64,000 nt of DNA, from NCBI GenBank assembly GCA_965223665.1, contig OZ245011.1, positions 1,088,001 to 1,152,000 on the forward strand, in the 5' to 3' direction. The translations under genes and the position numbers were made by a program. This stretch comes from Nitrospinaceae bacterium (lineage in GTDB: Bacteria; Nitrospinota; Nitrospinia; Nitrospinales; Nitrospinaceae). A model generated the notes under the pieces. The model was not told the DNA's origin and did not search any database. It saw only the letters and a program-made list of their open reading frames with translations. Below, piece by piece: positions 1-64,000 of the stretch (position 1 is the stretch's first letter; each line of letters starts with the position of its first letter).

Positions 1-203
1 CTCCCACCACTTTTTTTCCTAATTTCATCCGATTTAGATTTACGATCATCTTGCCCTTCTGTACTATCCTCAAAATTAAATTCAATTTCTTTATCATTGC
101 TTTCATCATTTATGGGGGATGAATGACCCAAACCCGGATTGAGATCTTCTGATTTACACTTATTTTTAGCGTTGTCAGATGATTTTTTTGAAATTAATGG
201 CAT
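1..203 (-). CDS. Hypothetical protein, N-terminal part (runs off the window)
   Basis: Manual translation from ATG at 203 (MPLISKKSSDNAKNKCKSEDLNPG...RKKSGG) is open to position 1; purine-rich AAAGGGAAAAT directly upstream. Confidence 0.5.
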   Translation of the reverse strand, partial: MPLISKKSSDNAKNKCKSEDLNPGLGHSSPINDESNDKEIEFNFEDSTEGQDDRKSKSDEIRKKSGG

Positions 204-656
204 ATTTTCCCTTTTAACAACCTGCCCCAATAATAGGTTAAGGTCTTGATTCAAAAAACTCAACATCCCAATCAATATTGATTAATTCCAAAATCCAAAG
301 CATTCCTTAATTAATTTTCTAACAATTCTTTTCAATTAAATTTACATTTACACTTTTAATTAAATATTTATGAACTTATTTTCCCCTTAAAACCTTTTTT
401 CCTTCCTCCAATTCCCCTTGTAACAAGTTGCTTTTAAAGACCTTATCTTCTATACTAATTTCATCTAAACATAATCAAATATTTTGCTCGCAATTATTTT
501 TTGGCCATAATAGGCTTTTTATTACCGGCTAATAGTAAAGGGAAATTCCTAATTAAAGATCTCATAGGTCTTTTCAAGAATTTCCATTTCGCAAAGATAT
601 TTATTACACCAATATGCTTTATTGTTAAAAAACAGACATTAAAAAGGAAAATTTGA

Positions 657-3600
657 ATGAAAAACAATAAAGACCAGATGTATATCTCTTTAGGTCTCAT
701 AATACTTATTACGTTTGTTTTATTAACCGTTTGGGAATTTTTTATTGAAGGCTGGCTATTAAATTCAGTATTTAATTACAACTTTTCCAAAACCACAATA
801 GAGCATTGGAAAGTAATTGCAGTTGGATTAACTGCCGTGGGAATATCCCTTATTTTCCCCTTCAGAAAAATATTAACTAGTTTAAAAGAATTGGGCCAAA
901 CTCAGGATACACTGAAAAAAGAACAAGATTTTACAAAAGCTATTTTTAGTGCGGACTCCTCCCTTTGTTTAATTGTAGATAATTTTAATAAAATCACTCA
1001 AACAAATGCTAAAACGCTAAAGGATTTGGGCTATACCGAAAGTGATTTAATTGGTAAAAATTGGATTAGAACTCTGATTCCAGAATCATCTCAAGAAACA
1101 ACTTTAAATAATTTCACTAAATTTTCGAATGACAAAACCAAGTTGCTTGATTACTTCCATTGCCCAATTTTAAAAAAAGATTCAGATGAAGTAACCGTGA
1201 AATTCCAAACCTCTACCATTTATGATCAATCTGGAAAAATAAGCTATTCTATTATCTCCGGTCAATTAGTGCCTTCAGAAACTGAAATTCCCCCAACTCC
1301 TATAAGCAATGATAATAACAATGCTAAAATCAAAAAATTAAATGAAGTTTTAAAGCAAAACAAGAAAAAATATCATAAAGAAGTTTTAAAAAATGCTCGA
1401 ACTAAGGCACGATTTAAATTTTGGTTTGAATTGGAAAAAACCCTTATTAGTTTTCCAACCCATTCAAATAAAAATAAAGATGAAATAAACAAAAGAATAA
1501 ATGCAACTTTAAAAACTTTTGGAACCCTAACACGGTCAAACCAAGGTTTTATATTTTTATTTTCAAAAGATAACGCAACCATGTCCAATTCTCACTTGTG
1601 GATTGAAGAGGATCCTGGGCTTTCGGCTAATCCTGAAGAAAAAATTGATCTAGATACATTCCCATGGTTTAAAACTAAATTATTAAACAATGAGATAATA
1701 CATATTCCTAGTCTAAACGATTTCCCTCCCAAGGCTAATGTGGAAAAGGAAGTTCTTAGTAGCCAGGGAATTAAATCATTGATTTCCATTCCTTTAACTC
1801 ACAAGGGAAGACCATTCGGTTATTTAGGATTTGAAAAAACCTCCGAAGAGAAACAATGGGATAATGAGGAAATCGCATTATTAAAAGTTATGTCAAGAGC
1901 CTTAAGTAAAATTCTTATTACTGAAAAGGAATTCAAAGATACTACACCTAAAATTCAAGAAACGTCATCATCCGAATTTAAATTAGTCAAAAAAGAGCTT
2001 GAAGCAGCGCTGGAAGAAAAATCCAAACTGGAAAGCGAATTAGAACTGGAGCGATCCAAGGTTCCACAAAGTGATCAAGAAAACTCTAAAGAACTGGAAA
2101 CATTAAAAAAAGAATTGCATGAGGTACAAGAAAAGAAAGCCAACCTAGAAAAGAAATTAAAAGATACAACAAATGTCGATGGTCGGTTTTCTGATATTCA
2201 ATTTAAATTAAAGACTTCAGAATCAGAACTTCAGAATTCAAAAAACACTATTCAAGAGCTAGAAAATAGCCTGGAAGAATCAAAACTTTCTGTTAAAAAT
2301 CTAACTGAACAAATCAACCATGAGAAATCAGAAAAAGCCAAACTAAATGCCAAATTGACCGATCATGAAAACTTAGTCAATCAAAAGGAGGAAGAATTCA
2401 GCTCTCTGAATGAAACTCAATCAGAGCTAGAGTTAGAAATAAATGAGCTAAGAAAAATAAAAAATTCTTTTGAAGAGTCCCAACGTATTATTGAAGAGCA
2501 AGGAAATCAATTAAAAGAATATAAAATTCAAAACAAAGAACTCCAAAGCTCCAAAGAATTGATTTCAAAAATAAAAAAGGAAAATGAAGAATTAAATAGC
2601 CAGATTCATAATCTGCAGAAACAATTAGGCGACAATAAAGAAAAAATAGATCAAATTATTTCCATAGAAAATGTAAATGAAAAGCTGAATTCGGAAATAA
2701 AAATCAAAGATCAAGCCATTCAGAATTTAAATACTGAAGTTAAAAATAAAAGTCAGATCATTAACAATTTAAACATTGAAAGGGAAAACTTCAGTAAACA
2801 TCAAATTTCTTTAGAGAGAATGGAGGAAGAAAAATTTAGTCTAGAAAATTCTCTAAAAGCCAAAGATGAGGAAGTTGCAAAAATCAAGGATGAGCTAGAT
2901 CAAGTCAGAAAAGAAAAAGAAATTTCTATCCAAAAAAATACCCAAATGGAAGAACAACTTCAGCAGGTTCAGGTCTTAAATGCAAACCTTCATTTAAAGA
3001 CTAACCAATTGAATGAAGCAAATGATTCTTTGAAACTGATTCAACAAGAAAATCAGAATCTAGCCTTCACTACGCAGCAACTAAAACAACAAATAGAAGA
3101 TAAAACACATATTATAGAAGAAAAGTCAGATTATATTGAGGGTCAAAAGAAAACAATTGAAGATAAAGATCGATCATTGAAATCAAAAGATCAAAATATA
3201 TCTCAACTCAAAAAAATCGCAGGTCAATTAGATCAAATTAACTTACCTGTTTTTACCTTAAATTCTATAGGCCAAGTGGTAACCTGGAACCAAGGCGCTG
3301 AAGCTTTAACTGGTTTAACTCCTGAACAGGCAATTGGAAATAACTTTTCTTCTATTCTAAAAGGAAATAGTACTATTCCAACTCCAGATGAATTAAAAGC
3401 TATTTTTGAAAAATGCCCTTCTTTTCATAATGAACTTACTTTTAAAAATTCACTAGGGCAAATGATTTTCGGAAATATTCGCTTAACCGCCATTAAAAAT
3501 TCAGCCGGTCAATTGGATCATATAATAGGTTATATTCATGAAATACCTTCCGAAGCTCAAAACAACCAAATCAAACAATTGAATGAACATTACTTCTCAA

Positions 3601-5843
3601 CATTATCAAAACTGGAATTATGTTATGTAACCCTTTCCGAAAACTATAAGATATTAGATTATAATCCTTACTCACAAACAACATACAATTGGGAAAAAGA
3701 GCATACCCTTCAAAAGGAATTTTTTGAAACTCTTTGCAACAGTTCATCCCTATCGGTTCCACCAGAGACTATAATCCATAGCCTCAAAAATCACTCCACG
3801 GCTGAATTTGAATGTGAATGGAACACGCATGGTTCACAAAAAAGATTTTTTAAGTGGACTCTAATTAAGGGAGTAAGTAGTGATCAATCTGCTACAAGAA
3901 TCTATGCCTTGGGCCAAGATATCACTTCTTTGAACAATAAAATAAAAGACTTAAAAGAAAAAGAATTAACCTTTCAGAGCATAGTCCAAAAAGCAGTGGA
4001 TGGATACATTACTATAGATGAAAATGGGATCATTCAATCTTTTAATGAAGCGGCAGAAACTATATTTGGTTTTTCTTCAAATGACTTAGTTGGGCAAAGT
4101 TTAAGCGCTTTAATGCCTGAACCCTATTCAAAAGAACATAAAAATTATATCAACAACTATCTGTCCACTGGGAAATCCAATTTAGTCAATGGACCCGCTA
4201 AGGAATTTGTGGCTAAACATAAAGATGGGTATTGTTTCCCAGTGGAAATTGCTGTACGAGAAATACATCAAGGGTACCGTCGTTTATTTGTGGGAGTGGT
4301 TCACGATATTAGAAAAAGGAAAGAACTTGAAATTTCTTTATCTGAAACAATGGAAAAGCTCAAATATATGATGGAGGCCGAGTCAGATGCCGTAATGATT
4401 ATGGACGCAACAAAGCAAACCATTTTGGAAGCCAATAATTCTGCATTCCAACTGTTCGGGTTTTCAAAAGAAAACCTGCTTGGTTTGACCATAAATGATA
4501 TTTCAACCGATACCCAAAATTCAGATCCAGCAGAAAATGGAAACACTGCAAACTTTGGTCAAATATTCAAGCAACCTTTAAATTATTATAAGAAAAAAGA
4601 CGGTACTGTATTCCCAGCTCAAACGTCTACTGTTACTTTTCCTGTTCGGGATCAAAAAATTTATTTGAAAATTATAAGGGATATTTCAAATCAAACTCAA
4701 ATGGAAGGCCAAATCCGAGAATCCAACGACCACCTTCAAGATATCTTAAACCACTCCAATGCAATTATTTACCAAAAAGATACTGAAGGAAAATACACTA
4801 TGGTCAATAGTCAATTTGAAGCGTTATTTAAGGTTTCAAATGAGAAGGTAATAGGAAAAACTGAAAATGAGGTCCTTCCCGAAACTTTAGCTAACAAAAT
4901 AAAACAAAATGATCAAAGGGTATTGGAAACTGGATCTGTGGTTCAGTCTGAAGAATCAATACTCCATAATGATGGTATGCATACGTATTCAACCATCCAT
5001 TTCCCAATTCGAAATTCTTCAGGAATTTTATATTCCACTTGTTCTATTTGGACAGATACTACTTTAAAAAACCAGTTAAAAGAAAAAGTGGAACGAGTTC
5101 AAAAAGACATGGAACAATTAATGGAAAAACAGGCTATAGAATTTAAAAACAGCCAATCAAAAATTATTCGCCAAGAAAAATTAGAAGCTGCAAATCAACT
5201 GGCAAACTCGCTTTCAAATCAAATAAATCAGCCTATCCAGGGAATTAAGACTTTGCTCCATCAGGTAATTGAATTGGTTCCAATGGAAGAAATTCATCAG
5301 GGTCTAATTCGCTTGTCAATAAATGAATGTAACAGGATATCTGAGCTAGTAGAAAAAATAAAAGGTTTCCAAAATCTCCCTCAAGATGAAATCAAATCTC
5401 TCAACCTCCATCAAATTTTGGAAAAGTCCATAGAGGAAAAAAATTCGGAAATTAAAAATCAATCAATTGAATTAGAGAAAAAACTTGTTAAAGATTCTCC
5501 TCATGTTCAGGGAGCTTCTTATCAATTGCAACAAGTAATAAGCCACGTATTACAAAATGCCCTTGAAGCAATTTCCAACACAAATGGAAAAATTTTAATT
5601 GCCACAGAGCGTGAGGATTCAAAAATAAAAATTTATATCCAAGACAATGGTTGTGGGATACCTCCTGAAATCAAAAATTCAATTTTTGACCCATTTTTCA
5701 CCACTAAAGGAGCTTTGAAGCAACAAGGATTAGGGTTAACTTTATCTTCAAGAATATTGAAGAGTCATCGAGGAGAAATTGACATAAAAAGCCAGCCCGG
5801 TAAAGGAACAACTGTTACCATTATTTTACCAAGCGTCAATTAA
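657..5843 (+). CDS. Membrane-anchored PAS/GAF/coiled-coil/multi-PAS histidine-kinase-like protein (H-box His absent)
   Basis: Two N-terminal TM segments, PAS, GAF (GIKSLISIPL..GYLGF), long E/K/Q coiled coil, several PAS domains, HATPase motifs (QNALEA, DNGCGI, FDPFFTTK, GLGL). Confidence 0.9.
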   Translation: MKNNKDQMYISLGLIILITFVLLTVWEFFIEGWLLNSVFNYNFSKTTIEHWKVIAVGLTAVGISLIFPFRKILTSLKELGQTQDTLKKEQDFTKAIFSADSSLCLIVDNFNKITQTNAKTLKDLGYTESDLIGKNWIRTLIPESSQETTLNNFTKFSNDKTKLLDYFHCPILKKDSDEVTVKFQTSTIYDQSGKISYSIISGQLVPSETEIPPTPISNDNNNAKIKKLNEVLKQNKKKYHKEVLKNARTKARFKFWFELEKTLISFPTHSNKNKDEINKRINATLKTFGTLTRSNQGFIFLFSKDNATMSNSHLWIEEDPGLSANPEEKIDLDTFPWFKTKLLNNEIIHIPSLNDFPPKANVEKEVLSSQGIKSLISIPLTHKGRPFGYLGFEKTSEEKQWDNEEIALLKVMSRALSKILITEKEFKDTTPKIQETSSSEFKLVKKELEAALEEKSKLESELELERSKVPQSDQENSKELETLKKELHEVQEKKANLEKKLKDTTNVDGRFSDIQFKLKTSESELQNSKNTIQELENSLEESKLSVKNLTEQINHEKSEKAKLNAKLTDHENLVNQKEEEFSSLNETQSELELEINELRKIKNSFEESQRIIEEQGNQLKEYKIQNKELQSSKELISKIKKENEELNSQIHNLQKQLGDNKEKIDQIISIENVNEKLNSEIKIKDQAIQNLNTEVKNKSQIINNLNIERENFSKHQISLERMEEEKFSLENSLKAKDEEVAKIKDELDQVRKEKEISIQKNTQMEEQLQQVQVLNANLHLKTNQLNEANDSLKLIQQENQNLAFTTQQLKQQIEDKTHIIEEKSDYIEGQKKTIEDKDRSLKSKDQNISQLKKIAGQLDQINLPVFTLNSIGQVVTWNQGAEALTGLTPEQAIGNNFSSILKGNSTIPTPDELKAIFEKCPSFHNELTFKNSLGQMIFGNIRLTAIKNSAGQLDHIIGYIHEIPSEAQNNQIKQLNEHYFSTLSKLELCYVTLSENYKILDYNPYSQTTYNWEKEHTLQKEFFETLCNSSSLSVPPETIIHSLKNHSTAEFECEWNTHGSQKRFFKWTLIKGVSSDQSATRIYALGQDITSLNNKIKDLKEKELTFQSIVQKAVDGYITIDENGIIQSFNEAAETIFGFSSNDLVGQSLSALMPEPYSKEHKNYINNYLSTGKSNLVNGPAKEFVAKHKDGYCFPVEIAVREIHQGYRRLFVGVVHDIRKRKELEISLSETMEKLKYMMEAESDAVMIMDATKQTILEANNSAFQLFGFSKENLLGLTINDISTDTQNSDPAENGNTANFGQIFKQPLNYYKKKDGTVFPAQTSTVTFPVRDQKIYLKIIRDISNQTQMEGQIRESNDHLQDILNHSNAIIYQKDTEGKYTMVNSQFEALFKVSNEKVIGKTENEVLPETLANKIKQNDQRVLETGSVVQSEESILHNDGMHTYSTIHFPIRNSSGILYSTCSIWTDTTLKNQLKEKVERVQKDMEQLMEKQAIEFKNSQSKIIRQEKLEAANQLANSLSNQINQPIQGIKTLLHQVIELVPMEEIHQGLIRLSINECNRISELVEKIKGFQNLPQDEIKSLNLHQILEKSIEEKNSEIKNQSIELEKKLVKDSPHVQGASYQLQQVISHVLQNALEAISNTNGKILIATEREDSKIKIYIQDNGCGIPPEIKNSIFDPFFTTKGALKQQGLGLTLSSRILKSHRGEIDIKSQPGKGTTVTIILPSVN

Positions 5844-6009
5844 GACTAATATTACCTACGTGAACTGATGAAGCGGGACAATATTGGGAATTTCATATTA
5901 CCGTCGACTCGATTTATACTTTTAGTATCAAGAAATTATTTTTTGTTGGGCTAATATTTTGCAAGATTAAACTAATCCCAACCTGGATTCCCTATCAGCT
6001 TATTCTCTT

Positions 6010-6204
6010 TCAATTATAGATAAAATTACTTTCCTTATGTAAATTTCTATATTTTTGAATGGCCTTTAATATTGGTTTTGAAACACAAGGTTTCTTATTA
6101 ATACTCAATCCATCTCGTATACTTAAAGACTGATCTAAGTCTAAAGGATTAGCTAGAATCTTCATGCTTAAATAAATATTTTCGGTTTTAATGAATTCTG
6201 ACAC
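6010..6204 (-). CDS. Small hypothetical protein
   Basis: 64-aa ORF, GTG start preceded by GAGGT; no recognisable motif. Confidence 0.4.
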   Translation of the reverse strand: MSEFIKTENIYLSMKILANPLDLDQSLSIRDGLSINKKPCVSKPILKAIQKYRNLHKESNFIYN

Positions 6205-6625
6205 AGTTACCTCAAATTAAATAGTAATGATAAGCATTATCAATATTATCAATTTTTCACTAAAAGTAAAATAATCCACTTAAATTTAAATATTTTCTAC
6301 CCCAAAAGTTGGGCCCACCTATTTTCACTATAACCCCTTAAATTACAATAAGTTATATAAAAACCTCTTAAAGTTTTTGTTTCCCAAAGACATATAAATA
6401 TTTGAGGCGGCTTTACATTATATCTCACTGATCTTATTTACTTTTGAGGAAATATTAAGAAATTTTAATATTACATTAACCCATTTTTAATTCTAATTTC
6501 TTATTATCTTCTTAGACAATGGGTCAACCAGAAGAGGCCTGCTCCAAAATAAATAATTACCAGGACAACAACTCTCAGTTTAAGGAACCCATCCAAATTA
6601 CAAAATGCAATTCAGGGAGGATGAC

Positions 6626-6826
6626 ATGTTCTATCCAGTAAAAATATTTAACCGAAAAGGAAAATTCAGAAAAGAAGTTTCATCTAAGTTGCTAAGCCGA
6701 CAATACTGGGATAAGTTTTATAATTCCGCAAATAAAAATATTCAAATCTCTAATAAAAATGGCAAAAATTTAAAAGCCCAATTTCCAGAATTAGAATATG
6801 ATGATTCCTTTTATTCGGAGGATTAA
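6626..6826 (+). CDS. Small basic hypothetical protein
   Basis: ORF track 6605..6826; better start ATG 6626 after GGGAGG (MFYPVKIFNRKGK...); terminator follows. Confidence 0.7.
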   Translation: MFYPVKIFNRKGKFRKEVSSKLLSRQYWDKFYNSANKNIQISNKNGKNLKAQFPELEYDDSFYSED

Positions 6827-6890
6827 ATCTTAAACTTTGAGTTGTCCCTCAATTAATTTGAAAAAATTTTCCTGCCAAGGACTTTTTCAT

Positions 6891-6922
6891 AACCCTCTTC
6901 CATTTATTGGAAGAGGGTTTTT
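6891..6922 (+). terminator. Rho-independent terminator
   Basis: AACCCTCTTCCA-tttat-TGGAAGAGGGTT, 12-bp stem followed by T run. Confidence 0.8.
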
Positions 6923-7149
6923 ATTTAAATTCCCTCAAAAAACTTATCTTTAATTTTCTGAGAAAAAGCAGGAAAACTATTAGCCAGATATTATTTCGAC
7001 AGGTCCCATTTTACTGCCAGAAAAACAAACTTAGAAGTTTCTAAGAACTATAAAATTGGTGGGAGTTTATTAATTGAATTGGCTGGAGGTTTTATTTTTA
7101 ATCGTTATGGCAATTCTTAGCCAATTATCTTGAGCAATAAACAAAGCAA

Positions 7150-7551
7150 CTAATTCTGCAATTTTATTCCAAGCAATACTTCAATTTCTTTTTTTAGGTC
7201 CTTACCCTCAAACGGCTTAACCAAATAATGCTTGATACCATTACTCAAAGCCTGGATCATTTTTTCTCTTTGAGCTTCTCCTGTAATCATTAAAACAGGA
7301 ATACTTTTCAAATTTTCATCATTCTTTAACGTTTTAAAAAAATCTAATCCGTCCATACCTGGCATATGCCAATCCGTAATGATCAGGTCAAATCTGCTTG
7401 CATGCAAGGTCTTCAACGCATCATCGCCGTTTTCAGAATCAGTAATGTCATTAAAACCCATTTGGTTTAAATGATAACGAATGATCCGCAACAGCTTTTC
7501 ATCATCTTCTACAACAAGAATTTTCTTCTTTTCAAAACCTTCATTATTCAT
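7150..7551 (-). CDS. CheY-like single-domain response regulator
   Basis: ILVVEDD, LIITDWHMPGMDG, LMITGE, YLVKPF receiver motifs. Confidence 0.9.
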   Translation of the reverse strand: MNNEGFEKKKILVVEDDEKLLRIIRYHLNQMGFNDITDSENGDDALKTLHASRFDLIITDWHMPGMDGLDFFKTLKNDENLKSIPVLMITGEAQREKMIQALSNGIKHYLVKPFEGKDLKKEIEVLLGIKLQN

Positions 7552-7595
7552 AGCTAATATAATAAGTGTAAGGCAAATGTTAAAATTTTTCTAAT

Positions 7596-8378
7596 CTATT
7601 GATGAGGAACTGATCGGGCTATTCGAAAACCCAAGATATAGTGCCGTTTATCTATCTTATCTCTATATCGAGATGCAGAGCGAACGTAGCTTACCAGGTT
7701 GGCCATTGAGCCACCTCGACGGGTTTTAAATTTACTCTTTTTTGGACCTAAGGGATAATTTCGAGGACTCTTCTTATAATAGTGGAAATCATACCAGTCA
7801 CTTACCCATTCCCAAACATTACCTACCATGTCATAAAGACCCCATGCATTGGGTAATTTGGTCCCCACTGGATGCATTGTAAAGTTGGAGGACCCGTAAT
7901 ACCAAACATAGTCATTATTTATTTCATCTCCCCAATAATATCTTGTTTTCGTCCCCGCTCTTGCAGCATATTCCCATTCAGCTTCTGTCGGTAGACGATA
8001 AAGATCAGTCGATTCCAATTTATTTAGATTTTCAATATACTCTACAGCATCCAACCATGAAATTCGATTAACAGGGTTCTTCTCTCCAACAAACTTGGAA
8101 GGATTTTCAGACATTAATTTCAACCATTGCGCTTGCGTCACCTCAAATTTTCCTAAATAAAAATCATGAACACAAACTTCATGCTCCGGTTTTTCATATT
8201 CATAACCCTGATTGTCTCCCATAATATAACAACCACCTGGAATTTTTATAAATTCAATCCCGGTTGAGGGAGATTTCCATTCTGCAAATTTAGATTCCTT
8301 TCCCACAGAATAAGAAAGTCCAAAATGCCAAACTCCAAAGCCAACTATAGAAAAGATTAAATATTTAATTACTTTCAT
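7596..8378 (-). CDS. FGE-sulfatase (SUMF1/EgtB/PvdO-family) domain protein, exported
   Basis: EVTQAQW, RLPTEAEWEYAAR, PNAWGLYDMVGNVWEW, RGGS, GFR; N-terminal hydrophobic segment. Confidence 0.9.
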   Translation of the reverse strand: MKVIKYLIFSIVGFGVWHFGLSYSVGKESKFAEWKSPSTGIEFIKIPGGCYIMGDNQGYEYEKPEHEVCVHDFYLGKFEVTQAQWLKLMSENPSKFVGEKNPVNRISWLDAVEYIENLNKLESTDLYRLPTEAEWEYAARAGTKTRYYWGDEINNDYVWYYGSSNFTMHPVGTKLPNAWGLYDMVGNVWEWVSDWYDFHYYKKSPRNYPLGPKKSKFKTRRGGSMANLVSYVRSASRYRDKIDKRHYILGFRIARSVPHQ

Positions 8379-8482
8379 GTTCCACTAGTAGTATGAAAAA
8401 TAAAACTTTGATACTATTTCAATTAATTTTTTTTAATCATTCTTTTTATTTTGAATAATTTTTTCAAACCTGATTTTATTAC

Positions 8483-8851
8483 TTGCTTATTTTGAGATAC
8501 TTCGTAATTATTTTCATTTTAATATTAATGGGTTGTGAGTCCAGTAATGAACAGCCATTAACCCTTCCGCAAGCCGCCGAACCTTCGGCTAAAATGTATA
8601 ATGATAGAGGAATAGATTTTTATATTAAAGGAGATTTATTTGAGGCGCTGATAAGTTTCAATCAAGCTAAAACCGCTGATCACACGGCGGGTGAAATTCA
8701 TTTTAATTTAGCTTTAGTTCTGCATAACCGAGGAGAAAAAAAACGAGCCTTAAAGCACTTTAAACTAGCCAGGCAATTTGCTCAGGGAAACCCCAAAATA
8801 TTAAATTCTGATTTGTTGAAACAATATTTGAAAACAAAAAATGGTGATTAA
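8483..8851 (+). CDS. TPR-containing lipoprotein
   Basis: Lipobox LMGC; TPR patterns YNDRG...EAL..F..A and HFNLALVL..G...A..HF..A. Confidence 0.8.
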   Translation: MLILRYFVIIFILILMGCESSNEQPLTLPQAAEPSAKMYNDRGIDFYIKGDLFEALISFNQAKTADHTAGEIHFNLALVLHNRGEKKRALKHFKLARQFAQGNPKILNSDLLKQYLKTKNGD

Positions 8852-9714
8852 ACTGTTCTCATCCAATCTACAGCATTTTTAATTATTTTAGAAAAATTGC
8901 CGTCTTTTATTCGACCTCTTCTACCATGCCCCGGAAAAATCCATTGAACTTCTTCCAGATTTTTTAATTTATCTACAGACTTTATTTGAGTTTCCCAAGA
9001 ATACCAACAAGCATCTCGAAAAGAACCAAAATGGTTCAATTGCCGGAGCCAGGCAAAATGATCTCCTGTAAAAAGATATTTATTCTTCCAAAGAAGAACC
9101 TGATGCCCTTTTGAATGACCTGGTGTAAAAATAATTCGCCCATCATCAAACACTCTATCTATTTCACCCTTTACAATTATTTCAGCATCCAATTGTGCAC
9201 CGGAGTCCAGCTCATGAATAATCCGTTTTGCACCAAATTGTTTGGCATAAAAGTTCGCATCTGCCACATCATCTTGATGAGATAAAAAGATATATTTTAA
9301 TCCCCCCATTTCTTCAAATTTTTTTACTAAATGCTTATGGAATCTTGGTGAATCGACCAGCCAGTTTCCCCTTTCAGACTTAATAAAGTAACTGTCTCCA
9401 CCAAAAGAGTCCCTTGCATTAAAACCGTTTAAATAAATGTCATTAATTAATTTTAAAGGGAGCGTTTGTTTTGATTTATTAAAGTCAACCGAATCCATAG
9501 TTCCGATCGAACCTACCGGGCAAGAAATTAAAGCTCTTTTAGCCTCTATCATTTCTATTTCATTTGCGGGTTGCTTTTGAACAAACGCATATTCTCCTGT
9601 ATCTCCAAAAGTTGAAGGAGCAAACCGTCTACAAGCATCACAATCGATGCACGTGGAATCCACGAAAAAGTTTCCACAAATGTTCTCTTTCAATTTTAAT
9701 TTTTGATTGGCCAT
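8848..9714 (-). CDS. Ferredoxin-fused metallo-beta-lactamase-fold hydrolase
   Basis: CIDCDAC...CPVGSI Fe-S motif, then SHQDDVAD, TPGHS, FTGDH, PGHG; start moved to ATG 9714 (MANQK). Confidence 0.85.
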   Translation of the reverse strand: MANQKLKLKENICGNFFVDSTCIDCDACRRFAPSTFGDTGEYAFVQKQPANEIEMIEAKRALISCPVGSIGTMDSVDFNKSKQTLPLKLINDIYLNGFNARDSFGGDSYFIKSERGNWLVDSPRFHKHLVKKFEEMGGLKYIFLSHQDDVADANFYAKQFGAKRIIHELDSGAQLDAEIIVKGEIDRVFDDGRIIFTPGHSKGHQVLLWKNKYLFTGDHFAWLRQLNHFGSFRDACWYSWETQIKSVDKLKNLEEVQWIFPGHGRRGRIKDGNFSKIIKNAVDWMRTV

Positions 9715-9844
9715 AAATTTTTTCTTCAATACATCAACATTATTTTTTATTTGATCACGGCCTTTAACCAAAGTAAAGTCCCTCTTATCAGCTCAAACCT
9801 TATCTAAAACATGACTCCTGACGCTTCTGAAAGGACATAAAATA

Positions 9845-10210
9845 ATGCGCAAAATAAATATAATATTTTTGGTTTTAATATCCCTATTTATAACCTCCAA
9901 TACTGCCTGGGCAGGACAACCATGGAATGGAATGGATATAGTAAGGTTTTGTACTGGGGATACTGTTATATTTGACGAATCTATATGCCGAGCTTATTTA
10001 CAAGGGGTAGCAGACGCTGCAAGACAAATGAAAAAAGATCCTTCTATAAAAGATGAGATTTGTATTCCCGAAAATAAAGAAGATCAAAACCACGGTGAAA
10101 GCCTCTATCCCAAATGGTTGGCAACCTTTAAGGAAAAATGGCATCAAAAACCCATAATTTTAACTTTAGATGGTCTAAAGGCTATTTTCCCTTGTAAAAC
10201 TGACCCATAA
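9845..10210 (+). CDS. Rap1a/Tai-family periplasmic immunity-like protein
   Basis: Signal peptide (AWA); G..I...C...C.AY.QGV.D, ICIP and C-terminal FPC pattern. Confidence 0.7.
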   Translation: MRKINIIFLVLISLFITSNTAWAGQPWNGMDIVRFCTGDTVIFDESICRAYLQGVADAARQMKKDPSIKDEICIPENKEDQNHGESLYPKWLATFKEKWHQKPIILTLDGLKAIFPCKTDP

Positions 10211-10789
10211 CCTCTAATCAGATACTTAATTTTAAAACTCCAAATACCTCGAGGTTTCATTTATTGAATTACGATTACATATACCCTGACAAAGTAAATT
10301 AAAAATGTGGAAAAATCCCACACGGAGATTACCATCCAAGTCCAGTTTTTTATTCATAAAAAAACCTTTATTGGAAAACCCCTGTTTTACCAACTATTAC
10401 TGAAACAAACTGAACTTTTTTTAGTACATTCTGGATTTAACCCATATCATTTTTGACGCAAAAAATAGATTGGAAGTAAATCTATTGGGAGAGAGTTCGC
10501 CCTTTCAAAACCATTCATTTTTTTTATTTCTTTTTTGATATTTTTATTAAGTTAAGTGAAATAATTAAATTTTTTTAAAATTAAAATCCTTGTAAAAAAG
10601 AATAGTAAGCAACAAAATTCGATTTCATCTATTTGGCTATTGAACCTTGTCGGGTTAAATGGTAACTTTCCATCTATCCTACCTACAGTATTTTTTTTAT
10701 GCTTCATTATATTGCTCCTATAACATTAACACCGTAAAGCTATGACAGCTTAAGATTTGGCTGCATAGGATTTATGGAGGACAAAACTA

Positions 10790-11008
10790 ATGAATAAAGT
10801 AAATTATGTGTTTTTCATTGGAGCAGTTTTTATAATCGGTTTATTACCTATTGCTAATAAATTTCAATATATAAAAGTGGATAAAGGAATGATTATTAAA
10901 ACAGACCCTGTTACAGGAGAATCTCATAGATGTATGGTGGTCTATGAAGATACTGGGGTTCAATTAGATTGTAGTGACAAAAAAGATAATAAGTCTGAAG
11001 TTTATTGA
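10790..11008 (+). CDS. Small membrane-anchored hypothetical protein
   Basis: GGAGG RBS, N-terminal TM segment, Cys pair. Confidence 0.7.
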   Translation: MNKVNYVFFIGAVFIIGLLPIANKFQYIKVDKGMIIKTDPVTGESHRCMVVYEDTGVQLDCSDKKDNKSEVY

Positions 11009-11054
11009 TCAGAGACTTTATTAATATATAAATTATTTTTTAAAAGGCTAAATC

Positions 11055-11132
11055 ATGTCATCTACTTTTGATTTATTTATTTTAATTTTCTTTTTAGCTG
11101 CACTTTCATTGGGATTGTCGGGGATTATTTAA
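11055..11132 (+). CDS. Possible 25-aa membrane peptide
   Basis: MSSTFDLFILIFFLAALSLGLSGII*, preceded by AAAGG; below the ORF-track cutoff. Confidence 0.3.
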   Translation: MSSTFDLFILIFFLAALSLGLSGII

Positions 11133-11392
11133 TATTACAAACGTTTGTTTAATGATGGTTTTATAGTAACTTTCTTTTGGCCCTCTTCATCTTAAGTCAG
11201 CCAAAGAGGGCCTTGAGAAACATCCCCTTAAAAGTCTGCCCATATAACTTCTATCGAATATTCAAATTAAAAAAACAAATTATTATTTCTGCATTCCCAA
11301 ATGAAACATTTATCGGTTTGCCTTTTCGGCAAATCTAAAATGATCTTCTCTCATCAAATTTTATCTAAAGATCGAAATTTCAATATCATACT

Positions 11393-11421
11393 TTGACTTC
11401 ATAGCAAAATTCTTATATAAA
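11393..11421 (+). promoter_or_regulatory. sigma70-type promoter for the outer-membrane protein gene
   Basis: TTGACT-17 bp-TATAAA. Confidence 0.55.
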
Positions 11422-11568
11422 AGATTCAAATTGGAACAATTGGTCCAAATTGATGACTATGCTTTATGACACAAGAACCATTTTCACAAGTAATAAAATC
11501 CAACCTTATTGTTTTTTCAATAAAGCTCCAACAATTATATTTATGAAGATTTTTATGAGGGGGAAAAA

Positions 11569-12606
11569 ATGATTATTAACAATCGGTACGCTTTCATCTT
11601 TGTCCTAACATTCTTAATAGGATTGACATGTGGAGTTTCTACGGTCTTTTCCTCAGCTACTGTGGAGGTCACCGTAGCGAATGGAAACAAGCCATTACCT
11701 ATGGAATCTATTTCAATTCACTCAGAAGATGGTCAAGCAGTTGAAGAAAACATCCGCAACCACAAGAATTCTCAATGGACCTGGAAGGGTCTAAAGCCTG
11801 GAAATTATACGGTTCGATCAGGGGATCAGGTTTTAAGAAAAATTCAAGTGAGCCAGATGGATACCATAAAGAAAATCATAGTCAATCCTACATTATCTGC
11901 CAATGGTTCCTCGGGTACCCCTAATTTTTTCAATAATTTTAATAACTATAATGCCCCTATTCCTACCGAAACTATCATCAGAATTGGTTTAAGAGGAAAT
12001 TTCACATTCGACCGACCTTTAGCAGACGTTTATGGTTCTTCATTCTCAAACAATCCGATTATGGGGAATATTGGACAAAATTATTTAGGGGTGGGTTTGG
12101 ATGTAGACGTCCAACCCGAAGATTGGCCTGTTTATTTCCGTTTAGGGTTTGCATGGAATCCTGATGGGACTGACAGTGGGGCTGGAGGTGATAGACATCC
12201 ACCTAATAATCAACCAGATACTTTCCTAGAACTTGAAGATACGTATTATTTCCGTGCACAGGTGGGTGTCCCCGTAGTCCAATATAAATGGGGGGAAATT
12301 GACGTCCTTGCTGGTGTCCAAGCCACTCATTCTGAGCTTAGGTTATACACTGATGAATCGGGTGGTGGTGGAAACGCTGAAGTTTTTGAAGAATGTAAAT
12401 ATCGGGTAGCACCTGTTGTGGGTGTTCAAGCTGGATTTTGGTTTCCGGAATATGAGAATATTTACTACTATGGTGGGTATAATGCTATTTACCAACCTAG
12501 CATCGCTGTTCAGGGACAATCATCATTGAGTTTCAATTATAATGCTCGTGCAGACAGCGGTTGGCAAAATGAGTTTTGGGCAGGAATTCAATACCGGTTT
12601 AATTAA
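11569..12606 (+). CDS. Outer-membrane beta-barrel protein with N-terminal prealbumin/carboxypeptidase-regulatory-like domain
   Basis: Signal peptide, GLKPGNYTV, alternating beta-strands, C-terminal WAGIQYRFN barrel signature. Confidence 0.65.
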   Translation: MIINNRYAFIFVLTFLIGLTCGVSTVFSSATVEVTVANGNKPLPMESISIHSEDGQAVEENIRNHKNSQWTWKGLKPGNYTVRSGDQVLRKIQVSQMDTIKKIIVNPTLSANGSSGTPNFFNNFNNYNAPIPTETIIRIGLRGNFTFDRPLADVYGSSFSNNPIMGNIGQNYLGVGLDVDVQPEDWPVYFRLGFAWNPDGTDSGAGGDRHPPNNQPDTFLELEDTYYFRAQVGVPVVQYKWGEIDVLAGVQATHSELRLYTDESGGGGNAEVFEECKYRVAPVVGVQAGFWFPEYENIYYYGGYNAIYQPSIAVQGQSSLSFNYNARADSGWQNEFWAGIQYRFN

Positions 12607-12625
12607 TTCTTTATTTCAAATAATA

Positions 12626-13267
12626 ATGTTTTATAAAAATAACTTTTCCCGCCGCTCTGTATCCGGAGCGGCGTTTTTTCTTTTCATTTGTTTTTTTCTT
12701 TTTGGTTGCTATACAAAACCTCTTCCCCTCAATTGGTTGGCTGATTTAGAATCTTCTCCCAAAAGCTTTGAAGTCTGCCACGGGTATGGTTGCCACTATA
12801 AAACAAGAACTTCCTTAGCCCCTACTCAATGGGCTCAAGTTTTAGATAATTTCAATCCCCCAGCAAAGAGTGCCGTAGAAGAAAGAAAGCAAATCGCTAG
12901 AGCTATTGCCATGATGGAAACTATTACCGGTGAATCGGTGGGCACTCAAACAGATGTCGCCGAAGCGGGATTTTACAAGAAGGATGCGTTTCAAATGGAC
13001 TGTATCGATGAAACGGTTAACACTTCTCTTTATCTCCATTTTATGGAAAGAGAAGGAGTATTCCGTTGGCATAAAGTGGGCGATCCTGAAAGGCGGGGAT
13101 ATTTTGTTGATTGGGAATGGCCGCATAATACTGCAGTGGTTGTAGAAAGAGAAACAGGCATAGAATATGCGATAGACTCATGGTTCTTTGCAAATGGTAA
13201 AGAACCATGGATTGTCCCTGTTAAGGATTGGTGGACCGGATTAAGACCTAACTCCCCAAAAAAGTAA
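12626..13267 (+). CDS. Lipoprotein with putative Cys-His-Asp (papain/transglutaminase-like) triad
   Basis: Lipobox LFGC; VCHGYGC, DCIDET, PHNTAV, YAIDSW; start uncertain. Confidence 0.7.
   Translation: MFYKNNFSRRSVSGAAFFLFICFFLFGCYTKPLPLNWLADLESSPKSFEVCHGYGCHYKTRTSLAPTQWAQVLDNFNPPAKSAVEERKQIARAIAMMETITGESVGTQTDVAEAGFYKKDAFQMDCIDETVNTSLYLHFMEREGVFRWHKVGDPERRGYFVDWEWPHNTAVVVERETGIEYAIDSWFFANGKEPWIVPVKDWWTGLRPNSPKK
12650..12679 (+). terminator. Rho-independent terminator after the OMP gene (overlaps the 5' end of the next ORF)
   Basis: CGCCGCTC-8 nt-GAGCGGCG followed by TTTTTT. Confidence 0.65.
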
Positions 13268-13779
13268 TGATGAGGTGAAATGATGCTCTTTTCCCAATAA
13301 ATTGTTCGAATAATCTAACCAAATTTTTCACTCCTTGAAATAAGTTTTACCGATACAAAAAAGATTTTTATAGAATTACTTTTAAAATACTTTGAAAAAT
13401 CCTGAGTTATTTGTGGCTCAATACATTATTAGTAACTACCCACACTCCACTACTATAAAGATTTTCTATTTTTTAACTTTGAAAATATGGCCATACCCTA
13501 CCAACCTTAGAAAAAATTTAATTTTTTTTCTAAATACCCCAAAAGAGCAGCTAATTTTAACCTAGCTAAATACAATATTTTTCGTCCTCTTTTTAAAAGA
13601 TCCGCAAACCTGAATAGAGAAATTAGCCCAGATCAACAAATTTAACCCTTGGATTAATTTTGAAAAGTTGCTATATTTCCTCATCCTTATAGGGTATTTT
13701 TTATCCAAAAGAGGGGCAATAATTTGCTATTAAAAATTTTTGCGGTTTGAGGGCGGTTCTGATCGCGGGACAATCTAAA

Positions 13780-16700
13780 ATGAAAATACAATCCTGGGTA
13801 CCCATATTTTTTATATTATTATTGAGCAATAATGTTTTTGCACAAGCCTTAGATCTTCCCCAATTAGTGGATCGGGGTCCTTATATACAGCACTTAACGC
13901 CAACCAGCGTTTCAATTAAGTGGTGGGTGTTCACTGATGATACAGCAAATAATACCATACACTATGGTACCTCCGCCGGGAGTTTAAACTCTTCCAATAC
14001 TGACACTACTTTTAGAGTTAGAAATGTTTGTGGAAATACAGAATGTGACGATTTTCATGAATATGAGTTAACCATATCAGGGCTAACAGCCAACACCCGC
14101 TATTACTATGCCGTGGGAACCACAACAACACCATCCGCTGAAGAATCTGCAAACGGAACATTTGTAACATTTCCTATTTCAGGGACAGTAAAACCAACCC
14201 GAGTTTGGGCCATAGGTGACTCGGGCACCAAAAGTACTCAAGCGCTATTGGTTTTAGAAGCGATGCAAAACTATACTAAATCCCGCGACCCGGATATATG
14301 GATAATGCTGGGTGATAATGCTTATGTAAATGGTGACAATCGTGATTACGGGGATGCTGTTTTCTTTATGTATCCTGATTTTTTGCGAAATGTTGCCGTT
14401 TGGCCAACTTTTGGGGATCGGGATGGAGTTTTTGCAGATTCTTCCACACAGTCGGGTTGGTACTTTTCCATTTTTAACCTCCCAACAAATGCAGAATTAG
14501 GAGGGGCAGCTTCAGGAACTGAGGCTTACTATTCATATGACTATAGCAACATCCATTTTGTTGTATTAGATACTGCCGAAACAAGTTTATCAGCCGGTAG
14601 CACTATGCTTACCTGGTTACAAAATGATCTCAACACTAATGATAAAGAATGGGTAATCGCTTATTTTCATCATTCTCCATACTCAAAAGGATCCAATGAT
14701 TCTGATCCAAGCATCATAGCAAGTGACGTGCGAGCAAACGCACTTCCCATTTTGGAACAAGCGGGAGTTGACCTAGTTTTGTCGGCACACAGTCATGCTT
14801 ATGAAAGATCTTTTTTAATCGATGGTCATTACGGTAGTTCCGGTACATTTAATCCTGGAGTTAATCAACTAAATGGGGGAAACGGTAAGCCACTACCCCT
14901 TCCAACAGCAACCGGTCCTTACAACAAAGCATTAGTTGGGGGTCAACCTCCTGCGAATAGTGGAACAGTATATGCCGTTGTTGGAAGTTCAGGAATTCTT
15001 CAAACAAATGAAATTCCCTTAGACCGAAGCTTCGAAGAAGCTGCTGGCCCTCTCAATCATCCTGCAATGCAGTTTTCTTTGAATACCATAGGATCAATGG
15101 TTATTGACGTTTATGACAATCGATTGGAAGCTATTTTCCTTGATGGATTTGGAGATATTGCGGATCAATTTACCATTACTCATGGCAGTACCAATGTTTC
15201 TCCGGAAATATTTAATGTAAGTGCTACTCATCCTTTGACTTTGGAAGTCCAATTTTCCGAACCTTTGGAAAAAATAAGTGCGGAAAATATTTCAAATTAT
15301 TCCTTGGATAATGGTGCAACCATCGCGGCAGCAACATTATTGGACGATTATAGAACAGTAAGATTACTTACATCTACATTGAGCAACACCACAACATATA
15401 ATATTACAGTAACCAATGTCCAAGATTATGAAACTAATACACCCATTTCATCCCCAGGCATAGAATACAGTTTTACTCCAAACTTCACTGATCCTCCTGT
15501 TTATTCTGCCAATTTTCAAGACGGTTATTATCCCAACAAAGGCTATGATGGAACGCGCGATACATACATTTTCGAAGGTTTACCAGATACAAATTATGGG
15601 GACAAAAAAGATTTAATTGCCCATGGTCAATTTGAAGATGCTATCGAGGGTGAAGCAATTATATTTGTTTCGTGGGACATCTCATCTATCCCATCCAATG
15701 CGATTATACAATCTGCAATTTTTTATTGGGATCCCTATAACAGAAGTGAAACACCATATTTTCTGCGACAGTTATTAGCCCCTTGGGGTGAAATTTCAGT
15801 TACTTGGAATAGTTATGGTGGTGACTCAAACATAGGAACAGATATTTTGGGAACGATGCCACCCGAAAAATTCGGTGTTAATCCGATAGCCCTGAACCCA
15901 GATGGAATCAATATTGTTCAAGGCTGGGTTAATGGAAGCATTCCGAATTATGGTTTAGCTTTAAGAAATGCAGGTCCAGGATTTATTCCACCAAGCGGAG
16001 AATGGTGGAATGCGGTGCGGGGTCGTCAAAGGCAAACAAATAATCGACCACGATTATCTATTACTTATACTCTACCTACCGGAGGGGATAGTATTTCTCC
16101 TTCAATCATTGCCCCACCAGATGTTGTTGCAGATTCCACGGGAGATCAAACTTCGGTAACTCTAGGGTCCGCAGTTGCAGTTGATAACAACGGATCTCCA
16201 ACGGTCACTAATAATGCACCAGCAGGTGGATTTCCTTTAGGTACCACCATAGTAACTTGGACCGCCACTGACGCTTCCGGAAATTCTGGAATTGACACAC
16301 AAAAAGTTACTATAAAAGTTTCTGAAACCATTTCTCCCAATACCATTAGTTTTCAAAATAATGTAGAACCAAGCACATTTTATATGGGAGCAGAAGATGC
16401 CTTCATTAGACAAACCTCGCCAAACCAAAATAAAGGATCTGATTCAGAACTTTGGTCTGACGGCCTATCACCCGATCCTGAGAACACTCTCTCGGGAGAA
16501 CTACAATCGATTATAAAATGGGATATTTCTGCTATTCCCGAAAATGCAGTGGTAAACTCCGTATCAGTTTCCTTTAACGTTTTTAATGATTCCCCAGTGG
16601 ACAACAATTTATATGAAGTTAAAATTCCCTGGATGGAAGACACTGTAACTTGGAATGTTGGAGCAGAACCCTCTGGCATTGGCACAACCATATTGGGAAC

Positions 16701-19536
16701 CATTCCACCATTTGCATTTAATGAAAACATTGTGACATTAAATCAGGCCGGAATCGATTTAGTGCAAAGTTGGGTGAATGGCAGCAAAATAAATAATGGT
16801 CTTTTGGTTAAGATTGCAGGCAGCACTAATGGGTTAGGCGTTCACTCAAGTGAAGCAACCACTGCCACCAATCGCCCAAAACTCACGATTTCCTATACTA
16901 TTTCAACAAGTGGCGATACCATTCCCCCGGTTGTAACAGCACCACCCGACATTACTACAACCGATACGACACCCGATTTAGGAACTGGTACAGCAATAGA
17001 TAATGTCGATGGTCCCCTAATCCCCACTAATGATGCACCCCCTGTTTTCCCGCTGGGTGTTACTATAGTAACCTGGAGCGCGACTGACAGTTCAGGAAAC
17101 ACTGGGACCGATACTCAATCCGTTACTGTAGAAGAAGCAACTGGAGGTCCAGTAACGGTCAGCTTCCAGAATGGAGTTGCCCCCGATGCTAGTTATAATG
17201 GAACTCAAGACAGCTATTTAAGAGAAACATCTCCCAACCAAAACGAAGGCAATAACACCCAACTATTATCAGATGGAGTTGCATCAGATCCTAGTAATGG
17301 TTTGTTTGGAGAGGTCATGACTGTAGTGGCTTGGGATTTGTCTTCAATTCCCAACGATGCCACTGTTCAATCAGCGAGCATTACTATGGATTTCTTTGAT
17401 GCGAGCTCTGGAGACTATCACTTTTATGAAGCACTTACTCCCTGGACTGAAGGAACGGTAACCTGGAACAATTTTGGTGGAGGAACTGCTAATGTAGGTA
17501 CTAATATTATTGCAACAATACCAGCTTTTTCCTTCAATGAAACCGAGGTCAACTTAACGGCGCAGGGAATCAGTCTGGTTCAGGGTTGGATTGACGGAAG
17601 TATTCCTAATAACGGGTTAGCCTTTAAAACATCCGGCACTAACAACGGCGTAGGAGCTAATTCTAGTGAAGCTTCCACTAATAGACCCAAAATCACTATT
17701 ACGTATACAGTATCTTCAGGCGGTGGTTCAGGAGAAATGAGTTTCCAAAATGGAGTCCTTCCAACTCCTTCCTATTCTGGTACAAACGATAGCTATTTAA
17801 CAGAAACATCTCCGAATCAAAACGAAGGCAATAACATGCAACTTTTATCAGATGGAGTGGCTGCAGATCCTGGAAATGGGTTATTTGGAGAATTGATGAC
17901 TGTTATATCCTGGGATATCTCAAGTATTCCGTCAAATGCGACTGTACAATCCGCAAGTATTACAATGGACTTTTTTGACGCCAGTTCGGGAGACTATCAC
18001 TTTTATGAAGCCCTTACTCCCTGGACTGAAGGAACGGTAACCTGGAACAGTTTTGGGGGTGGGTCTGCGAATGTGGGCACCGATATTATAGCCACGATTC
18101 CTGGATTTTCCTTCGATGAAACCGAGGTCAACTTAACGGCGCAGGGAATCAGTCTGGTTCAGGGTTGGATTGATGGCAGTATTCCTAATAACGGATTGGT
18201 TCTTAAAACTTCAGGCACTAACAACGGCGTTGGAGCAAATTCAAGTGAAGCCGTTACCAACAGACCCAAACTCAAAATTGCCTATTCAACTTCGGGTGGG
18301 TCAGGAGGAGATACGATTCCTCCAGTGGTAACTGCCCCGGCGGATATTACAACCACAGACACAACACCCAACCTGGGAACCGGAACGGCCGTTGATAATG
18401 TGGATGGGACTTTAGTTCCAACGAATAATGCGCCGGCAGTCTTTCCATTAGGGACAACGATTGTAACCTGGAGCGCTACCGACTCTTCTGGAAATACCGG
18501 AACTGATAATCAATCGGTCACCATTACAGATCCGACATCCACGGATACCACACCTCCTGTAGTGACCGCTCCGGCCGATATCACAACAGAAGCCACCGGG
18601 CCGACCACCAGCGTTTCTTTAGGCACCGGCACTGCCAATGATAATGTCGATGGGCCTATAACTCCGACTAATGATGCACCTTCCGGGGGATTCCCTGTGG
18701 GGACCACCATAGTCACCTGGAGTGCTACGGATACCGCTGGTAATACAGGAACGGATACCCAATCCGTCACTATTACAGATACCACTGCACCAACAGTAAC
18801 TGCACCAGCGGATATTACCACTACAGACACAACACCCAATCTGGGAGCCGGAACGGCCAGTGATTTAGTAGATGGATCGATCACGCCAACGAATAATGCT
18901 CCGGGAACATTTCCAATTGGAACGACGATTGTTACATGGAGCGCCACGGATGCCGCCGGCAACACTGGTACAGACACACAAAGTGTTACGGTGCAGTCTG
19001 GAGGTTCGACTACAGTGAACTTAACAAGTTCTAATGATACTTTTATCCGGGAATACCAACCTTTCGATGTTAATGGTTTGATGACAACTCTGGAAGTGGA
19101 TGCAGATCAATTAAACCCGCCCTCTGGTTTCAATGATGAGATCTTCGCAGTGCTTGCCTGGAATGTTTCATCGATCCCGAGCACAGCCAATGTGCAATCA
19201 GTGACGATAACTTTTAATGTGACTAATACCAGTTCAGGAACCTATGAGCTATTCCAAACATTGACTGCCTGGTCAGAGACCACAGCTAATTGGTATACTT
19301 TTTTACCACTTTCCACCTCTCTGGGAAGCAGTGTTCTGGGAACCTTTAATCCTACAGCAGGATCCAATGTGATCACTCTCAATGCTTCCGGAATTAATTT
19401 AGTTCAAGGTTGGATCAATGGTTCAATAACTAATAATGGAATTGCCGTTCGTAGTGGAGGCACAACTGATAATACAATTTTTAATTCAAAAGAAGCGGCT
19501 TCTAACAAACCTCAAATTTCCATTACCTATAACTAG
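13780..19536 (+). CDS. Secreted purple-acid-phosphatase-like metallophosphoesterase with Ig-like, five DNRLRE/CBM96-like and five HYR-like domains
   Basis: Signal peptide (VFAQ); RGPYIQ, IGDSG, LGDNAY, FHHSPY, SAHSHAYERS; repeated D.Y.R...P..N.G/WDISSIP/RPKL.I.Y and DT.PP..TAP.D/FP.G.T.VTW.ATD..GN modules; ATG 13780 preferred over TTG 13747. Confidence 0.85.
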   Translation: MKIQSWVPIFFILLLSNNVFAQALDLPQLVDRGPYIQHLTPTSVSIKWWVFTDDTANNTIHYGTSAGSLNSSNTDTTFRVRNVCGNTECDDFHEYELTISGLTANTRYYYAVGTTTTPSAEESANGTFVTFPISGTVKPTRVWAIGDSGTKSTQALLVLEAMQNYTKSRDPDIWIMLGDNAYVNGDNRDYGDAVFFMYPDFLRNVAVWPTFGDRDGVFADSSTQSGWYFSIFNLPTNAELGGAASGTEAYYSYDYSNIHFVVLDTAETSLSAGSTMLTWLQNDLNTNDKEWVIAYFHHSPYSKGSNDSDPSIIASDVRANALPILEQAGVDLVLSAHSHAYERSFLIDGHYGSSGTFNPGVNQLNGGNGKPLPLPTATGPYNKALVGGQPPANSGTVYAVVGSSGILQTNEIPLDRSFEEAAGPLNHPAMQFSLNTIGSMVIDVYDNRLEAIFLDGFGDIADQFTITHGSTNVSPEIFNVSATHPLTLEVQFSEPLEKISAENISNYSLDNGATIAAATLLDDYRTVRLLTSTLSNTTTYNITVTNVQDYETNTPISSPGIEYSFTPNFTDPPVYSANFQDGYYPNKGYDGTRDTYIFEGLPDTNYGDKKDLIAHGQFEDAIEGEAIIFVSWDISSIPSNAIIQSAIFYWDPYNRSETPYFLRQLLAPWGEISVTWNSYGGDSNIGTDILGTMPPEKFGVNPIALNPDGINIVQGWVNGSIPNYGLALRNAGPGFIPPSGEWWNAVRGRQRQTNNRPRLSITYTLPTGGDSISPSIIAPPDVVADSTGDQTSVTLGSAVAVDNNGSPTVTNNAPAGGFPLGTTIVTWTATDASGNSGIDTQKVTIKVSETISPNTISFQNNVEPSTFYMGAEDAFIRQTSPNQNKGSDSELWSDGLSPDPENTLSGELQSIIKWDISAIPENAVVNSVSVSFNVFNDSPVDNNLYEVKIPWMEDTVTWNVGAEPSGIGTTILGTIPPFAFNENIVTLNQAGIDLVQSWVNGSKINNGLLVKIAGSTNGLGVHSSEATTATNRPKLTISYTISTSGDTIPPVVTAPPDITTTDTTPDLGTGTAIDNVDGPLIPTNDAPPVFPLGVTIVTWSATDSSGNTGTDTQSVTVEEATGGPVTVSFQNGVAPDASYNGTQDSYLRETSPNQNEGNNTQLLSDGVASDPSNGLFGEVMTVVAWDLSSIPNDATVQSASITMDFFDASSGDYHFYEALTPWTEGTVTWNNFGGGTANVGTNIIATIPAFSFNETEVNLTAQGISLVQGWIDGSIPNNGLAFKTSGTNNGVGANSSEASTNRPKITITYTVSSGGGSGEMSFQNGVLPTPSYSGTNDSYLTETSPNQNEGNNMQLLSDGVAADPGNGLFGELMTVISWDISSIPSNATVQSASITMDFFDASSGDYHFYEALTPWTEGTVTWNSFGGGSANVGTDIIATIPGFSFDETEVNLTAQGISLVQGWIDGSIPNNGLVLKTSGTNNGVGANSSEAVTNRPKLKIAYSTSGGSGGDTIPPVVTAPADITTTDTTPNLGTGTAVDNVDGTLVPTNNAPAVFPLGTTIVTWSATDSSGNTGTDNQSVTITDPTSTDTTPPVVTAPADITTEATGPTTSVSLGTGTANDNVDGPITPTNDAPSGGFPVGTTIVTWSATDTAGNTGTDTQSVTITDTTAPTVTAPADITTTDTTPNLGAGTASDLVDGSITPTNNAPGTFPIGTTIVTWSATDAAGNTGTDTQSVTVQSGGSTTVNLTSSNDTFIREYQPFDVNGLMTTLEVDADQLNPPSGFNDEIFAVLAWNVSSIPSTANVQSVTITFNVTNTSSGTYELFQTLTAWSETTANWYTFLPLSTSLGSSVLGTFNPTAGSNVITLNASGINLVQGWINGSITNNGIAVRSGGTTDNTIFNSKEAASNKPQISITYN
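17161..18290 (+). repeat. Tandem intragenic duplication, 579-bp period (two DNRLRE-like domains)
   Basis: GGAGACTATCACTTTTATGAAGC...AACCTGGAACA at ~17410 and ~17989; long identical stretches; ends approximate. Confidence 0.85.
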
Positions 19537-19557
19537 CTGATTTTTATAATAAGTTAT

Positions 19558-21909
19558 TTAAATGTTCAAAGGATGTTTTTCTCTATTTTTATTAACTTCA
19601 ATATGATTTAAAAATTCATCTAGATTTTCAATAAATTCAGGGACATCCAATGGCTTTACAATGTAATTTTCAAAACCCAAGTCCCTCGCCCTTTGAATAT
19701 CCTTTTTCATTGCATTTGCGCTAATAGCCCAAATGGGAATGAATTTCGTCTCTGGTTTACTTTTAAATATTTTAAAGGCAGTGATTCCATCCATTTCTGG
19801 AAGATTAATATCTAACAAGATTAAGTCAGGTTGACGACTCATAGCCAATTCAATTCCCGAGATGGCTTCAGGGGCAGAAATTAATTTAATATTAGGATAA
19901 TTGTGTCCAATTATTTCTTTGACTAGTTTTAAATTTACAGGGTTATCTTCTATATATAAGATTGAAATTTCATCTAGTTCTTTTTCAATTTTTTCTATTG
20001 TTTTTATTTTAGGTTGAGTTAAATTTGATTTTTCCCTCGCCTTTCCCTTTGGCAAATCAATATAAAATGTAGTTCCCTGACCAAGAGTTGTAGAAAAATA
20101 TATCGATCCAGACATAGCTTCAATCAAGTTTTTTGAAATGGTTAATCCAATACCGGTTCCCTCAATTGAAGAATTTTGATTACTTAATCGATTAAAAGGC
20201 TCAAAAATAGCTTTTTTATCCTTATCTGAAATTCCCAATCCCGTATCTTTTACATAAACTTGGATAAACTCTGATTCCAATACCTTATAACCCAAAGAAA
20301 CACTACCATTAGGCTTATTGTATTTAATTGCGTTAGATAAAAGATTTAGCACCACCTGTCTTAACCTAAAGTAATCTGCCACAATAAAGTCTTCACTGGA
20401 TAAATTTATTTCATTATTAATAACGACACCATACTTATCGCCTAGTGGCTTTGCCAAGTCTAAAGTTTCTTCTAAAAAAGGACCGATATTAACATTTTCA
20501 ATTGAAAGTTGAAGTTTTCCTGATTCAATTTTGGAAAGGTCTAAAATTTCATTAATTAACTCTAATAAATGATTTCCTCCTTTAATAATAAAGTCTAAAT
20601 TCTGAGATTGACTTTCATTTAGAGGGTTTCCAGTAGGCATCTTTAATACTTGGGCAAACCCTAATATTGCGTTCAAGGGAGTTCTAAGCTCATGACTCAT
20701 TTTAGCGAGAAAATCAGATTTAGCATTATTTGCTTTTTCCGCATTTTCCTTGGAAAGAATTAAGCTTTCTTGCGTTACCTTTAAATCATTGATCATCTGA
20801 TTAAAGGCCTTAGCAAGGGTCCCAAGCTCATCATCCGACTTTATTTCAATTGCAGGGGGAAGTTGCCCTTTAGAAATATCCTGTGCGGCATTAATTAGTT
20901 TCGATATCGGACTCCGAATTTGAGTGGATATTGCAACAGCCAGAATAATTGTTAAAACCACAACCAAAAAGCCAAACTGGAAAAACTTTTCCCTCAATTC
21001 TATGGTCGGAGCAAAAGCTTTATGAGTCTCTTGCATTACTAACACCGACCAATTAAAGCTGCTCAATATTCCCTTATACGCGGATCCTGCATATCCGATC
21101 AAAAACTCTCTACCTAATGGATCTTTTTCTATCAAAAAACCTCTACTACCATTTTGAGCTTGTTTGGTGGCATTAAAATTTTGTTTGGGAAATTTATAAT
21201 CCCAAATACTTAAGAAATTTTGATTAGTTTTAAATCTAAAAATAAACTCAGGAGCGGCAATAATCTCACCATTTCTATTTATTAAAATGGCGTATTGGGA
21301 TTGATTTTGTTCAACACCACCAATTTTTATTGAATTAATATTATCTATTAGTGCCTTCCAATTACAATGAAGAAAGAGATGACCTAAAACTTTCCGACTA
21401 TCTTCTTCCCAATATATGGGCAATGATAATGTTAATACTAATCCACCCGCCTTCTTAAAAAAATTAAGATCTTGAGCTAGGAAATCCTTTGCTTTAACGC
21501 CAGCTTGATACCATTTTTCTTTTGATACATTAATATTTTTAAGCTTTGAATTTGTTGAAGCCAGGATTTTTCCTCCAGGTTGCATTACAGAAATCACCCA
21601 GTAAGGAGATTCTCTTTTCTTTAATTGTTTCATAAAGTATTGCAAAGATGGGTGGTCACCCTGTAAAGCTATTTTTTGAAGGGTTTTATTGGAAGCCCAA
21701 TTTTCCAAATCGCGTCGGGCTTCCCTTATCATTAAAAACAGGTCTTCCATAGATTGGGTGGCTTTTGTCTGAAATTTAGTACCAATACTTTTTTCCAAAG
21801 CCACTCTGCTGTTTTCATAGGTAAAATAATATAAGGTTCCTAAGGGTAAAAATGAAACAATAATAAAACTTATAATTATTTTAAAGTTCAGCGTTTTAAA
21901 AAATTTCAT
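19558..21909 (-). CDS. Hybrid sensor histidine kinase (Cache-HAMP-HisKA-HATPase-REC)
   Basis: Two TMs, DELGTLAKAFNQM, MSHELRTPLNAI, NLLSNAIKYN, DTGLGI, GTGIGL, LLDINLP. Confidence 0.93.
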   Translation of the reverse strand: MKFFKTLNFKIIISFIIVSFLPLGTLYYFTYENSRVALEKSIGTKFQTKATQSMEDLFLMIREARRDLENWASNKTLQKIALQGDHPSLQYFMKQLKKRESPYWVISVMQPGGKILASTNSKLKNINVSKEKWYQAGVKAKDFLAQDLNFFKKAGGLVLTLSLPIYWEEDSRKVLGHLFLHCNWKALIDNINSIKIGGVEQNQSQYAILINRNGEIIAAPEFIFRFKTNQNFLSIWDYKFPKQNFNATKQAQNGSRGFLIEKDPLGREFLIGYAGSAYKGILSSFNWSVLVMQETHKAFAPTIELREKFFQFGFLVVVLTIILAVAISTQIRSPISKLINAAQDISKGQLPPAIEIKSDDELGTLAKAFNQMINDLKVTQESLILSKENAEKANNAKSDFLAKMSHELRTPLNAILGFAQVLKMPTGNPLNESQSQNLDFIIKGGNHLLELINEILDLSKIESGKLQLSIENVNIGPFLEETLDLAKPLGDKYGVVINNEINLSSEDFIVADYFRLRQVVLNLLSNAIKYNKPNGSVSLGYKVLESEFIQVYVKDTGLGISDKDKKAIFEPFNRLSNQNSSIEGTGIGLTISKNLIEAMSGSIYFSTTLGQGTTFYIDLPKGKAREKSNLTQPKIKTIEKIEKELDEISILYIEDNPVNLKLVKEIIGHNYPNIKLISAPEAISGIELAMSRQPDLILLDINLPEMDGITAFKIFKSKPETKFIPIWAISANAMKKDIQRARDLGFENYIVKPLDVPEFIENLDEFLNHIEVNKNREKHPLNI

Positions 21910-22192
21910 TTAATCTTTGCAAACTGATTTGGTAAAGATACTCAACCAATAAGAAATTGAAGTTTCGCCAACTAAAGGCTTACAATTGCAGCAATTTTAC
22001 ATAACATTTTGCATTTAAATAGACTAAAGTCTTTAATACAAAAGTCAATTTATTTGGATAATCGAAAAAAAGGTAGGACTTGCTAAATATATTCCAACAA
22101 AATTCAAGGGCTTTTAATAAATAAAGACGTAATCAAAAAAAGGGGGAGGAGATTATTACGGTTCATTTCTCACATTTTCTTTACTCGAAGCA

Positions 22193-23386
22193 TCATTGAA
22201 TTTTTTTCCATGAAACTGTTCTAAATGTACTTTTTGTAACACTGTTTAAATTACTGAGAGCAGAACAACTATAATGGATCTCAGCATTATCATCTAGTTG
22301 TAATACAGCTTTATTATTTTTATTACTGGCAATTATTACACCTCCATATACTTGAGGATTTCCATTCTGATTGTGAAGTTTTCCCTGACAATTCGGGCAA
22401 CCTCCAATAATAATAAGACCGTTCCACTGAAAATCATCTTTCATCATAAACTGATTGTTAACCACTAAAATACCATATCCCATTAAATTACCACTTCCCG
22501 TAAAAGCTCCCTCACTATAAAATACTCCCGGGTCATCCTCGGAACCCAAAACCCCTCCATTCATTGAACCCGGCAAAAGCTGAGCATCTGGAACTGACAA
22601 AATCCTTTCTCTAAGTTCCTGCAGCTCTTCTAAGGTGAATGAATCATTTCCTGTAGTAATGCTGTTATTACCTTCCACACCTGTAAAATTTTCTTTTTGA
22701 GAACTATCAACATTTGTTAAATCTAAATCTATTCCAGAAGCACTAGAAACTAAAGCATAAATCGATGGACAATTAGAATCTAGCTCCGGACCTAATGAAC
22801 CTCTTTTGGTTCCATTTCCATTAACCTTAAAACTGGATCCAGGAGTGGAAACGACCGACTGATCACTTACTAAGGTTACCGCACCAGGCAATTGAGGAAG
22901 ATCTAAATTAATTTTTCTCACCCTTGCTTCTAAATGTTCAGATAATCCTTCAGAACTAATTCCAATTGAGTCAATCATTATAACGTTATCAGAGTCTTTC
23001 CAAACATCCCCGTCATCCATATTATCTAAAACTCTAGTATAGTATTTCCCTTCATTAAAGTTGATCCTCGTATAATTTATTCCGCGATAATTCTCGGTAG
23101 TGCCAAAAGAAGGGAATAAGCCATTGTCTGCCATAATTTCTTTATTACCATCCTCGCCAGCGAGAGTTGCATTAAAATCTTTGTCCCTAACTAAGGATTT
23201 TGTATGTTCTAGTCCCGCTTCTGCTATATAGAAAGCTTCTTTATTTTGCTTGTTTACATTAGCCTGACTAATTTCATTCGTTGTTTGCATTACCAGCATA
23301 GGTACCATAATTGAAATGACCAATAAAAGAAGCAATACTACGATAAGAACAGAGCCTTGATTATTTTTCAATCTTCCTATTAGCAT
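22193..23386 (-). CDS. PilX-like minor pilin / pilus assembly protein
   Basis: Class III signal NNQG|SVLIVVLL and AFYIAEAGLE motif; beta-solenoid-like C-terminus. Confidence 0.75.
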   Translation of the reverse strand: MLIGRLKNNQGSVLIVVLLLLLVISIMVPMLVMQTTNEISQANVNKQNKEAFYIAEAGLEHTKSLVRDKDFNATLAGEDGNKEIMADNGLFPSFGTTENYRGINYTRINFNEGKYYTRVLDNMDDGDVWKDSDNVIMIDSIGISSEGLSEHLEARVRKINLDLPQLPGAVTLVSDQSVVSTPGSSFKVNGNGTKRGSLGPELDSNCPSIYALVSSASGIDLDLTNVDSSQKENFTGVEGNNSITTGNDSFTLEELQELRERILSVPDAQLLPGSMNGGVLGSEDDPGVFYSEGAFTGSGNLMGYGILVVNNQFMMKDDFQWNGLIIIGGCPNCQGKLHNQNGNPQVYGGVIIASNKNNKAVLQLDDNAEIHYSCSALSNLNSVTKSTFRTVSWKKIQ

Positions 23387-23988
23387 TAAATTTCGACGAT
23401 TTCCTAATAATTAGACTTATACATTTATGTTTGCTCGTCCAATTACATTTAAAGGTCTATGACTTTATTAATTTCTCTTCCTTACCCAAACAGAATCATT
23501 TTCAATGGTTTTTTTATATTGAAAATAAGGTTAGATAAAATCTTCCAATTTTAAATTCGGCAAATTTTGCTATCAAAAATAATTTATAAGGAAAGCTTCT
23601 TAATTCTTTCCTTTTGAAGTTTCCTGTTAGAAAAAAACGAATTTAATCTGTAATTTCTATCAACTATAGTTTAAGGTCACCGACGATTCATACAAGAGGA
23701 ATTGTTCTTTTAAATATTAATGGCTGATATACCTTTTTTTGTATACAATGCGGCGTTTTACAAAGGTAATATCTGACTGTGACTCTAGCAAAACCTGAGG
23801 AAATTGCTTTTGAAAAAAAAGAGAGAATTAAAGATAATTCTGGCGGAAAGAATTTAGTCTCTTCTGAGAAAAAAACAAAAATACTTAAATGTTTAAGTAA
23901 GTAACCACTTTAATAAACAAGAGTGATTATATATATTAGGAAAAGTCTATCAGCACATAAAGCTGATTTTAAATGTTAGCAAACAAAT

Positions 23989-24062
<74 letters not shown>

Positions 24063-24413
24063 CTATGAAAAACAATAGATCATGTTAAACCTTAGATGCT
24101 AACAGCATCTCAGAAATTTCTTGTGCCTGAGGCCGAACAATTAATTAGAACTGAGATGATTTACAGAAACTAAATTCTAAAGCTGAACTGAAATTCGATG
24201 TTTGGTCAGGAGCGGCTAGTATTTTTTTCTCCGTCTATCATGAATCCAATATCATATGAAATTTAAAATCTTATCAAATAAAATCATCATTGAAGCAATT
24301 GGATATTTCATAATTTCTTCTATCTAAATGACTAGCTCAACTGAGACTTTTCCTAAAGGAATTCCTAAAACCTATGAGTTAATAACAGGTCTCCATTCTC
24401 AAAAAAAATTCTT

Positions 24414-24821
24414 TTACATGTGCGCAAAAAACTCAGGTTCAATGAGGCTTCTTAGAACATCACCTCTAGAAACAATTCCCACCAGCTTATTGTCCTTAAC
24501 AATGGGCAGTCGGATGATATGAAATTCCTCCATAATTTTAATGAATTCATCAACAGTTGCATCTTCCCTTGCAGTCACAACATCTCGGGTCATAATATCC
24601 TTAGCTGTGATTCTAACCAATTCCTTTGCTTCTTTCACGGCCTTTAAAAGATCCAGTTCTGTGATAATTCCTACAAGTTTTCCTTCCTCATTCGTAACAG
24701 GCATTCCGCTATAAAGACCCGTCATTAACTGTAAAGCCACATCCCGAGCGGAAGCGTTTTCTCTGGCTGAAATCACGGGGCTTGTCATTATCTCTGAGGC
24801 TTTCCTGGTTAAGTTAATCAT
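24414..24821 (-). CDS. CBS-domain pair protein
   Basis: IMTSPV...GMPV..GKLVGIITELD and IMTRDV...RLPIV..KLVGIVSRGD. Confidence 0.9.
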   Translation of the reverse strand: MINLTRKASEIMTSPVISARENASARDVALQLMTGLYSGMPVTNEEGKLVGIITELDLLKAVKEAKELVRITAKDIMTRDVVTAREDATVDEFIKIMEEFHIIRLPIVKDNKLVGIVSRGDVLRSLIEPEFFAHM

Positions 24822-24832
24822 AGTTCACCCCC

Positions 24833-25048
24833 CTATTTTTCATGATAGTATTTGAAAGACAAGTTTACTCTCGCACGATAGGCGACGACCTTTCCGTCTT
24901 CCACCCGCATATCAAGCTTACTTATTTCAGCGATTCTAAGGTCATCCAATGTTTTAGCAGCGGTTTCAATCGCATTTTTAGCCGCCTCCTCCCAAGAAAC
25001 TTCACTAGTCCCAATAAGTTCAATAATTTTATAAACTGTATCACTCAT
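24833..25048 (-). CDS. Dodecin-family flavin-binding protein
   Basis: VYKIIELIGTSEVSWEEAAKNA...YRARVNLSFK; AAAGGA RBS. Confidence 0.9.
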   Translation of the reverse strand: MSDTVYKIIELIGTSEVSWEEAAKNAIETAAKTLDDLRIAEISKLDMRVEDGKVVAYRARVNLSFKYYHEK

Positions 25049-25388
25049 GATATTCCTTTCAGTTAGAGTTTTCTATAAAATATGAAGGTCCTGATTCTTG
25101 TTAAAACATATTCTGATTTCAATTTATTTTTTCCACTCAATGGTACCTTCTAATATTTAAGATGGTTGGACGGAAATAAATATTCCCAGGTTGAGAAGAT
25201 TTTGTGTGAGCGGGATTCAAGTACCGGGAAAAATTATTTTCCGGAGGACTGTCCCTCTTTAGTTATACAAGCAGGAGGAATGAAAAATAGCTTCTTCATA
25301 CAAAGTCTATTTCTGCTAATTCATGTAATTTTTACAAGTTGTTTGCATTTTATCGTAAATATACCTTGATTGAATCCAAAAACATTTG

Positions 25389-26456
25389 CTAAAAGTTTTG
25401 GTCTTCCTCATTATTGGGCCTGCTTCGAGTTTTGACTCGGTCGGCAAAAATTTTATGAATACGGCTATCATCGTCTTCATCAAAAATATTTCCAAGGAAG
25501 GCTTCAATGATGTCTTCCATGGTAACAATTCCTAAACGATCTCCCTTAGCCGAGACCACTAATGCCATGTGAAGATGCTGTTTCTGCAGAAGGCGTAAAA
25601 CAGGCAAAATAGTATCTGTATTTTTTACAATTACTATTGGATGAATAATACCCTTCCAAGTTTTAGCTCCAACTTCTCTCAAGCCAAGAAATTCCTTAGT
25701 ATGCAGCGTCCCTAAAACCTCCTTATTTTTTAAGACCGGAAGACGAGTATGGCCCGAAGCAAATACTATGGTTGCAACTTCTTCAATGGAACTTGATTCT
25801 AGCAAATGAATTACTTCACGCCAGGGAACTAGAATGTCCTGAACTTGCTTACGTTCTATGGAAACTAAATTCACCACTGCCCGCTGATGCGTGGGAGAAA
25901 GGGAACCAATTTGAATAGTAGTTTCTTGGGGAAGGCGGGATGGTCGACTTCTTGGAAAAAAAACTTTAAGTACTTTTTTTGTGGACCACTCCAGCAATGT
26001 CACCGCAGGGGATAGCATCTTGTCCGCAAAAGCGATCCATCGCGAGCCCTTAAGGACCGTGTTTGCCGGGCTCCGTAAAGCCAGAGATTTTGGAGTGAGT
26101 TCTCCTAATACTATATTGAAAAAGGATAAGGGTAAGACAACGAGAAATATGGAAACAATTTCAGCAGCCAATTGTGTCATACCCCATTCAGTGATGAAAA
26201 AAGGCTGAATTTTGGCTGTTGCTTCCATACCTCCTACAGCCGCTGCCAACAGAGCCACCAGGGTGATACCCAATTGGATGACAGAAAGCGTCCGTTCAGG
26301 ATTTGATCGGCGGTCTAACACCCACTGTGCCATTTTGGATCCTTCTTTGGCAATGTTACGAAGTTCACCCGGGGGGAAGCTCACAAATGCCATTTCGAAG
26401 GCGGCTAATAAAGAATTGATCACAAGGCAAAATAAAATTACAAAAATGGATTCCAT
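25389..26456 (-). CDS. CNNM/DUF21-CBS (hemolysin/CorB-like) membrane protein
   Basis: AAFEMAFVS, LGELTPKSLAL, SGHTRLPV, GIVTMEDIIE...I.DE.D. Confidence 0.88.
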   Translation of the reverse strand: MESIFVILFCLVINSLLAAFEMAFVSFPPGELRNIAKEGSKMAQWVLDRRSNPERTLSVIQLGITLVALLAAAVGGMEATAKIQPFFITEWGMTQLAAEIVSIFLVVLPLSFFNIVLGELTPKSLALRSPANTVLKGSRWIAFADKMLSPAVTLLEWSTKKVLKVFFPRSRPSRLPQETTIQIGSLSPTHQRAVVNLVSIERKQVQDILVPWREVIHLLESSSIEEVATIVFASGHTRLPVLKNKEVLGTLHTKEFLGLREVGAKTWKGIIHPIVIVKNTDTILPVLRLLQKQHLHMALVVSAKGDRLGIVTMEDIIEAFLGNIFDEDDDSRIHKIFADRVKTRSRPNNEEDQNF

Positions 26457-26794
26457 AAATTTAAGATGGGTTTGAGTGGAAAAACGGATTACCTGACCAA
26501 CTGGATATTTATACCATAGCTATATCCCTTTTGGTTGAATTGCAACTAGATAAAATATATTGGATATAGAAGCGTATGATTATCAATATCATCCGACTAT
26601 TAATGACCTCCATCGATTAAGGATAGCCAATATATTTTATAATATTAATTTCGCTCCCTGAAACTACCCCCCTTTATATTTTCTTAAAACCAAGACTGAT
26701 CTACCCCTTTTTATTAATCAGTTTTTAGGCAAAAATAAATTTTCATTTGAAATTTAAAAATTTATTATATTATTCAACCGACCTGGGATTCTTC

Positions 26795-29461
26795 TTAATT
26801 TTTTGTAGACCGCCCCCTCAGTTTATCCAGTTCATTAACCAGAATAATCAAAAAAGACACCGAAATAATTACAGGCCAACTGGTTTGGTCTAAAGGTCTT
26901 AAAGAAAGAAGACTCTGAGTTCCTGGAAAATATAGCGCTCCGATATGAATGGCCAGAGAAAAAAGTGTCCCAAAAAAAAGAAATTTATTTTTCATAAGGT
27001 GATTTTTTAAGATTGAGATATTTTCGCTTCGACAATTAAAGACGTGAACAACTTGAAACATCACCAGAAGAGTGAGACATGAGACTTGAGCATAATCTAG
27101 CGACATCTTTCGATAGTAATGTTCCCAATAAAACATAAGAATTGTGCCTACCGCCATAAAGAGACCAATGGAAAGCATCCTCAAAAGGAGATTTCGCCCT
27201 AAGATCCCTTCCTCAAGAGAACGAGGGCCCTTTCTCACTAGGTCTTCAGACTGCGGTTCAAAAGCCAAGGCTACATCTAAAATTCCATTTGTTACCACAT
27301 TAAGCCACAGGATTTGGGTAGGTAAAAGCATTAGTGGCCATCTCAGAGGCAAGGCCGCCGAAAGAGCCAACACTTCGGCCAAAGCGCAGCTTACAAGAAA
27401 AAAGGTTGTCATGCGAATATTTCGAAAAGCTGTTCGCCCTTCTTTAACGGCTTCAAAAATCGTGGCGAAGTTGTCATCTGTAAGGACCATTTCGCTGGCC
27501 TCCTTGGCAACATCGGTACCAGTAATTCCCATGGCCGCACCAAGGTGGGCCAATTTCAAAGCGGGAGCATCATTAACCCCATCCCCTGTGACGGTTACAA
27601 CACAACCTTTCTTTTGAAAAGCTTTCACCAAATCATGTTTTTGGTTAGGACGAACCCGGGCAAAAACATTGGCCTTGGCCATCAGCTTATCGAGTTGCTC
27701 TTCATCGGCCTCATAGAGTTCACTGCCTTCCCCTACCCCTGTTTCTTCTTCGGTCACAATGCCAACCTTGCGAGCAATAGAGAGGGCAGTTTTGCCATAG
27801 TCTCCGGTGCACATAACAACCCGGATACCTGCTTTATGACACTCGCGAACAGCTTCGGAAGCCTCTTTTCGAGGAGGATCCCAAAATCCTATTAAACCAA
27901 GAAGGCGAAAGCAGCCTTTTTCATTTAGGCTTTCAGGCTTATCCTTTAAGATCTCGAAAGTCTCTTGTCCAGTCCCTTCCACAAAGGCTAAAACCCGAAG
28001 TCCTTCTTCCCCCCATCGATCAGAAACCTGTTGGGCTTTTGAGATTACTTCAGACTGAGAACAAAGCTCCAAAAGAATTTCTCCTGCTCCTTTTGCAAGG
28101 ATGACAGGTTCAGCTTCAGAGGGGTGCTTATGAAGAGAAGCGGAAAAGCGCAAATCTGAGTCAAAAGGAATTTCATCAATCTTTTGCCAGGTTGAAAAAG
28201 AATCAACTATCTTTAATTTTTCTACTGCTTGTAAAAGGGCAATATCCATGGCATCTCCAAAGAACTGCCAATTCTCTTGGATATCTTTTTTCTTATGGGC
28301 TTCGTTGTTCAAGTAAGAGCAAAGAAGAAGTCTTTCCAATGGCTTGGATGCTGACGACAGGGACTCTAGAATATACTCTTTTTCTCCATTCCATAATGTT
28401 TTGACTTCCATTTTATTTAATGTGAGCGTTCCGGTCTTGTCTGTGATAATCACATTGGTACTTCCGAGAGTTTCCACCGCCGGCAAGTGTCTAATAATGG
28501 CTCTACGATCGGCCATCCTTTTTATACTAATAGCCAAAGCAATGGTCACTACAACGGGTAGACCTTCGGGCATGGCCGAAACCGCGACAGCAACCGCCAT
28601 AAAAAACATCTCTTCAAGGTCTCGCCCTAAAAAAAGCCCCAGGGAAAAAAGCCCAACTGAAACACCAGAGATGGCAAGGGCGATTCGATTGGCCAGCTTA
28701 TCGAGCCGAGATTGCAAGGGGGCTTTTGCCGCTTTCGAGCTTTTCAGTTTTTCAGCAATCGACCCAATTTCTGTCGCCCCTCCCGTCGCCACAATAATGG
28801 CCTTGGCCTTTCCGGAAGTCACAGAAGTACCCATAAAGAGAATATTATGTTGATCTGAGGGAGATGGATTCTCCTCTAAGCTTTCAAGAGTTTCAGCGTT
28901 CTTTGAAACGGGAACAGATTCTCCCGTCAGCGGGGCTTCACTAACACGTAATGATTGAGAATCTAAAATTCTCATATCTGCCGAAACGAGATCCCCTTCT
29001 CCGACTTCAACAATATCACCCGGAACGAGGAGGCTGCTTTCCACTTGTTTAGTTTTTCCCCCACGGCAGACAATACTCATAGGAGAAACCAAATTTAATA
29101 GAGACTTAATAGCATTTTCGGCCCTAAATTCTTGAACAAAGCCAATTACTGTATTTAAAAGAAGAACAATGGAGATAACCAGAGCATCGGAGTCATGATT
29201 AAGAAAAATACTGATGATGGCCGCGACTAAAAGAACATAAACAAGAGGACTCGCCAGTTGTTTGATCAGAAGCAACCACCAAGGCCTTCTTTTCGATTCG
29301 GCCAACCTGTTTTCACCAAACCTTATTAAACGACGTTCAGCCTCGTCATATGAAAGCCCCTCAGGAGAGGTTTCTAAAAGGTGAAAAACTTCTTGAGGAG
29401 TTTTTTCAAACCATCTCTTTTGGCTTTTCAACTTATTTTCTTCTTTTGTACTCATTCGCAT
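26795..29461 (-). CDS. Type II (Ca2+/cation) P-type ATPase
   Basis: LTGES, MPEGLP, DKTGTLT, KGAGE, DPPR, TGD, GDGVNDAPAL, QILWLNVVTN. Confidence 0.95.
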   Translation of the reverse strand: MRMSTKEENKLKSQKRWFEKTPQEVFHLLETSPEGLSYDEAERRLIRFGENRLAESKRRPWWLLLIKQLASPLVYVLLVAAIISIFLNHDSDALVISIVLLLNTVIGFVQEFRAENAIKSLLNLVSPMSIVCRGGKTKQVESSLLVPGDIVEVGEGDLVSADMRILDSQSLRVSEAPLTGESVPVSKNAETLESLEENPSPSDQHNILFMGTSVTSGKAKAIIVATGGATEIGSIAEKLKSSKAAKAPLQSRLDKLANRIALAISGVSVGLFSLGLFLGRDLEEMFFMAVAVAVSAMPEGLPVVVTIALAISIKRMADRRAIIRHLPAVETLGSTNVIITDKTGTLTLNKMEVKTLWNGEKEYILESLSSASKPLERLLLCSYLNNEAHKKKDIQENWQFFGDAMDIALLQAVEKLKIVDSFSTWQKIDEIPFDSDLRFSASLHKHPSEAEPVILAKGAGEILLELCSQSEVISKAQQVSDRWGEEGLRVLAFVEGTGQETFEILKDKPESLNEKGCFRLLGLIGFWDPPRKEASEAVRECHKAGIRVVMCTGDYGKTALSIARKVGIVTEEETGVGEGSELYEADEEQLDKLMAKANVFARVRPNQKHDLVKAFQKKGCVVTVTGDGVNDAPALKLAHLGAAMGITGTDVAKEASEMVLTDDNFATIFEAVKEGRTAFRNIRMTTFFLVSCALAEVLALSAALPLRWPLMLLPTQILWLNVVTNGILDVALAFEPQSEDLVRKGPRSLEEGILGRNLLLRMLSIGLFMAVGTILMFYWEHYYRKMSLDYAQVSCLTLLVMFQVVHVFNCRSENISILKNHLMKNKFLFFGTLFSLAIHIGALYFPGTQSLLSLRPLDQTSWPVIISVSFLIILVNELDKLRGRSTKN

Positions 29462-30126
29462 CCTTCTGGATATGTAATGGGAAACCTACTTTTTTTTGAA
29501 TGCTTCTTTTTCCGGTAGCATCCCAATTCATGATAGCCCTTGTCGTTATCCACATTTCATCCCTCTTCATTGCCCTGGCCGGTACTTAAATGGTTAGGGT
29601 CTCTGACCTACTGGCCTACCGAACAGGTTTGGGTGAAGCTCTTAAGGGAGGAATCTTTTTAGATACCTTCACCTTAATCTCAGGCTCTAAAGGGACCCGA
29701 CCTTTGATATGCAATCTAGATGTTAATCTCATGTATATTTGAAAAGCATATTGATAAAGGGGGAATGTAAAATACGTTAGTTTATTGCAGGGCGAATCAG
29801 ACTAATATAAAATAAAACGGTCTTTCTCATTTATAGCCTCCATTATATCAGTAGCATATCCTGCAAAGAAGGTAATGCCAATTCCCAATATCATGGAAAG
29901 AGTTATTATTGCAGAATGAATCTCTGATGACCCAACCCTTCGATATTTATACCAGATTAAAATTTAATCAGGAATAATCCAGAAGGTTCAAATGGTCCAA
30001 AAATAAGCCTCTTCTCAGTAACAAATGGCAGTTTTCAACAACAAACTGCAATTACTAAATTCTCATATTCCATTGAATTAATTTCTATTATCTATTGTCA
30101 GTTTTTGTAGCTTGCTAATTAGTCCA

Positions 30127-30169
<43 letters not shown>

Positions 30170-30310
30170 TCTTAATAGCAACCTATTCTTTAAGGGAAAT
30201 AAGGAATTATTAAAAAATTAGGAGAGAATATTTCTATCTAGAATAAATTCCATTTTATCTTTAGTTGAATTACATTTTATAAAATGAGATTTCGGGATAA
30301 AAAGTTCTGT

Positions 30311-31120
30311 TTATTTTGCGCAACGGAACCCAATATGGAAATTTTTATTTTCAGGGAGGAGTCTAAATCTGAAACTGGTCCTTAGAGTACTGGGCTCGCC
30401 TAACCATGAACCTCCTCTAAGTATTTTTTCGGTTCCTTTTCTGGGTCCCTTAGGATTATTTCTCGAAGCATTTTTGTAGTAATTGACATCATACCAATCG
30501 GAAACCCACTCCCATACATTTCCTGACATGTCATACAATCCATATGCATTAGGAGGAAAGCTGCCTATAGGAGAGGTATTTTTATTCTCATCATCAAATT
30601 GATTTAACTTCCAATTATTTTTACAGTTGGTATCACAAAAGTTTCCTTTTAATGATTCAAATTCCATTCCCCAGGAAAACTTGAAACCTTTTCCCCCTTT
30701 CGCCGCTTTTTCCCATTCAGCTTCAGTAGGAAGTCGCTTACCAATTTTTCTACAATATTTGTTGGCATCTTCCCAAGTGACGGATTCAACTGGCAAATTC
30801 TTACCGATAAATTGAGAAGGGTTATTCCCCATCACTTTTTGATATTCGCCTTGGGATACTTCATACTTATCAAGGAAAAAAGAATCTATATTCACCATGT
30901 GTTGAGGATTTTCATCGATATACCAATCCTTTCGACATACTTTATAGTATTTCTTACACTCCTTATAACCTTCATTTTTCTCAGATCCCATCATAAATTC
31001 TCCTGAAGGAATTAATTTCATCCCTGGAGGCGCTTCCCCTTCACCGGCAAATACAATAGGATTTGATACCCAGGTAAACAATAAAAAGAAATAGGTAGTA
31101 AAAAATGCCAATGGTTTCAT
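30311..31120 (-). CDS. FGE-sulfatase (SUMF1-family) domain protein, exported
   Basis: KRLPTEAEWEKAAKGG, PNAYGLYDMSGNVWEW, RGGSW, GFRCA; signal peptide from ATG 31120 (MKPLAFF). Confidence 0.9.
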   Translation of the reverse strand: MKPLAFFTTYFFLLFTWVSNPIVFAGEGEAPPGMKLIPSGEFMMGSEKNEGYKECKKYYKVCRKDWYIDENPQHMVNIDSFFLDKYEVSQGEYQKVMGNNPSQFIGKNLPVESVTWEDANKYCRKIGKRLPTEAEWEKAAKGGKGFKFSWGMEFESLKGNFCDTNCKNNWKLNQFDDENKNTSPIGSFPPNAYGLYDMSGNVWEWVSDWYDVNYYKNASRNNPKGPRKGTEKILRGGSWLGEPSTLRTSFRFRLLPENKNFHIGFRCAK

Positions 31121-31145
31121 TTTAATCTTCTCAACATGGACTAAT

Positions 31146-31694
31146 CTATTTTGTTTGAACAATCTTCGCTAGTTTCAAAACTTTTGAACTAATATAAATT
31201 TTTTCTTCTCTTGATTGCTTATAGTTTATTTCAAAGTGGACTTTTTTATCTTCAATATAAAAATTGACGATTCCTCCAGAGGTCCCAAAATTAGGGGTAT
31301 CACTTACCGTAAGCACATTAGAACCCTTCAAGGCTTTAATTATCTTAGGAAATTCTGATTCTTTTTCAGAGCTTAAAAAGAGCATCTGACAACATTTCAT
31401 TTCTTCTAAAGAGTTTATTTTTTTTACAACTAATCTCCGATTATTATATTTTTTTCTGGGAAGAGATTTTAAGGCTTTCAATACAGGGCTTTCCCCATAA
31501 ACCGCAATTTGAGTTACTTCGCTATCTGGAAACCGATCATCGGGCCACTCCATAAAGGAAAAAAACTTTACCATAAAAGCAGCCTTAATTTGATAAGCTA
31601 GTGGACTTCGGCTTAATTGGTTGTTGGCTCCTGCCGTGTTTAGCCAAAGCAAAGCCATTACCACAATAAAACTATGAATTATTTTATTTATCAT
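31146..31694 (-). CDS. YfiR-family periplasmic regulator
   Basis: Signal peptide; YQIKAAF...F..F.EWP, C..LF, VLTVSD..NF...GGIVNF, V.FEIN, ISSKVLKLA. Confidence 0.88.
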   Translation of the reverse strand: MINKIIHSFIVVMALLWLNTAGANNQLSRSPLAYQIKAAFMVKFFSFMEWPDDRFPDSEVTQIAVYGESPVLKALKSLPRKKYNNRRLVVKKINSLEEMKCCQMLFLSSEKESEFPKIIKALKGSNVLTVSDTPNFGTSGGIVNFYIEDKKVHFEINYKQSREEKIYISSKVLKLAKIVQTK

Positions 31695-31804
31695 TAAAAA
31701 TTAATGCTCAATGATGAATCACGAACAAATGTATTTTCAAATAAATACATCCTATTTTAGGTTAACATTATCTTTTTATTTTTCATGCAAAACTTCATAA
31801 CTTT

Positions 31805-34800
31805 TTAATTTTCTCCATATTCTTTGGAACAAATCTTATCCCCCTTACTTGTGCCAGTGGAAACCACCATACATTCCATTTCAATTTCTTCAGACTCATT
31901 TTCATAAACTAAATACCTTCTAAAATAAGATCCAGAATCTCTTATCTGCTTATTAGTTAAATGCTCAATTTTCATATCAACTAATGAACTCATCCAATAA
32001 GGCAAAAATGTGTCATTTTCCAATTGTCTGGTTTCTAAAATTTCAAAAAGTTTGGCAAATAGAATTGGAGCACCTATCTCAACTTCCATGAGTTCTTCCA
32101 AACTCAAATCTGTTAGTTGTTCCATTATTAAGGTCTGATTAGCCTCAAAAGGATTGTAAAAAGTGTTAATAACATTCGTACTTTGTGTAGATGTTTGCTT
32201 AGGTACATTCTTATCAATTTTTTCTACTGTATTATTAGTTCGATCGACAGGATCTACAGGGGGTGGGGGAGGAGGGCTACTTGACGCAATTATTAAAAAA
32301 TTATCTCCAACATAAGTCAGACTGTAATTGGCTCCGCCGTTACCATCATTGATAGCGAGAGTCCCTTGCGAAATGGGATAACTACCTATAGTTTCACCCA
32401 ATGCACGAACTTGACTACCCAAAAAACTGTCCCCTCCGGCCAATGAACCAACCGAAACACTAAAAGTCAACGCAGGATCCGGGTCTCCAACTATTTTACT
32501 CTGCCCTGAATCAGCGGTAATCGTAATCCCACGCGGTGTGATCGTAAAATTATCACCGACATAAGTAATCGAATAATTCGCCCCACCATTGCCATCGCTT
32601 ACCGTAAGGGTTCCCTGATTAATGGCGTACGTGCCCACATCTTCACCCGCGGCCCGTGCCTGGGATCCGGTTAACGTATCACCACCCGCTAAACTTCCTG
32701 ACGTGATCGTTTGAGTCAACGCAGGATCACTGTTGCCATACACTTTCGTCTGTCCCGCATCGGCGGTAATCGTAATTCCACGGGGTGTGATCGTAAAGTT
32801 ATCGCCAACGTAAGTAATCGAATAGTTCGCTCCTCCATTGCCATCACTTACCGTAAGAGTTCCCTGATTAATTACATACGTTCCAACATTCTCACCTGCG
32901 GCTCTCGCTTGACTGCCAGTTAAGGTATCTCCACCGGCTAACGTTCCTGCAGTGATCGTTTGGGTCAATGCAGGATCACTGTTGCCATAGACTTTTGTTT
33001 GACCGGCATCTGCCGTGATTGTTATTCCACGTGTCGTGATCGTAAAATTATCTCCCACATAAGTGATGGAATAGTTTGCTCCGCCATTGCCATCACTTAC
33101 AGTAAGAGTTCCCTGGTTGATCGCATACGTTCCGACATCTTCACCCGCGGCTCTTGCCTGACTACCGGTCAACGTATCACCGCCGGCCAAACTTCCTGAC
33201 GTGATCGTTTGAGTCAACGCAGGATCACTGTTGCCATACACTTTCGTCTGTCCCGCATCGGCGGTAATCGTAATTCCACGGGGTGTGATGATGAAGTTGT
33301 CTCCAACATAAGTAATGGAATAATTCGCTCCGCCATTGCCATCACTTACAGTAAGAGTTCCCTGATTGATGGCGTACGTTCCTACATTCTCACCAGCCGC
33401 TCTGGCCTGACTACCGGTTAAACTATCGCTACCCGCTAAACTTCCTGACGTGATGGTTTGCGTTAACGCAGGATCACTGTTGCCATACACTTTTGTCTGC
33501 CCGGCATCGGCGGTAAGAGTGATCGGGCGTGTATTCACCGTTAAGGTGCCATTGGTGAAACTGATGCTATACCCTAATAAATCCGCCAGCGTTCCCTGCG
33601 TTATAGGATACGCACCGACATTACTGGTAGACGTGGCTGTGGTTGTTAGACCTCCAGTAAGTGCCGTACCTGCTGTGTCTCCATCGATATATCCGGAAGA
33701 AGCAAAAGTTAGTGCAGGATTACTGTCTCCATAGGTTCTGGCTTTGTCATCGGCGGTAATGGTTAAGGTCGGAGCGATATTGTAAAGCACTCCATTATCG
33801 GTTGCTAAAAAGTTGCCCGGAATGGTGGGATACGTCGTATTGTATCTTTTTTTATCAGGAACCAAACCGCCTAAGGTCGTGGTTGCAGGGTCTGATGAAT
33901 AAATCAACCACCGACCGGAAGCGGCTGATAACGCCCCGGCCCCGGCATTATTGATAAAATCTCCATTATTGGTCGTGGCGATCGTTAAACTGTTTCCCGA
34001 TCCACTGGCCGTTAACACGGTTCCACTGTCCAGTGTGATATCGCTATCTGCCGTCAATAAAATACTGGTTGCATTCACTGCCCCACCATTGACCGTCAAC
34101 GTGGAACCCCCTCCTGTGGCATCTACGGTTAATGCATTGCCCACAGTCGATGCAGCCAATGTGGTTGAAGTATTGTTGGTTAAACTGGCATCCCCGGTAC
34201 CTGAAGTTGTAAAACTCACTGCACCTGAAAGTGCATTCGTTGCCGTATCCAGGGTGATCGATTGGTTCGCCAGGTCTGTAGTGAAACTCGAAGTCCCGCC
34301 TACCGTCAAAGCCCCGCTGTCAGTAATGGCGCCACCGGTTGTGATTGTCAGATTCTGACCCACACTCGACGTTGCCAGATCCACTGCTGTGGTGCCGTTA
34401 TCCAAAGTCACTCCACCGGTTCCGGATGTGTTAAAAGTCACAGCACCGGTCAAAGCATTGGTCGGGGTGTCCAGGATAATCGATTGATTCGCCAGGTCGG
34501 TGGTGAAACTCGAAGTCCCACCTACCGTCAAAGCCCCGCTATCCGTAATGGCGCCACCGGTTGTGATTGTCAGATTCTGACCCACACTCGACGTTGCCAG
34601 ATCCACTGCTGTGGTGCCGTTATCCAAAGTCACTCCACCGGTTCCGGATGTGTTAAAAGTCACAGCACCGGTCAAAGCATTGGTCGGGGTGTCCAAAGTA
34701 ATCGATTGATTGGCCACAGTGGTACTGAAACTGGAGTTGCCCGTTATCGCCAAGGCTCCACTATCCGTAATGGTACCTGCCGAGTTAACCGTTAACGTTC

Positions 34801-37800
34801 CACCCAATGTTGAAGCGGCTAGTATGGTGTTGGTTGAGTCTGTTATAGATACTGCTCCGGTTCCGGAATTGAGAGTTATTGCCCCGGTAAAATCATTTCC
34901 ACCATTAGTTAACGTGATCGTATCGCTTCCTGTCACCGTCAAATTGGAAGTTCCGTTGACATCGAAGTTATTTCCAAATCCTCCCACCTGAGCAATGTCT
35001 CCACCGGCAGTAATCACAAGGTTGCCTAAATTGGAAATGGAAGCCACTGTTACATCCGCCGCTGTATTGGTTCCCGAGTTTAAAGTTAAATGATTAGTAA
35101 ATCCGGTCACCGCACCAATGTTTATAATACTGGCCGCTCCATTACCGGAATCGAAGGTGGTATTTCCTGTCAGTGACAACGCCCCAATATCTATTTGGGT
35201 ATTGGTGGTATTAATCGTCCCGGCAGAAGAAGTGACACCGGCAGTCGTGTCCAGTCCCCCGGTGAAAGTAAGCGTTTTGGCATCATCGTCCAGTAACTCC
35301 ACTCCCCCTGTATTGAGAAAGGTGGTGTCACTGGTCACTGTGCTGTCATCATAGAAACCGACAAAATAAGGTTGGGCCGTAGTCACCAGACTGGTAAGCG
35401 TCGTCGGTCCCATGAAGCTGATCGCACCGGTGGTATCGGTAACACTCACTGTGGTGGCCGTGGTGGTTCCTGAAAAAAATGTATCGCCACTGTCTCTGAT
35501 CGTCAGCGTCCCCACATTAGAGACCGAAGCAATGTTGATATCCGAAGCATTATCAGGCCCCGAATCCAGAGTTAAATTATTACCCGCTCCGGTGATGGCT
35601 CCAATGTTCATGTCACTTGTGGATGCCGTGCCCGAATCCAGAGTCGTTACACCCGCCAGAGTTAAGGCCCCGATATCCATTTGGGTATCCGTGGTGTTCA
35701 CTGTTCCACGGGCCGTGGTGGTTCCCGCTGTCGTATCCAGTCCTCCGGTAAACGTTATGATATCTCCGTCGGTATCTCCAAACGTCACTCCTCCCGTATT
35801 CAGAAAGGTCGTGTCATTGGTAATGGTTCCACCATTGTTAAACAGCACGGAATACCCTTGAGCCGCTGTACTTAAGGTAGTGGCCGTCACCGCATCGGTA
35901 AACGTGATCGCGTTATCTGTATCGGTGAGTGTGATCGTAGTTGCATTGACGGTACTGTTAAAGGTAGTCGCGTCGCTTTGTGTAATGGTGAGGCCGGTTA
36001 ACCCGGTTAGCGCCTGGTTGAAGAAAATGTCACTTCCAGCTGTGGGTCCGCTGTTTTCAACAGTTAAGGTACCACTTGAGGTAATAGTTTCTAAAGTAAT
36101 GTCGCCGCCGGCAGTATTGGTTTTGCCGGCACCATCCGCAATGGTGATATTGATATCCCCCGTTCCTGCATCCAGAGTGGTTCCTACGGCCATGGTGATT
36201 TCTGCATTGCCTGCATCGCGCTCAGCATCCACCACACCGTTGGCTAAAGTTTCATTGGCGGTCAGGTTCAGGTTTCCATTATCGGTCGTGATATTTTGAT
36301 TGATTAAAATACTGCGGCCTGCCTGCATCGTCAGGTTGCCACCATCCCCTGCTCCATTATCGACAGTGATGGCACTATCGACTGTAATATCATTATTCGC
36401 CTGCAGCGTTACATTCTGCGGAGTGCTTAAAAGTGTGGCTAAGGTAGAAGAGGATAAGGTCAAGTCTTCGCTCGCTCGCGTGGCAAAAACTGCATCTCCC
36501 ACCGTATCAGGACCCATATTAAAATTTAAATCACTGAATTGGTAAAGATACACTGCTCCTGAGTTGGAAACACCATTTCCAAATCCATCATCCAAATTCG
36601 CCCCCACTGCCAAACGGGTTCCATCAAGTGAAACCGATCTACCAAAATAATCTCCACCATCCAAATTTTGGTTAATATTTTTACCACCTGTATATCCAGA
36701 TCCTATTGTAGACTCTAAGTTTCCTCCGTTAAAACTACTATCAGTAAAGCTGTAAAGATAAACAGCTCCGCAATCTCCACATCCATTTCCACTGCCATCG
36801 TCCAAGTTTGCCCCTATCGCCAAGCGAGTCCCATCCAGGGATACATCATCTCCAAACAAATCATTTGTATCTAGAGATAGATTGATATTTTTACCACCTG
36901 TATATCCAAACCCTATAGTGGACTCTAAGTTTCCTCCGCTAAAAACACTGTCGGTAAAACTATAAAGATACACCGCTCCATAATCATTACTTCCACTCAA
37001 ACCCAAACCATCATCCAAAAATGCCCCTACCGCTAAACGGGTTCCATCAAGTGAAACCGATCTACCAAAAAAATCTCCACCATCCAAACTTTGGTTAATA
37101 TTTTTACCACCTGTATATCCAGATCCTATAGTGGACTCTAAGTTTCCTCCGTTAAAACTACTATCAGTAAAGCTGTAAAGATAAACAGCTCCGCAATCTC
37201 CACATCCATTTCCACTGCCATCGTCTAAATCTGCCCCAACCGCCAAGCGGGTCCCATCCAAAGAAATATTAATGCCAAAGAAATCTGAACTATCGAGGGA
37301 TTGATTAATATTTTTACCCCCGCTATACCCGGAACCGATGGTTGCCTCTAAAGTGCCTCCGCTAAATACACTATCCGTAAAACTGTACAAATATACCGCT
37401 CCGCAATTTCCACATCCATTTCCAAAACCATCATCGAAATCGGCGCCAACTGCTAACCTGTTTCCATCTAACGATACTCCGGAACCAAAAAAATCTCCTC
37501 CATCCAAGCTTTGGTTAATATTCTTACCACCGGTATAACCACTCCCTATGGTGGCCTCCAAAGTCCCACCGGAAAATCCTGAGTCTGTGAAGCTATAGAG
37601 ATACACAGCCCCATAATCATTACTTCCACTCAAACCCAAACCATCATCCAAATCCGCCCCAACAGCCAACCGAGTTCCATCTAATGATACTGAAAACCCA
37701 AAATCGTCACCAGAATCCAAACTTTGATCGATGTTGCTTCCAATGGAATAACCGGAACCTATGGTTCCTACTAGAGAACCGCCAGTGAAAGAGGAATCCG

Positions 37801-40800
37801 TGAAAGTGTAGAAAAATACGGCACCGGAATCGGTTAATCCATTACCGGAACCATCATCACCTGAGGCACCTACCGCAAGACGAGCCCCATCCAGGGAGAT
37901 CGATCTGCCAAAAGTGTCATCTGAATCCAGGGTAAGGTTAATGTCTTTTGGACGAGTGTTATACCCATCACCCATGATTCCCTGCAATGCTCCGGTTCCA
38001 TCTGTAGCCGAACCGTTATTGCTAAAGGTGGAATCCGTAAATTGATATAAGTAAACAGCTCCACACCTTGTACAATCATTGGCTTGACCGTAGTCGTTAT
38101 TCGATCCAACAGCCAAATTGTTTCCATTTAACGATAAGGACCTTCCAAAAAAGTCTCCCCAGCCTCCCTGCGTATCGAGCAAGGTACTGGCATCAATATT
38201 TTTTCCACCGGTTTTATCTTCCCCAATTACTGCCTGTTGCGTGATACTGGAAAAATCACCTGTGAAAGTATATAAATAAACCGCTCCCTCGTTAGTTCCC
38301 GCGTTCGTTCCGGGACTGGCCGAACCGTCGTCTCCAGAGGCCCCAATGGCCAGGCGAGTCCCATCCAGACCCACTGCGCGGCCAAAACCATCAGATAGAT
38401 CCAGGTTGATATTGAAGTTATTCCCCCCGGTATAACCTTCGCCAATTATGGCTGACAAGGAACCTCCACTAAAAACAGAATCTGTAAAGGTCAATGCATA
38501 GACGGCACCAACCGATTCCAAATTGGCAAATCCGGCATCATTTAAAGATCCAACCACCAGATGGGTCCCATCCAGGGATACACTGGTTCCAAAAGAATCA
38601 CCGGTATCCAATTGAGAGGATAAATTTACATCCTTGGCTCGAGTGTTATAACCCTCCCCTACTATCCCCTGAAGCGCTCCCGTCCCATCCGTGGCAGACC
38701 CATTATTGGAAAATAAACTGTCGGTAAATGTATAGAAATAAACCGCCCCGGTTCCACTTGCGGAATTTCCCTGACCATCGTCTGAAGGAGCTCCAACGGC
38801 AAGACTTGTCCCATCCAAGGATAAAGCGGAACCAAAATTATCATTTGTGTCCAAGTTAAGATTAATATTTTTCCCTCCGGTATAACCCTCACCAATTATG
38901 CCTTCTAGCTGTCCTCCCGAAAATGAACTGTCATTAAAGCTGTAAAGGTAAACCACACCAGACCCCGATTCCACATTTCCGGATCCATCATCATTGGGAG
39001 CCCCAACGGCTAATTGATTTCCATCGAGAGAAACTGCCAGACCAAACTCATCACTGGTTTCAAGAGTTTGACTTCCAATATTCAATGAATCGTATCCATT
39101 ACCAATGATGATGACGCTTTGGTCAAAACTGGTGGTATCCGCAATGGTGATGTTTTTGGGATCGAGGAGGAAGGTTCCTAATCGGTCTCCACGACCGGTT
39201 AAAGCCGTGCCGCCAAAAGTTAATGTATTACCCGAAGAAACTTCAATAAAACCACCAAATCCACTAAGAAACCCGGGTTGAGCTAAATATTGTCCCAATA
39301 CGGGTCCCCCTTGATCTGACCACGTAATGATCGTTCCACCGTCGCCATGGTCACCCAACGCACTTGCCTTCACTTGCGTCGCATCCGTCATCGAAAGAAT
39401 TTGCGCATTCGGCAATTCATCTATTTCCAGATTCTTTCCGCCCTGGTATTCCCCTCCTAAGCGAATCGTTCCTCCACCGGTTTCACCCGATGCATCCATT
39501 TCACCGGAAAGAAACTTTAAGGCAGGTGCCGTTACATCAATTTGCCCACCCTCTCCTTTTGTTCCAATTGCCTTGTATTTGGCGGAAGTCGTAATCTGCT
39601 GCTCTGCCATATGAGAAATCGACCCCCCTTCAGCTCCCGATACATCGATAGAAGCACTGCTGTTCTCCCAGGATTTAGCTTTTGTATTGAGAACAACCTC
39701 TCCACCTTTTCCGGAAAAACCTAATGCTTTGATTGAAGAAGCAATCGATAACCCTCCAGATTCAACAGAAACTATTCCACCAGAATCCCCACTCGCATCC
39801 ACCTCTCCACCCACACTCACCCAATGGGTTCCTTCAATGTCGATAGCTCCTCCATCTGAATCTTGACTTGTAGCAAGCAAATTTCCTTGGTCTATAGTTA
39901 CCGCAGATCCAGAAACTGAAATGCTGCCTCCAGATTCTCCTGCCTGATCTCCCGAGGCATCTAATACCCCGGCAATATGAACGGCCCCTTCTCCACCCTC
40001 CAGAATAATTTCCCCATTGACTACCGATGCCGTTTTCGCTTCCACTACCCCTGAACTGTTAATCACATGGTCCACTACATTTTTGGCGGCATTCACCTCC
40101 ATCACAATCTGCCCACCCTCGGCACTTATGGTTCCACTGTTACTGACTAATGAAATAAGAGGACTGCCATCGAGACCTATCACTTGCTCTAATACCTGCC
40201 CCTCCACACTGAGATTGATCAGTTTGTCTCCATAAAAATCCAGGGTAAACTCCGTCCCCGAGGCAAGATTTACTTTTCCCAGTCGTGCGGTGATTATTCC
40301 TGAGTTTTCCACCCCCGGAGCTACAAAGGCTGCCAATCCCCCTTCAGAAACTGTAATCTGTCCCTGATTAATCACGTAACCCAGGTGGGATGAGGCCCCT
40401 TTAAAAAAATAATTACCTGACATGAAATCTTTGTTGTCGATATCCAGAGTCGTCGCCACCAGACCATTCACATCGATCCGGGATCCCTTTCCAAACAGGA
40501 TTCCATTGGGATTGATCAGCATCAGGTTTCCATTGGAAGAGAGCTTTCCAAAAATATTGGATCGTTCAGAACCGGTCACTCGATTAAGAGTGATTCCATT
40601 AGAGGAGGGTAATTGAAAATCCACATGCTCGTTACTATTGATGCTAAAGCTGCGCCAGTCGATAATAGCTTTATTCGTCGATTGCTGTATCAACAGCTTC
40701 TCTTCATGAGGATGAGAGATAGAGGCGGAACCGGCTTGAATTTTTCCGCCTTGAGGAAGTGCCAATAAATCCTGAGAAAAGGAGAAAAAAAGAACCAGGA

Positions 40801-40930
40801 TTCCCCACATACCTATAAAACCAGGTTTCCATACCCTATGAAGGCGAAGGAAGAATTCATTCTTTATTTCAAGAAGAACTCCAATTGTCTTCTTTTTAAA
40901 ATTCAAAATTCTAGAACAATTCAAGTACAA
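31805..40930 (-). CDS. Filamentous-haemagglutinin (TpsA-type) adhesin with FG-GAP and MBG repeats
   Basis: TPS domain (LPQGG, IIDWRSFSI, LNRVTG, INPNGILFG), LLDPKNITI, 12 FG-GAP-like repeats, beta-helical T/G-rich region, six MBG-like repeats; start uncertain (alternative ATG 40810). Confidence 0.9.
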   Translation of the reverse strand: MYLNCSRILNFKKKTIGVLLEIKNEFFLRLHRVWKPGFIGMWGILVLFFSFSQDLLALPQGGKIQAGSASISHPHEEKLLIQQSTNKAIIDWRSFSINSNEHVDFQLPSSNGITLNRVTGSERSNIFGKLSSNGNLMLINPNGILFGKGSRIDVNGLVATTLDIDNKDFMSGNYFFKGASSHLGYVINQGQITVSEGGLAAFVAPGVENSGIITARLGKVNLASGTEFTLDFYGDKLINLSVEGQVLEQVIGLDGSPLISLVSNSGTISAEGGQIVMEVNAAKNVVDHVINSSGVVEAKTASVVNGEIILEGGEGAVHIAGVLDASGDQAGESGGSISVSGSAVTIDQGNLLATSQDSDGGAIDIEGTHWVSVGGEVDASGDSGGIVSVESGGLSIASSIKALGFSGKGGEVVLNTKAKSWENSSASIDVSGAEGGSISHMAEQQITTSAKYKAIGTKGEGGQIDVTAPALKFLSGEMDASGETGGGTIRLGGEYQGGKNLEIDELPNAQILSMTDATQVKASALGDHGDGGTIITWSDQGGPVLGQYLAQPGFLSGFGGFIEVSSGNTLTFGGTALTGRGDRLGTFLLDPKNITIADTTSFDQSVIIIGNGYDSLNIGSQTLETSDEFGLAVSLDGNQLAVGAPNDDGSGNVESGSGVVYLYSFNDSSFSGGQLEGIIGEGYTGGKNINLNLDTNDNFGSALSLDGTSLAVGAPSDDGQGNSASGTGAVYFYTFTDSLFSNNGSATDGTGALQGIVGEGYNTRAKDVNLSSQLDTGDSFGTSVSLDGTHLVVGSLNDAGFANLESVGAVYALTFTDSVFSGGSLSAIIGEGYTGGNNFNINLDLSDGFGRAVGLDGTRLAIGASGDDGSASPGTNAGTNEGAVYLYTFTGDFSSITQQAVIGEDKTGGKNIDASTLLDTQGGWGDFFGRSLSLNGNNLAVGSNNDYGQANDCTRCGAVYLYQFTDSTFSNNGSATDGTGALQGIMGDGYNTRPKDINLTLDSDDTFGRSISLDGARLAVGASGDDGSGNGLTDSGAVFFYTFTDSSFTGGSLVGTIGSGYSIGSNIDQSLDSGDDFGFSVSLDGTRLAVGADLDDGLGLSGSNDYGAVYLYSFTDSGFSGGTLEATIGSGYTGGKNINQSLDGGDFFGSGVSLDGNRLAVGADFDDGFGNGCGNCGAVYLYSFTDSVFSGGTLEATIGSGYSGGKNINQSLDSSDFFGINISLDGTRLAVGADLDDGSGNGCGDCGAVYLYSFTDSSFNGGNLESTIGSGYTGGKNINQSLDGGDFFGRSVSLDGTRLAVGAFLDDGLGLSGSNDYGAVYLYSFTDSVFSGGNLESTIGFGYTGGKNINLSLDTNDLFGDDVSLDGTRLAIGANLDDGSGNGCGDCGAVYLYSFTDSSFNGGNLESTIGSGYTGGKNINQNLDGGDYFGRSVSLDGTRLAVGANLDDGFGNGVSNSGAVYLYQFSDLNFNMGPDTVGDAVFATRASEDLTLSSSTLATLLSTPQNVTLQANNDITVDSAITVDNGAGDGGNLTMQAGRSILINQNITTDNGNLNLTANETLANGVVDAERDAGNAEITMAVGTTLDAGTGDINITIADGAGKTNTAGGDITLETITSSGTLTVENSGPTAGSDIFFNQALTGLTGLTITQSDATTFNSTVNATTITLTDTDNAITFTDAVTATTLSTAAQGYSVLFNNGGTITNDTTFLNTGGVTFGDTDGDIITFTGGLDTTAGTTTARGTVNTTDTQMDIGALTLAGVTTLDSGTASTSDMNIGAITGAGNNLTLDSGPDNASDINIASVSNVGTLTIRDSGDTFFSGTTTATTVSVTDTTGAISFMGPTTLTSLVTTAQPYFVGFYDDSTVTSDTTFLNTGGVELLDDDAKTLTFTGGLDTTAGVTSSAGTINTTNTQIDIGALSLTGNTTFDSGNGAASIINIGAVTGFTNHLTLNSGTNTAADVTVASISNLGNLVITAGGDIAQVGGFGNNFDVNGTSNLTVTGSDTITLTNGGNDFTGAITLNSGTGAVSITDSTNTILAASTLGGTLTVNSAGTITDSGALAITGNSSFSTTVANQSITLDTPTNALTGAVTFNTSGTGGVTLDNGTTAVDLATSSVGQNLTITTGGAITDSGALTVGGTSSFTTDLANQSIILDTPTNALTGAVTFNTSGTGGVTLDNGTTAVDLATSSVGQNLTITTGGAITDSGALTVGGTSSFTTDLANQSITLDTATNALSGAVSFTTSGTGDASLTNNTSTTLAASTVGNALTVDATGGGSTLTVNGGAVNATSILLTADSDITLDSGTVLTASGSGNSLTIATTNNGDFINNAGAGALSAASGRWLIYSSDPATTTLGGLVPDKKRYNTTYPTIPGNFLATDNGVLYNIAPTLTITADDKARTYGDSNPALTFASSGYIDGDTAGTALTGGLTTTATSTSNVGAYPITQGTLADLLGYSISFTNGTLTVNTRPITLTADAGQTKVYGNSDPALTQTITSGSLAGSDSLTGSQARAAGENVGTYAINQGTLTVSDGNGGANYSITYVGDNFIITPRGITITADAGQTKVYGNSDPALTQTITSGSLAGGDTLTGSQARAAGEDVGTYAINQGTLTVSDGNGGANYSITYVGDNFTITTRGITITADAGQTKVYGNSDPALTQTITAGTLAGGDTLTGSQARAAGENVGTYVINQGTLTVSDGNGGANYSITYVGDNFTITPRGITITADAGQTKVYGNSDPALTQTITSGSLAGGDTLTGSQARAAGEDVGTYAINQGTLTVSDGNGGANYSITYVGDNFTITPRGITITADSGQSKIVGDPDPALTFSVSVGSLAGGDSFLGSQVRALGETIGSYPISQGTLAINDGNGGANYSLTYVGDNFLIIASSSPPPPPPVDPVDRTNNTVEKIDKNVPKQTSTQSTNVINTFYNPFEANQTLIMEQLTDLSLEELMEVEIGAPILFAKLFEILETRQLENDTFLPYWMSSLVDMKIEHLTNKQIRDSGSYFRRYLVYENESEEIEMECMVVSTGTSKGDKICSKEYGEN
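32290..33540 (-). repeat. Five tandem MBG-like repeats, 249-bp period
   Basis: Homologous positions at 32711, 32960 and 33209; unit RGITITADAGQTKVYGNSDPALT...NYSITYVGDNF; a more diverged sixth copy lies just upstream. Confidence 0.9.
34260..34715 (-). repeat. Near-identical 222-bp (74-aa) tandem duplication in the adhesin beta-helix
   Basis: ANQSI.LDTPTNALTGAVTFNTSGTGG...TSSFTTDL twice, DNA nearly identical. Confidence 0.9.
36540..39070 (-). repeat. Twelve FG-GAP/integrin-alpha-like repeats
   Basis: D.FG.(S/A)VSLDG.RLAVGA..DDG....GAVY.Y counted 12 times; a 423-bp two-repeat block is near-identical (e.g. 36612 vs 37035). Confidence 0.85.
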
Positions 40931-41279
40931 TTTCTTAATTGTGTCTCAGAAAAATTAGATAATTTTTTGGTGATTCGCTCAAATTTCCAAATAGGACATT
41001 GAAACTTACCTAAAAATGCAAAAACCCATTCTACCTTTTTTTGTCTATAAGGAGCAATTTCAGAGTAATAGGCGAATTATTCATTGTCAACTAAGTCATT
41101 GATTTTTTTGACTTAACTTTACCGATATAAGTAATTTAGCGAAACTAATGATTTGAAAAAGGCGGGGTTGGGGTAATTTTTTAAAGGTTAAGAGGCAACG
41201 CGGGAAGCAAAAAAAGTTTAGAAACGCTTCTAAAATGTTAAGCGTGGAAATGGGTTATCTTTTTAGTTAAGAATAGAAT

Positions 41280-41951
41280 TTAATCATCTTGATCTTGTCT
41301 TTTTCTATTTAATATCCTAAGTTGCTTTCGCGCTTCTCTGCGGACCCGCATTGCTTTATTCACATTGCTTAAGTCTTCAGCTTTACGGATTCCTGATTTT
41401 TGAAGAATATTTTTATATTTAGGATTATTAAATAGATCTCCAGGCAAGGGACTTCTAAATTTACCTTGGGAAAGTTCTTTTAAATCTTCTATTGAGAGGT
41501 CAATTGCTAATGGATCTTTATTGGAAGGGGCATTCCTAGGGGTTTGTAATTTAGCTTGCGTTTCAAAAGCCGGGATTTCGAAATTTTCTGTGTTGCCTAA
41601 GATATTAACCGAAGCCAGAGACCCTCTTGATTTCCAAATTTCTATCTTATTGTAGTCCTGCAATAGTTCAGATAGTGCTTTGGACCAGTTATCTGATTCG
41701 ATATCTGCAGTAACTAAAAACTCATCTAATTCATTTGGAAATTTAATTTTGATACCACTTTGAGACTCTATACTTCTTAATACTTCACCCAACGGAATGT
41801 TGTCTGCTTTGATTATGGCAGGTTTACTTTTGACCGTAGAAACTTTAGTCAAACGGGTAGACTTTGCAAACGCAACATTTACAAAAACAACAATACTAAT
41901 TAAATAAAAAACTGTAATAAACTTACTTATCGAAACTATGCTTAACCTCAT
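41280..41951 (-). CDS. Exported protein with STN/secretin-N-like domain
   Basis: ATG 41951 after GGAGGG; signal peptide (AFA); IKADNIPLGEVLRSIESQSGIKI...W..AL..LL. Confidence 0.6.
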   Translation of the reverse strand: MRLSIVSISKFITVFYLISIVVFVNVAFAKSTRLTKVSTVKSKPAIIKADNIPLGEVLRSIESQSGIKIKFPNELDEFLVTADIESDNWSKALSELLQDYNKIEIWKSRGSLASVNILGNTENFEIPAFETQAKLQTPRNAPSNKDPLAIDLSIEDLKELSQGKFRSPLPGDLFNNPKYKNILQKSGIRKAEDLSNVNKAMRVRREARKQLRILNRKRQDQDD

Positions 41952-41982
41952 TTTCACATCCCTCCAAGTTGGCCAAAGCATA

Positions 41983-42858
41983 TCACAATAAGGTAAGTAA
42001 TGTAACCTCCGGAGGACAATTGAAACGGATCGGAACAATTAAATGCCCTACCCCTCGGGTTATATACGTTTTCCGATTTTTATCTTCCACCAGACCTCGC
42101 AAGTACTTTTGATTGCGTATTCCAGGGTGAAAGGGAGGGCCAATAAAGGGAAATGATATTTGCCCGCCATGGGTATGCCCTGAAAGGACTAAATCGATGT
42201 TGTGTTCGGGAGCAATTCTGTAATTAACTTCCGGGTTATGGCTTAAAAGAATTTTTATTGATTTGGGATCGATTCTTTTCATAGCCTTTTTTAAAGAGAA
42301 ACTTCTCTGCCACAAGTCATCAACTCCCAAGAGCGTTATAAAATCGTCACCTATATTTAATTGACTATGTTGATTGCGAAGCCAATGAACATTTAACTTT
42401 TCTTCAAAGGTTTTTAAAAGAGCATTTGTAACCTCCGGGCCACTCCAAAAGTCGTGATTGCCAAGAACTGCATATGTTCCATATTTGGGTTTCAATATGG
42501 CCAAGGCATTTACCAAATTATCTAAATATTTGGTTTCAAAATCGTGTATTTGGTTTCTAGAAGTCCTTAAGGTGTGACCGATAAAATCACCCGTTAATAC
42601 GAGTAAATCAGGGTTCTCATTTTGAGCTAAACGGGCAGCATGAGTTAAATGCTCTAAACTTACTATAGGTGAGGAATGCAAATCACTGAGAAGGGCTATT
42701 TTAAAACCTTTGAATGCAGGGGGTAAATTATTTAGAGTTATAGGAACCGATTCTAAGCGAATTTGACTTTCAAAGGTATTGCTCCAACCCTTAGTTACTC
42801 CTAATCCCGAAATTAAGGACAAACCTAAAATTGATTTTAAAAATCGTCGCCGGTTCAT
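41983..42858 (-). CDS. Calcineurin-like metallophosphoesterase (YkuE/YaeI-like) with twin-arginine-like signal
   Basis: MNRRRFLK; SDLH, TGDF, GNHD, SHNP, GHTHGGQ. Confidence 0.9.
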   Translation of the reverse strand: MNRRRFLKSILGLSLISGLGVTKGWSNTFESQIRLESVPITLNNLPPAFKGFKIALLSDLHSSPIVSLEHLTHAARLAQNENPDLLVLTGDFIGHTLRTSRNQIHDFETKYLDNLVNALAILKPKYGTYAVLGNHDFWSGPEVTNALLKTFEEKLNVHWLRNQHSQLNIGDDFITLLGVDDLWQRSFSLKKAMKRIDPKSIKILLSHNPEVNYRIAPEHNIDLVLSGHTHGGQISFPFIGPPFHPGIRNQKYLRGLVEDKNRKTYITRGVGHLIVPIRFNCPPEVTLLTLL

Positions 42859-43008
42859 CTTTCTATTCTATCTTTATATAATCTATTTGCCACCCCTCTA
42901 ATTAGGCTAATTAGAAAGAATTTTAAAGGTTCTCTCTTTTTATCAACTGGAAATATTTTAATACAAAGACAATTTCTTAATTTAATGAAAATACTTAAAA
43001 TATCGAGC

Positions 43009-43035
43009 TAAAGTTTTGGTTAAGTGTGTCGAAGA
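43009..43035 (+). promoter_or_regulatory. Candidate sigma28 (FliA-type) promoter
   Basis: TAAAGTTT-11 bp-GTCGAAGA versus consensus TAAAGTTT-N11-GCCGATAA. Confidence 0.45.
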
Positions 43036-43086
43036 TTAATTTAAGGCAAATCAATCCATTTTCCAAAATTTCAAAGGAATACTTTC

Positions 43087-43236
43087 ATGCTAAAAGAAAA
43101 ATCAGCTTATACTTTCAACCAAAAATCATTAGGCATTGAAGATAATTATGGCGTCTCCAATTTTATTGTGAAAACAATTAGCGCAGCTTTGTTAGGGGCA
43201 TCAATTCCTGCCGTAATTTTCTATTTTTTATATTGA
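43087..43236 (+). CDS. 49-aa protein with C-terminal TM segment
   Basis: AAAGGA RBS; MLKEKSAYTFNQKSLGIEDNYGVSNFIVKTISAALLGASIPAVIFYFLY*. Confidence 0.55.
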   Translation: MLKEKSAYTFNQKSLGIEDNYGVSNFIVKTISAALLGASIPAVIFYFLY

Positions 43237-43252
43237 AACAAAAGTTCGTTAT

Positions 43253-45949
43253 TTAGTGAGCCTCATTCCAATTACTTCCCCAGTCCATTGAAACTTTAAG
43301 AGGCACCTTCAGGTTTACCACTTTCTCCATTTCTTTTTCTACAAGTTTTCCCAGATCAGATTTTTCGGATTCAAGAACATCAAAAACAAGTTCATCATGT
43401 ACCTGTAATATCATTTTAGATTTCAATTTCTTTTTTTGAAGTTGCTCAAAAAGTCGAATCATGGCCAGTTTAATAATATCAGCTGCACTACCTTGAACCG
43501 GTGAATTAATCGCAATTCTTTCCGCTGCTTCACGAACCATCCGATTCTTACTATTGATATCCGGCAAGTATCTTTTTCGGCCCATCATTGTAGAGGTATA
43601 ACCATTGTCCCTTGCTGAATCTATAGTGCTTTCCATAAACTTCTTAACGTTTTTATAAAGCTGAAAATATTGATCAATAAAAATTTTTGCTTCCTTGGGA
43701 GATATCTTTAACTGTCTAGACAACCCAAAAGCACTCAATCCATAGACAATACCAAAGTTAACAGCTTTAGCCATTCTGCGATTTTCTTCATCTACTGAAT
43801 TCAGTCCAGTTCCAAAAATCTCTGCCGCTGTCCTGGAGTGGATATCCTCATCTTTTTTGAAAGCTTTTATAAGTGCTGGGTCTTCAGAAAGATGAGCCAA
43901 CAATCTCAATTCAATCTGTGAATAATCCGCCGACAACAACAAGCAATTGGGAGAAGCAATGAAAGCTTTACGAATCTCTTTCCCAAAATCTGTTCGAATA
44001 GGTATATTCTGCAGGTTGGGATCGCTACTGCTTAATCGTCCTGTAGCAGCAACCGTCTGATTATAAGATGTATGCACACGTCCAGTTGTGGGGTTAATTT
44101 CATTTGGGAGCGAATCTACATAAGTTGATTTCAACTTCGCCATTTGCCGAAAACTCAATACCTTCTCGGGAAGTTCATGTTGAGCCGATAATTCCTCTAA
44201 AACACTAACATCTGTTGAATATCCTGTCTTTGTTTTCTTAAGCACAGGCAACTTCAAATCCTCAAACAAAACAACCCCTAACTGTTTTGGAGAGTTTATA
44301 TTAAAGGGTGCACCCGCAAGAAGATAAATTTCATCTTCCAGTTTTTTAAGTTTTTTATCAATTTTTTGGGATAGCTTTGCCAAATGCTTTTTATCCAACA
44401 AAACTCCTGTCTTTTCCATTTCCGCTAAAACCTGGATTAACGGTAGCTCCAGAGTATGATAAAGTTTAGAAGCTTCATCTTCCAACATCCCTTGAAATTT
44501 TTTAGATAAAAGCCAGGTGACCTCGGAATCCTCTGCAGCATAATCCGTAGCTCTTTCAACCTCCACCTCATCAAATCCAATTTCCTTAGCCCCTTTTCCA
44601 GCCACTTCGCTGTATGAAATAGTTTTGCGACCTAAATACTGCAAAGCCAAGTCATCCATATTATGGTTTCGTTTTCCAGGGTCCAGAACGTATGATGCAA
44701 TCATAGAATCAAACTCTATTCCCTTTAAACGAATTCCCTCATTTTCCAAAACAATCAAATCATATTTAATATTGTGGCCGTACTTTTTTAATTTGGGATT
44801 CTCTAAAATCGGCTGGAGTTTTTTAAGCGTTTCTTTTTTACTAAGTTGTTTTGGTGCTCCCATATATCGATGATCTACAGGCACATAACACGCTTCATGA
44901 TCTTTATTTGAAAATGATATTCCAACCATTTGAGCCTTCATTGGATGTTTGCTGGTTGTCTCTAAATCCAATGCAAATTCTCCGGTTTTTTTTAGTTTAT
45001 TAATCCAAAAATCTAATGTCTTATTATCTAATACACATTCAAAAGATGGCCTGTCATTTTGCTGTGTAACCGATGAAGCATCCTCTGGTCCCAAATCATT
45101 CAACAATGAATTAAACTCTAAATCCGAAAAAATTTTGCGCAGCTTGTCAGGATTGGGTTCTTTCCTCCTTAAGTTTTCGATTTTCACATTGAGGTCCATA
45201 TCGGTTTTAATCGTAACCAATTCTCGACTCAAAAATGCGTTTTCCCGATCTTGATTTAATTTTTCTTTCAATTTTTTCTTTTCAATTTCATCTACATGAT
45301 CATAAAGGTTTTGAATGGAACCATATTTTTGAATTAAATCTGTGGCTGTTTTGGGCCCAACACCTTTAACCCCAGGAATATGATCGCTGGAATCTCCCAT
45401 CAACCCCATAACCTCAATCACTTTTTCCGGTGGAACTCCAAATTTTTCAACAACCTCTTCCTGTCGAATCTGCTTATTCTTCATGGTATCCAACATGCTG
45501 ATTTGATCGTCAATCAATTGCATCATGTCTTTATCACCACTGACGATGACCACATCCAATCCTTTATTTTTTCCAATAAGAGACAGGGTCCCAATAATGT
45601 CATCTGCCTCAAATCCATCCTGTTTCAGGCTAACTATGTCGAAGGCATCTACTAACGGTTCAAAATAAGGAAACTGTTGAGCAAGATCTTCCGGAGGGAC
45701 TTCGCGATTTGCTTTATACTTGGGGTACTTCTTGTGACGAAAAGTTTTTGCTTTGCTGTCAAATACCATCGCCAAATAGTCCGGCTTTTCATCTCGAACT
45801 ACTTTTATGAGCATATTTGTAAAACCATATAGGGCATTGGTGGGCAACCCTTTAGAATTTGACAAAAATTGGCGAATCCCAAAAAAGGCACGGAAGATAT
45901 AAGAAGAACCGTCTATTAAGTAAAGTTTTGGTTTTTTGGTCATACTCAC
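43253..45949 (-). CDS. polA: DNA polymerase I
   Basis: LIDGSSYIFRAFF 5'-exonuclease, DLETT/YAAED 3'-exonuclease, ADYSQIELR, KAVNFGIVYG, LQVHDEL. Confidence 0.98.
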   Translation of the reverse strand: MSMTKKPKLYLIDGSSYIFRAFFGIRQFLSNSKGLPTNALYGFTNMLIKVVRDEKPDYLAMVFDSKAKTFRHKKYPKYKANREVPPEDLAQQFPYFEPLVDAFDIVSLKQDGFEADDIIGTLSLIGKNKGLDVVIVSGDKDMMQLIDDQISMLDTMKNKQIRQEEVVEKFGVPPEKVIEVMGLMGDSSDHIPGVKGVGPKTATDLIQKYGSIQNLYDHVDEIEKKKLKEKLNQDRENAFLSRELVTIKTDMDLNVKIENLRRKEPNPDKLRKIFSDLEFNSLLNDLGPEDASSVTQQNDRPSFECVLDNKTLDFWINKLKKTGEFALDLETTSKHPMKAQMVGISFSNKDHEACYVPVDHRYMGAPKQLSKKETLKKLQPILENPKLKKYGHNIKYDLIVLENEGIRLKGIEFDSMIASYVLDPGKRNHNMDDLALQYLGRKTISYSEVAGKGAKEIGFDEVEVERATDYAAEDSEVTWLLSKKFQGMLEDEASKLYHTLELPLIQVLAEMEKTGVLLDKKHLAKLSQKIDKKLKKLEDEIYLLAGAPFNINSPKQLGVVLFEDLKLPVLKKTKTGYSTDVSVLEELSAQHELPEKVLSFRQMAKLKSTYVDSLPNEINPTTGRVHTSYNQTVAATGRLSSSDPNLQNIPIRTDFGKEIRKAFIASPNCLLLSADYSQIELRLLAHLSEDPALIKAFKKDEDIHSRTAAEIFGTGLNSVDEENRRMAKAVNFGIVYGLSAFGLSRQLKISPKEAKIFIDQYFQLYKNVKKFMESTIDSARDNGYTSTMMGRKRYLPDINSKNRMVREAAERIAINSPVQGSAADIIKLAMIRLFEQLQKKKLKSKMILQVHDELVFDVLESEKSDLGKLVEKEMEKVVNLKVPLKVSMDWGSNWNEAH

Positions 45950-46024
45950 AAATGATTTTACTTTATTGAGGGTCTACTTTACTATAAAATCGATAATTAA
46001 GATGATTTAAATAATTTATATTGT

Positions 46025-47032
46025 ATGCCTCAATTAAAACCTTCCTCAAAAAAACTTATTGATCAAAATAAAAGAATACTACAGGCCGCAAAACGTTCTC
46101 TCAAAATTGAAGCGGAAGCAATAACTTACCTGATCAAGAGATTAGACCAATCATTTGTTGATGTAGTTCATACCTTGGATAATTGCCAGGGACATTTGGT
46201 GATTACTGGGATTGGTAAATCAGGTTTAATTGGTCAAAAAATAGCAGCAACCTTTTCCAGCATTGGTTTGCCAGCCGTTTTCTTACATGCAGGAGAGGCC
46301 AGCCATGGGGATTTGGGGATAATCTCGAAAAATGACATTATTCTGGCAATCTCCAATAGTGGAGAAACTGAGGAAATATTAAAGCTTTTACCTGCAATAA
46401 ATCGTTTTAAGTGTACTTTTGTGGCCATGACAGGAAATTCAAAGTCAACTCTAGCAAGACGAGCTCATTTTGTTTTGGACATTGCCACTAAAGAAGAAGC
46501 TTGTTATATGAATCTGGTTCCAACGGCAAGCACAACAGCCACTCTAGCTATGGGAGATGCGCTGGTTTTGGCATTAATGGAAAAGAGAGGGGTTAGACCA
46601 GAAGATTTTGCTATGAATCATCCGGGAGGAAGTCTTGGACGTAAGCTATTTACCCTTGTGGAAGATCTGATGCATACGGGAGATCAAATTCCAATAATTT
46701 CAGAAAACGCTGACATTAATTCTCTTCTGGCAGAAATGACCACAAAACGATTGGGAACGGCCATTGTGGTTAATAAAAATCAGCACATAAAAGGAATTAT
46801 TACTGATGGAGACTTGCGCCGATTATTAGAAACTAAAAAAGAATTTTCCCAGTTAAAAGCCAAGCAAATCATGTCTAAAAATCCAAGAACTATTTCTTCT
46901 GACCAACTAGCTACTAAAGCTCTTCAAATCATGGAAGAATTTTCTATCACCAGCCTCATAGTTTCCAACGACAGTAAAAAAGCCCATGGGATCCTTCATC
47001 TCCATGACATTCTAAAGTCCGGAATTGCATAA
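46025..47032 (+). CDS. kdsD: KpsF/GutQ-family arabinose-5-phosphate isomerase
   Basis: GIGKSG, EASHGDLG, SNSGET, PTASTT, HPGGSLG plus CBS pair. Confidence 0.92.
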   Translation: MPQLKPSSKKLIDQNKRILQAAKRSLKIEAEAITYLIKRLDQSFVDVVHTLDNCQGHLVITGIGKSGLIGQKIAATFSSIGLPAVFLHAGEASHGDLGIISKNDIILAISNSGETEEILKLLPAINRFKCTFVAMTGNSKSTLARRAHFVLDIATKEEACYMNLVPTASTTATLAMGDALVLALMEKRGVRPEDFAMNHPGGSLGRKLFTLVEDLMHTGDQIPIISENADINSLLAEMTTKRLGTAIVVNKNQHIKGIITDGDLRRLLETKKEFSQLKAKQIMSKNPRTISSDQLATKALQIMEEFSITSLIVSNDSKKAHGILHLHDILKSGIA

Positions 47033-47134
47033 GATAATCCGCTGGATCATTTGACTAATTGACAAACAGGAGTTTCTGGATTTAAATAACCTGTTTTCAG
47101 TGAATCTAAATTAATTTTTCTATATCTAATCGAT

Positions 47135-49777
47135 ATGACCGGAAATGAGATCAGACAGTCCTTTTTAGATTATTTTGAGCAGAGAGCCCATTCCGTAATT
47201 TCAAGCGCTCCCTTAGTTCCTCAAAATGACCCTACCCTCTTATTCACTAATGCAGGAATGGTCCAATTTAAAAACGTATTTCTTGGACAGGAAAAAAGAG
47301 ACTATAACCGAGCTGCGACAGCACAAAAATGTGTTAGAGCAGGTGGCAAACATAATGATTTGGAACAAGTAGGGCGTACTGCTCGTCATCACACTTTTTT
47401 TGAAATGTTAGGAAACTTTTCATTCGGAGACTACTTTAAGAAAGAAGCAATTCACTATGCCTGGGAGTATCTAAATGAAGTTGTAAAACTTCCCACTAAT
47501 AAACTTTACGCTTCCATTTACAAAGATGATGATGAAGCATTTGAAATCTGGAAAAACGATATCCACTTATCAACTGACCGGATCATTCGATTAGGTGAAA
47601 AGGATAATTTCTGGGCCATGGGCAATACAGGTCCCTGCGGTCCCTGCTCAGAAATTTATATTGATCAGGGTGAAGCTCTAGGGTGCGGTAAAAGCACATG
47701 TGCTGTGGGTTGTGATTGTGACCGTTATTTGGAAATTTGGAATTTAGTTTTTATGCAATTTGACAGGGATGATTCAGGAAACATGAGCCCTCTTCCCAAA
47801 CCTTGTATTGACACTGGTATGGGGCTGGAAAGGTTGACTGCGGTCCTGCAGGAAAAACCAAGTAACTATGACTCCGATATTATGATGGGGCTTATAGAAC
47901 ATGTTAGTGAAATTACCGGCAAAGCACATAGTATAAATTCCGATACCGATGTTTCTCTACGAGTAATTGCGGATCACGCCAGAGCGGTGACATTTTTAAT
48001 TGGAGACGGAGTCTTACCATCAAACGAAGGACGAGGTTATGTTTTACGTCGTATTTTACGTCGAGCCTTGCGACATGGAAAATTATTAGAACAAAAAAAT
48101 CCCTTTCTTCATCATATTACCGAGGATGTCATTAATAAGTTTAAATTAGTTTATCCTGAGCTAAAAAGCAGTCACGATTTCATCCAAAAAGTAGTTGTCA
48201 ATGAGGAAGAGAGTTTTAATACGACTTTAACAGTCGGTACCCAAAGATTAGATGAGATCACCAACCGACTGCAAAAGGAAAATAAAACCATTATTCCAGG
48301 TAATGAAGTTTTTAAATTATATGATACCTATGGCTTTCCAGTAGACTTGGTTGAAGAAACTGCAAAGGATCTCCATTTATCGATTGATATGGAAGGCTTC
48401 AATGAAGCCATGCAGGAGCAGAAAGAAAAAGCCATGGCATCCTGGAAAGGGTCTGGGGAATCTAAAATTGCTCCTGTATTTAGTGAAATTGAGCAAAAGC
48501 ATGGCAATACTCAATTCACAGGATACAAAAGCACCCACGACCAGGGAATTGTCGTAGCTATTTTAAAAGACCAGGACTTAATTAATTCAGCGGGACCGGG
48601 AGAAGAAATTGATCTCATCACTGACCAAACACCCTTTTATGGAGAATCGGGAGGCCAATTGGGCGATAGTGGTTTGGCCTTTAATGAACATACCCAAATT
48701 GAAATTTCAGATACCAAAAAACCCTTACCCAATTTAATTTTACATAAAGCAAAAATTGTTCAAGGCAATCTTAAGGTTTCAGATTCGTTAACTTTAGAAG
48801 TTAACGGGCAAAAACGAAATTCCACTGCCCTAAATCATTCTGCGACACATCTTTTACATGCTGCCCTTAAAGAAGTTCTTGGTCCACATGTAAAACAAGC
48901 GGGATCTTTGGTGGCCTCTGATCGTTTGCGGTTTGATTATACTCATTTCACTCCCTTGACGGATTGGGAAAAAGAACGCATTGAAACTTTGGTTAATGAG
49001 AAAATTCGTGAAAACATTCAGGTTGCTTCTCAAGAAATGGACATTGAGGAAGCATTAAAAAACGGAGCCGTTGCATTGTTTGGAGAAAAGTATGGAGATA
49101 AGGTTCGAGTGGTTTCTGTACCCGGGTTTAGTAAAGAACTTTGTGGAGGAACCCATGTTTCCGCAACCGGCACCATTGGTTTTTTTAAAATTACTCATGA
49201 GGGGGGAATAGCATCAGGAGTTCGTCGAATTGAGGCTTTAACGGGTCCAGCCGCTTATGATCGTATTCAACAAGAGTTTAAAAGTATGGCTGGTATCCGC
49301 GCTCTTCTCAAAGCTCAACCGGATGAAGAATTAGATCGACTCCAGCGGATTTTAGATAAAAATAAAAATCTTGAAAAAGAAATAACCTCCCTTAAAGAGA
49401 AACTTATTAGTGGAAAAGGTGCTTCTTCCGGAATTCAGGATGAAGTCCAAAAAATAGGAGATGTTTCTGTCCTTATTAAAAATCTTGAGGGAATGGATGC
49501 AAAGTCTTTAAGATCGTATATTGATAATGCAAAAAATCAGATTAAATCTGGGGTTATTGTAGTTGGGGCGGCTAGTAATGGGAAAGTAATGTTAGCCGCT
49601 GGTGTGACAAAAGACCTCACGGACCGATTCCATGCGGGAAATATTCTGAAGGAAATCTCTAAAATCGTAGGTGGAAGTGGGGGCGGTCGTCCTGATATGG
49701 CTCAAGCGGGGGGAACCCAACCTGAAAAGTTAGATGAAGCTCTTCAATCCGCTATTAAATTACTGCAAACCCCTTAA
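47135..49777 (+). CDS. alaS: Alanine--tRNA ligase
   Basis: DPTLLFTNAGM, HHTFFEMLGNFSFGDYFK, NHSATHLLH, ELCGGTHV, GGGRPDMAQAGG. Confidence 0.99.
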   Translation: MTGNEIRQSFLDYFEQRAHSVISSAPLVPQNDPTLLFTNAGMVQFKNVFLGQEKRDYNRAATAQKCVRAGGKHNDLEQVGRTARHHTFFEMLGNFSFGDYFKKEAIHYAWEYLNEVVKLPTNKLYASIYKDDDEAFEIWKNDIHLSTDRIIRLGEKDNFWAMGNTGPCGPCSEIYIDQGEALGCGKSTCAVGCDCDRYLEIWNLVFMQFDRDDSGNMSPLPKPCIDTGMGLERLTAVLQEKPSNYDSDIMMGLIEHVSEITGKAHSINSDTDVSLRVIADHARAVTFLIGDGVLPSNEGRGYVLRRILRRALRHGKLLEQKNPFLHHITEDVINKFKLVYPELKSSHDFIQKVVVNEEESFNTTLTVGTQRLDEITNRLQKENKTIIPGNEVFKLYDTYGFPVDLVEETAKDLHLSIDMEGFNEAMQEQKEKAMASWKGSGESKIAPVFSEIEQKHGNTQFTGYKSTHDQGIVVAILKDQDLINSAGPGEEIDLITDQTPFYGESGGQLGDSGLAFNEHTQIEISDTKKPLPNLILHKAKIVQGNLKVSDSLTLEVNGQKRNSTALNHSATHLLHAALKEVLGPHVKQAGSLVASDRLRFDYTHFTPLTDWEKERIETLVNEKIRENIQVASQEMDIEEALKNGAVALFGEKYGDKVRVVSVPGFSKELCGGTHVSATGTIGFFKITHEGGIASGVRRIEALTGPAAYDRIQQEFKSMAGIRALLKAQPDEELDRLQRILDKNKNLEKEITSLKEKLISGKGASSGIQDEVQKIGDVSVLIKNLEGMDAKSLRSYIDNAKNQIKSGVIVVGAASNGKVMLAAGVTKDLTDRFHAGNILKEISKIVGGSGGGRPDMAQAGGTQPEKLDEALQSAIKLLQTP

Positions 49778-49892
49778 AGTTTGTCTTTTTATTCAAATTT
49801 TGCATTGCCTTCCCTCTCTCACTCATATAAGCTTGTGATTCTCAAAAAAAAATAAATAGCTGCTTTTGCAGCACTTGGCAAAGGTATCTTAA

Positions 49893-50219
49893 ATGAATAG
49901 AAAGCAAAAAGAAGCAATGGATGAAAAGTGGAAGCAAGTTGCCACTCAAGCCGTCACTAGCGAGGAGTTTAAAAACCGTCTGGTTGGAGATCCAGTTACT
50001 ATTATGAGTGAGTTTGGGCTTCAAATTCCAAACAATGTAGAAGTGAAGACCGGGACCGATAAGGTATTGAAATTTTTTCTTCCTGAGGATGCCTCCGATG
50101 AATTGAAAGCAGAAATCCAATGGTGGCGCTGGCGATTAGATATTATTCGCGAATTTGGCCGTGAAGAGAAAGATCAAGGTGTCCAACAGGCTGCCCCTGA
50201 AGCAGAAGAAGGAATTTGA
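49893..50219 (+). CDS. Small protein with nitrile-hydratase-leader (NHLP)-like domain
   Basis: QAVTSEEFKNRLVGDP...EFGLQIPNNVEVK....F.LP resembles the NHLP leader pattern A..D.EFK.RL..DP....E.G..IP..V.V. Confidence 0.6.
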   Translation: MNRKQKEAMDEKWKQVATQAVTSEEFKNRLVGDPVTIMSEFGLQIPNNVEVKTGTDKVLKFFLPEDASDELKAEIQWWRWRLDIIREFGREEKDQGVQQAAPEAEEGI

Positions 50220-50308
50220 TGTTTTCAACAAAGTCCATTAATAAGGAAAAACAAACTATTCAATTTTTAGATCATTTACATAGTAATTTTGGATAAGAAG
50301 TATATTTT

Positions 50309-50385
<77 letters not shown>

Positions 50386-50395
50386 TGTAATTAGA

Positions 50396-50425
50396 GCTTA
50401 CAACATTTCAGTTGTAAGCCCTTTT
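50396..50425 (+). terminator. Terminator after tRNA
   Basis: GCTTACAAC-atttca-GTTGTAAGC followed by CCTTTT. Confidence 0.7.
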
Positions 50426-50517
50426 GCTTTAACTAATGTAAAAACAAAAAAATAGGTTGGAAGCCAATATTTAAAAAAGTCTCAAAAAATAGTTGACAGT
50501 TTTGGGTTTTTTTTTAA

Positions 50518-52809
<2,292 letters not shown>

Positions 52810-52822
52810 TTTGGTTTTTCTC

Positions 52823-52859
52823 TCCCACTCCCTAATCATTAGGGGGTGGGATTTTTTTT
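52823..52859 (+). terminator. Rho-independent terminator of icd
   Basis: TCCCACTCCCTAA-tca-TTAGGGGGTGGGA followed by T8. Confidence 0.85.
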
Positions 52860-52915
52860 GCTCTCCCTTTGCCCATCTATTGGCTTCACTTTTTTAAATA
52901 TCAGTAAAAAGCTCC

Positions 52916-52972
52916 TTGACACATTTTCTGTAAAGATGGATACTGCGGTCATTAATTTTCGTTTTTTATTCG
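52916..52972 (+). promoter_or_regulatory. sigma70 promoter plus direct-repeat operator candidate upstream of the dnaE paralogue
   Basis: TTGACA-17 bp-GATACT (52916-52944); TTCG-N7-TTCG at 52958-52972. Confidence 0.5.
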
Positions 52973-52975
52973 CCT

Positions 52976-55900
52976 ATGTTTATCCATCTCAATTGTCACA
53001 GTCATTATTCATTCACAACCGGGGCCGATTCCATTGATGCCTTAGTCCAGGCGACAAAAGAAATGGGAAATCCTGCCCTAGCCATTACAGATATCAATGG
53101 TTTGCACGGAGCAGTTCACTTTTACCAGACAGCTAAGAAAATAGGGATTCATCCAATTTTTGGAACTGAAATCGAAAGCTTTCCTGAAACTCCATTCATA
53201 GGAGACCAACGTGCCGTACTATTGGCCAAAGATCTCCAAGGATTTGGAGAGATTTGCCGGGTAATTACAGATCGTCATTTAAATAAAAATTTCTCACTAA
53301 TTGACGCAGTAAAAAATTGCAGTGATCACGTCATCATTCTTTCTCCAGATCAAAATTTACTACAAAACATTTTAAAAAGTCAGGGCCACAAAAATCTTTA
53401 CGCAGAATTAACAACACACAAAGGATATATCGATCCTCAGCTAGTCACTTTTTCCGAGAAAAAAGACCTACCCTACGTAGCCACTAATCGTGTTTTCTTT
53501 ATAAAAAAAAACGATTGGAAAGTGCACCGATTACTCTCCGCAATACGAACTAACTCCACAATAAATACTTTACCCAAAGGAGCTGTCTCCTCCAAAGATG
53601 CGTGGATGAAATCTACCAAGGAAATGAAACACCTATTTCGCTATCTACCCAAAGCAATTTGTAATACGGAACACATCGCCAGGCAGTGTCATGTCGATTT
53701 CAATATCGGCAAGATTTGTCTGCCCAAATTTACTGTTCCGCACGGTACAACACACTCTTCTTATTTGAGAAATTTATCTTATTCAGGAGCAAGAAGGATT
53801 TATTCGAAATGGACATCAGCTATTAAAGATCGTTTGGAAAATGAATTACAGATGATTGACTCTCTTAATCTTGCTTCTTACTTTTTAATCGTATGGGATA
53901 TTGTTCGAGAAGCCAATGCGCGTAACATCCCAACAGTAGGCCGTGGTTCTGCTGCAAATAGTTTGGTATGCCAATGTTTGGGCATTACTCAAGTCGATCC
54001 GATCAAATACAATCTTTACTTCGAGCGATTCCTAAATCCAGAAAGGACTGATTATCCTGATATCGACCTCGACTTTCCGTGGAACCGTCGCGATGAAATG
54101 ATCGACTATGTTTTCGACAAATATGGTCATGATCACGTCGCTTTAATTTCAGCTCACGTGCATTTCAGAAGTAGATCTCTTATAAGAGAAGTCGGCAAAG
54201 CCCTGGGAGCTTCTAGCGAAGATATTGACTCGTTCACTAAAACACTTCCTCATTTTTCAGACATCACCGAGCTGGAAAAAGTATGCAAAACCGTTCCCGA
54301 ATGCAAAAACCTTCCTATTGACGAGGAACCATTTCACTCGATCATTTTAATGAGTCAACGAATCGATGGGTTTCCCAGATACATCTCCATACATTGCGGA
54401 GGCATCGTCATCAGTCCTTTTCCAATCACAGATCGCATTCCATTACAAAAGACTCCTAAAGGTTTTGCCGTCACACAATACGATATGTATCCCGTCGAAG
54501 ATATGGGACTCCTCAAAATAGACCTTTTATCCCAGAAAGGACTTGCAGTTATTGCCGATGTTATTCAGGACGTGCAAAATCGTTATGGGAAAACCATCGA
54601 TTTTCATCAATTCGATCCTATTGAAGACCCTAAAACTAAAACACTAGTGCGTGAGGGGAAAACCATGGGTTGTTTTTATATTGAATCTCCAGGAATGAAA
54701 AATCTTTTGCAACAACTTCGGGTTGAAACTTTTGAGATGCTCACCGCAGCAAGTTCAATCATTCGTCCTGGAGTTTCAGATAGTGGCATGATGCGTGCTT
54801 TTGTCAATCGTCATAACGGGAAAGAAGAAACCACTTACCTTCACCCAAAGCTGGAATCTGTATTAAATGAAACATTTGGAGTGATGATTTATCAGGAAGA
54901 TGTCATCAAAGTAGCTAATGCTATTGCGGGAATGAGCCTCAGCGAAGCGGATAGTCTCAGAAAGTGCATGAGTAAAAAGCGTAACTGGGAAGCCATGGGC
55001 AACTATAAAGAAAAGTTTATAAGTGGCGCTATCAAAAACGGCGTCTCAAAAACGGTTGCTCTCGAAATTTGGCGGCAAATTGAAAGTTTTGCAGGTTATG
55101 CATTCTGCAAAGCACATAGCGCATCGTTTGCCTTAGTGTCTTACCAAACTGCCTGGCTCAAGGTACACTATCCCACAGAGTTCATGGCTGCTGTACTATC
55201 GAATCAAGGAGGATTTTATGATACTTGTGCATACATAGAAGAAGCACGTCGGATGGGCATCACAATTCTACCTCCGGATATAAATCAGAGTCACTATGCA
55301 TTCACAGCTTGTATTAATAAAAAAGGCCGGGCCAGCGGGATTCGTGTTGGGCTGATGCAGGTAAAAGGCTTAAGTCATTGTTCCATTGACTCAGTTCTAG
55401 AACAACGGGAGATAGCATACTTCCTTTCTTTTAAAGATTTTTGGTCTCGCGTAATCATTAGTCAAAGCGAAGTGGAAGAATTAATCTATTGTGGAGCATT
55501 TGATTCTTTAGAGAATTCGCGCCCTAATATGTTTTGGCAATTGATACTTTTGAATCGCACAAATACAATATCAGAAAAAAATGCTCCTTCTGAATATTTA
55601 CCGGGTTTCAATCCACGACAACCTCAAATTCCTCAAGATAAAATTCCATGCTTACCAAACTATAGTCGACAGGACAAACTCTGGGCAGAGCTAGAAAGCC
55701 TGGATCTTACTGTCTCTTCACACATGTTGGAACTTTATGGAGTACAACGTTCAAACCGAAATAAAAAAATCAATAGCACGCTTGAATTCAACAATAATAT
55801 ATTCAAAAATAAGACATGGCATCGATCCATTTTTCCCATCACTCCTGGCCAAAACATTTCCAAAAACTCAGGAAAATTAATCACATTGATGGGATGGCTG

Positions 55901-56116
55901 ATCACTGCAAAACGTACTTGGACGCGGAAACATGAATTGATGAAATTTATGACATTGGAAGACCCAACTGCAAGCTTTGAAGTGGTGTTATTCCCTAAGG
56001 TATATAAACAGTTTGGCCATCTTCTTTATAACCGAGGCCCTTATATTGTCAGAGGAAAAGTCGAACAAAACAGTGATTGCTATACCCTAACAGCTCTCTG
56101 GGTAGGAAGGTTTTAA
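52976..56116 (+). CDS. dnaE: DNA polymerase III alpha paralogue, probably DnaE2-like (non-replicative)
   Basis: PHP HLNCHSHYS, GRGSAANS, FERFLNPER..PDIDLDF, KIDLL, YAFCKAHS; ends right after the OB fold. Confidence 0.9.
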   Translation: MFIHLNCHSHYSFTTGADSIDALVQATKEMGNPALAITDINGLHGAVHFYQTAKKIGIHPIFGTEIESFPETPFIGDQRAVLLAKDLQGFGEICRVITDRHLNKNFSLIDAVKNCSDHVIILSPDQNLLQNILKSQGHKNLYAELTTHKGYIDPQLVTFSEKKDLPYVATNRVFFIKKNDWKVHRLLSAIRTNSTINTLPKGAVSSKDAWMKSTKEMKHLFRYLPKAICNTEHIARQCHVDFNIGKICLPKFTVPHGTTHSSYLRNLSYSGARRIYSKWTSAIKDRLENELQMIDSLNLASYFLIVWDIVREANARNIPTVGRGSAANSLVCQCLGITQVDPIKYNLYFERFLNPERTDYPDIDLDFPWNRRDEMIDYVFDKYGHDHVALISAHVHFRSRSLIREVGKALGASSEDIDSFTKTLPHFSDITELEKVCKTVPECKNLPIDEEPFHSIILMSQRIDGFPRYISIHCGGIVISPFPITDRIPLQKTPKGFAVTQYDMYPVEDMGLLKIDLLSQKGLAVIADVIQDVQNRYGKTIDFHQFDPIEDPKTKTLVREGKTMGCFYIESPGMKNLLQQLRVETFEMLTAASSIIRPGVSDSGMMRAFVNRHNGKEETTYLHPKLESVLNETFGVMIYQEDVIKVANAIAGMSLSEADSLRKCMSKKRNWEAMGNYKEKFISGAIKNGVSKTVALEIWRQIESFAGYAFCKAHSASFALVSYQTAWLKVHYPTEFMAAVLSNQGGFYDTCAYIEEARRMGITILPPDINQSHYAFTACINKKGRASGIRVGLMQVKGLSHCSIDSVLEQREIAYFLSFKDFWSRVIISQSEVEELIYCGAFDSLENSRPNMFWQLILLNRTNTISEKNAPSEYLPGFNPRQPQIPQDKIPCLPNYSRQDKLWAELESLDLTVSSHMLELYGVQRSNRNKKINSTLEFNNNIFKNKTWHRSIFPITPGQNISKNSGKLITLMGWLITAKRTWTRKHELMKFMTLEDPTASFEVVLFPKVYKQFGHLLYNRGPYIVRGKVEQNSDCYTLTALWVGRF

Positions 56117-56124
56117 AATGCAAA

Positions 56125-56442
56125 TTATTCCTCAAACAGTTCTCTGCGCTCGATAATTTCATTAATTGGAATAAATTCTGGTTTATCATTTATTTCCGCA
56201 TCATAACGAAATCGAAAAAGCCAGCCGAACCCATTCCATCCCCAACCTCTTTGCTCCATGCAATCACTAAAAGTAGTTTGGCCATGGCCACCGGCAACAG
56301 TAGAGCACACATTCCTATCAATCAACAACTTTTGAGGATATTGCTGGGAATCATCTCTTTCAAAATGGTCGTTTGCTGAACAAGAGATATCAAAAAAAAC
56401 AATTGGAAAAATTAATATAATTATCACAATCCTGTCAAACAC
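56125..56442 (-). CDS. Small exported/lipoprotein hypothetical protein
   Basis: Hydrophobic N-terminus then ISC; C...DCMEQRGW motif. Confidence 0.55.
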   Translation of the reverse strand: MFDRIVIIILIFPIVFFDISCSANDHFERDDSQQYPQKLLIDRNVCSTVAGGHGQTTFSDCMEQRGWGWNGFGWLFRFRYDAEINDKPEFIPINEIIERRELFEE

Positions 56443-56606
56443 TGAAAAACCTGCTAGCCACTAAAATAATTAGGCTAACACCATCTAATTTAATTTAAAA
56501 TAAATAATTATACTTATAAAACTAAGTGGTCATTTATCAATACAGTTTTTATGCGGAAAAATTTATACACATGAAGAAAGGTAAGAATAAGACGAGGAGA
56601 AATCTT

Positions 56607-57089
56607 TCAACTTTTTTTCAAGTCATCATTAAGAAGTTTTTTGGCACAGGCACGTACCCAATCAGTGGGATCACCAACTGCAATTTCCTCAAGCTTTTGA
56701 TAAGCTCTGGGGTCATGAATTCGCGCAAGTGCACGAACTACAAACCTTCTAACATGAGGAGAAACATGTTGTGAGGAATCCAAAATACTGACCAAACAAT
56801 CCTCCGTCCCCAATCTTCCCAAAGCATCAATTGCAACGGCAGTTTCACTTTCATCAAATTCATTTAAGTTATGTCTAATAGCAGGAACAGCTAAAGTATT
56901 ACCCCAATGACCCAATAAATGCAGAGCCCTTTTAAGTTTATTTTTATCTTTACATTTGGGGGTTTCAGAAACAATCCTTTGTAATTCATTAAAATCTTGC
57001 GGTCGTTTTTTATCCAAAATACGTTCTAAACTATGTGAGCACCCTGAGTTCAAACTTATATTAAATTCATCAGAAACATCGATGGACAT
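56607..57089 (-). CDS. HEAT/PBS-lyase-like repeat protein
   Basis: RALHLLG, AIDALGRLG, HVRRFVVRALARI, DP..WVR..A; GAGG RBS. Confidence 0.8.
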   Translation of the reverse strand: MSIDVSDEFNISLNSGCSHSLERILDKKRPQDFNELQRIVSETPKCKDKNKLKRALHLLGHWGNTLAVPAIRHNLNEFDESETAVAIDALGRLGTEDCLVSILDSSQHVSPHVRRFVVRALARIHDPRAYQKLEEIAVGDPTDWVRACAKKLLNDDLKKS

Positions 57090-57124
57090 ATTTTCCTCTT
57101 TAGAATTTTAAAACTCTCAGAAAA

Positions 57125-57781
57125 TTAGCAACTTTCTATTCCGGGATCTCCTAAGATTCGGTTACATTGAAACTCGGTTAAATCCGGGGGTGGATTGGCA
57201 CCGGGATTAGGAAACATCAAATTATTCGGATCACTCACATGGGCATTAAAACCAACGACATGTACTAGTTCATGTGCAAAAATCCAGGGACCCGCACTAT
57301 CATCGACCCAAAATCCTCTACGCCCTGCTGGAAAAGACGAACAACCCTGAAATACAGGTCCATCTTGAATATAGTAACCAACAATATCGGCACCCTGGTT
57401 TCTACCCAAACTAAAAAGTTCATCTTCTTCATCTGTTGGGAAATTTTGAACCCCAAGGGGACAACTATTTTGATCAAGAAATAAAAGGTTTGGCCGGTCT
57501 TCCTGGATACTACCGGTAACATAAACCCAGACGTCACATTCTTGTTGCAGAACAAGGTTTGCATTATCAAGATTTAATTGTAATTTGGGGTTGGCACCAA
57601 CAATAGTAACCAAAGCAATGCGAACAAAAGGTTTGCCTTGTATTAATTGAAGGCGTTGTTTAAGTGAACGGGATTGAGGATTATCATTTCCATAAACTGT
57701 AAGAATATCTTTTCTAATGGAAATTGAGATATTTTTCCCCAAACAATTTTTAGAAATAGATTTCACGCTATAGGTAGCCAT
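57125..57781 (-). CDS. Metzincin-like zinc metalloprotease, no signal peptide
   Basis: HELVHVVGFNAH plus Met-turn NNLMFP; GAGG RBS. Confidence 0.8.
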   Translation of the reverse strand: MATYSVKSISKNCLGKNISISIRKDILTVYGNDNPQSRSLKQRLQLIQGKPFVRIALVTIVGANPKLQLNLDNANLVLQQECDVWVYVTGSIQEDRPNLLFLDQNSCPLGVQNFPTDEEDELFSLGRNQGADIVGYYIQDGPVFQGCSSFPAGRRGFWVDDSAGPWIFAHELVHVVGFNAHVSDPNNLMFPNPGANPPPDLTEFQCNRILGDPGIESC

Positions 57782-57790
57782 ACTTTCCTC

Positions 57791-58654
57791 TTATTGAAGG
57801 GAAACTAAAACTTGGACTAAATCTCTACCTTTTCCCAAACTGTTAAGAGCTTTACCAATAACAGATCCAAAAGCTCTTACGGAGTCAGTGGCTTTCATCG
57901 CATAACCTGGATTAGCTGAGGTAGTAAGAAGGTCTCCACGCTCAATGGCTCCAAAATCCGCATCCACTTTACAATAGACTCGACCCATCAATGCAATGGG
58001 CCATTGATTTTTCTTTGATGCATTTCTACCAAGAATTATTCCAGGCTTCAGGCTTCCCCCTCCAGCAATTATTCCAGCTACACATTTATCATATTCCTTC
58101 TCACTCTTGCTTAAAGTTCCTTTGTCGTTTATCACCATCACAGTCCCTGGTTCAACTGTTGGATCATCCTCAATAGTAAAATCTTCAGCACAATCGGCAT
58201 TTTGCAATATTATATCTCCGGAATCCCCATTTAAATGAATCGTAGCATGAGACAAAGTAGTATTATCACCACTACTAGAAAATAAAATCAAATCACCATC
58301 TTTTCCATTTCCGCCTAACCAAACATTCCCACCCTCGGAATCCAGTCGGATTCGATTTTGGCCCGCATCAGCTTTAAGAAGAATTTTACCATTCGTACCC
58401 GCACCTCCAGCCGTCATGCTACCATCAGCTCCTCTTAAGCGCATACTGGATTGAGATAGTGTTCCATTGTCTCCACTATCGGGGAAAATAACTAAGTCTC
58501 CGGATTCACCATTTCCCCCTAACCAAACTTTACTGCTCCCAGCATCAAGGTTTATTCTATTCTGACCATTGGTGCTTTTTAAAATCAAATCACCGTCAGA
58601 CCCATCTCCCCCCGAAACAATATTTCCGCTTCCACTATCCAATGACAATGCCAT
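57791..58654 (-). CDS. Gly-rich beta-repeat fibre protein with C-terminal Peptidase_G2-like autocleaving chaperone domain
   Basis: Repeats RI.LD....VWLGGNG..GDL..F; NADCAEDF, EPGTVM, PIALMGRVYCKV, I..GDLLTTS..PG.AM, IGKAL. Confidence 0.7.
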   Translation of the reverse strand: MALSLDSGSGNIVSGGDGSDGDLILKSTNGQNRINLDAGSSKVWLGGNGESGDLVIFPDSGDNGTLSQSSMRLRGADGSMTAGGAGTNGKILLKADAGQNRIRLDSEGGNVWLGGNGKDGDLILFSSSGDNTTLSHATIHLNGDSGDIILQNADCAEDFTIEDDPTVEPGTVMVINDKGTLSKSEKEYDKCVAGIIAGGGSLKPGIILGRNASKKNQWPIALMGRVYCKVDADFGAIERGDLLTTSANPGYAMKATDSVRAFGSVIGKALNSLGKGRDLVQVLVSLQ

Positions 58655-59370
58655 AAATTCTCCCCCACAAAATATTTGTTTTTCTACAAGTTACGCCTGC
58701 CAGCAATAAATTCAAAAATGGGATTATAACAACTCTTTTGAGACTCGAAAAACAAATTAATCTTCAACTTTTTCGTGACATCCTCAATGGTTTCAATTTA
58801 TCCTTAAAGCTTTCTCTCTATCATTGTTTTCAAACAAGTAATTAATTTTATATTCATGATTCCATTAAAACATTATCTGTTTTGCGATATAGCCTAAATT
58901 CATAAAAAGTCATTTTTTCTCAACCAACTCATTTCTTTTACAAGTTGATCCCTCCTGAATTCAATTTGAAATCCAAATGAGATTATGGAATCCAAATCAT
59001 TAAGCCCCCTAAGATATTAAAACTATATCTGGCAACCTTACTACAACCCTATGAAAAATTGCTTGTTGGAAGCAAGTTTTATCTGTTAAAGGATATACCC
59101 AAACACACATTTCAACTTAATAATTTTATTGGGAAACTTGTAAAAATTAAAACATTTGCATTAGACTATATAAATAGGATTAGGAAGGATTAATCAGCTT
59201 AAACCCTTATATTTTAGCCCTTAAAAAACATAATTTATAAAATCGTCCCTGCTCTTTATTAATTTGGGAATCTTTCTCACATTAGTACCAAAATAAATGC
59301 TTAATATTGTTTTTACTTTAAAGTATATATAATAAACACTAAATCACTATTTAGAATACTTTATTCTTCA

Positions 59371-61287
59371 ATGGCCCTAAAAGGAAAAAATTCAATTAAA
59401 GATAGAATCCATCGTGCGATAATTTTTTCCAGTGGAATTTTAGTTTTAATCGCTTGCATCGGTTTTTCTAGTTACGAGTTCTTGGTATTTCGTTCAACGG
59501 CAACCAAACAAATTTTAAGCATTGCCAAATTAATCAGCATAAATAGTGCGAGCCCACTAGAATTTCAGGATAATAAAGGTGCGAAAGAACTACTCTACAC
59601 TTTAAGAGCAGAACCTAATATTCAATCCGCTGTGATTTACAACAAAAACAATCAAGTTTTTGCTAATTTTTCTTCTCCATCCAACAAACTTTCTTTTCCC
59701 CAAGAACCCTGGAATGATGGGGAATATTTCAAAGAAGGTCAATTATGGGTTTTTTACCCAATTAAATTTGAAGAGGCAAGATTAGGAACATTATTGATTT
59801 CTTCAGATTTAAGTCAAATGTACGAACGGTTATTAATTTATGGGGGAATCGTTTTAACCATTATTTTACTTTCACTTTTTATTGCTTTCCAATATTCATC
59901 TAAATTGCAAGATTCTGTTGCCCAACCCGTAATGGAGTTAGCTTCCACCATGCAGTCCGTTTCCAAGAAAAAAAGCTATTCCCTAAGGGCAGATAAAAAA
60001 CAGGACGATGAAATAGGGTTTTTAGTAGATCAATTTAATGACATGATCACCAAAATTCAATCCGCTGATATGGAATTAAAAAATTCTCATAATCTTTTAG
60101 AAAAAAGAGTAAAGGAAAGAACTTCAGATTTAGAAAAGGCTCAATTAGAGGCAGAATCAGCAAACCATGCTAAAAGTTTATTTTTGGCCAGCATGAGTCA
60201 TGAAATTAGAACTCCATTAAATGCAATTTTAGGTTTTTCCCAATTGCTCCAGTTAGCAACCAATATTAATCAAAAGCAAAGGGATCACGTTGAAAACATA
60301 TTAATGAGTGGTCGCCATTTACTAAGCCTGATTAATGATATTTTAGATATATCTAAGATTGAAGCGGGTTGCATGGAAGTGAACAATAAAGAATTTTCAT
60401 TGGATGAACTTATAAGCGGAATTTCAAAAATATTTAGACTTAGGTGTCAAGATAAGGGTCTCCAATGGATTTGCAATTCACCTCAAAACCTTCAAAAGGA
60501 TGTAGTTGGAGATGAGGGTAAAATCCGTCAAATTCTTATTAACTTAATTGGCAATGCCATTAAGTTTACTGAGTCTGGTTCGGTGCTTTTAGAAGTTACT
60601 CAAGATTCAGATTTTTATTTGTTTAAAGTAAGAGATACTGGTCCTGGAATTCCTAAGGATAGCTTAACAGAAATTTTTAAACCATTTAAACAAAACCAAC
60701 TTGGATTAGATAAGGGAGGAACTGGTTTAGGTCTTGCTATTTCATTTAAACAAGTCGAACTTTTGGGTGGGAATCTTAGGGTGGAATCTACGGAAGGAAA
60801 AGGAACCTGTTTTTCATTTAAAATTCAACTTTCTGAAGTTAAATCTCCAGACACAGATGAAAAAATTTCAGAACCCAAGATTAAACCTTTAGAAAATAGT
60901 CATCACCTTAAAGCTCTCGTTGTTGACGACGTAAAAGAAAATCGCGAGGCTCTTTGCCAAATGATTCGTTGGATGGGGGTTTCAGTAAAAGAAGCTCAAC
61001 ATGGAAAAGAAGCTTTAGAAATGATATCGGAAGATCCACCTGATGTAATATTTATGGACAATCAAATGCCAGTAATGAACGGCAGTGAAGCGATAGCAGA
61101 GATTAATAAAATTTATGGAAGTAACCGATTTAAAATTGTTATTGTCTCGGCTTCTGTATTAAATAATGAGAGAGAAAAGTTTTTTAGCCTGGGTTGTTCT
61201 GATTTCATAGGCAAACCCATTTTGATGGAAAAAGTTTATGAATACTTCAAAAGTTTGGAAGCGGAAAAAATTCCTTCAGAAAAATAA
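59371..61287 (+). CDS. Hybrid sensor kinase with YfiN-like (CHASE8) periplasmic domain, HAMP, HisKA, HATPase, REC
   Basis: NSASPLEFQD...A.E.L..L...PNI.SA.IY....VFA; DEIGFLVDQFNDM; MSHEIRTPLNAI; FMDNQMP. Confidence 0.9.
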   Translation: MALKGKNSIKDRIHRAIIFSSGILVLIACIGFSSYEFLVFRSTATKQILSIAKLISINSASPLEFQDNKGAKELLYTLRAEPNIQSAVIYNKNNQVFANFSSPSNKLSFPQEPWNDGEYFKEGQLWVFYPIKFEEARLGTLLISSDLSQMYERLLIYGGIVLTIILLSLFIAFQYSSKLQDSVAQPVMELASTMQSVSKKKSYSLRADKKQDDEIGFLVDQFNDMITKIQSADMELKNSHNLLEKRVKERTSDLEKAQLEAESANHAKSLFLASMSHEIRTPLNAILGFSQLLQLATNINQKQRDHVENILMSGRHLLSLINDILDISKIEAGCMEVNNKEFSLDELISGISKIFRLRCQDKGLQWICNSPQNLQKDVVGDEGKIRQILINLIGNAIKFTESGSVLLEVTQDSDFYLFKVRDTGPGIPKDSLTEIFKPFKQNQLGLDKGGTGLGLAISFKQVELLGGNLRVESTEGKGTCFSFKIQLSEVKSPDTDEKISEPKIKPLENSHHLKALVVDDVKENREALCQMIRWMGVSVKEAQHGKEALEMISEDPPDVIFMDNQMPVMNGSEAIAEINKIYGSNRFKIVIVSASVLNNEREKFFSLGCSDFIGKPILMEKVYEYFKSLEAEKIPSEK

Positions 61288-61323
61288 TTTCTTTTATTAA
61301 TTCCAGGAACCCCCCAAAAAAAA

Positions 61324-61361
61324 ACGGGCTTTTAAATGAATTTTTCATTTTTAAAGCCCGT
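61324..61361. terminator. Hairpin between convergent genes, likely bidirectional terminator
   Basis: ACGGGCTTTTAAATGAA-ttt-TTCATTTTTAAAGCCCGT with flanking A run. Confidence 0.65.
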
Positions 61362-61392
61362 CTAAAAAACCAGTTAAATTATGACCAACATT

Positions 61393-64000
61393 TTAATATT
61401 GATCAATCTCTTTCCATTGAGTCCCGTTAAAGAAATTTAGTTTATCGGTATTGATATTATAGATCACTAAACCTTCAGGAATATTATCCATCAAATCTCT
61501 TTGCCCTTGATACATTCTTGGAGGAAGAAACCCTTGATCCGTAGAGTCTACACCCAATATAACATTAGGATGTTGAGGTGAGATATCATTTCCTATTTGC
61601 AGTCCCTCATCGGAAAAGAAATTTCCGTTGGATCCCATTAATACTTTTGCGGGGGCATTCCAAATATTGGTGGATGATGCATAAGAAGTATGAAAACCAT
61701 AAAACTCTGATTCTGAATTTGAATTCTCCAAGTCTCTTATGTTTCCTTCAAACGGAAGATTATAGAATCGATTTTGTGCATTTGACCACAATCCCCATTT
61801 ATCAGTGGAATCAATAATTACCGCTGTAGAGTATTTTCTAGGAACATTCCCTTCATATGGAGATTCCTGCAGAAAAATATCATTTATCGAACAATGGAAA
61901 CAGATATTGTTTCTACCACTTTCAATATGTAATCCAACGTTCATAAAGTTCATTGTGATATTTTCTAAATGATTCTTATTAAATCCATTGGATCCCTCTA
62001 CCCCACTGGCTAAATAAGCTCCTCGGGTCATTAAGCGAAAGGAAACACTGGATAAAGTATTTTGCTCACAGACACTGGTGCCAGGGCCGCACATCATTAA
62101 AATACCTTCCCTTGCGTTTCCAATATGAACATTTTCAATCGTATTGTGAATTAATTGAACGGAAGTATTGGTGTCCTGCATGTGTTCAGGAATCATACCA
62201 ATTCCAATAACTCCGTTAGACCAATCCCTATAATCCACTCCACCATGTATTGTTAAATCTTTTATGGTGACATAACTTGTTGAAATTCGAATCATGACCA
62301 AGTCTTTTGATCCACCTTTGAGGACCGTTGCTTTACCAGAGCCACGTATTGTAATTCTGTTATTTTTATTTGTTTCAGAAGGTTGATCGCTGGAATCATT
62401 TTCTGATCTTAAGAAAATGCCATTTTTCATTACTTTTCCTTCATACGTATCACCTGAGCCGGTTTTTCCTTTAATCAAATATTGACCCGGTGGGAAATAC
62501 ACTGTTCCGCCTCCGAAATTATTTTCATATAAGGAATCCACGGCTGCTTGAATAGCTGAGGTATCATCGTTACTGCCATCTCCTTTGGCACCAAAGTCTT
62601 TAACATTTACAAAATAGTCGCTAGATGAACCTACCTCTTCTTGAATCACCGTCACCATCTGCGTATCATTACTTGAGTTTCCTACGTGGTCTGTCGCAGT
62701 CCATGTAACCGTAGTTGTTCCCAAGGGGAACATAGAGGGGGCATTATTGGTGACAGTATTCACTTCTACGTTATCTGTTACCGAGGGACTACCCAATTCT
62801 ACATTGGCTTCAGAATCAAGAGTGGTCACACTGACATTCACAGGGGCATTTATTAGAGGGGGTGTTGTATCCTGAATTGTAATTTTCTGCATATCGGTTC
62901 CAACATTGCCTGAAGTATCCGTCGCCGTCCACATTACATCAGTTGTACCTAAAGGAAATTGAGAGGGTGAATCACTGGTAATAGAGGCAACCGCTACATC
63001 GTCAGTGGCACTTGCAGTGCCGATATCAATTTGACTGAGATGGCCCGTGGCTTCAACAACCATATCAGAAGGTGCCGAAACTACAGGTGGAAGCGTGTCG
63101 TCTCCTGAGGACTGAGGAAGGACATATTCAATCTTGAGTTCGGGGTGCTCACCTGTATTAGCTTCTCTCGACCTTAAATCAATTCCATCATTGGTTCCAC
63201 TGGATTTAATTATAAACCCATTATTTGCAACATTTCCACTGACCCAATCTTGAACCACCTGGACGCCAGCTGCATTTAAATTCAGCGTGTGACCTAAACC
63301 AGAATTAGGAGCTATAATTCCTAAGATTTCGGTTCCCACTGATCCATTTTGAATTATACTTTCCCAACTTGCATCGGCTTCTGTCCATGGGGTATTTACT
63401 TGATATATCCAATACTCCCCAGTACTTTGATTAAAAATATCTAGCTTAATTGAAACAGACTTAATTAAAGCCTTAGAAGGAATGCTTGAAATATCCCATG
63501 ACAACAAAGACGAAACGGGACCAAACTTTCCATTAACTGGATCTAAGTCCACTTCATCAGCAAGCAAATCACTCAATGTTCCATAACTTTCTTGCGGCGA
63601 GGTTTTTCGAATACATGCGTCTTTAGTGCCTTTGTAAGTAGAGTTTGGAAAAACACCATCTTTAAAACTCATTACTAAATTATCAGATTGTTTTTGCACA
63701 ACTGAAATTGTTTGTGTATCGGTACTTACATTTCCTGATGTATCTACAGCAGACCAGGTTACTGTTGTTGAACCTACTGGAAATACAGAGGGAGCATCAT
63801 TGCTTATTGATTGAACTTCAACGGCATCTGTTGCAGTCGCTTGTCCAATATTTACCGTAGCTTCAGTTCCGTCAATATCAACAGTAATATCAGCAGGAAC
63901 CGTAATTACCGGTGCAGTCGTATCTTGGACTGTAACCTTCTGTTGATCTGTAGCTGTATTCCCTGAGGTATCAGTGGCTGTCCATGTAACTGTAGTTGAC
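61393..64000 (-). CDS. Large HYR/DNRLRE-repeat protein with pectate-lyase-like (tailspike-type) beta-helix; 5' end outside the window
   Basis: Frame is open from 63999 (STTVTWTATDTSGN...) through the track start 63699; FVNVKDFGAKGDGSNDDTSAIQAA..GGGTVYFPPGQY; C-terminal GFLPPRM...GLVIYN...FNGTQW. Confidence 0.85.
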   Translation of the reverse strand, partial: STTVTWTATDTSGNTATDQQKVTVQDTTAPVITVPADITVDIDGTEATVNIGQATATDAVEVQSISNDAPSVFPVGSTTVTWSAVDTSGNVSTDTQTISVVQKQSDNLVMSFKDGVFPNSTYKGTKDACIRKTSPQESYGTLSDLLADEVDLDPVNGKFGPVSSLLSWDISSIPSKALIKSVSIKLDIFNQSTGEYWIYQVNTPWTEADASWESIIQNGSVGTEILGIIAPNSGLGHTLNLNAAGVQVVQDWVSGNVANNGFIIKSSGTNDGIDLRSREANTGEHPELKIEYVLPQSSGDDTLPPVVSAPSDMVVEATGHLSQIDIGTASATDDVAVASITSDSPSQFPLGTTDVMWTATDTSGNVGTDMQKITIQDTTPPLINAPVNVSVTTLDSEANVELGSPSVTDNVEVNTVTNNAPSMFPLGTTTVTWTATDHVGNSSNDTQMVTVIQEEVGSSSDYFVNVKDFGAKGDGSNDDTSAIQAAVDSLYENNFGGGTVYFPPGQYLIKGKTGSGDTYEGKVMKNGIFLRSENDSSDQPSETNKNNRITIRGSGKATVLKGGSKDLVMIRISTSYVTIKDLTIHGGVDYRDWSNGVIGIGMIPEHMQDTNTSVQLIHNTIENVHIGNAREGILMMCGPGTSVCEQNTLSSVSFRLMTRGAYLASGVEGSNGFNKNHLENITMNFMNVGLHIESGRNNICFHCSINDIFLQESPYEGNVPRKYSTAVIIDSTDKWGLWSNAQNRFYNLPFEGNIRDLENSNSESEFYGFHTSYASSTNIWNAPAKVLMGSNGNFFSDEGLQIGNDISPQHPNVILGVDSTDQGFLPPRMYQGQRDLMDNIPEGLVIYNINTDKLNFFNGTQWKEIDQY

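Follow-up and report, generated by a model that had tools for sequence, protein, structure and literature searches.

The window is a stretch of 64,000 nucleotides from a Nitrospinaceae bacterium (genome G000). Near its middle lie three minus-strand genes which encode, in order, a giant TpsA-type adhesin, a periplasmic YfiR-like protein, and an FGE-sulfatase-fold protein (Table 1); the only terminator-like site, at 30049-30028, lies beyond the last of them. Counted from the first TTG, the adhesin ORF specifies 3041 aa; translation may in fact begin a few codons 3′ of that TTG. The adhesin ends as the earlier note had described and at the same coordinates, in a poly-proline linker followed by an AT-rich tail of about 150 aa (30-37% G+C, versus 45-52% in the body of the gene) with a C-x13-C pair. 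No TpsB gene of the ShlB/FhaC type adjoins this TpsA gene or the paralogous YfiR-linked TpsA gene considered below; three of the four ShlB-type genes in the genome lie beside other TpsA genes, and the fourth (C1:4056083) has no TPS-domain gene nearby. An upstream ORF (P0008, 41280-42038) was considered as a further component and left out: it contains a peptide-like stretch, AIDLSIEDLKEL, yet does not figure among the best 25 matches to the receptor-peptide HMM described below, and its matches to FecR_C and secretin-like domains are weak (E 0.03-0.05).

Table 1. Features of the adhesin locus and related loci; coordinates are those of the window unless another contig is named.
Feature	Position	Strand	Evidence and remarks
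Giant TpsA-type adhesin gene	31805..40930	-	Pfam TPS E 6.6e-35, FG-GAP_2 x12, DUF5649 x4, MBG_2 x6
TPS secretion domain, residues 72-319	39974..40717	-	PF05860 E 6.6e-35; NPNGI visible in the sequence
Ser3-Pro6 linker (SSSPPPPPP) between last MBG repeat and tail	32258..32284	-	Read from the translation
Non-repetitive C-terminal tail, 150 aa (P0007)	31808..32257	-	Periplasmic retention proposed; relatives in paralogue and congener only
Proposed YfiR-like docking peptide, tail residues 38-63, EANQTLIMEQLTDLSLEELMEVEIGA	32069..32146	-	Predicted interface, likeness to receptors, 3/3 tails
Most conserved tail block, YFRRYLVYENESEEIEMECMVVS..G..GD.ICS.EYG, including C-x13-C	31814..31927	-	Tail alignment; candidate HMW1/HxuA-like disulfide anchor
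YfiR-like periplasmic protein, 182 aa, signal peptide visible	31146..31694	-	PF13689 (DUF4154) E 1.3e-41
FGE-sulfatase-fold protein, signal peptide, probable start ATG 31120	30311..31162	-	PF03781 E 1e-60; third gene of the block
Orphan CHASE8-HAMP-HisKA-REC hybrid kinase	59371..61287	+	Pfam; NF053592 200.8 bits, cut-off 194; candidate output partner
Paralogous TpsA/yfiR-like/FGE block	G000:C1:1059410-1072233		Same genome as the window

The same block of TpsA, yfiR-like, and FGE-like genes occurs three times: in the window, in a paralogous locus of the same genome, and in a congener (G001). The gene next to the window adhesin had been assigned to the yfiR family, with neither yfiB nor yfiN alongside, and this is borne out: the PF13689 match spans profile positions 1-143 of 143, the hydrophobic N-terminal leader ends in AGA, the protein matches solved YfiR chains (E 6e-13), and its neighbors are TpsA, the FGE-sulfatase-like gene, and a P-type ATPase gene, with no yfiB- or yfiN-type gene beside it. 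Nor does a TOL_0244-type receptor gene adjoin the window yfiR-like gene, the upstream gene being TpsA; receptors of this type occur elsewhere in the genome. On the true-YfiR model NF053586 the adhesin-linked YfiR-like proteins reach about 44 bits (44.2 for the window protein) against a cut-off of 85, and on NF053591 the window protein scores 124.9 bits (0.1 below the cut-off of 125) and its paralogue 125.6, higher than the receptor-linked copies of the same genome (110, 84, and 63 bits). A second high-scoring yfiR-like gene of the congener (C13:240904) proved not to mark another adhesin locus, but to belong to an ordinary receptor/YfiR-like/kinase/regulator operon.

The peptide on which our interpretation turns has the core LTDLSLEELMEVEI, encoded at 32116-32075 on the minus strand; it corresponds to TpsA residues 2939-2952 of 3041, about 90 residues from the C-terminus, and is thus borne by a secreted passenger, on its tail, rather than at the mature N-terminus of a β-barrel. 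The C-x13-C pair at the end of the protein (Cys codons 31873-31871 and 31831-31829) is kept in all three tails of the alignment. A degenerate second copy of the peptide had also been proposed, LVDMKIEHLTNKQI (31984-31943, minus strand); the letters are real, but the stretch has no HMM match, makes no predicted contact, and is only partly or moderately conserved, and we do not retain it as a motif. Modelled alone from a 3-row alignment, the tail gave a mean pLDDT of 38.2, with a hairpin (130-132/140-142) predicted at low confidence; this being too poor, no fold search was made. A phmmer search with the whole 150-aa tail against 1.84 billion representatives returned the tail itself and no other match; a search of the tail region in proteins of 1672-5322 aa recovered the congener orthologue alone (2 of 8 candidates); and among 61 related genomes the tail is held by the window genome (twice) and G001 only. 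A wider adhesin family sharing the tail could not be assembled from homology searches, so that conservation is judged here from three related sequences of one genus. An NCBIfam scan of the tail gave no match, and a Pfam hit to Phage_int_SAM_6 (20.3 bits, cut-off 27.5) was taken as noise.

The earlier note had placed a similar peptide at the mature N-terminus of TonB-dependent receptors encoded with yfiR and a kinase, and had supposed it to be portable; we find both to be so. Receptors of receptor/yfiR-like/kinase operons carry the N-terminus [DE]L..L[ST]LEELM.[IV].V, the NCBIfam receptor model NF053590 begins at this peptide, and a G026 receptor from the same order, encoded in a receptor-receptor-YfiR-like-kinase operon, starts ...SELTDLSLEELMEVEV..., identical to the window tail at 13 of 14 positions. 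Specifically, i) an HMM of 17 residues, made from 18 receptor N-termini all taken from other genomes, ranks the window tail first among the 24,109 six-frame ORFs of G000 (E 0.004, 17.3 bits), the next best match having an E of 1.1; ii) translated in six frames, this 4.35-Mb genome contains two instances of the strict motif, each in a TpsA tail beside a yfiR-like gene; iii) in the motif search for yfiR adjacency that had been suggested as a test, a back-translated LSLEELM pattern gave 27 matches in 22 of 120 genomes of the phylum versus 3 for the reversed control, and 20 of the 27 lie no more than 4.6 kb upstream of a DUF4154 gene on the same strand (16 verified receptor N-termini, 2 TpsA tails, and 2, in G100 and G101, judged from coordinates only); iv) among 80 YfiR-like loci from many phyla, gathered with a 10-row alignment as query, 64 have a receptor as upstream partner, and 4 (L040, L067, L090, and, judged by eye, L069) have a Phenol_MetA_deg barrel, some 350 aa long, which has no Plug or TonB-receptor match but shares the N-terminal peptide and operon position of the receptors; and v) the motif reaches at least 8 bits in 42 of the 9,780 ORFs of these loci, namely 39 receptors, 3 Phenol_MetA_deg barrels, and no others. 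The peptide is therefore portable, and the adhesin tail is a third class of carrier, found in this genus only (two loci here, one in the congener).

In the receptors the peptide runs straight into VTSVSKK, which we take to be TonB-box-like and which stands at the place of a TonB box, so that another periplasmic partner is conceivable: the peptide might be a TonB-box extension, or a docking site for some other periplasmic protein such as TonB, and might serve the adhesin in energised export or anchoring, the yfiR-like neighbor not being its partner. Receptors L018 and L019, of the same family, agree with such a reading: both bear the peptide, yet the flanking sequence examined contains no yfiR-like gene, which indicates that the peptide can occur apart from a yfiR-like neighbor. 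We nonetheless judge this quite improbable, since the same peptide heads the Phenol_MetA_deg-type barrels, in which neither a Plug nor a TonB-receptor domain is matched; the adhesin shares solely the portion preceding VTSVSKK; most occurrences of the peptide, as counted above, are beside DUF4154 genes; and complex modelling (below) docks the peptide on the YfiR-like protein well over controls.

A different objection is that the likeness is real but functionless, an adhesin gene having taken the receptor's place in a receptor/yfiR-like/kinase operon and retained, or picked up, a short piece of sequence, with the tail acting as an anchor or pro-piece. The confinement of the arrangement to one genus, the lack of a kinase in two of the three loci, and the drift of the paralogue peptide (LTELSLEELLDTEI), which has changed at 4 of 14 positions and matches the receptor HMM at an E of only 50, would all be expected of such a remnant. 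Conservation speaks the other way. The peptide had been expected to persist in adhesin orthologues, and it is conserved in all three known tails, from two genomes of one genus; the block TLIMEQLT[DE]LSLEEL varies at a single D/E site among tails only 64% identical overall; the window peptide is nearer to the cross-phylum consensus than are the peptides of the genome's own receptors; and the adhesin-linked yfiR-like genes are intact, with the highest NF053591 scores among the genome's copies. We consider an evolutionary leftover very unlikely.

Prediction of a complex between the tail and the YfiR-like protein, another check proposed at the outset, gave a score of 0.79 (runs 0.77, 0.82, and 0.79) versus 0.19 for the best of three controls; of 80 solved complexes 58 come up to the score mark, as do 2 of 110 mismatched pairs, counts that apply only roughly here since we supplied alignments of our own. 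The runs share at least 90% of their contacts. Out of 120 tail residues offered, the model places the contacts on residues 38-63, which is to say on the peptide; the tail, as the partner in the complex, has a pLDDT of at least 41 there (42-44) and of 38 alone, and its fold is uncertain. On the YfiR-like side the predicted contacts fall on α1 (YQIKAAF..F), β7, and α4, elements which, mapped by hand, belong to the conserved surface of Pseudomonas aeruginosa YfiR as given in PMC4655355. Predicted interface positions of the YfiR-like protein have a mean entropy of 1.67 and its other positions 1.88, a difference that is not significant (Mann-Whitney p 0.14). The model suggests that the YfiR-like protein binds the adhesin peptide. 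None of the conditions named in the earlier note as refuting its idea was borne out in silico.

Whether such binding would inform a kinase depends on the kinases at hand. A CHASE8 kinase follows in 74 of the 80 sampled YfiR-like loci, and in the paralogous locus a CHASE8-HAMP kinase (NF053592 188 bits, cut-off 194) lies directly upstream of TpsA on the same strand. No kinase gene adjoins the window locus or the congener locus; the nearest kinase of NF053592 type is the orphan in the window (Table 1), about 18 kb beyond the TpsA start and with no DUF4154 gene beside it. Its sensor domain is 65% identical to that of a receptor-linked kinase and 52% identical to that of the kinase of the paralogous locus, a similarity which does not settle the partner of the window YfiR-like protein. 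The sensor had been expected to be a diguanylate cyclase of YfiN type; what we find here instead are histidine kinases with a CHASE8 domain.

With two of the three loci lacking an adjacent kinase, control might instead run from the inside out, the YfiR-like protein binding the periplasmic tail so as to regulate the adhesin (by retention, release, protection from a protease, or chaperoning before export) rather than to inform a kinase, much as in LapD-LapG-LapA or CdrA and unlike YfiBNR. The same binding model and the same conserved block would fit; a conserved periplasmic FGE-fold protein follows the yfiR-like gene in all three loci; and CdrA, itself a TpsA, is controlled via a periplasmic protease, with a cut at its C-terminal end proposed (PMC4694147). 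The association of the YfiR-like family with CHASE8 kinases in nearly all sampled loci, the kinase upstream in the paralogous locus, and the presence of an orphan kinase of the appropriate type in the window argue against it, and we think inside-out control unlikely, if somewhat less so than the two alternatives above.

On balance we lean towards reading the locus as a variant of the receptor/YfiR-like/CHASE8-kinase envelope relay in which a two-partner-secreted adhesin replaces the TonB-dependent receptor. Since the adhesin ends in the peptide that marks the outer-membrane partners of this sensor, it probably signals its state to a kinase in the membrane via the periplasmic protein encoded by the neighboring gene. 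A TpsB whose gene lies elsewhere in the genome would export the adhesin, and we infer that the proline linker and the 150-aa tail, closed by a putative disulfide loop, would stay behind as a periplasmic anchor like those of HMW1 and HxuA; the tail would there display a peptide of about 25 residues around the core, the one found at the N-terminus of receptors and small barrels in other YfiR-like loci; the YfiR-like protein would bind it through the conserved α1/β7/α4 face and, held at the outer membrane, could not act on the CHASE8 domain of the kinase, by analogy with YfiB-YfiR-YfiN; and kinase output would follow the amount or state of anchored adhesin, so that secretion or engagement of the adhesin would control a kinase, the candidates being the kinase encoded just ahead of TpsA in the paralogous locus and the orphan at 59371. 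A bolder version, which we hold to be possible though doubtful, is that the peptide is a portable tag able to enrol any outer-membrane-associated protein, be it a TonB-dependent receptor, a small MetA-type barrel, or a two-partner-secreted adhesin, as an input to the YfiR-like/CHASE8 relay; with the tag on an adhesin tail that passes through the pore of TpsB into the periplasm, secretion, shedding, or mechanical pull on the surface-bound adhesin would alter how much YfiR-like protein the outer membrane retains, and make the adhesin an outside-in sensor of surface or force.

The receptor/YfiR-like/CHASE8-kinase trio is present in many phyla, as our 80 loci attest, and is catalogued in NCBIfam; a literature search found no experimental paper on it and no mechanism for it. 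The locus described here points to a peptide of some 14-25 residues as the contact between outer-membrane partner and YfiR-like protein, and the occurrence of a defined peptide on three unrelated kinds of partner opens the mechanism to direct tests by means of peptides and point mutants. Large adhesins are linked to the sensing of surface attachment mostly in the inside-out direction, as far as is known (LapD-LapG); if our reading is correct, a two-partner-secreted adhesin is wired to a two-component kinase, a simple means of sensing adhesin display or engagement.

Among known systems the closest is the trio itself (TonB-dependent receptor NF053590 TOL_0244, YfiR-like protein NF053591 TOL_0243, and CHASE8 kinase NF053592), which has the same YfiR-like family, type of kinase, and outer-membrane docking peptide. 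The differences are that i) the partner here is a secreted TpsA, not a receptor; ii) the peptide lies some 90 residues short of the C-terminus instead of heading the mature protein; iii) an FGE-fold gene has been added; and iv) the kinase gene is upstream or unlinked, not downstream. YfiBNR (TpbB/DgcN, HmsCDE) of Pseudomonas aeruginosa, E. coli, and Yersinia likewise has a periplasmic DUF4154 protein as proposed shuttle between an outer-membrane-anchored protein and a CHASE8 sensor, and the contact face predicted here overlaps the conserved YfiR surface described in PMC4655355; the present locus, however, has no YfiB (an OmpA-like lipoprotein) and no GGDEF output beside the yfiR-like gene, and YfiB, according to PMC4655355, binds YfiR via a folded OmpA-like domain, not a short peptide.

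As TpsA proteins with a non-repetitive C-terminal piece and a conserved terminal Cys pair, the adhesins resemble HMW1 (with HMW1B) and HxuA (with HxuB), whose small, disulfide-containing periplasmic C-terminal domain is described as an anchor in the review PMC5422565; by analogy the topology may be the same, although sequence similarity is not detectable and the tail here is longer and carries a putative docking peptide for a signalling adaptor. CdrA/CdrB with LapG-LapD, and FhaB with its periplasmic prodomain, are likewise systems in which periplasmic regulators read the C-terminal end of a large TPS adhesin, that of CdrA being the proposed cleavage site of the periplasmic protease LapG (PMC4694147). 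Those systems work by proteolysis and control the adhesin from inside, whereas the YfiR-like adaptor is non-enzymatic and the proposed flow is from adhesin to kinase. In FecA-FecR-type transducers a periplasmic extension of an outer-membrane protein informs an inner-membrane signalling protein; here, in contrast, there is no STN signalling domain, a soluble adaptor would stand between the two membranes' proteins, and the output would be a kinase rather than an anti-sigma factor.

The adhesin gene of the window encodes an N-terminal TPS secretion domain, 12 FG-GAP_2 repeats, 4 DUF5649 stretches, and 6 MBG_2 repeats, and its product is therefore a TpsA-type passenger; the final MBG repeat is followed by SSSPPPPPP and then by the tail, whose DNA has a G+C content of 30-37% as against 45-52% in the remaining TpsA gene. 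The earlier note's description of this tail (an LSLEELM peptide, a degenerate stretch resembling it, a Cys pair C-x13-C at the C-terminal end, and a yfiR-family neighbor) holds in every detail. A gap of 110 bases separates the adhesin from the yfiR-like gene, the FGE-sulfatase-fold gene starts about 25 bases beyond the latter, and the sole terminator-like site in the region lies 3′ of this third gene. The block has no related genes on either flank: downstream lies a P-type ATPase, while PolA, a metallophosphoesterase, and a 252-aa ORF are found upstream. In the 252-aa ORF, one stretch weakly resembles FecR_C/secretin-N (E 0.03-0.05), and a peptide, AIDLSIEDLKEL, is loosely similar to the docking motif; the ORF is left without a family assignment.

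Features of the window and of related loci (window positions unless a contig or locus is named; G000, the window's own genome; L numbers, DNA loci; trio, the TonB-dependent receptor/YfiR-like protein/CHASE8 kinase operon type)
Feature	Position	Strand	Basis or remark
Multi-PAS/GAF histidine kinase, 1728 aa	657-5843	+	other large window gene
Metallophosphatase with HYR and CBM96 domains, 1929 aa	13747-19536	+	other large window gene
FGE-sulfatase-fold protein with signal peptide	30311-31162	minus	third gene of block
DUF4154/YfiR-like protein, 182 residues, signal peptide	31146-31694	minus	E 1.3e-41
TpsA-type passenger, 3041 residues	31805-40930	minus	ORF
TpsA tail P0007, 150 residues, non-repetitive	31808-32257	minus	sequence
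Tail stretch LVDMKIEHLTNKQI	31984-31943	minus	sequence
Tail motif LTDLSLEELMEVEI	32116-32075	minus	sequence
252-aa ORF directly upstream of adhesin, signal or membrane anchor	41280-42038	minus	sequence
Orphan trio-type kinase	59371-61287		NF053592, 200.8 bits (cut-off 194)
HYR/pectate-lyase-like protein, 768 aa	61393-63699	minus	other large window gene
Second TpsA, 3784-aa open frame, longer than the window's	G000 C1:1060879-1072233		tail 64% identical to the window's
FGE-fold genes of the other two blocks	L001:3410-4225; L007:2-850		third gene of block
Congener counterpart of the 252-aa ORF	L016:14602-15324		same place
Split TOL_0244-type receptor: Plug ORF 312 aa, barrel ORF 373 aa	L004:11224-13213	+	ORFs; ~70-base overlap
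yfiR-like gene divergent from split receptor	L004:9413-9979	minus	adjacent kinase without CHASE8 match
DUF4154 remnant with internal TAG stop (L005)	G000:C1:3697771-3698007
DUF4154 match inside a 1114-aa open frame, same order	G028:C4:86712-87134
Barrels of ~350 residues	L040:8802-9971; L067:8937-9971; L090:8844-9899; L069:8771-9859	+	L069 found by eye

In six-frame translation, the window's genome, 4.35 Mb long with 38% G+C, contains the strict motif only twice, both times in the tail of a giant TpsA. The second TpsA (locus L001, G000:C1:1056001-1076000) is followed, as in the window, by a yfiR-like and then an FGE-like gene, and is directly preceded on its strand by a CHASE8-HAMP-HisKA kinase. 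This kinase is non-hybrid, 477-491 aa long, and about 780 bases from the adhesin, with no ORF of at least 60 aa between them on that strand. The congener G001 carries an orthologous block between the same flanking genes as in the window, with a tail 79-80% identical to the window's and an identical peptide; no counterpart of the paralogous locus was found there. The motif therefore recurs in the adhesin ortholog and, in a drifted form, in the paralog. Two blocks are conserved in an alignment of the three tails: i) TLIMEQLT[DE]LSLEEL...EIG.PIL.AKLFE.LE; and ii) YFRRYLVYENESEEIEMECMVVS.GT..GD.ICS.EYG, which contains the Cys pair. Gene replacement could have left this arrangement behind as a relic, but TLIMEQLT[DE]LSLEEL is almost perfectly conserved in tails whose overall identity is only 64%, which speaks against this. 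The reach of the adhesin variant is narrow: phmmer against 1.84 billion representative proteins returned no relative of the tail except the query's own protein, a region search restricted to proteins 1672-5322 residues long returned the congener only, and among 61 related genomes the tail rose above noise only in G000 and G001, so that the variant is found in one genus only.

The third gene of all three adhesin/yfiR-like blocks encodes an FGE-sulfatase-fold protein with a signal peptide, and none of 80 yfiR-like loci from many phyla has such a gene. Its best NCBIfam match, GldK/PorK, is partial (122.8 bits, cut-off 350), and no Cys was seen in its C-terminal RGGSW...R stretch, where true FGE has its catalytic cysteines; the protein may be a non-enzymatic partner of the Cys-loop block of the tail.

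DUF4154 is matched six times in the window's genome, once by a pseudogene. Two of the genes lie in classic trio operons, and a third faces a receptor gene split in two ORFs, which may reflect a frameshift or the decay of the module. The L005 remnant directly precedes an intact kinase whose sensor domain matches NF053592 (187.8 bits) and which seems to have lost its YfiR-like partner; the open frame in G028 may represent a larger protein with a fused YfiR-like domain. Linked NCBIfam models cover exactly the trio, and the proteins of the window's genome match all of them: the receptors NF053590 (TOL_0244 family); the YfiR-like proteins NF053591 (TOL_0243 family), with top scores for the two adhesin-linked copies (124.9 and 125.6 bits, cut-off 125); and the kinases NF053592 ("YfiR-like protein-associated"). 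Since NF053590 begins at the D of DL..LS.., the peptide is the N-terminus of the receptor family. A weak match of the tail search in G026, a genome of the same order, is likewise the start of a receptor, located in a receptor-receptor-YfiR-like-kinase operon, whose mature N-terminus (...SELTDLSLEELMEVEVTVTSVSKKK) agrees with the tail peptide at 13 of 14 residues. The earlier note's statement that the LSLEELM peptide forms the mature N-terminus of receptors in receptor-yfiR-kinase operons is therefore correct.

Enrichment of the motif beside yfiR, which the same note had proposed as a check, is also borne out. A back-translated L-[S/T]-L-E-E-L-M pattern gave 27 matches in 22 of 120 genomes of the phylum, compared with 3 for the reversed pattern, and 20 of the 27 are followed on their own strand, no more than 4.6 kb downstream, by a DUF4154 gene of that genome. 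The 23 matches classified in their DNA context comprise 18 N-termini of trio-family receptors, 16 with a yfiR-like gene in the locus, and 5 chance-type matches (short unrelated ORFs, or no ORF of at least 90 aa); the other four are the TpsA tails of G000 and G001, and matches in G100 and G101 that by coordinates lie 2.0 kb upstream of DUF4154 genes. The two remaining receptors, L018 (G065:C185) and L019 (G023:C1), bear canonical peptides (ITELSLEELMDITV and FTDLSLEELMEVRV, respectively), with neither a yfiR-like gene nor a CHASE8 kinase in the examined flanks; L018 meets a contig end upstream only. From the 18 receptor peptides we built an HMM of 17 residues that ends before VTSVSKK and includes no adhesin sequence. 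It ranks the window's tail first among 24,109 six-frame ORFs of G000 (17.3 bits, E 0.004; next E 1.1), although its core is fixed by the pattern that gathered the peptides; the drifted peptide of the paralog reaches only E 50.

The 80 loci come from a scan, using a YfiR-like alignment of 10 rows, in which each species was represented by a single genome; their ORFs were classified by phmmer with G000 proteins. A receptor adjoins the yfiR-like gene in 64 (55 same strand, 9 divergent), a CHASE8-domain kinase follows in 74, and a TPS domain was found in none. The narrow peptide HMM scores at least 8 bits in 42 of 9,780 ORFs, 39 of them receptors, and in 31 of the 64 yfiR-adjacent receptors; of 31 more receptor ORFs longer than 600 aa listed without a match, 13 fit a loose regular expression, 17 have a variant recognizable by eye, such as KDLSDASLEELSNIQV, and one, at a contig end, lacks its N-terminus. 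The 3 non-receptors (L040, L067, and L090), and L069, are small barrels in Latescibacterota, Rokuibacteriota, and Nitrospiria MAGs, all four ending in an aromatic residue, carrying DLTELSLEELMELEI-type peptides (DL.ELSLEELM-type) directly behind the signal peptide, and standing in the receptor's place immediately upstream of a yfiR-like gene and CHASE8 kinase. The three scanned (L040, L067, and L090) match the Phenol_MetA_deg outer-membrane barrel family (E ~2e-7 to 6e-7), which means that neither the Plug nor the TonB machinery defines the peptide. It could bind TonB or another periplasmic protein, but the TonB reading is at odds with peptide-bearing barrels that have no Plug domain. The peptide marks whichever outer-membrane protein partners the YfiR-like protein, and the adhesin tail is a third class of carrier, the only one with the peptide near its C-terminus.

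We modeled mature YfiR-like residues 24-182 (27-row alignment) together with tail residues 31-150 (3-row alignment), with controls. The complex scored 0.79 (runs 0.77, 0.82, and 0.79), the best of three controls 0.19, and at least 90% of contacts agree between runs; 58 of 80 solved complexes reach the mark, compared with 2 of 110 mismatched pairs, rough counts as our own alignments were used. Tail pLDDT in the complex is at least 41, so the fold of the tail itself is uncertain. Of the 120 tail residues offered, predicted contacts fall on 38, 41-42, 44-46, 48-49, 51, 53-54, and 56-63, that is on EANQTLIMEQLTDLSLEELMEVEIGA, and the rest of the tail makes none. On the YfiR-like protein they involve helix alpha1 (Y.IKAAF..F, the family's most conserved motif) and residues 147-153 and 171-175, which, mapped by hand from a HMMER alignment to solved YfiR chains, correspond approximately to V155-T161 (beta7) and S179-L183 (alpha4) in the P. 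aeruginosa protein. PMC4655355 describes a large conserved YfiR surface of alpha3, alpha4, beta7, alpha1, and adjoining loops, about 30% of it covered by YfiB and the same surface predicted to bind YfiN; YfiB binds through a folded OmpA-like domain with named contacts E144, S146, and E163-R171, a difference that makes plain memory of the YfiB-YfiR complex a less likely source of our score. Conservation of the predicted interface on the YfiR-like protein is not significantly higher than elsewhere (p 0.14). The model supports peptide binding to the YfiR-like protein, much as the earlier note had anticipated.

Thus a TpsA with a conserved C-terminal tail, its peptide identical in kind to the trio's partner peptide, adjoins a trio-type YfiR-like gene. 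The peptide would, on the model, bind that protein; the tail may stay periplasmic, by analogy with HMW1, HxuA, and CdrA. According to a review (PMC5422565), HMW1 and HxuA are held in their TpsB through a small disulfide-containing C-terminal domain in the periplasm, and, according to PMC4694147, the TpsA CdrA is released by the periplasmic protease LapG, with a candidate cleavage site in its C-terminal end. No TpsB gene adjoins our adhesin; of the four in the genome, three are neighbors of other TpsA genes and one stands by itself. By analogy with YfiBNR, a YfiR-like protein docked on the tail would be kept from the CHASE8 domain, and kinase activity would then track how many adhesin molecules are anchored, or what state they are in; the earlier note had inferred such control, by adhesin secretion or engagement, for a YfiN-type sensor. 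Candidate output kinases are the orphan in the window and the CHASE8 kinase at the paralogous locus; in its sensor domain, the window kinase shares 65% identity with a receptor-linked kinase and 52% with the kinase of the paralogous locus. Through the same contact the adhesin might be chaperoned or controlled from the inside out, but the paralogous-locus kinase and the constant association of the family with CHASE8 kinases favor signaling. The receptor peptide runs into VTSVSKK, presumably the place of the TonB box, and YfiR-like binding and TonB engagement might therefore be mutually exclusive in receptors; the adhesin has only the part before that strand.

Our literature searches found nothing combining CHASE8 with TonB-dependent, only YfiB-YfiR structure work for DUF4154, and only unrelated work for YfiR plus two-partner secretion. 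The adhesin locus resembles the trio, from which it differs in having no adjacent receptor and, in the window, no adjacent kinase. YfiBNR is a more distant likeness, since the window's YfiR-like protein scores well under the cut-off of the true-YfiR model and neither YfiB nor YfiN is present at the window locus. We conclude that the locus is not a regular member of either, and rate the adhesin version as a variant of a known but uncharacterised system, one whose tail separates the docking peptide from any barrel context and so offers a simple experimental handle on the whole family.

Follow-up and report, generated by a model that had tools for sequence, protein, structure and literature searches.

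What can a short phage-like fibre do for a bacterium, if its gene is followed within a few bases by those of a putative zinc protease and a HEAT-repeat protein? Such a set of genes lies on a chromosome of Nitrospinaceae, which are nitrite-oxidising autotrophs, within the 64,000-nucleotide stretch of DNA analysed here (the window). An earlier note on this DNA took the three genes as a fixed trio. As argued below, they seem instead to be one version of a real, widespread and apparently undescribed polymorphic carrier-cargo module, in which the fibre and a terminal tag are the constant parts while the enzyme is exchanged. Several points of that note stand as they were made. The three genes (Table 1) are co-oriented on the minus strand with gaps of 9 bp between genes 1 and 2 and 35 bp between genes 2 and 3, their ORFs have purine-rich RBSs (GGGGGAGA, GAGGA and AGAGGA), and none of the products has an N-terminal hydrophobic stretch as judged by a hydropathy heuristic, which is not SignalP. 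The flanks are indeed AT-rich (27.8% and 26.2% GC against 38% for the contig), a weak point since both are intergenic DNA. When the genes are compared with their counterparts at a congeneric Nitrospinaceae locus (L001), where the gene-2 protease is 93% identical, synonymous and non-synonymous codon differences stand at 100:21, 69:16 and 44:13 for genes 1, 2 and 3. Because these differences are mostly synonymous, the three genes are real and under purifying selection.

Table 1. Features of the three-gene locus, with positions in the window
Feature	Positions	Strand	Remarks
Gene 1, signal-less fibre precursor	57791-58654	-	287 aa; predicted homotrimer, likely carrier
Shaft, gene 1 residues 1-153	58196-58654	-	Gly-rich beta-strand, two 68-aa units; predicted mature fibre
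NADCAEDF, gene 1 residues 152-159	58178-58201	-	predicted cut A153/D154
Predicted catalytic E157	58184-58186	-	within NADCAEDF
gp12-type intramolecular chaperone fold, gene 1 residues 154-287	57794-58195	-	structure match 3gqh_A
Gene 2, tag and metzincin	57125-57781	-	218 aa
Portable tag, gene 2 residues 1-50	57632-57781	-	predicted three-helix, three S[LVI][RK] units, C13
Metzincin (reprolysin-like) catalytic domain, gene 2 residues 51-218	57128-57631	-	fold matches, pLDDT 93.5
HExxHxxGxxxH zinc motif	57239-57274	-	gene 2 H170, E171, H174, H181
Gene 3, HEAT-repeat protein	56607-57089	-	160 aa; probably binds, inhibits or chaperones the metzincin in the cytoplasm

Each gene of the trio is present in one copy in the 4.35 Mb genome. 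The adjoining genes are unrelated to it: alaS, a divergent CHASE8 hybrid kinase gene, a gene for a DnaE-type polymerase, and one that presumably encodes a monomeric isocitrate dehydrogenase. Phage genes were looked for among the ORFs at 48-64 kb of the window, six of which were compared with PHROGs; the ORF at 61393-63699 matches tailspike models, apparently via a pectate-lyase domain. Promoter and terminator scans at the locus gave results at chance level. For genes 1 and 2, Pfam gave nothing and NCBIfam nothing credible.

The N-terminal part of gene 1 had been described as duplicated Gly-rich beta repeats, and a repeat with a period of 68 was recovered there: 36 of 82 positions are identical at this offset, whereas every other offset between 60 and 75 gives 1-12. 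The number of such units differs among relatives of gene 1. The monomer model of this shaft is of low confidence (pLDDT 44-64 per 10 residues), and a fold search with it as the query gave no good match. The model becomes confident only from about residue 160, with block pLDDT mostly 78-96 over residues 161-287, again as a monomer. With residues 154-285 the best structural match is the released C-terminal fragment of phi29 gp12 (3gqh_A; Z 13.9, rmsd 2.2, 111 residues aligned), and D154 of gene 1 falls on gp12 D692, so that the alignment starts at the cleavage residue of gp12. We take E695 to be the catalytic residue of gp12. The motif NADCAEDF, which had been read at 58201-58178, sits exactly at this junction, and its residues D154, A156, E157 and F159 (DxAExF) are invariant in all 125 aligned sequences. 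According to the accessible parts of two papers, the C-terminal domain of gp12 is cut away after folding (PMC3357383) and mature gp12* ends at residue 691 (PMC6542822). From the fold and this register we infer that gene 1 trimerises and cuts itself between A153 and D154 by means of E157.

The earlier note had seen a resemblance to Peptidase_G2; is gene 1 then a member of that family? The fold, the register of D154 and E157 and the invariance speak for a chaperone of this type, while the Pfam model of the family (PF11962) does not match gene 1 and finds only 5 of 124 relatives weakly (best E 0.013). Capsid decoration proteins also match the chaperone fold (Z 12.7 and 11.0), and together with the phi29 head-fibre base they rank just below gp12 (Z 12.7 to 8.5); the XM1_gp53 model gives weak matches in 4 of the 124 relatives. 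Since the Pfam model is not matched and decoration proteins share the fold, gene 1 is not counted as a member of the Pfam family but is a gp12-type relative, linked by fold and register. Models of phage pre-neck appendages and fibres in BFVD match the chaperone domain as well. PDB sequence searches with gene 1 and its profile returned a chance ribosomal-protein match or nothing, and gene 1 and P0041 are absent from the Atlas. By sequence, gene 1 has at least 4,033 relatives, many of which probably match via the chaperone domain only. A hydrophobic leader is absent in 120 of 120 homologues.

Gene 2 is a predicted metzincin zinc protease. It reads H170-E-L-V-H174-V-V-G-F-N-A-H181, with one extra residue before the third His, followed by N-L-M189 as the Met-turn. 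The motif, the Met-turn and the several Cys of gene 2 had all been pointed out before, and the family bears them out: all 63 sequences have H170, E171, H174 and H181, and 60 of the 63 have M189. Residues 49-218 of the model match metzincins; the Foldseek match to profragilysin has E 4.6e-7, that to 1dth has VIA Z 12.8, and of the 97 matches in PDB that reach E 0.001, those listed are metzincin-type. EcxA is a distant fold match only (Z 5.1). Out of 116 distinct sequences, 114 contain both C107 and C147. C82 and C206 occur together in 84 and are jointly missing from 17, C206 never occurring alone; C13 and C218 occur together in 98, are jointly missing from 8 and discordant in 2, the 8 double absences being largely one clade plus tagless rows and thus few independent events. 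Because these pairs covary or are invariant, three disulfides are predicted, C82-C206, C107-C147 and C13-C218.

Do the three families meet elsewhere, as the earlier note had asked? Scans yielded 69 loci, of which 62 are real members of the protease family, after seven weak motif-only matches (L034-37 and L067-69) were dropped. The fibre gene is adjacent in 48 of the 62 (upstream in 44, downstream in 4), the HEAT gene adjoins the protease in 59, and the whole trio is found in 46, which come from seven bacterial phyla and one archaeal phylum. The loci belong to Nitrospinota, Nitrospirota, Cyanobacteriota, Pseudomonadota, Chloroflexota, Acidobacteriota, Actinomycetota, Bacteroidota and one Methanophagales archaeon, and the trio is present in all of these groups except Bacteroidota, at whose locus gene 2 is followed by Ns. 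Among the carriers are cultured bacteria such as Roseovarius confluentis, Teredinibacter waterburyi and Belnapia moabensis. When all ORFs within 6 kb were clustered, no other conserved neighbour of the trio emerged. On the protease tree, which was built without 7 duplicates, the phyla are interleaved, and in the phylum of the host the fibre is found in only 2 of 120 genomes; because of this interleaving and patchiness, the distribution fits horizontal spread. In searches of limited sensitivity, IMG/VR gave no relative of gene 1, gene 2 or the tag, GenBank phages gave no sequence match to gene 1, and plasmids gave only two distant matches to gene 2.

An N-terminal extension of 50 residues, the tag, is present in 50 of the 62 proteases. 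The surroundings could be assessed for 48 of the tagged gene-2 loci, and a fibre gene adjoins every one of these, but none of the 12 tagless ones. It is to be noted that the tagless loci without a fibre, which are of types B and C, fall into a single clade (98/96), so that this contrast is a single event. In 11 of these 12 loci the protease is paired with a beta protein of 86-97 aa, either fused or separate, and sometimes with SCP2. The nearest named Atlas clusters of this small beta protein include two AB5 B-subunit families (0.79 and 0.75), which is a lead only; the small beta proteins of the tagless variants have no PDB sequence match, and profile-profile comparison relates their two families weakly (probability 13.8%).

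A profile of the tag alone finds 70 representatives among 1.84 billion, including a few low-complexity chance matches or chimeric ones. Besides the gene-2 family, the tag is carried by a second clade of metzincins and by GDPD+PLAT, C25, chlorophyllase-like, M36, Fn3 and galactose-oxidase-like proteins. It stands at the N- or the C-terminus, and at both ends in the galactose-oxidase-like protein. A hydrophobic leader is missing from all 22 tagged proteins examined for it. Each of 28 genomes has a single copy of the tag, linked to a fibre, and one cargo. Many of the cargos look like ordinary secreted hydrolases. Longer relatives of the protease are fused to LGFP, FG-GAP or other repeat domains. 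The tag is likely to be a module for docking on the fibre or for sorting.

If the fibre rather than the protease is taken as the starting point, does a tagged enzyme follow? Genomes searched with the profile of gene 1 yielded 20 new places, and 18 of these were examined; a near-copy (G184, of G185) and a fibre at a contig end (L130) stand outside the 18. The gene after the fibre encodes a second-clade metzincin in 7 of them, and lipase 3, a phosphoesterase, a PLAT protein, an Fn3-like fragment and products of no recognised kind in others. A tag HMM made independently, before these loci were seen, matches the following gene in 9 of 18. By a strict rule for the terminal motif 10 of 18 pass, against backgrounds of 151 of 3223 (4.7%) and 15 of 538 (2.8%), and among non-metzincin cargos 6 of 11 pass; by a looser rule, written after these cargos had been seen, 12 of 18 pass against 1.9% and 1.5%. 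The HEAT gene stands beside the second-clade metzincin in 7 of 7 of these loci and beside other assessable cargo in 0 of 10, and a fusion of metzincin and HEAT exists (P0271). Gene 3 itself, rightly called a HEAT repeat in the earlier note, matches HEAT_2 with E 8.8e-14. HEAT goes with the metzincin cargo and not with the fibre; the earlier note had thought of an inhibitor or chaperone, and it is likely that gene 3 would bind the metzincin and restrain it inside the producer. What had been seen as a fixed trio thus comes apart into a signal-less fibre and a terminal tag, which are constant, and an enzyme which can be swapped along with its partner. Thirteen more distant fibres with the chaperone have no tagged, metzincin or HEAT neighbour, and 11 of these 13 have an N-terminal hydrophobic stretch (>= 1.9) against 0 of 18 in the fibre-first set; they were chosen as weaker matches, so this is a contrast between subfamilies.

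A blind set of 8 new fibres was taken from another cyanobacterial order with the rule fixed beforehand. Three of the 8 immediate neighbours pass, of which one is a spurious case owing to residues upstream of its likely start, and either of the next two genes passes in 5 of 8, two of which are near-copies (L163 and L165); 2 of the 8 fibres have no cargo. At L163 a glutaminase with a canonical C-terminal tag (E 8e-15) lies in the same operon as the fibre, and the set adds a third type of protease that is preceded by an accessory gene of its own. The linkage of tag and fibre is real, but looser in the blind set than in-sample. How could so many fibres receive the same tag? The shafts vary widely and one fibre (L048) has no chaperone; therefore no common docking surface is obvious. 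A complex prediction with three copies of gene 1 and the tag scored 0.02, which counts neither for nor against docking.

The tag and fibre data together point to a module with a constant trafficking part and a variable enzymatic cargo. The reading that we prefer, to which we give roughly an even chance, is a two-component carrier and cargo, in which the gene 1 fibre would carry the tagged gene 2 and the HEAT protein would restrain the protease. Gene 1 would trimerise via its gp12-type C-terminal chaperone and then cut the chaperone off, leaving a short beta fibre. The three-unit tag of gene 2 would suit a three-fold partner, and may dock on the fibre; the catalytic head that the fibre is missing might then be supplied in trans by the tagged enzyme. 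Inside the producer the HEAT protein would hold the protease in check. No export gene is linked to the module, and release might occur without Sec, our guess being lysis or vesicles. After release the predicted disulfides would form, and C13-C218 would tie the tag to the end of the catalytic domain. The variable shaft might then bind a foreign surface and so concentrate the hydrolase there. In other genomes, the same kind of fibre would be loaded with lipases, phosphoesterases, glutaminases or other proteases, which would make the system polymorphic. The purpose would most likely be antagonism towards other cells or grazers, or defence against them; antagonism is preferred over scavenging because there is one cargo per genome, partner genes are cognate and the spread is patchy. 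We tentatively go one step further, with more doubt than hope: the module might stand for a way of effector delivery without any machine, a self-assembling trimeric dart, made from a domesticated phage appendage, that loads any enzyme bearing a three-fold pseudo-symmetric tag of about 50 residues, and thus an AB3 counterpart of AB5.

The tag might also serve as a signal for secretion or packaging that is read by an unlinked machine such as an extracellular contractile injection system (eCIS), the fibre being a co-exported adhesin or a spare tail fibre that does not bind the cargo directly. We think this unlikely, though it would account for the lack of signal peptides and for a tag that is used at either end, as is usual for sorting signals. 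At a distance of about 230 kb from the module the host carries an eCIS that looks complete, and the closest paralogue (59%) of the kinase flanking the module adjoins that eCIS. Of 47 module genomes, 33 have the eCIS tube family; in the phylum of the host it occurs in 10 of 120 genomes, both module genomes among them. The dependence on eCIS that 33 of 47 at first strongly suggested is no longer supported after matched controls by order: in one order 5 of 10 module genomes are positive, compared with 93 of all 167 genomes (56%), and in another 6 of 7, compared with 110 of 173 (64%) (Fisher p 0.75 and 0.42), and 14 of the 47 have no tube match. Moreover, the eCIS region of the host contains no tagged ORF, the module does not lie in an eCIS locus, although it may make use of one in trans, and a search for an upstream motif common to both gave nothing beyond matches of 8-14 bases. 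The lack of a virion-attachment domain in the fibre and the constant link of a single-copy tag to it do not suit a spare tail fibre or a free sorting signal either.

Similarly unlikely is a benign anchor in the manner of dockerins, with the same docking, in which hydrolases would be held on particles, matrix or the own surface of the cell for nutrition or for remodelling of biofilms. Such cargos as M28, M36, C25, lipase 3, galactose-oxidase-like and Fn3 proteins are common in scavenging secretomes. The single cargo in every genome, the cargo-specific partners, the absence of Sec signals and the patchiness fit conflict systems better, and an autotrophic host has a family background that goes poorly with scavenging.

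Another possibility, an improbable one, is that the C-terminal domain stays uncut and serves as a trimeric base of the capsid-decoration type, by which the fibre would stand on a shell of protein or on the capsid of a phage, for example as an anti-phage decoy that brings a protease there. The matches to decoration proteins, the phi29 head-fibre base and XM1_gp53 would suit it; the best match is still the gp12 fragment, aligned from the cleavage residue, the DxAExF motif never varies and no shell gene is linked. Most improbable is an intracellular anti-phage module with the phage-like fibre as sensor and the protease as effector, an option of the earlier note that found little support: the module is small, mobile, patchy and without export signals, and its PADLOC matches are partial and weak (PDC-S05 over 21 residues, and generic HEAT models), but the protease has none, defence genes do not recur beside it, the three pairs of Cys, which covary or are invariant, suggest work under oxidising conditions and relatives are fused to surface-binding repeat domains. 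Membership in a known anti-phage system was rejected on the PADLOC matches, which are short or generic and lacking for gene 2.

If the carrier-and-cargo reading holds, what would be gained? It would give a testable grammar for a large family of hypothetical proteins, namely a signal-less self-cleaving fibre, a terminal tag, a variable enzyme and a cognate partner, and the tag could serve as a marker for discovering new microbial effector enzymes. Should docking hold, a chaperone of phage appendages would have been reused as a cellular carrier with a minimal loading signal of two proteins. It further suggests that marine nitrite oxidisers have a conflict system, which is unexpected. If the AB3-like class is true, it would extend over at least seven bacterial phyla and archaea, and its protease would be able to switch to an AB5-like carrier.

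To which known systems is the module related? The earlier note did not recognise it as a named system, and likewise keyword searches of open-access main texts gave no paper describing a layout of fibre, tag and enzyme; the accessible part of an eCIS survey mentions S74 and DUF4157, and not this layout (PMC8213781). With phi29 gp12 (PDB 3GQH/3SUC; PF11962) gene 1 shares the fold of residues 154-285, the start at the cleavage residue and the invariant acidic motif, but it falls below the Pfam cut-off, has neither the virion-attachment arm nor the catalytic beta-helix, is chromosomal, is unmatched by sequence in phage collections and is linked to separate tagged enzymes. The MAT fibres of Bdellovibrio, a subgroup of S74, are likewise cellular trimeric fibres derived from phages, with a self-cleaving chaperone and variable tips; as far as the available part of their description goes, they have signal peptides, an S74 chaperone with the Ser/Lys motif SDxxxK and about 1,000 aa (PMC10769870). 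Gene 1 is signal-less, has the gp12-type DxAExF and has a cargo partner, and S74 is not among the 25 listed of 54 Pfam families in gene 1 relatives; membership in the MAT/S74 group was rejected on the missing leader and the motif.

As for the enzyme, gene 2 has the catalytic fold, the three His ligands, the Glu and the Met-turn of reprolysin-, pappalysin- and fragilysin-type metzincins, but differs from them in the extra residue before the third His, in having no Pfam match and no signal peptide, and in the tag that replaces the prodomain. In the AB5 toxins CfxAB and EcxAB (PDB 4L6T), as far as the accessible part of PMC11610972 describes them, a metzincin gene also lies beside that of an oligomeric carrier, the enzyme is exchangeable, and an anchor segment is tied to the enzyme by a disulfide as in A1-A2, a bond that is predicted here. 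Membership in AB5 was rejected, the partner of gene 2 being a fibre with a gp12-type domain and not an OB-fold pentameric B subunit; the module differs further in its predicted trimeric form, in the lack of Sec signals and in the cognate HEAT gene. Polymorphic toxin systems share the general plan, with constant trafficking, a variable enzyme, an adjacent partner and patchy occurrence across phyla (Zhang et al., 2012, PMC3482391). The accessible part of that survey lists ImmHEAT among the partners and T2SS, T5SS, T6SS, T7SS, PVC, TcdB/TcaC, PrsW and MuF as modes of export, and the present layout is not among these. As a difference, carrier and enzyme are encoded here by separate genes, and it is the terminal tag through which we infer them to be joined.

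The nearest paralogue (59%, full length) of the CHASE8 hybrid kinase beside the module belongs to a TonB-receptor/YfiR operon that is in turn divergently oriented to the host's eCIS locus, and this placing hints at shared regulation. The eCIS operon comprises Pvc16_N, sheath, two tubes, CIS_tube, VgrG-like, CIS_TMP, AAA and eCIS_core, the last being carried on a protein of 1875 aa. Among other genes of the window, the pectate-lyase-like protein matches phage tailspike models, and the 105-aa protein, which has Cys/Trp motifs and a hydrophobic leader, is kept in only one of the compared loci, that of a congeneric Nitrospinaceae (L001). The NHLP-leader-like protein matches TIGR03793 below the cut-off, and no RiPP enzymes were seen near its gene.

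Positions of neighbouring genes, the host eCIS operon, and variants and relatives of the module
Feature	Position	Strand	Remark
DNRLRE + HYR + pectate-lyase-like protein	window 61393-63699	-	
CHASE8 hybrid kinase	window 59371-61287	+	divergent from module
105-aa protein	window 56125-56442	-	downstream of trio
NHLP-leader-like small protein	window 49893-50219	+	downstream of alaS
eCIS operon, complete-looking	G000:C1:1375924-1401705 (= L161:9925 to L162:16705)		host nitrite-oxidiser genome
Fibre operons with accessory gene	L163:2058-4636, L165, L168		
Tagless variants	L025:5971-7626, L028, L029, L057-59; L030, L031, L061, L063, L064		
Metzincin-domain relatives in larger proteins	P0215-P0233; L066:5062-6327		
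Fibre without chaperone	L048:4968-5855		predicted coiled coil at end in its place
Stand-alone fibres, numerous	L098-L100, L106-L118		Acidobacteriota

The fibre operons run from fibre through an uncharacterised accessory gene to a tagged M6/reprolysin-like protease, and L163 and L165 additionally have a tagged glutaminase, giving two cargos per operon. In the tagless loci, which also have HEAT genes and in some cases SCP2, small beta proteins are fused to the protease or adjoin it; these are possibly AB5 B-like, going by an Atlas lead only, and such loci are candidates for a signal-less AB5-like system of environmental bacteria. Related metzincin domains form the C-terminal part of various repeat proteins, among them those with LGFP, FG-GAP and PF17660. 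In another arrangement the domain follows an acidic region plus OmpA, and there a HEAT gene adjoins.

The fibre without chaperone has the same Gly-rich repeats as other module fibres, and still adjoins a tagged protease and HEAT. The stand-alone fibres, with hydrophobic leaders and a gp12-type C-domain as in gene 1, are a G2-type parallel of the MAT adhesins, S74-subgroup fibres of Bdellovibrio.
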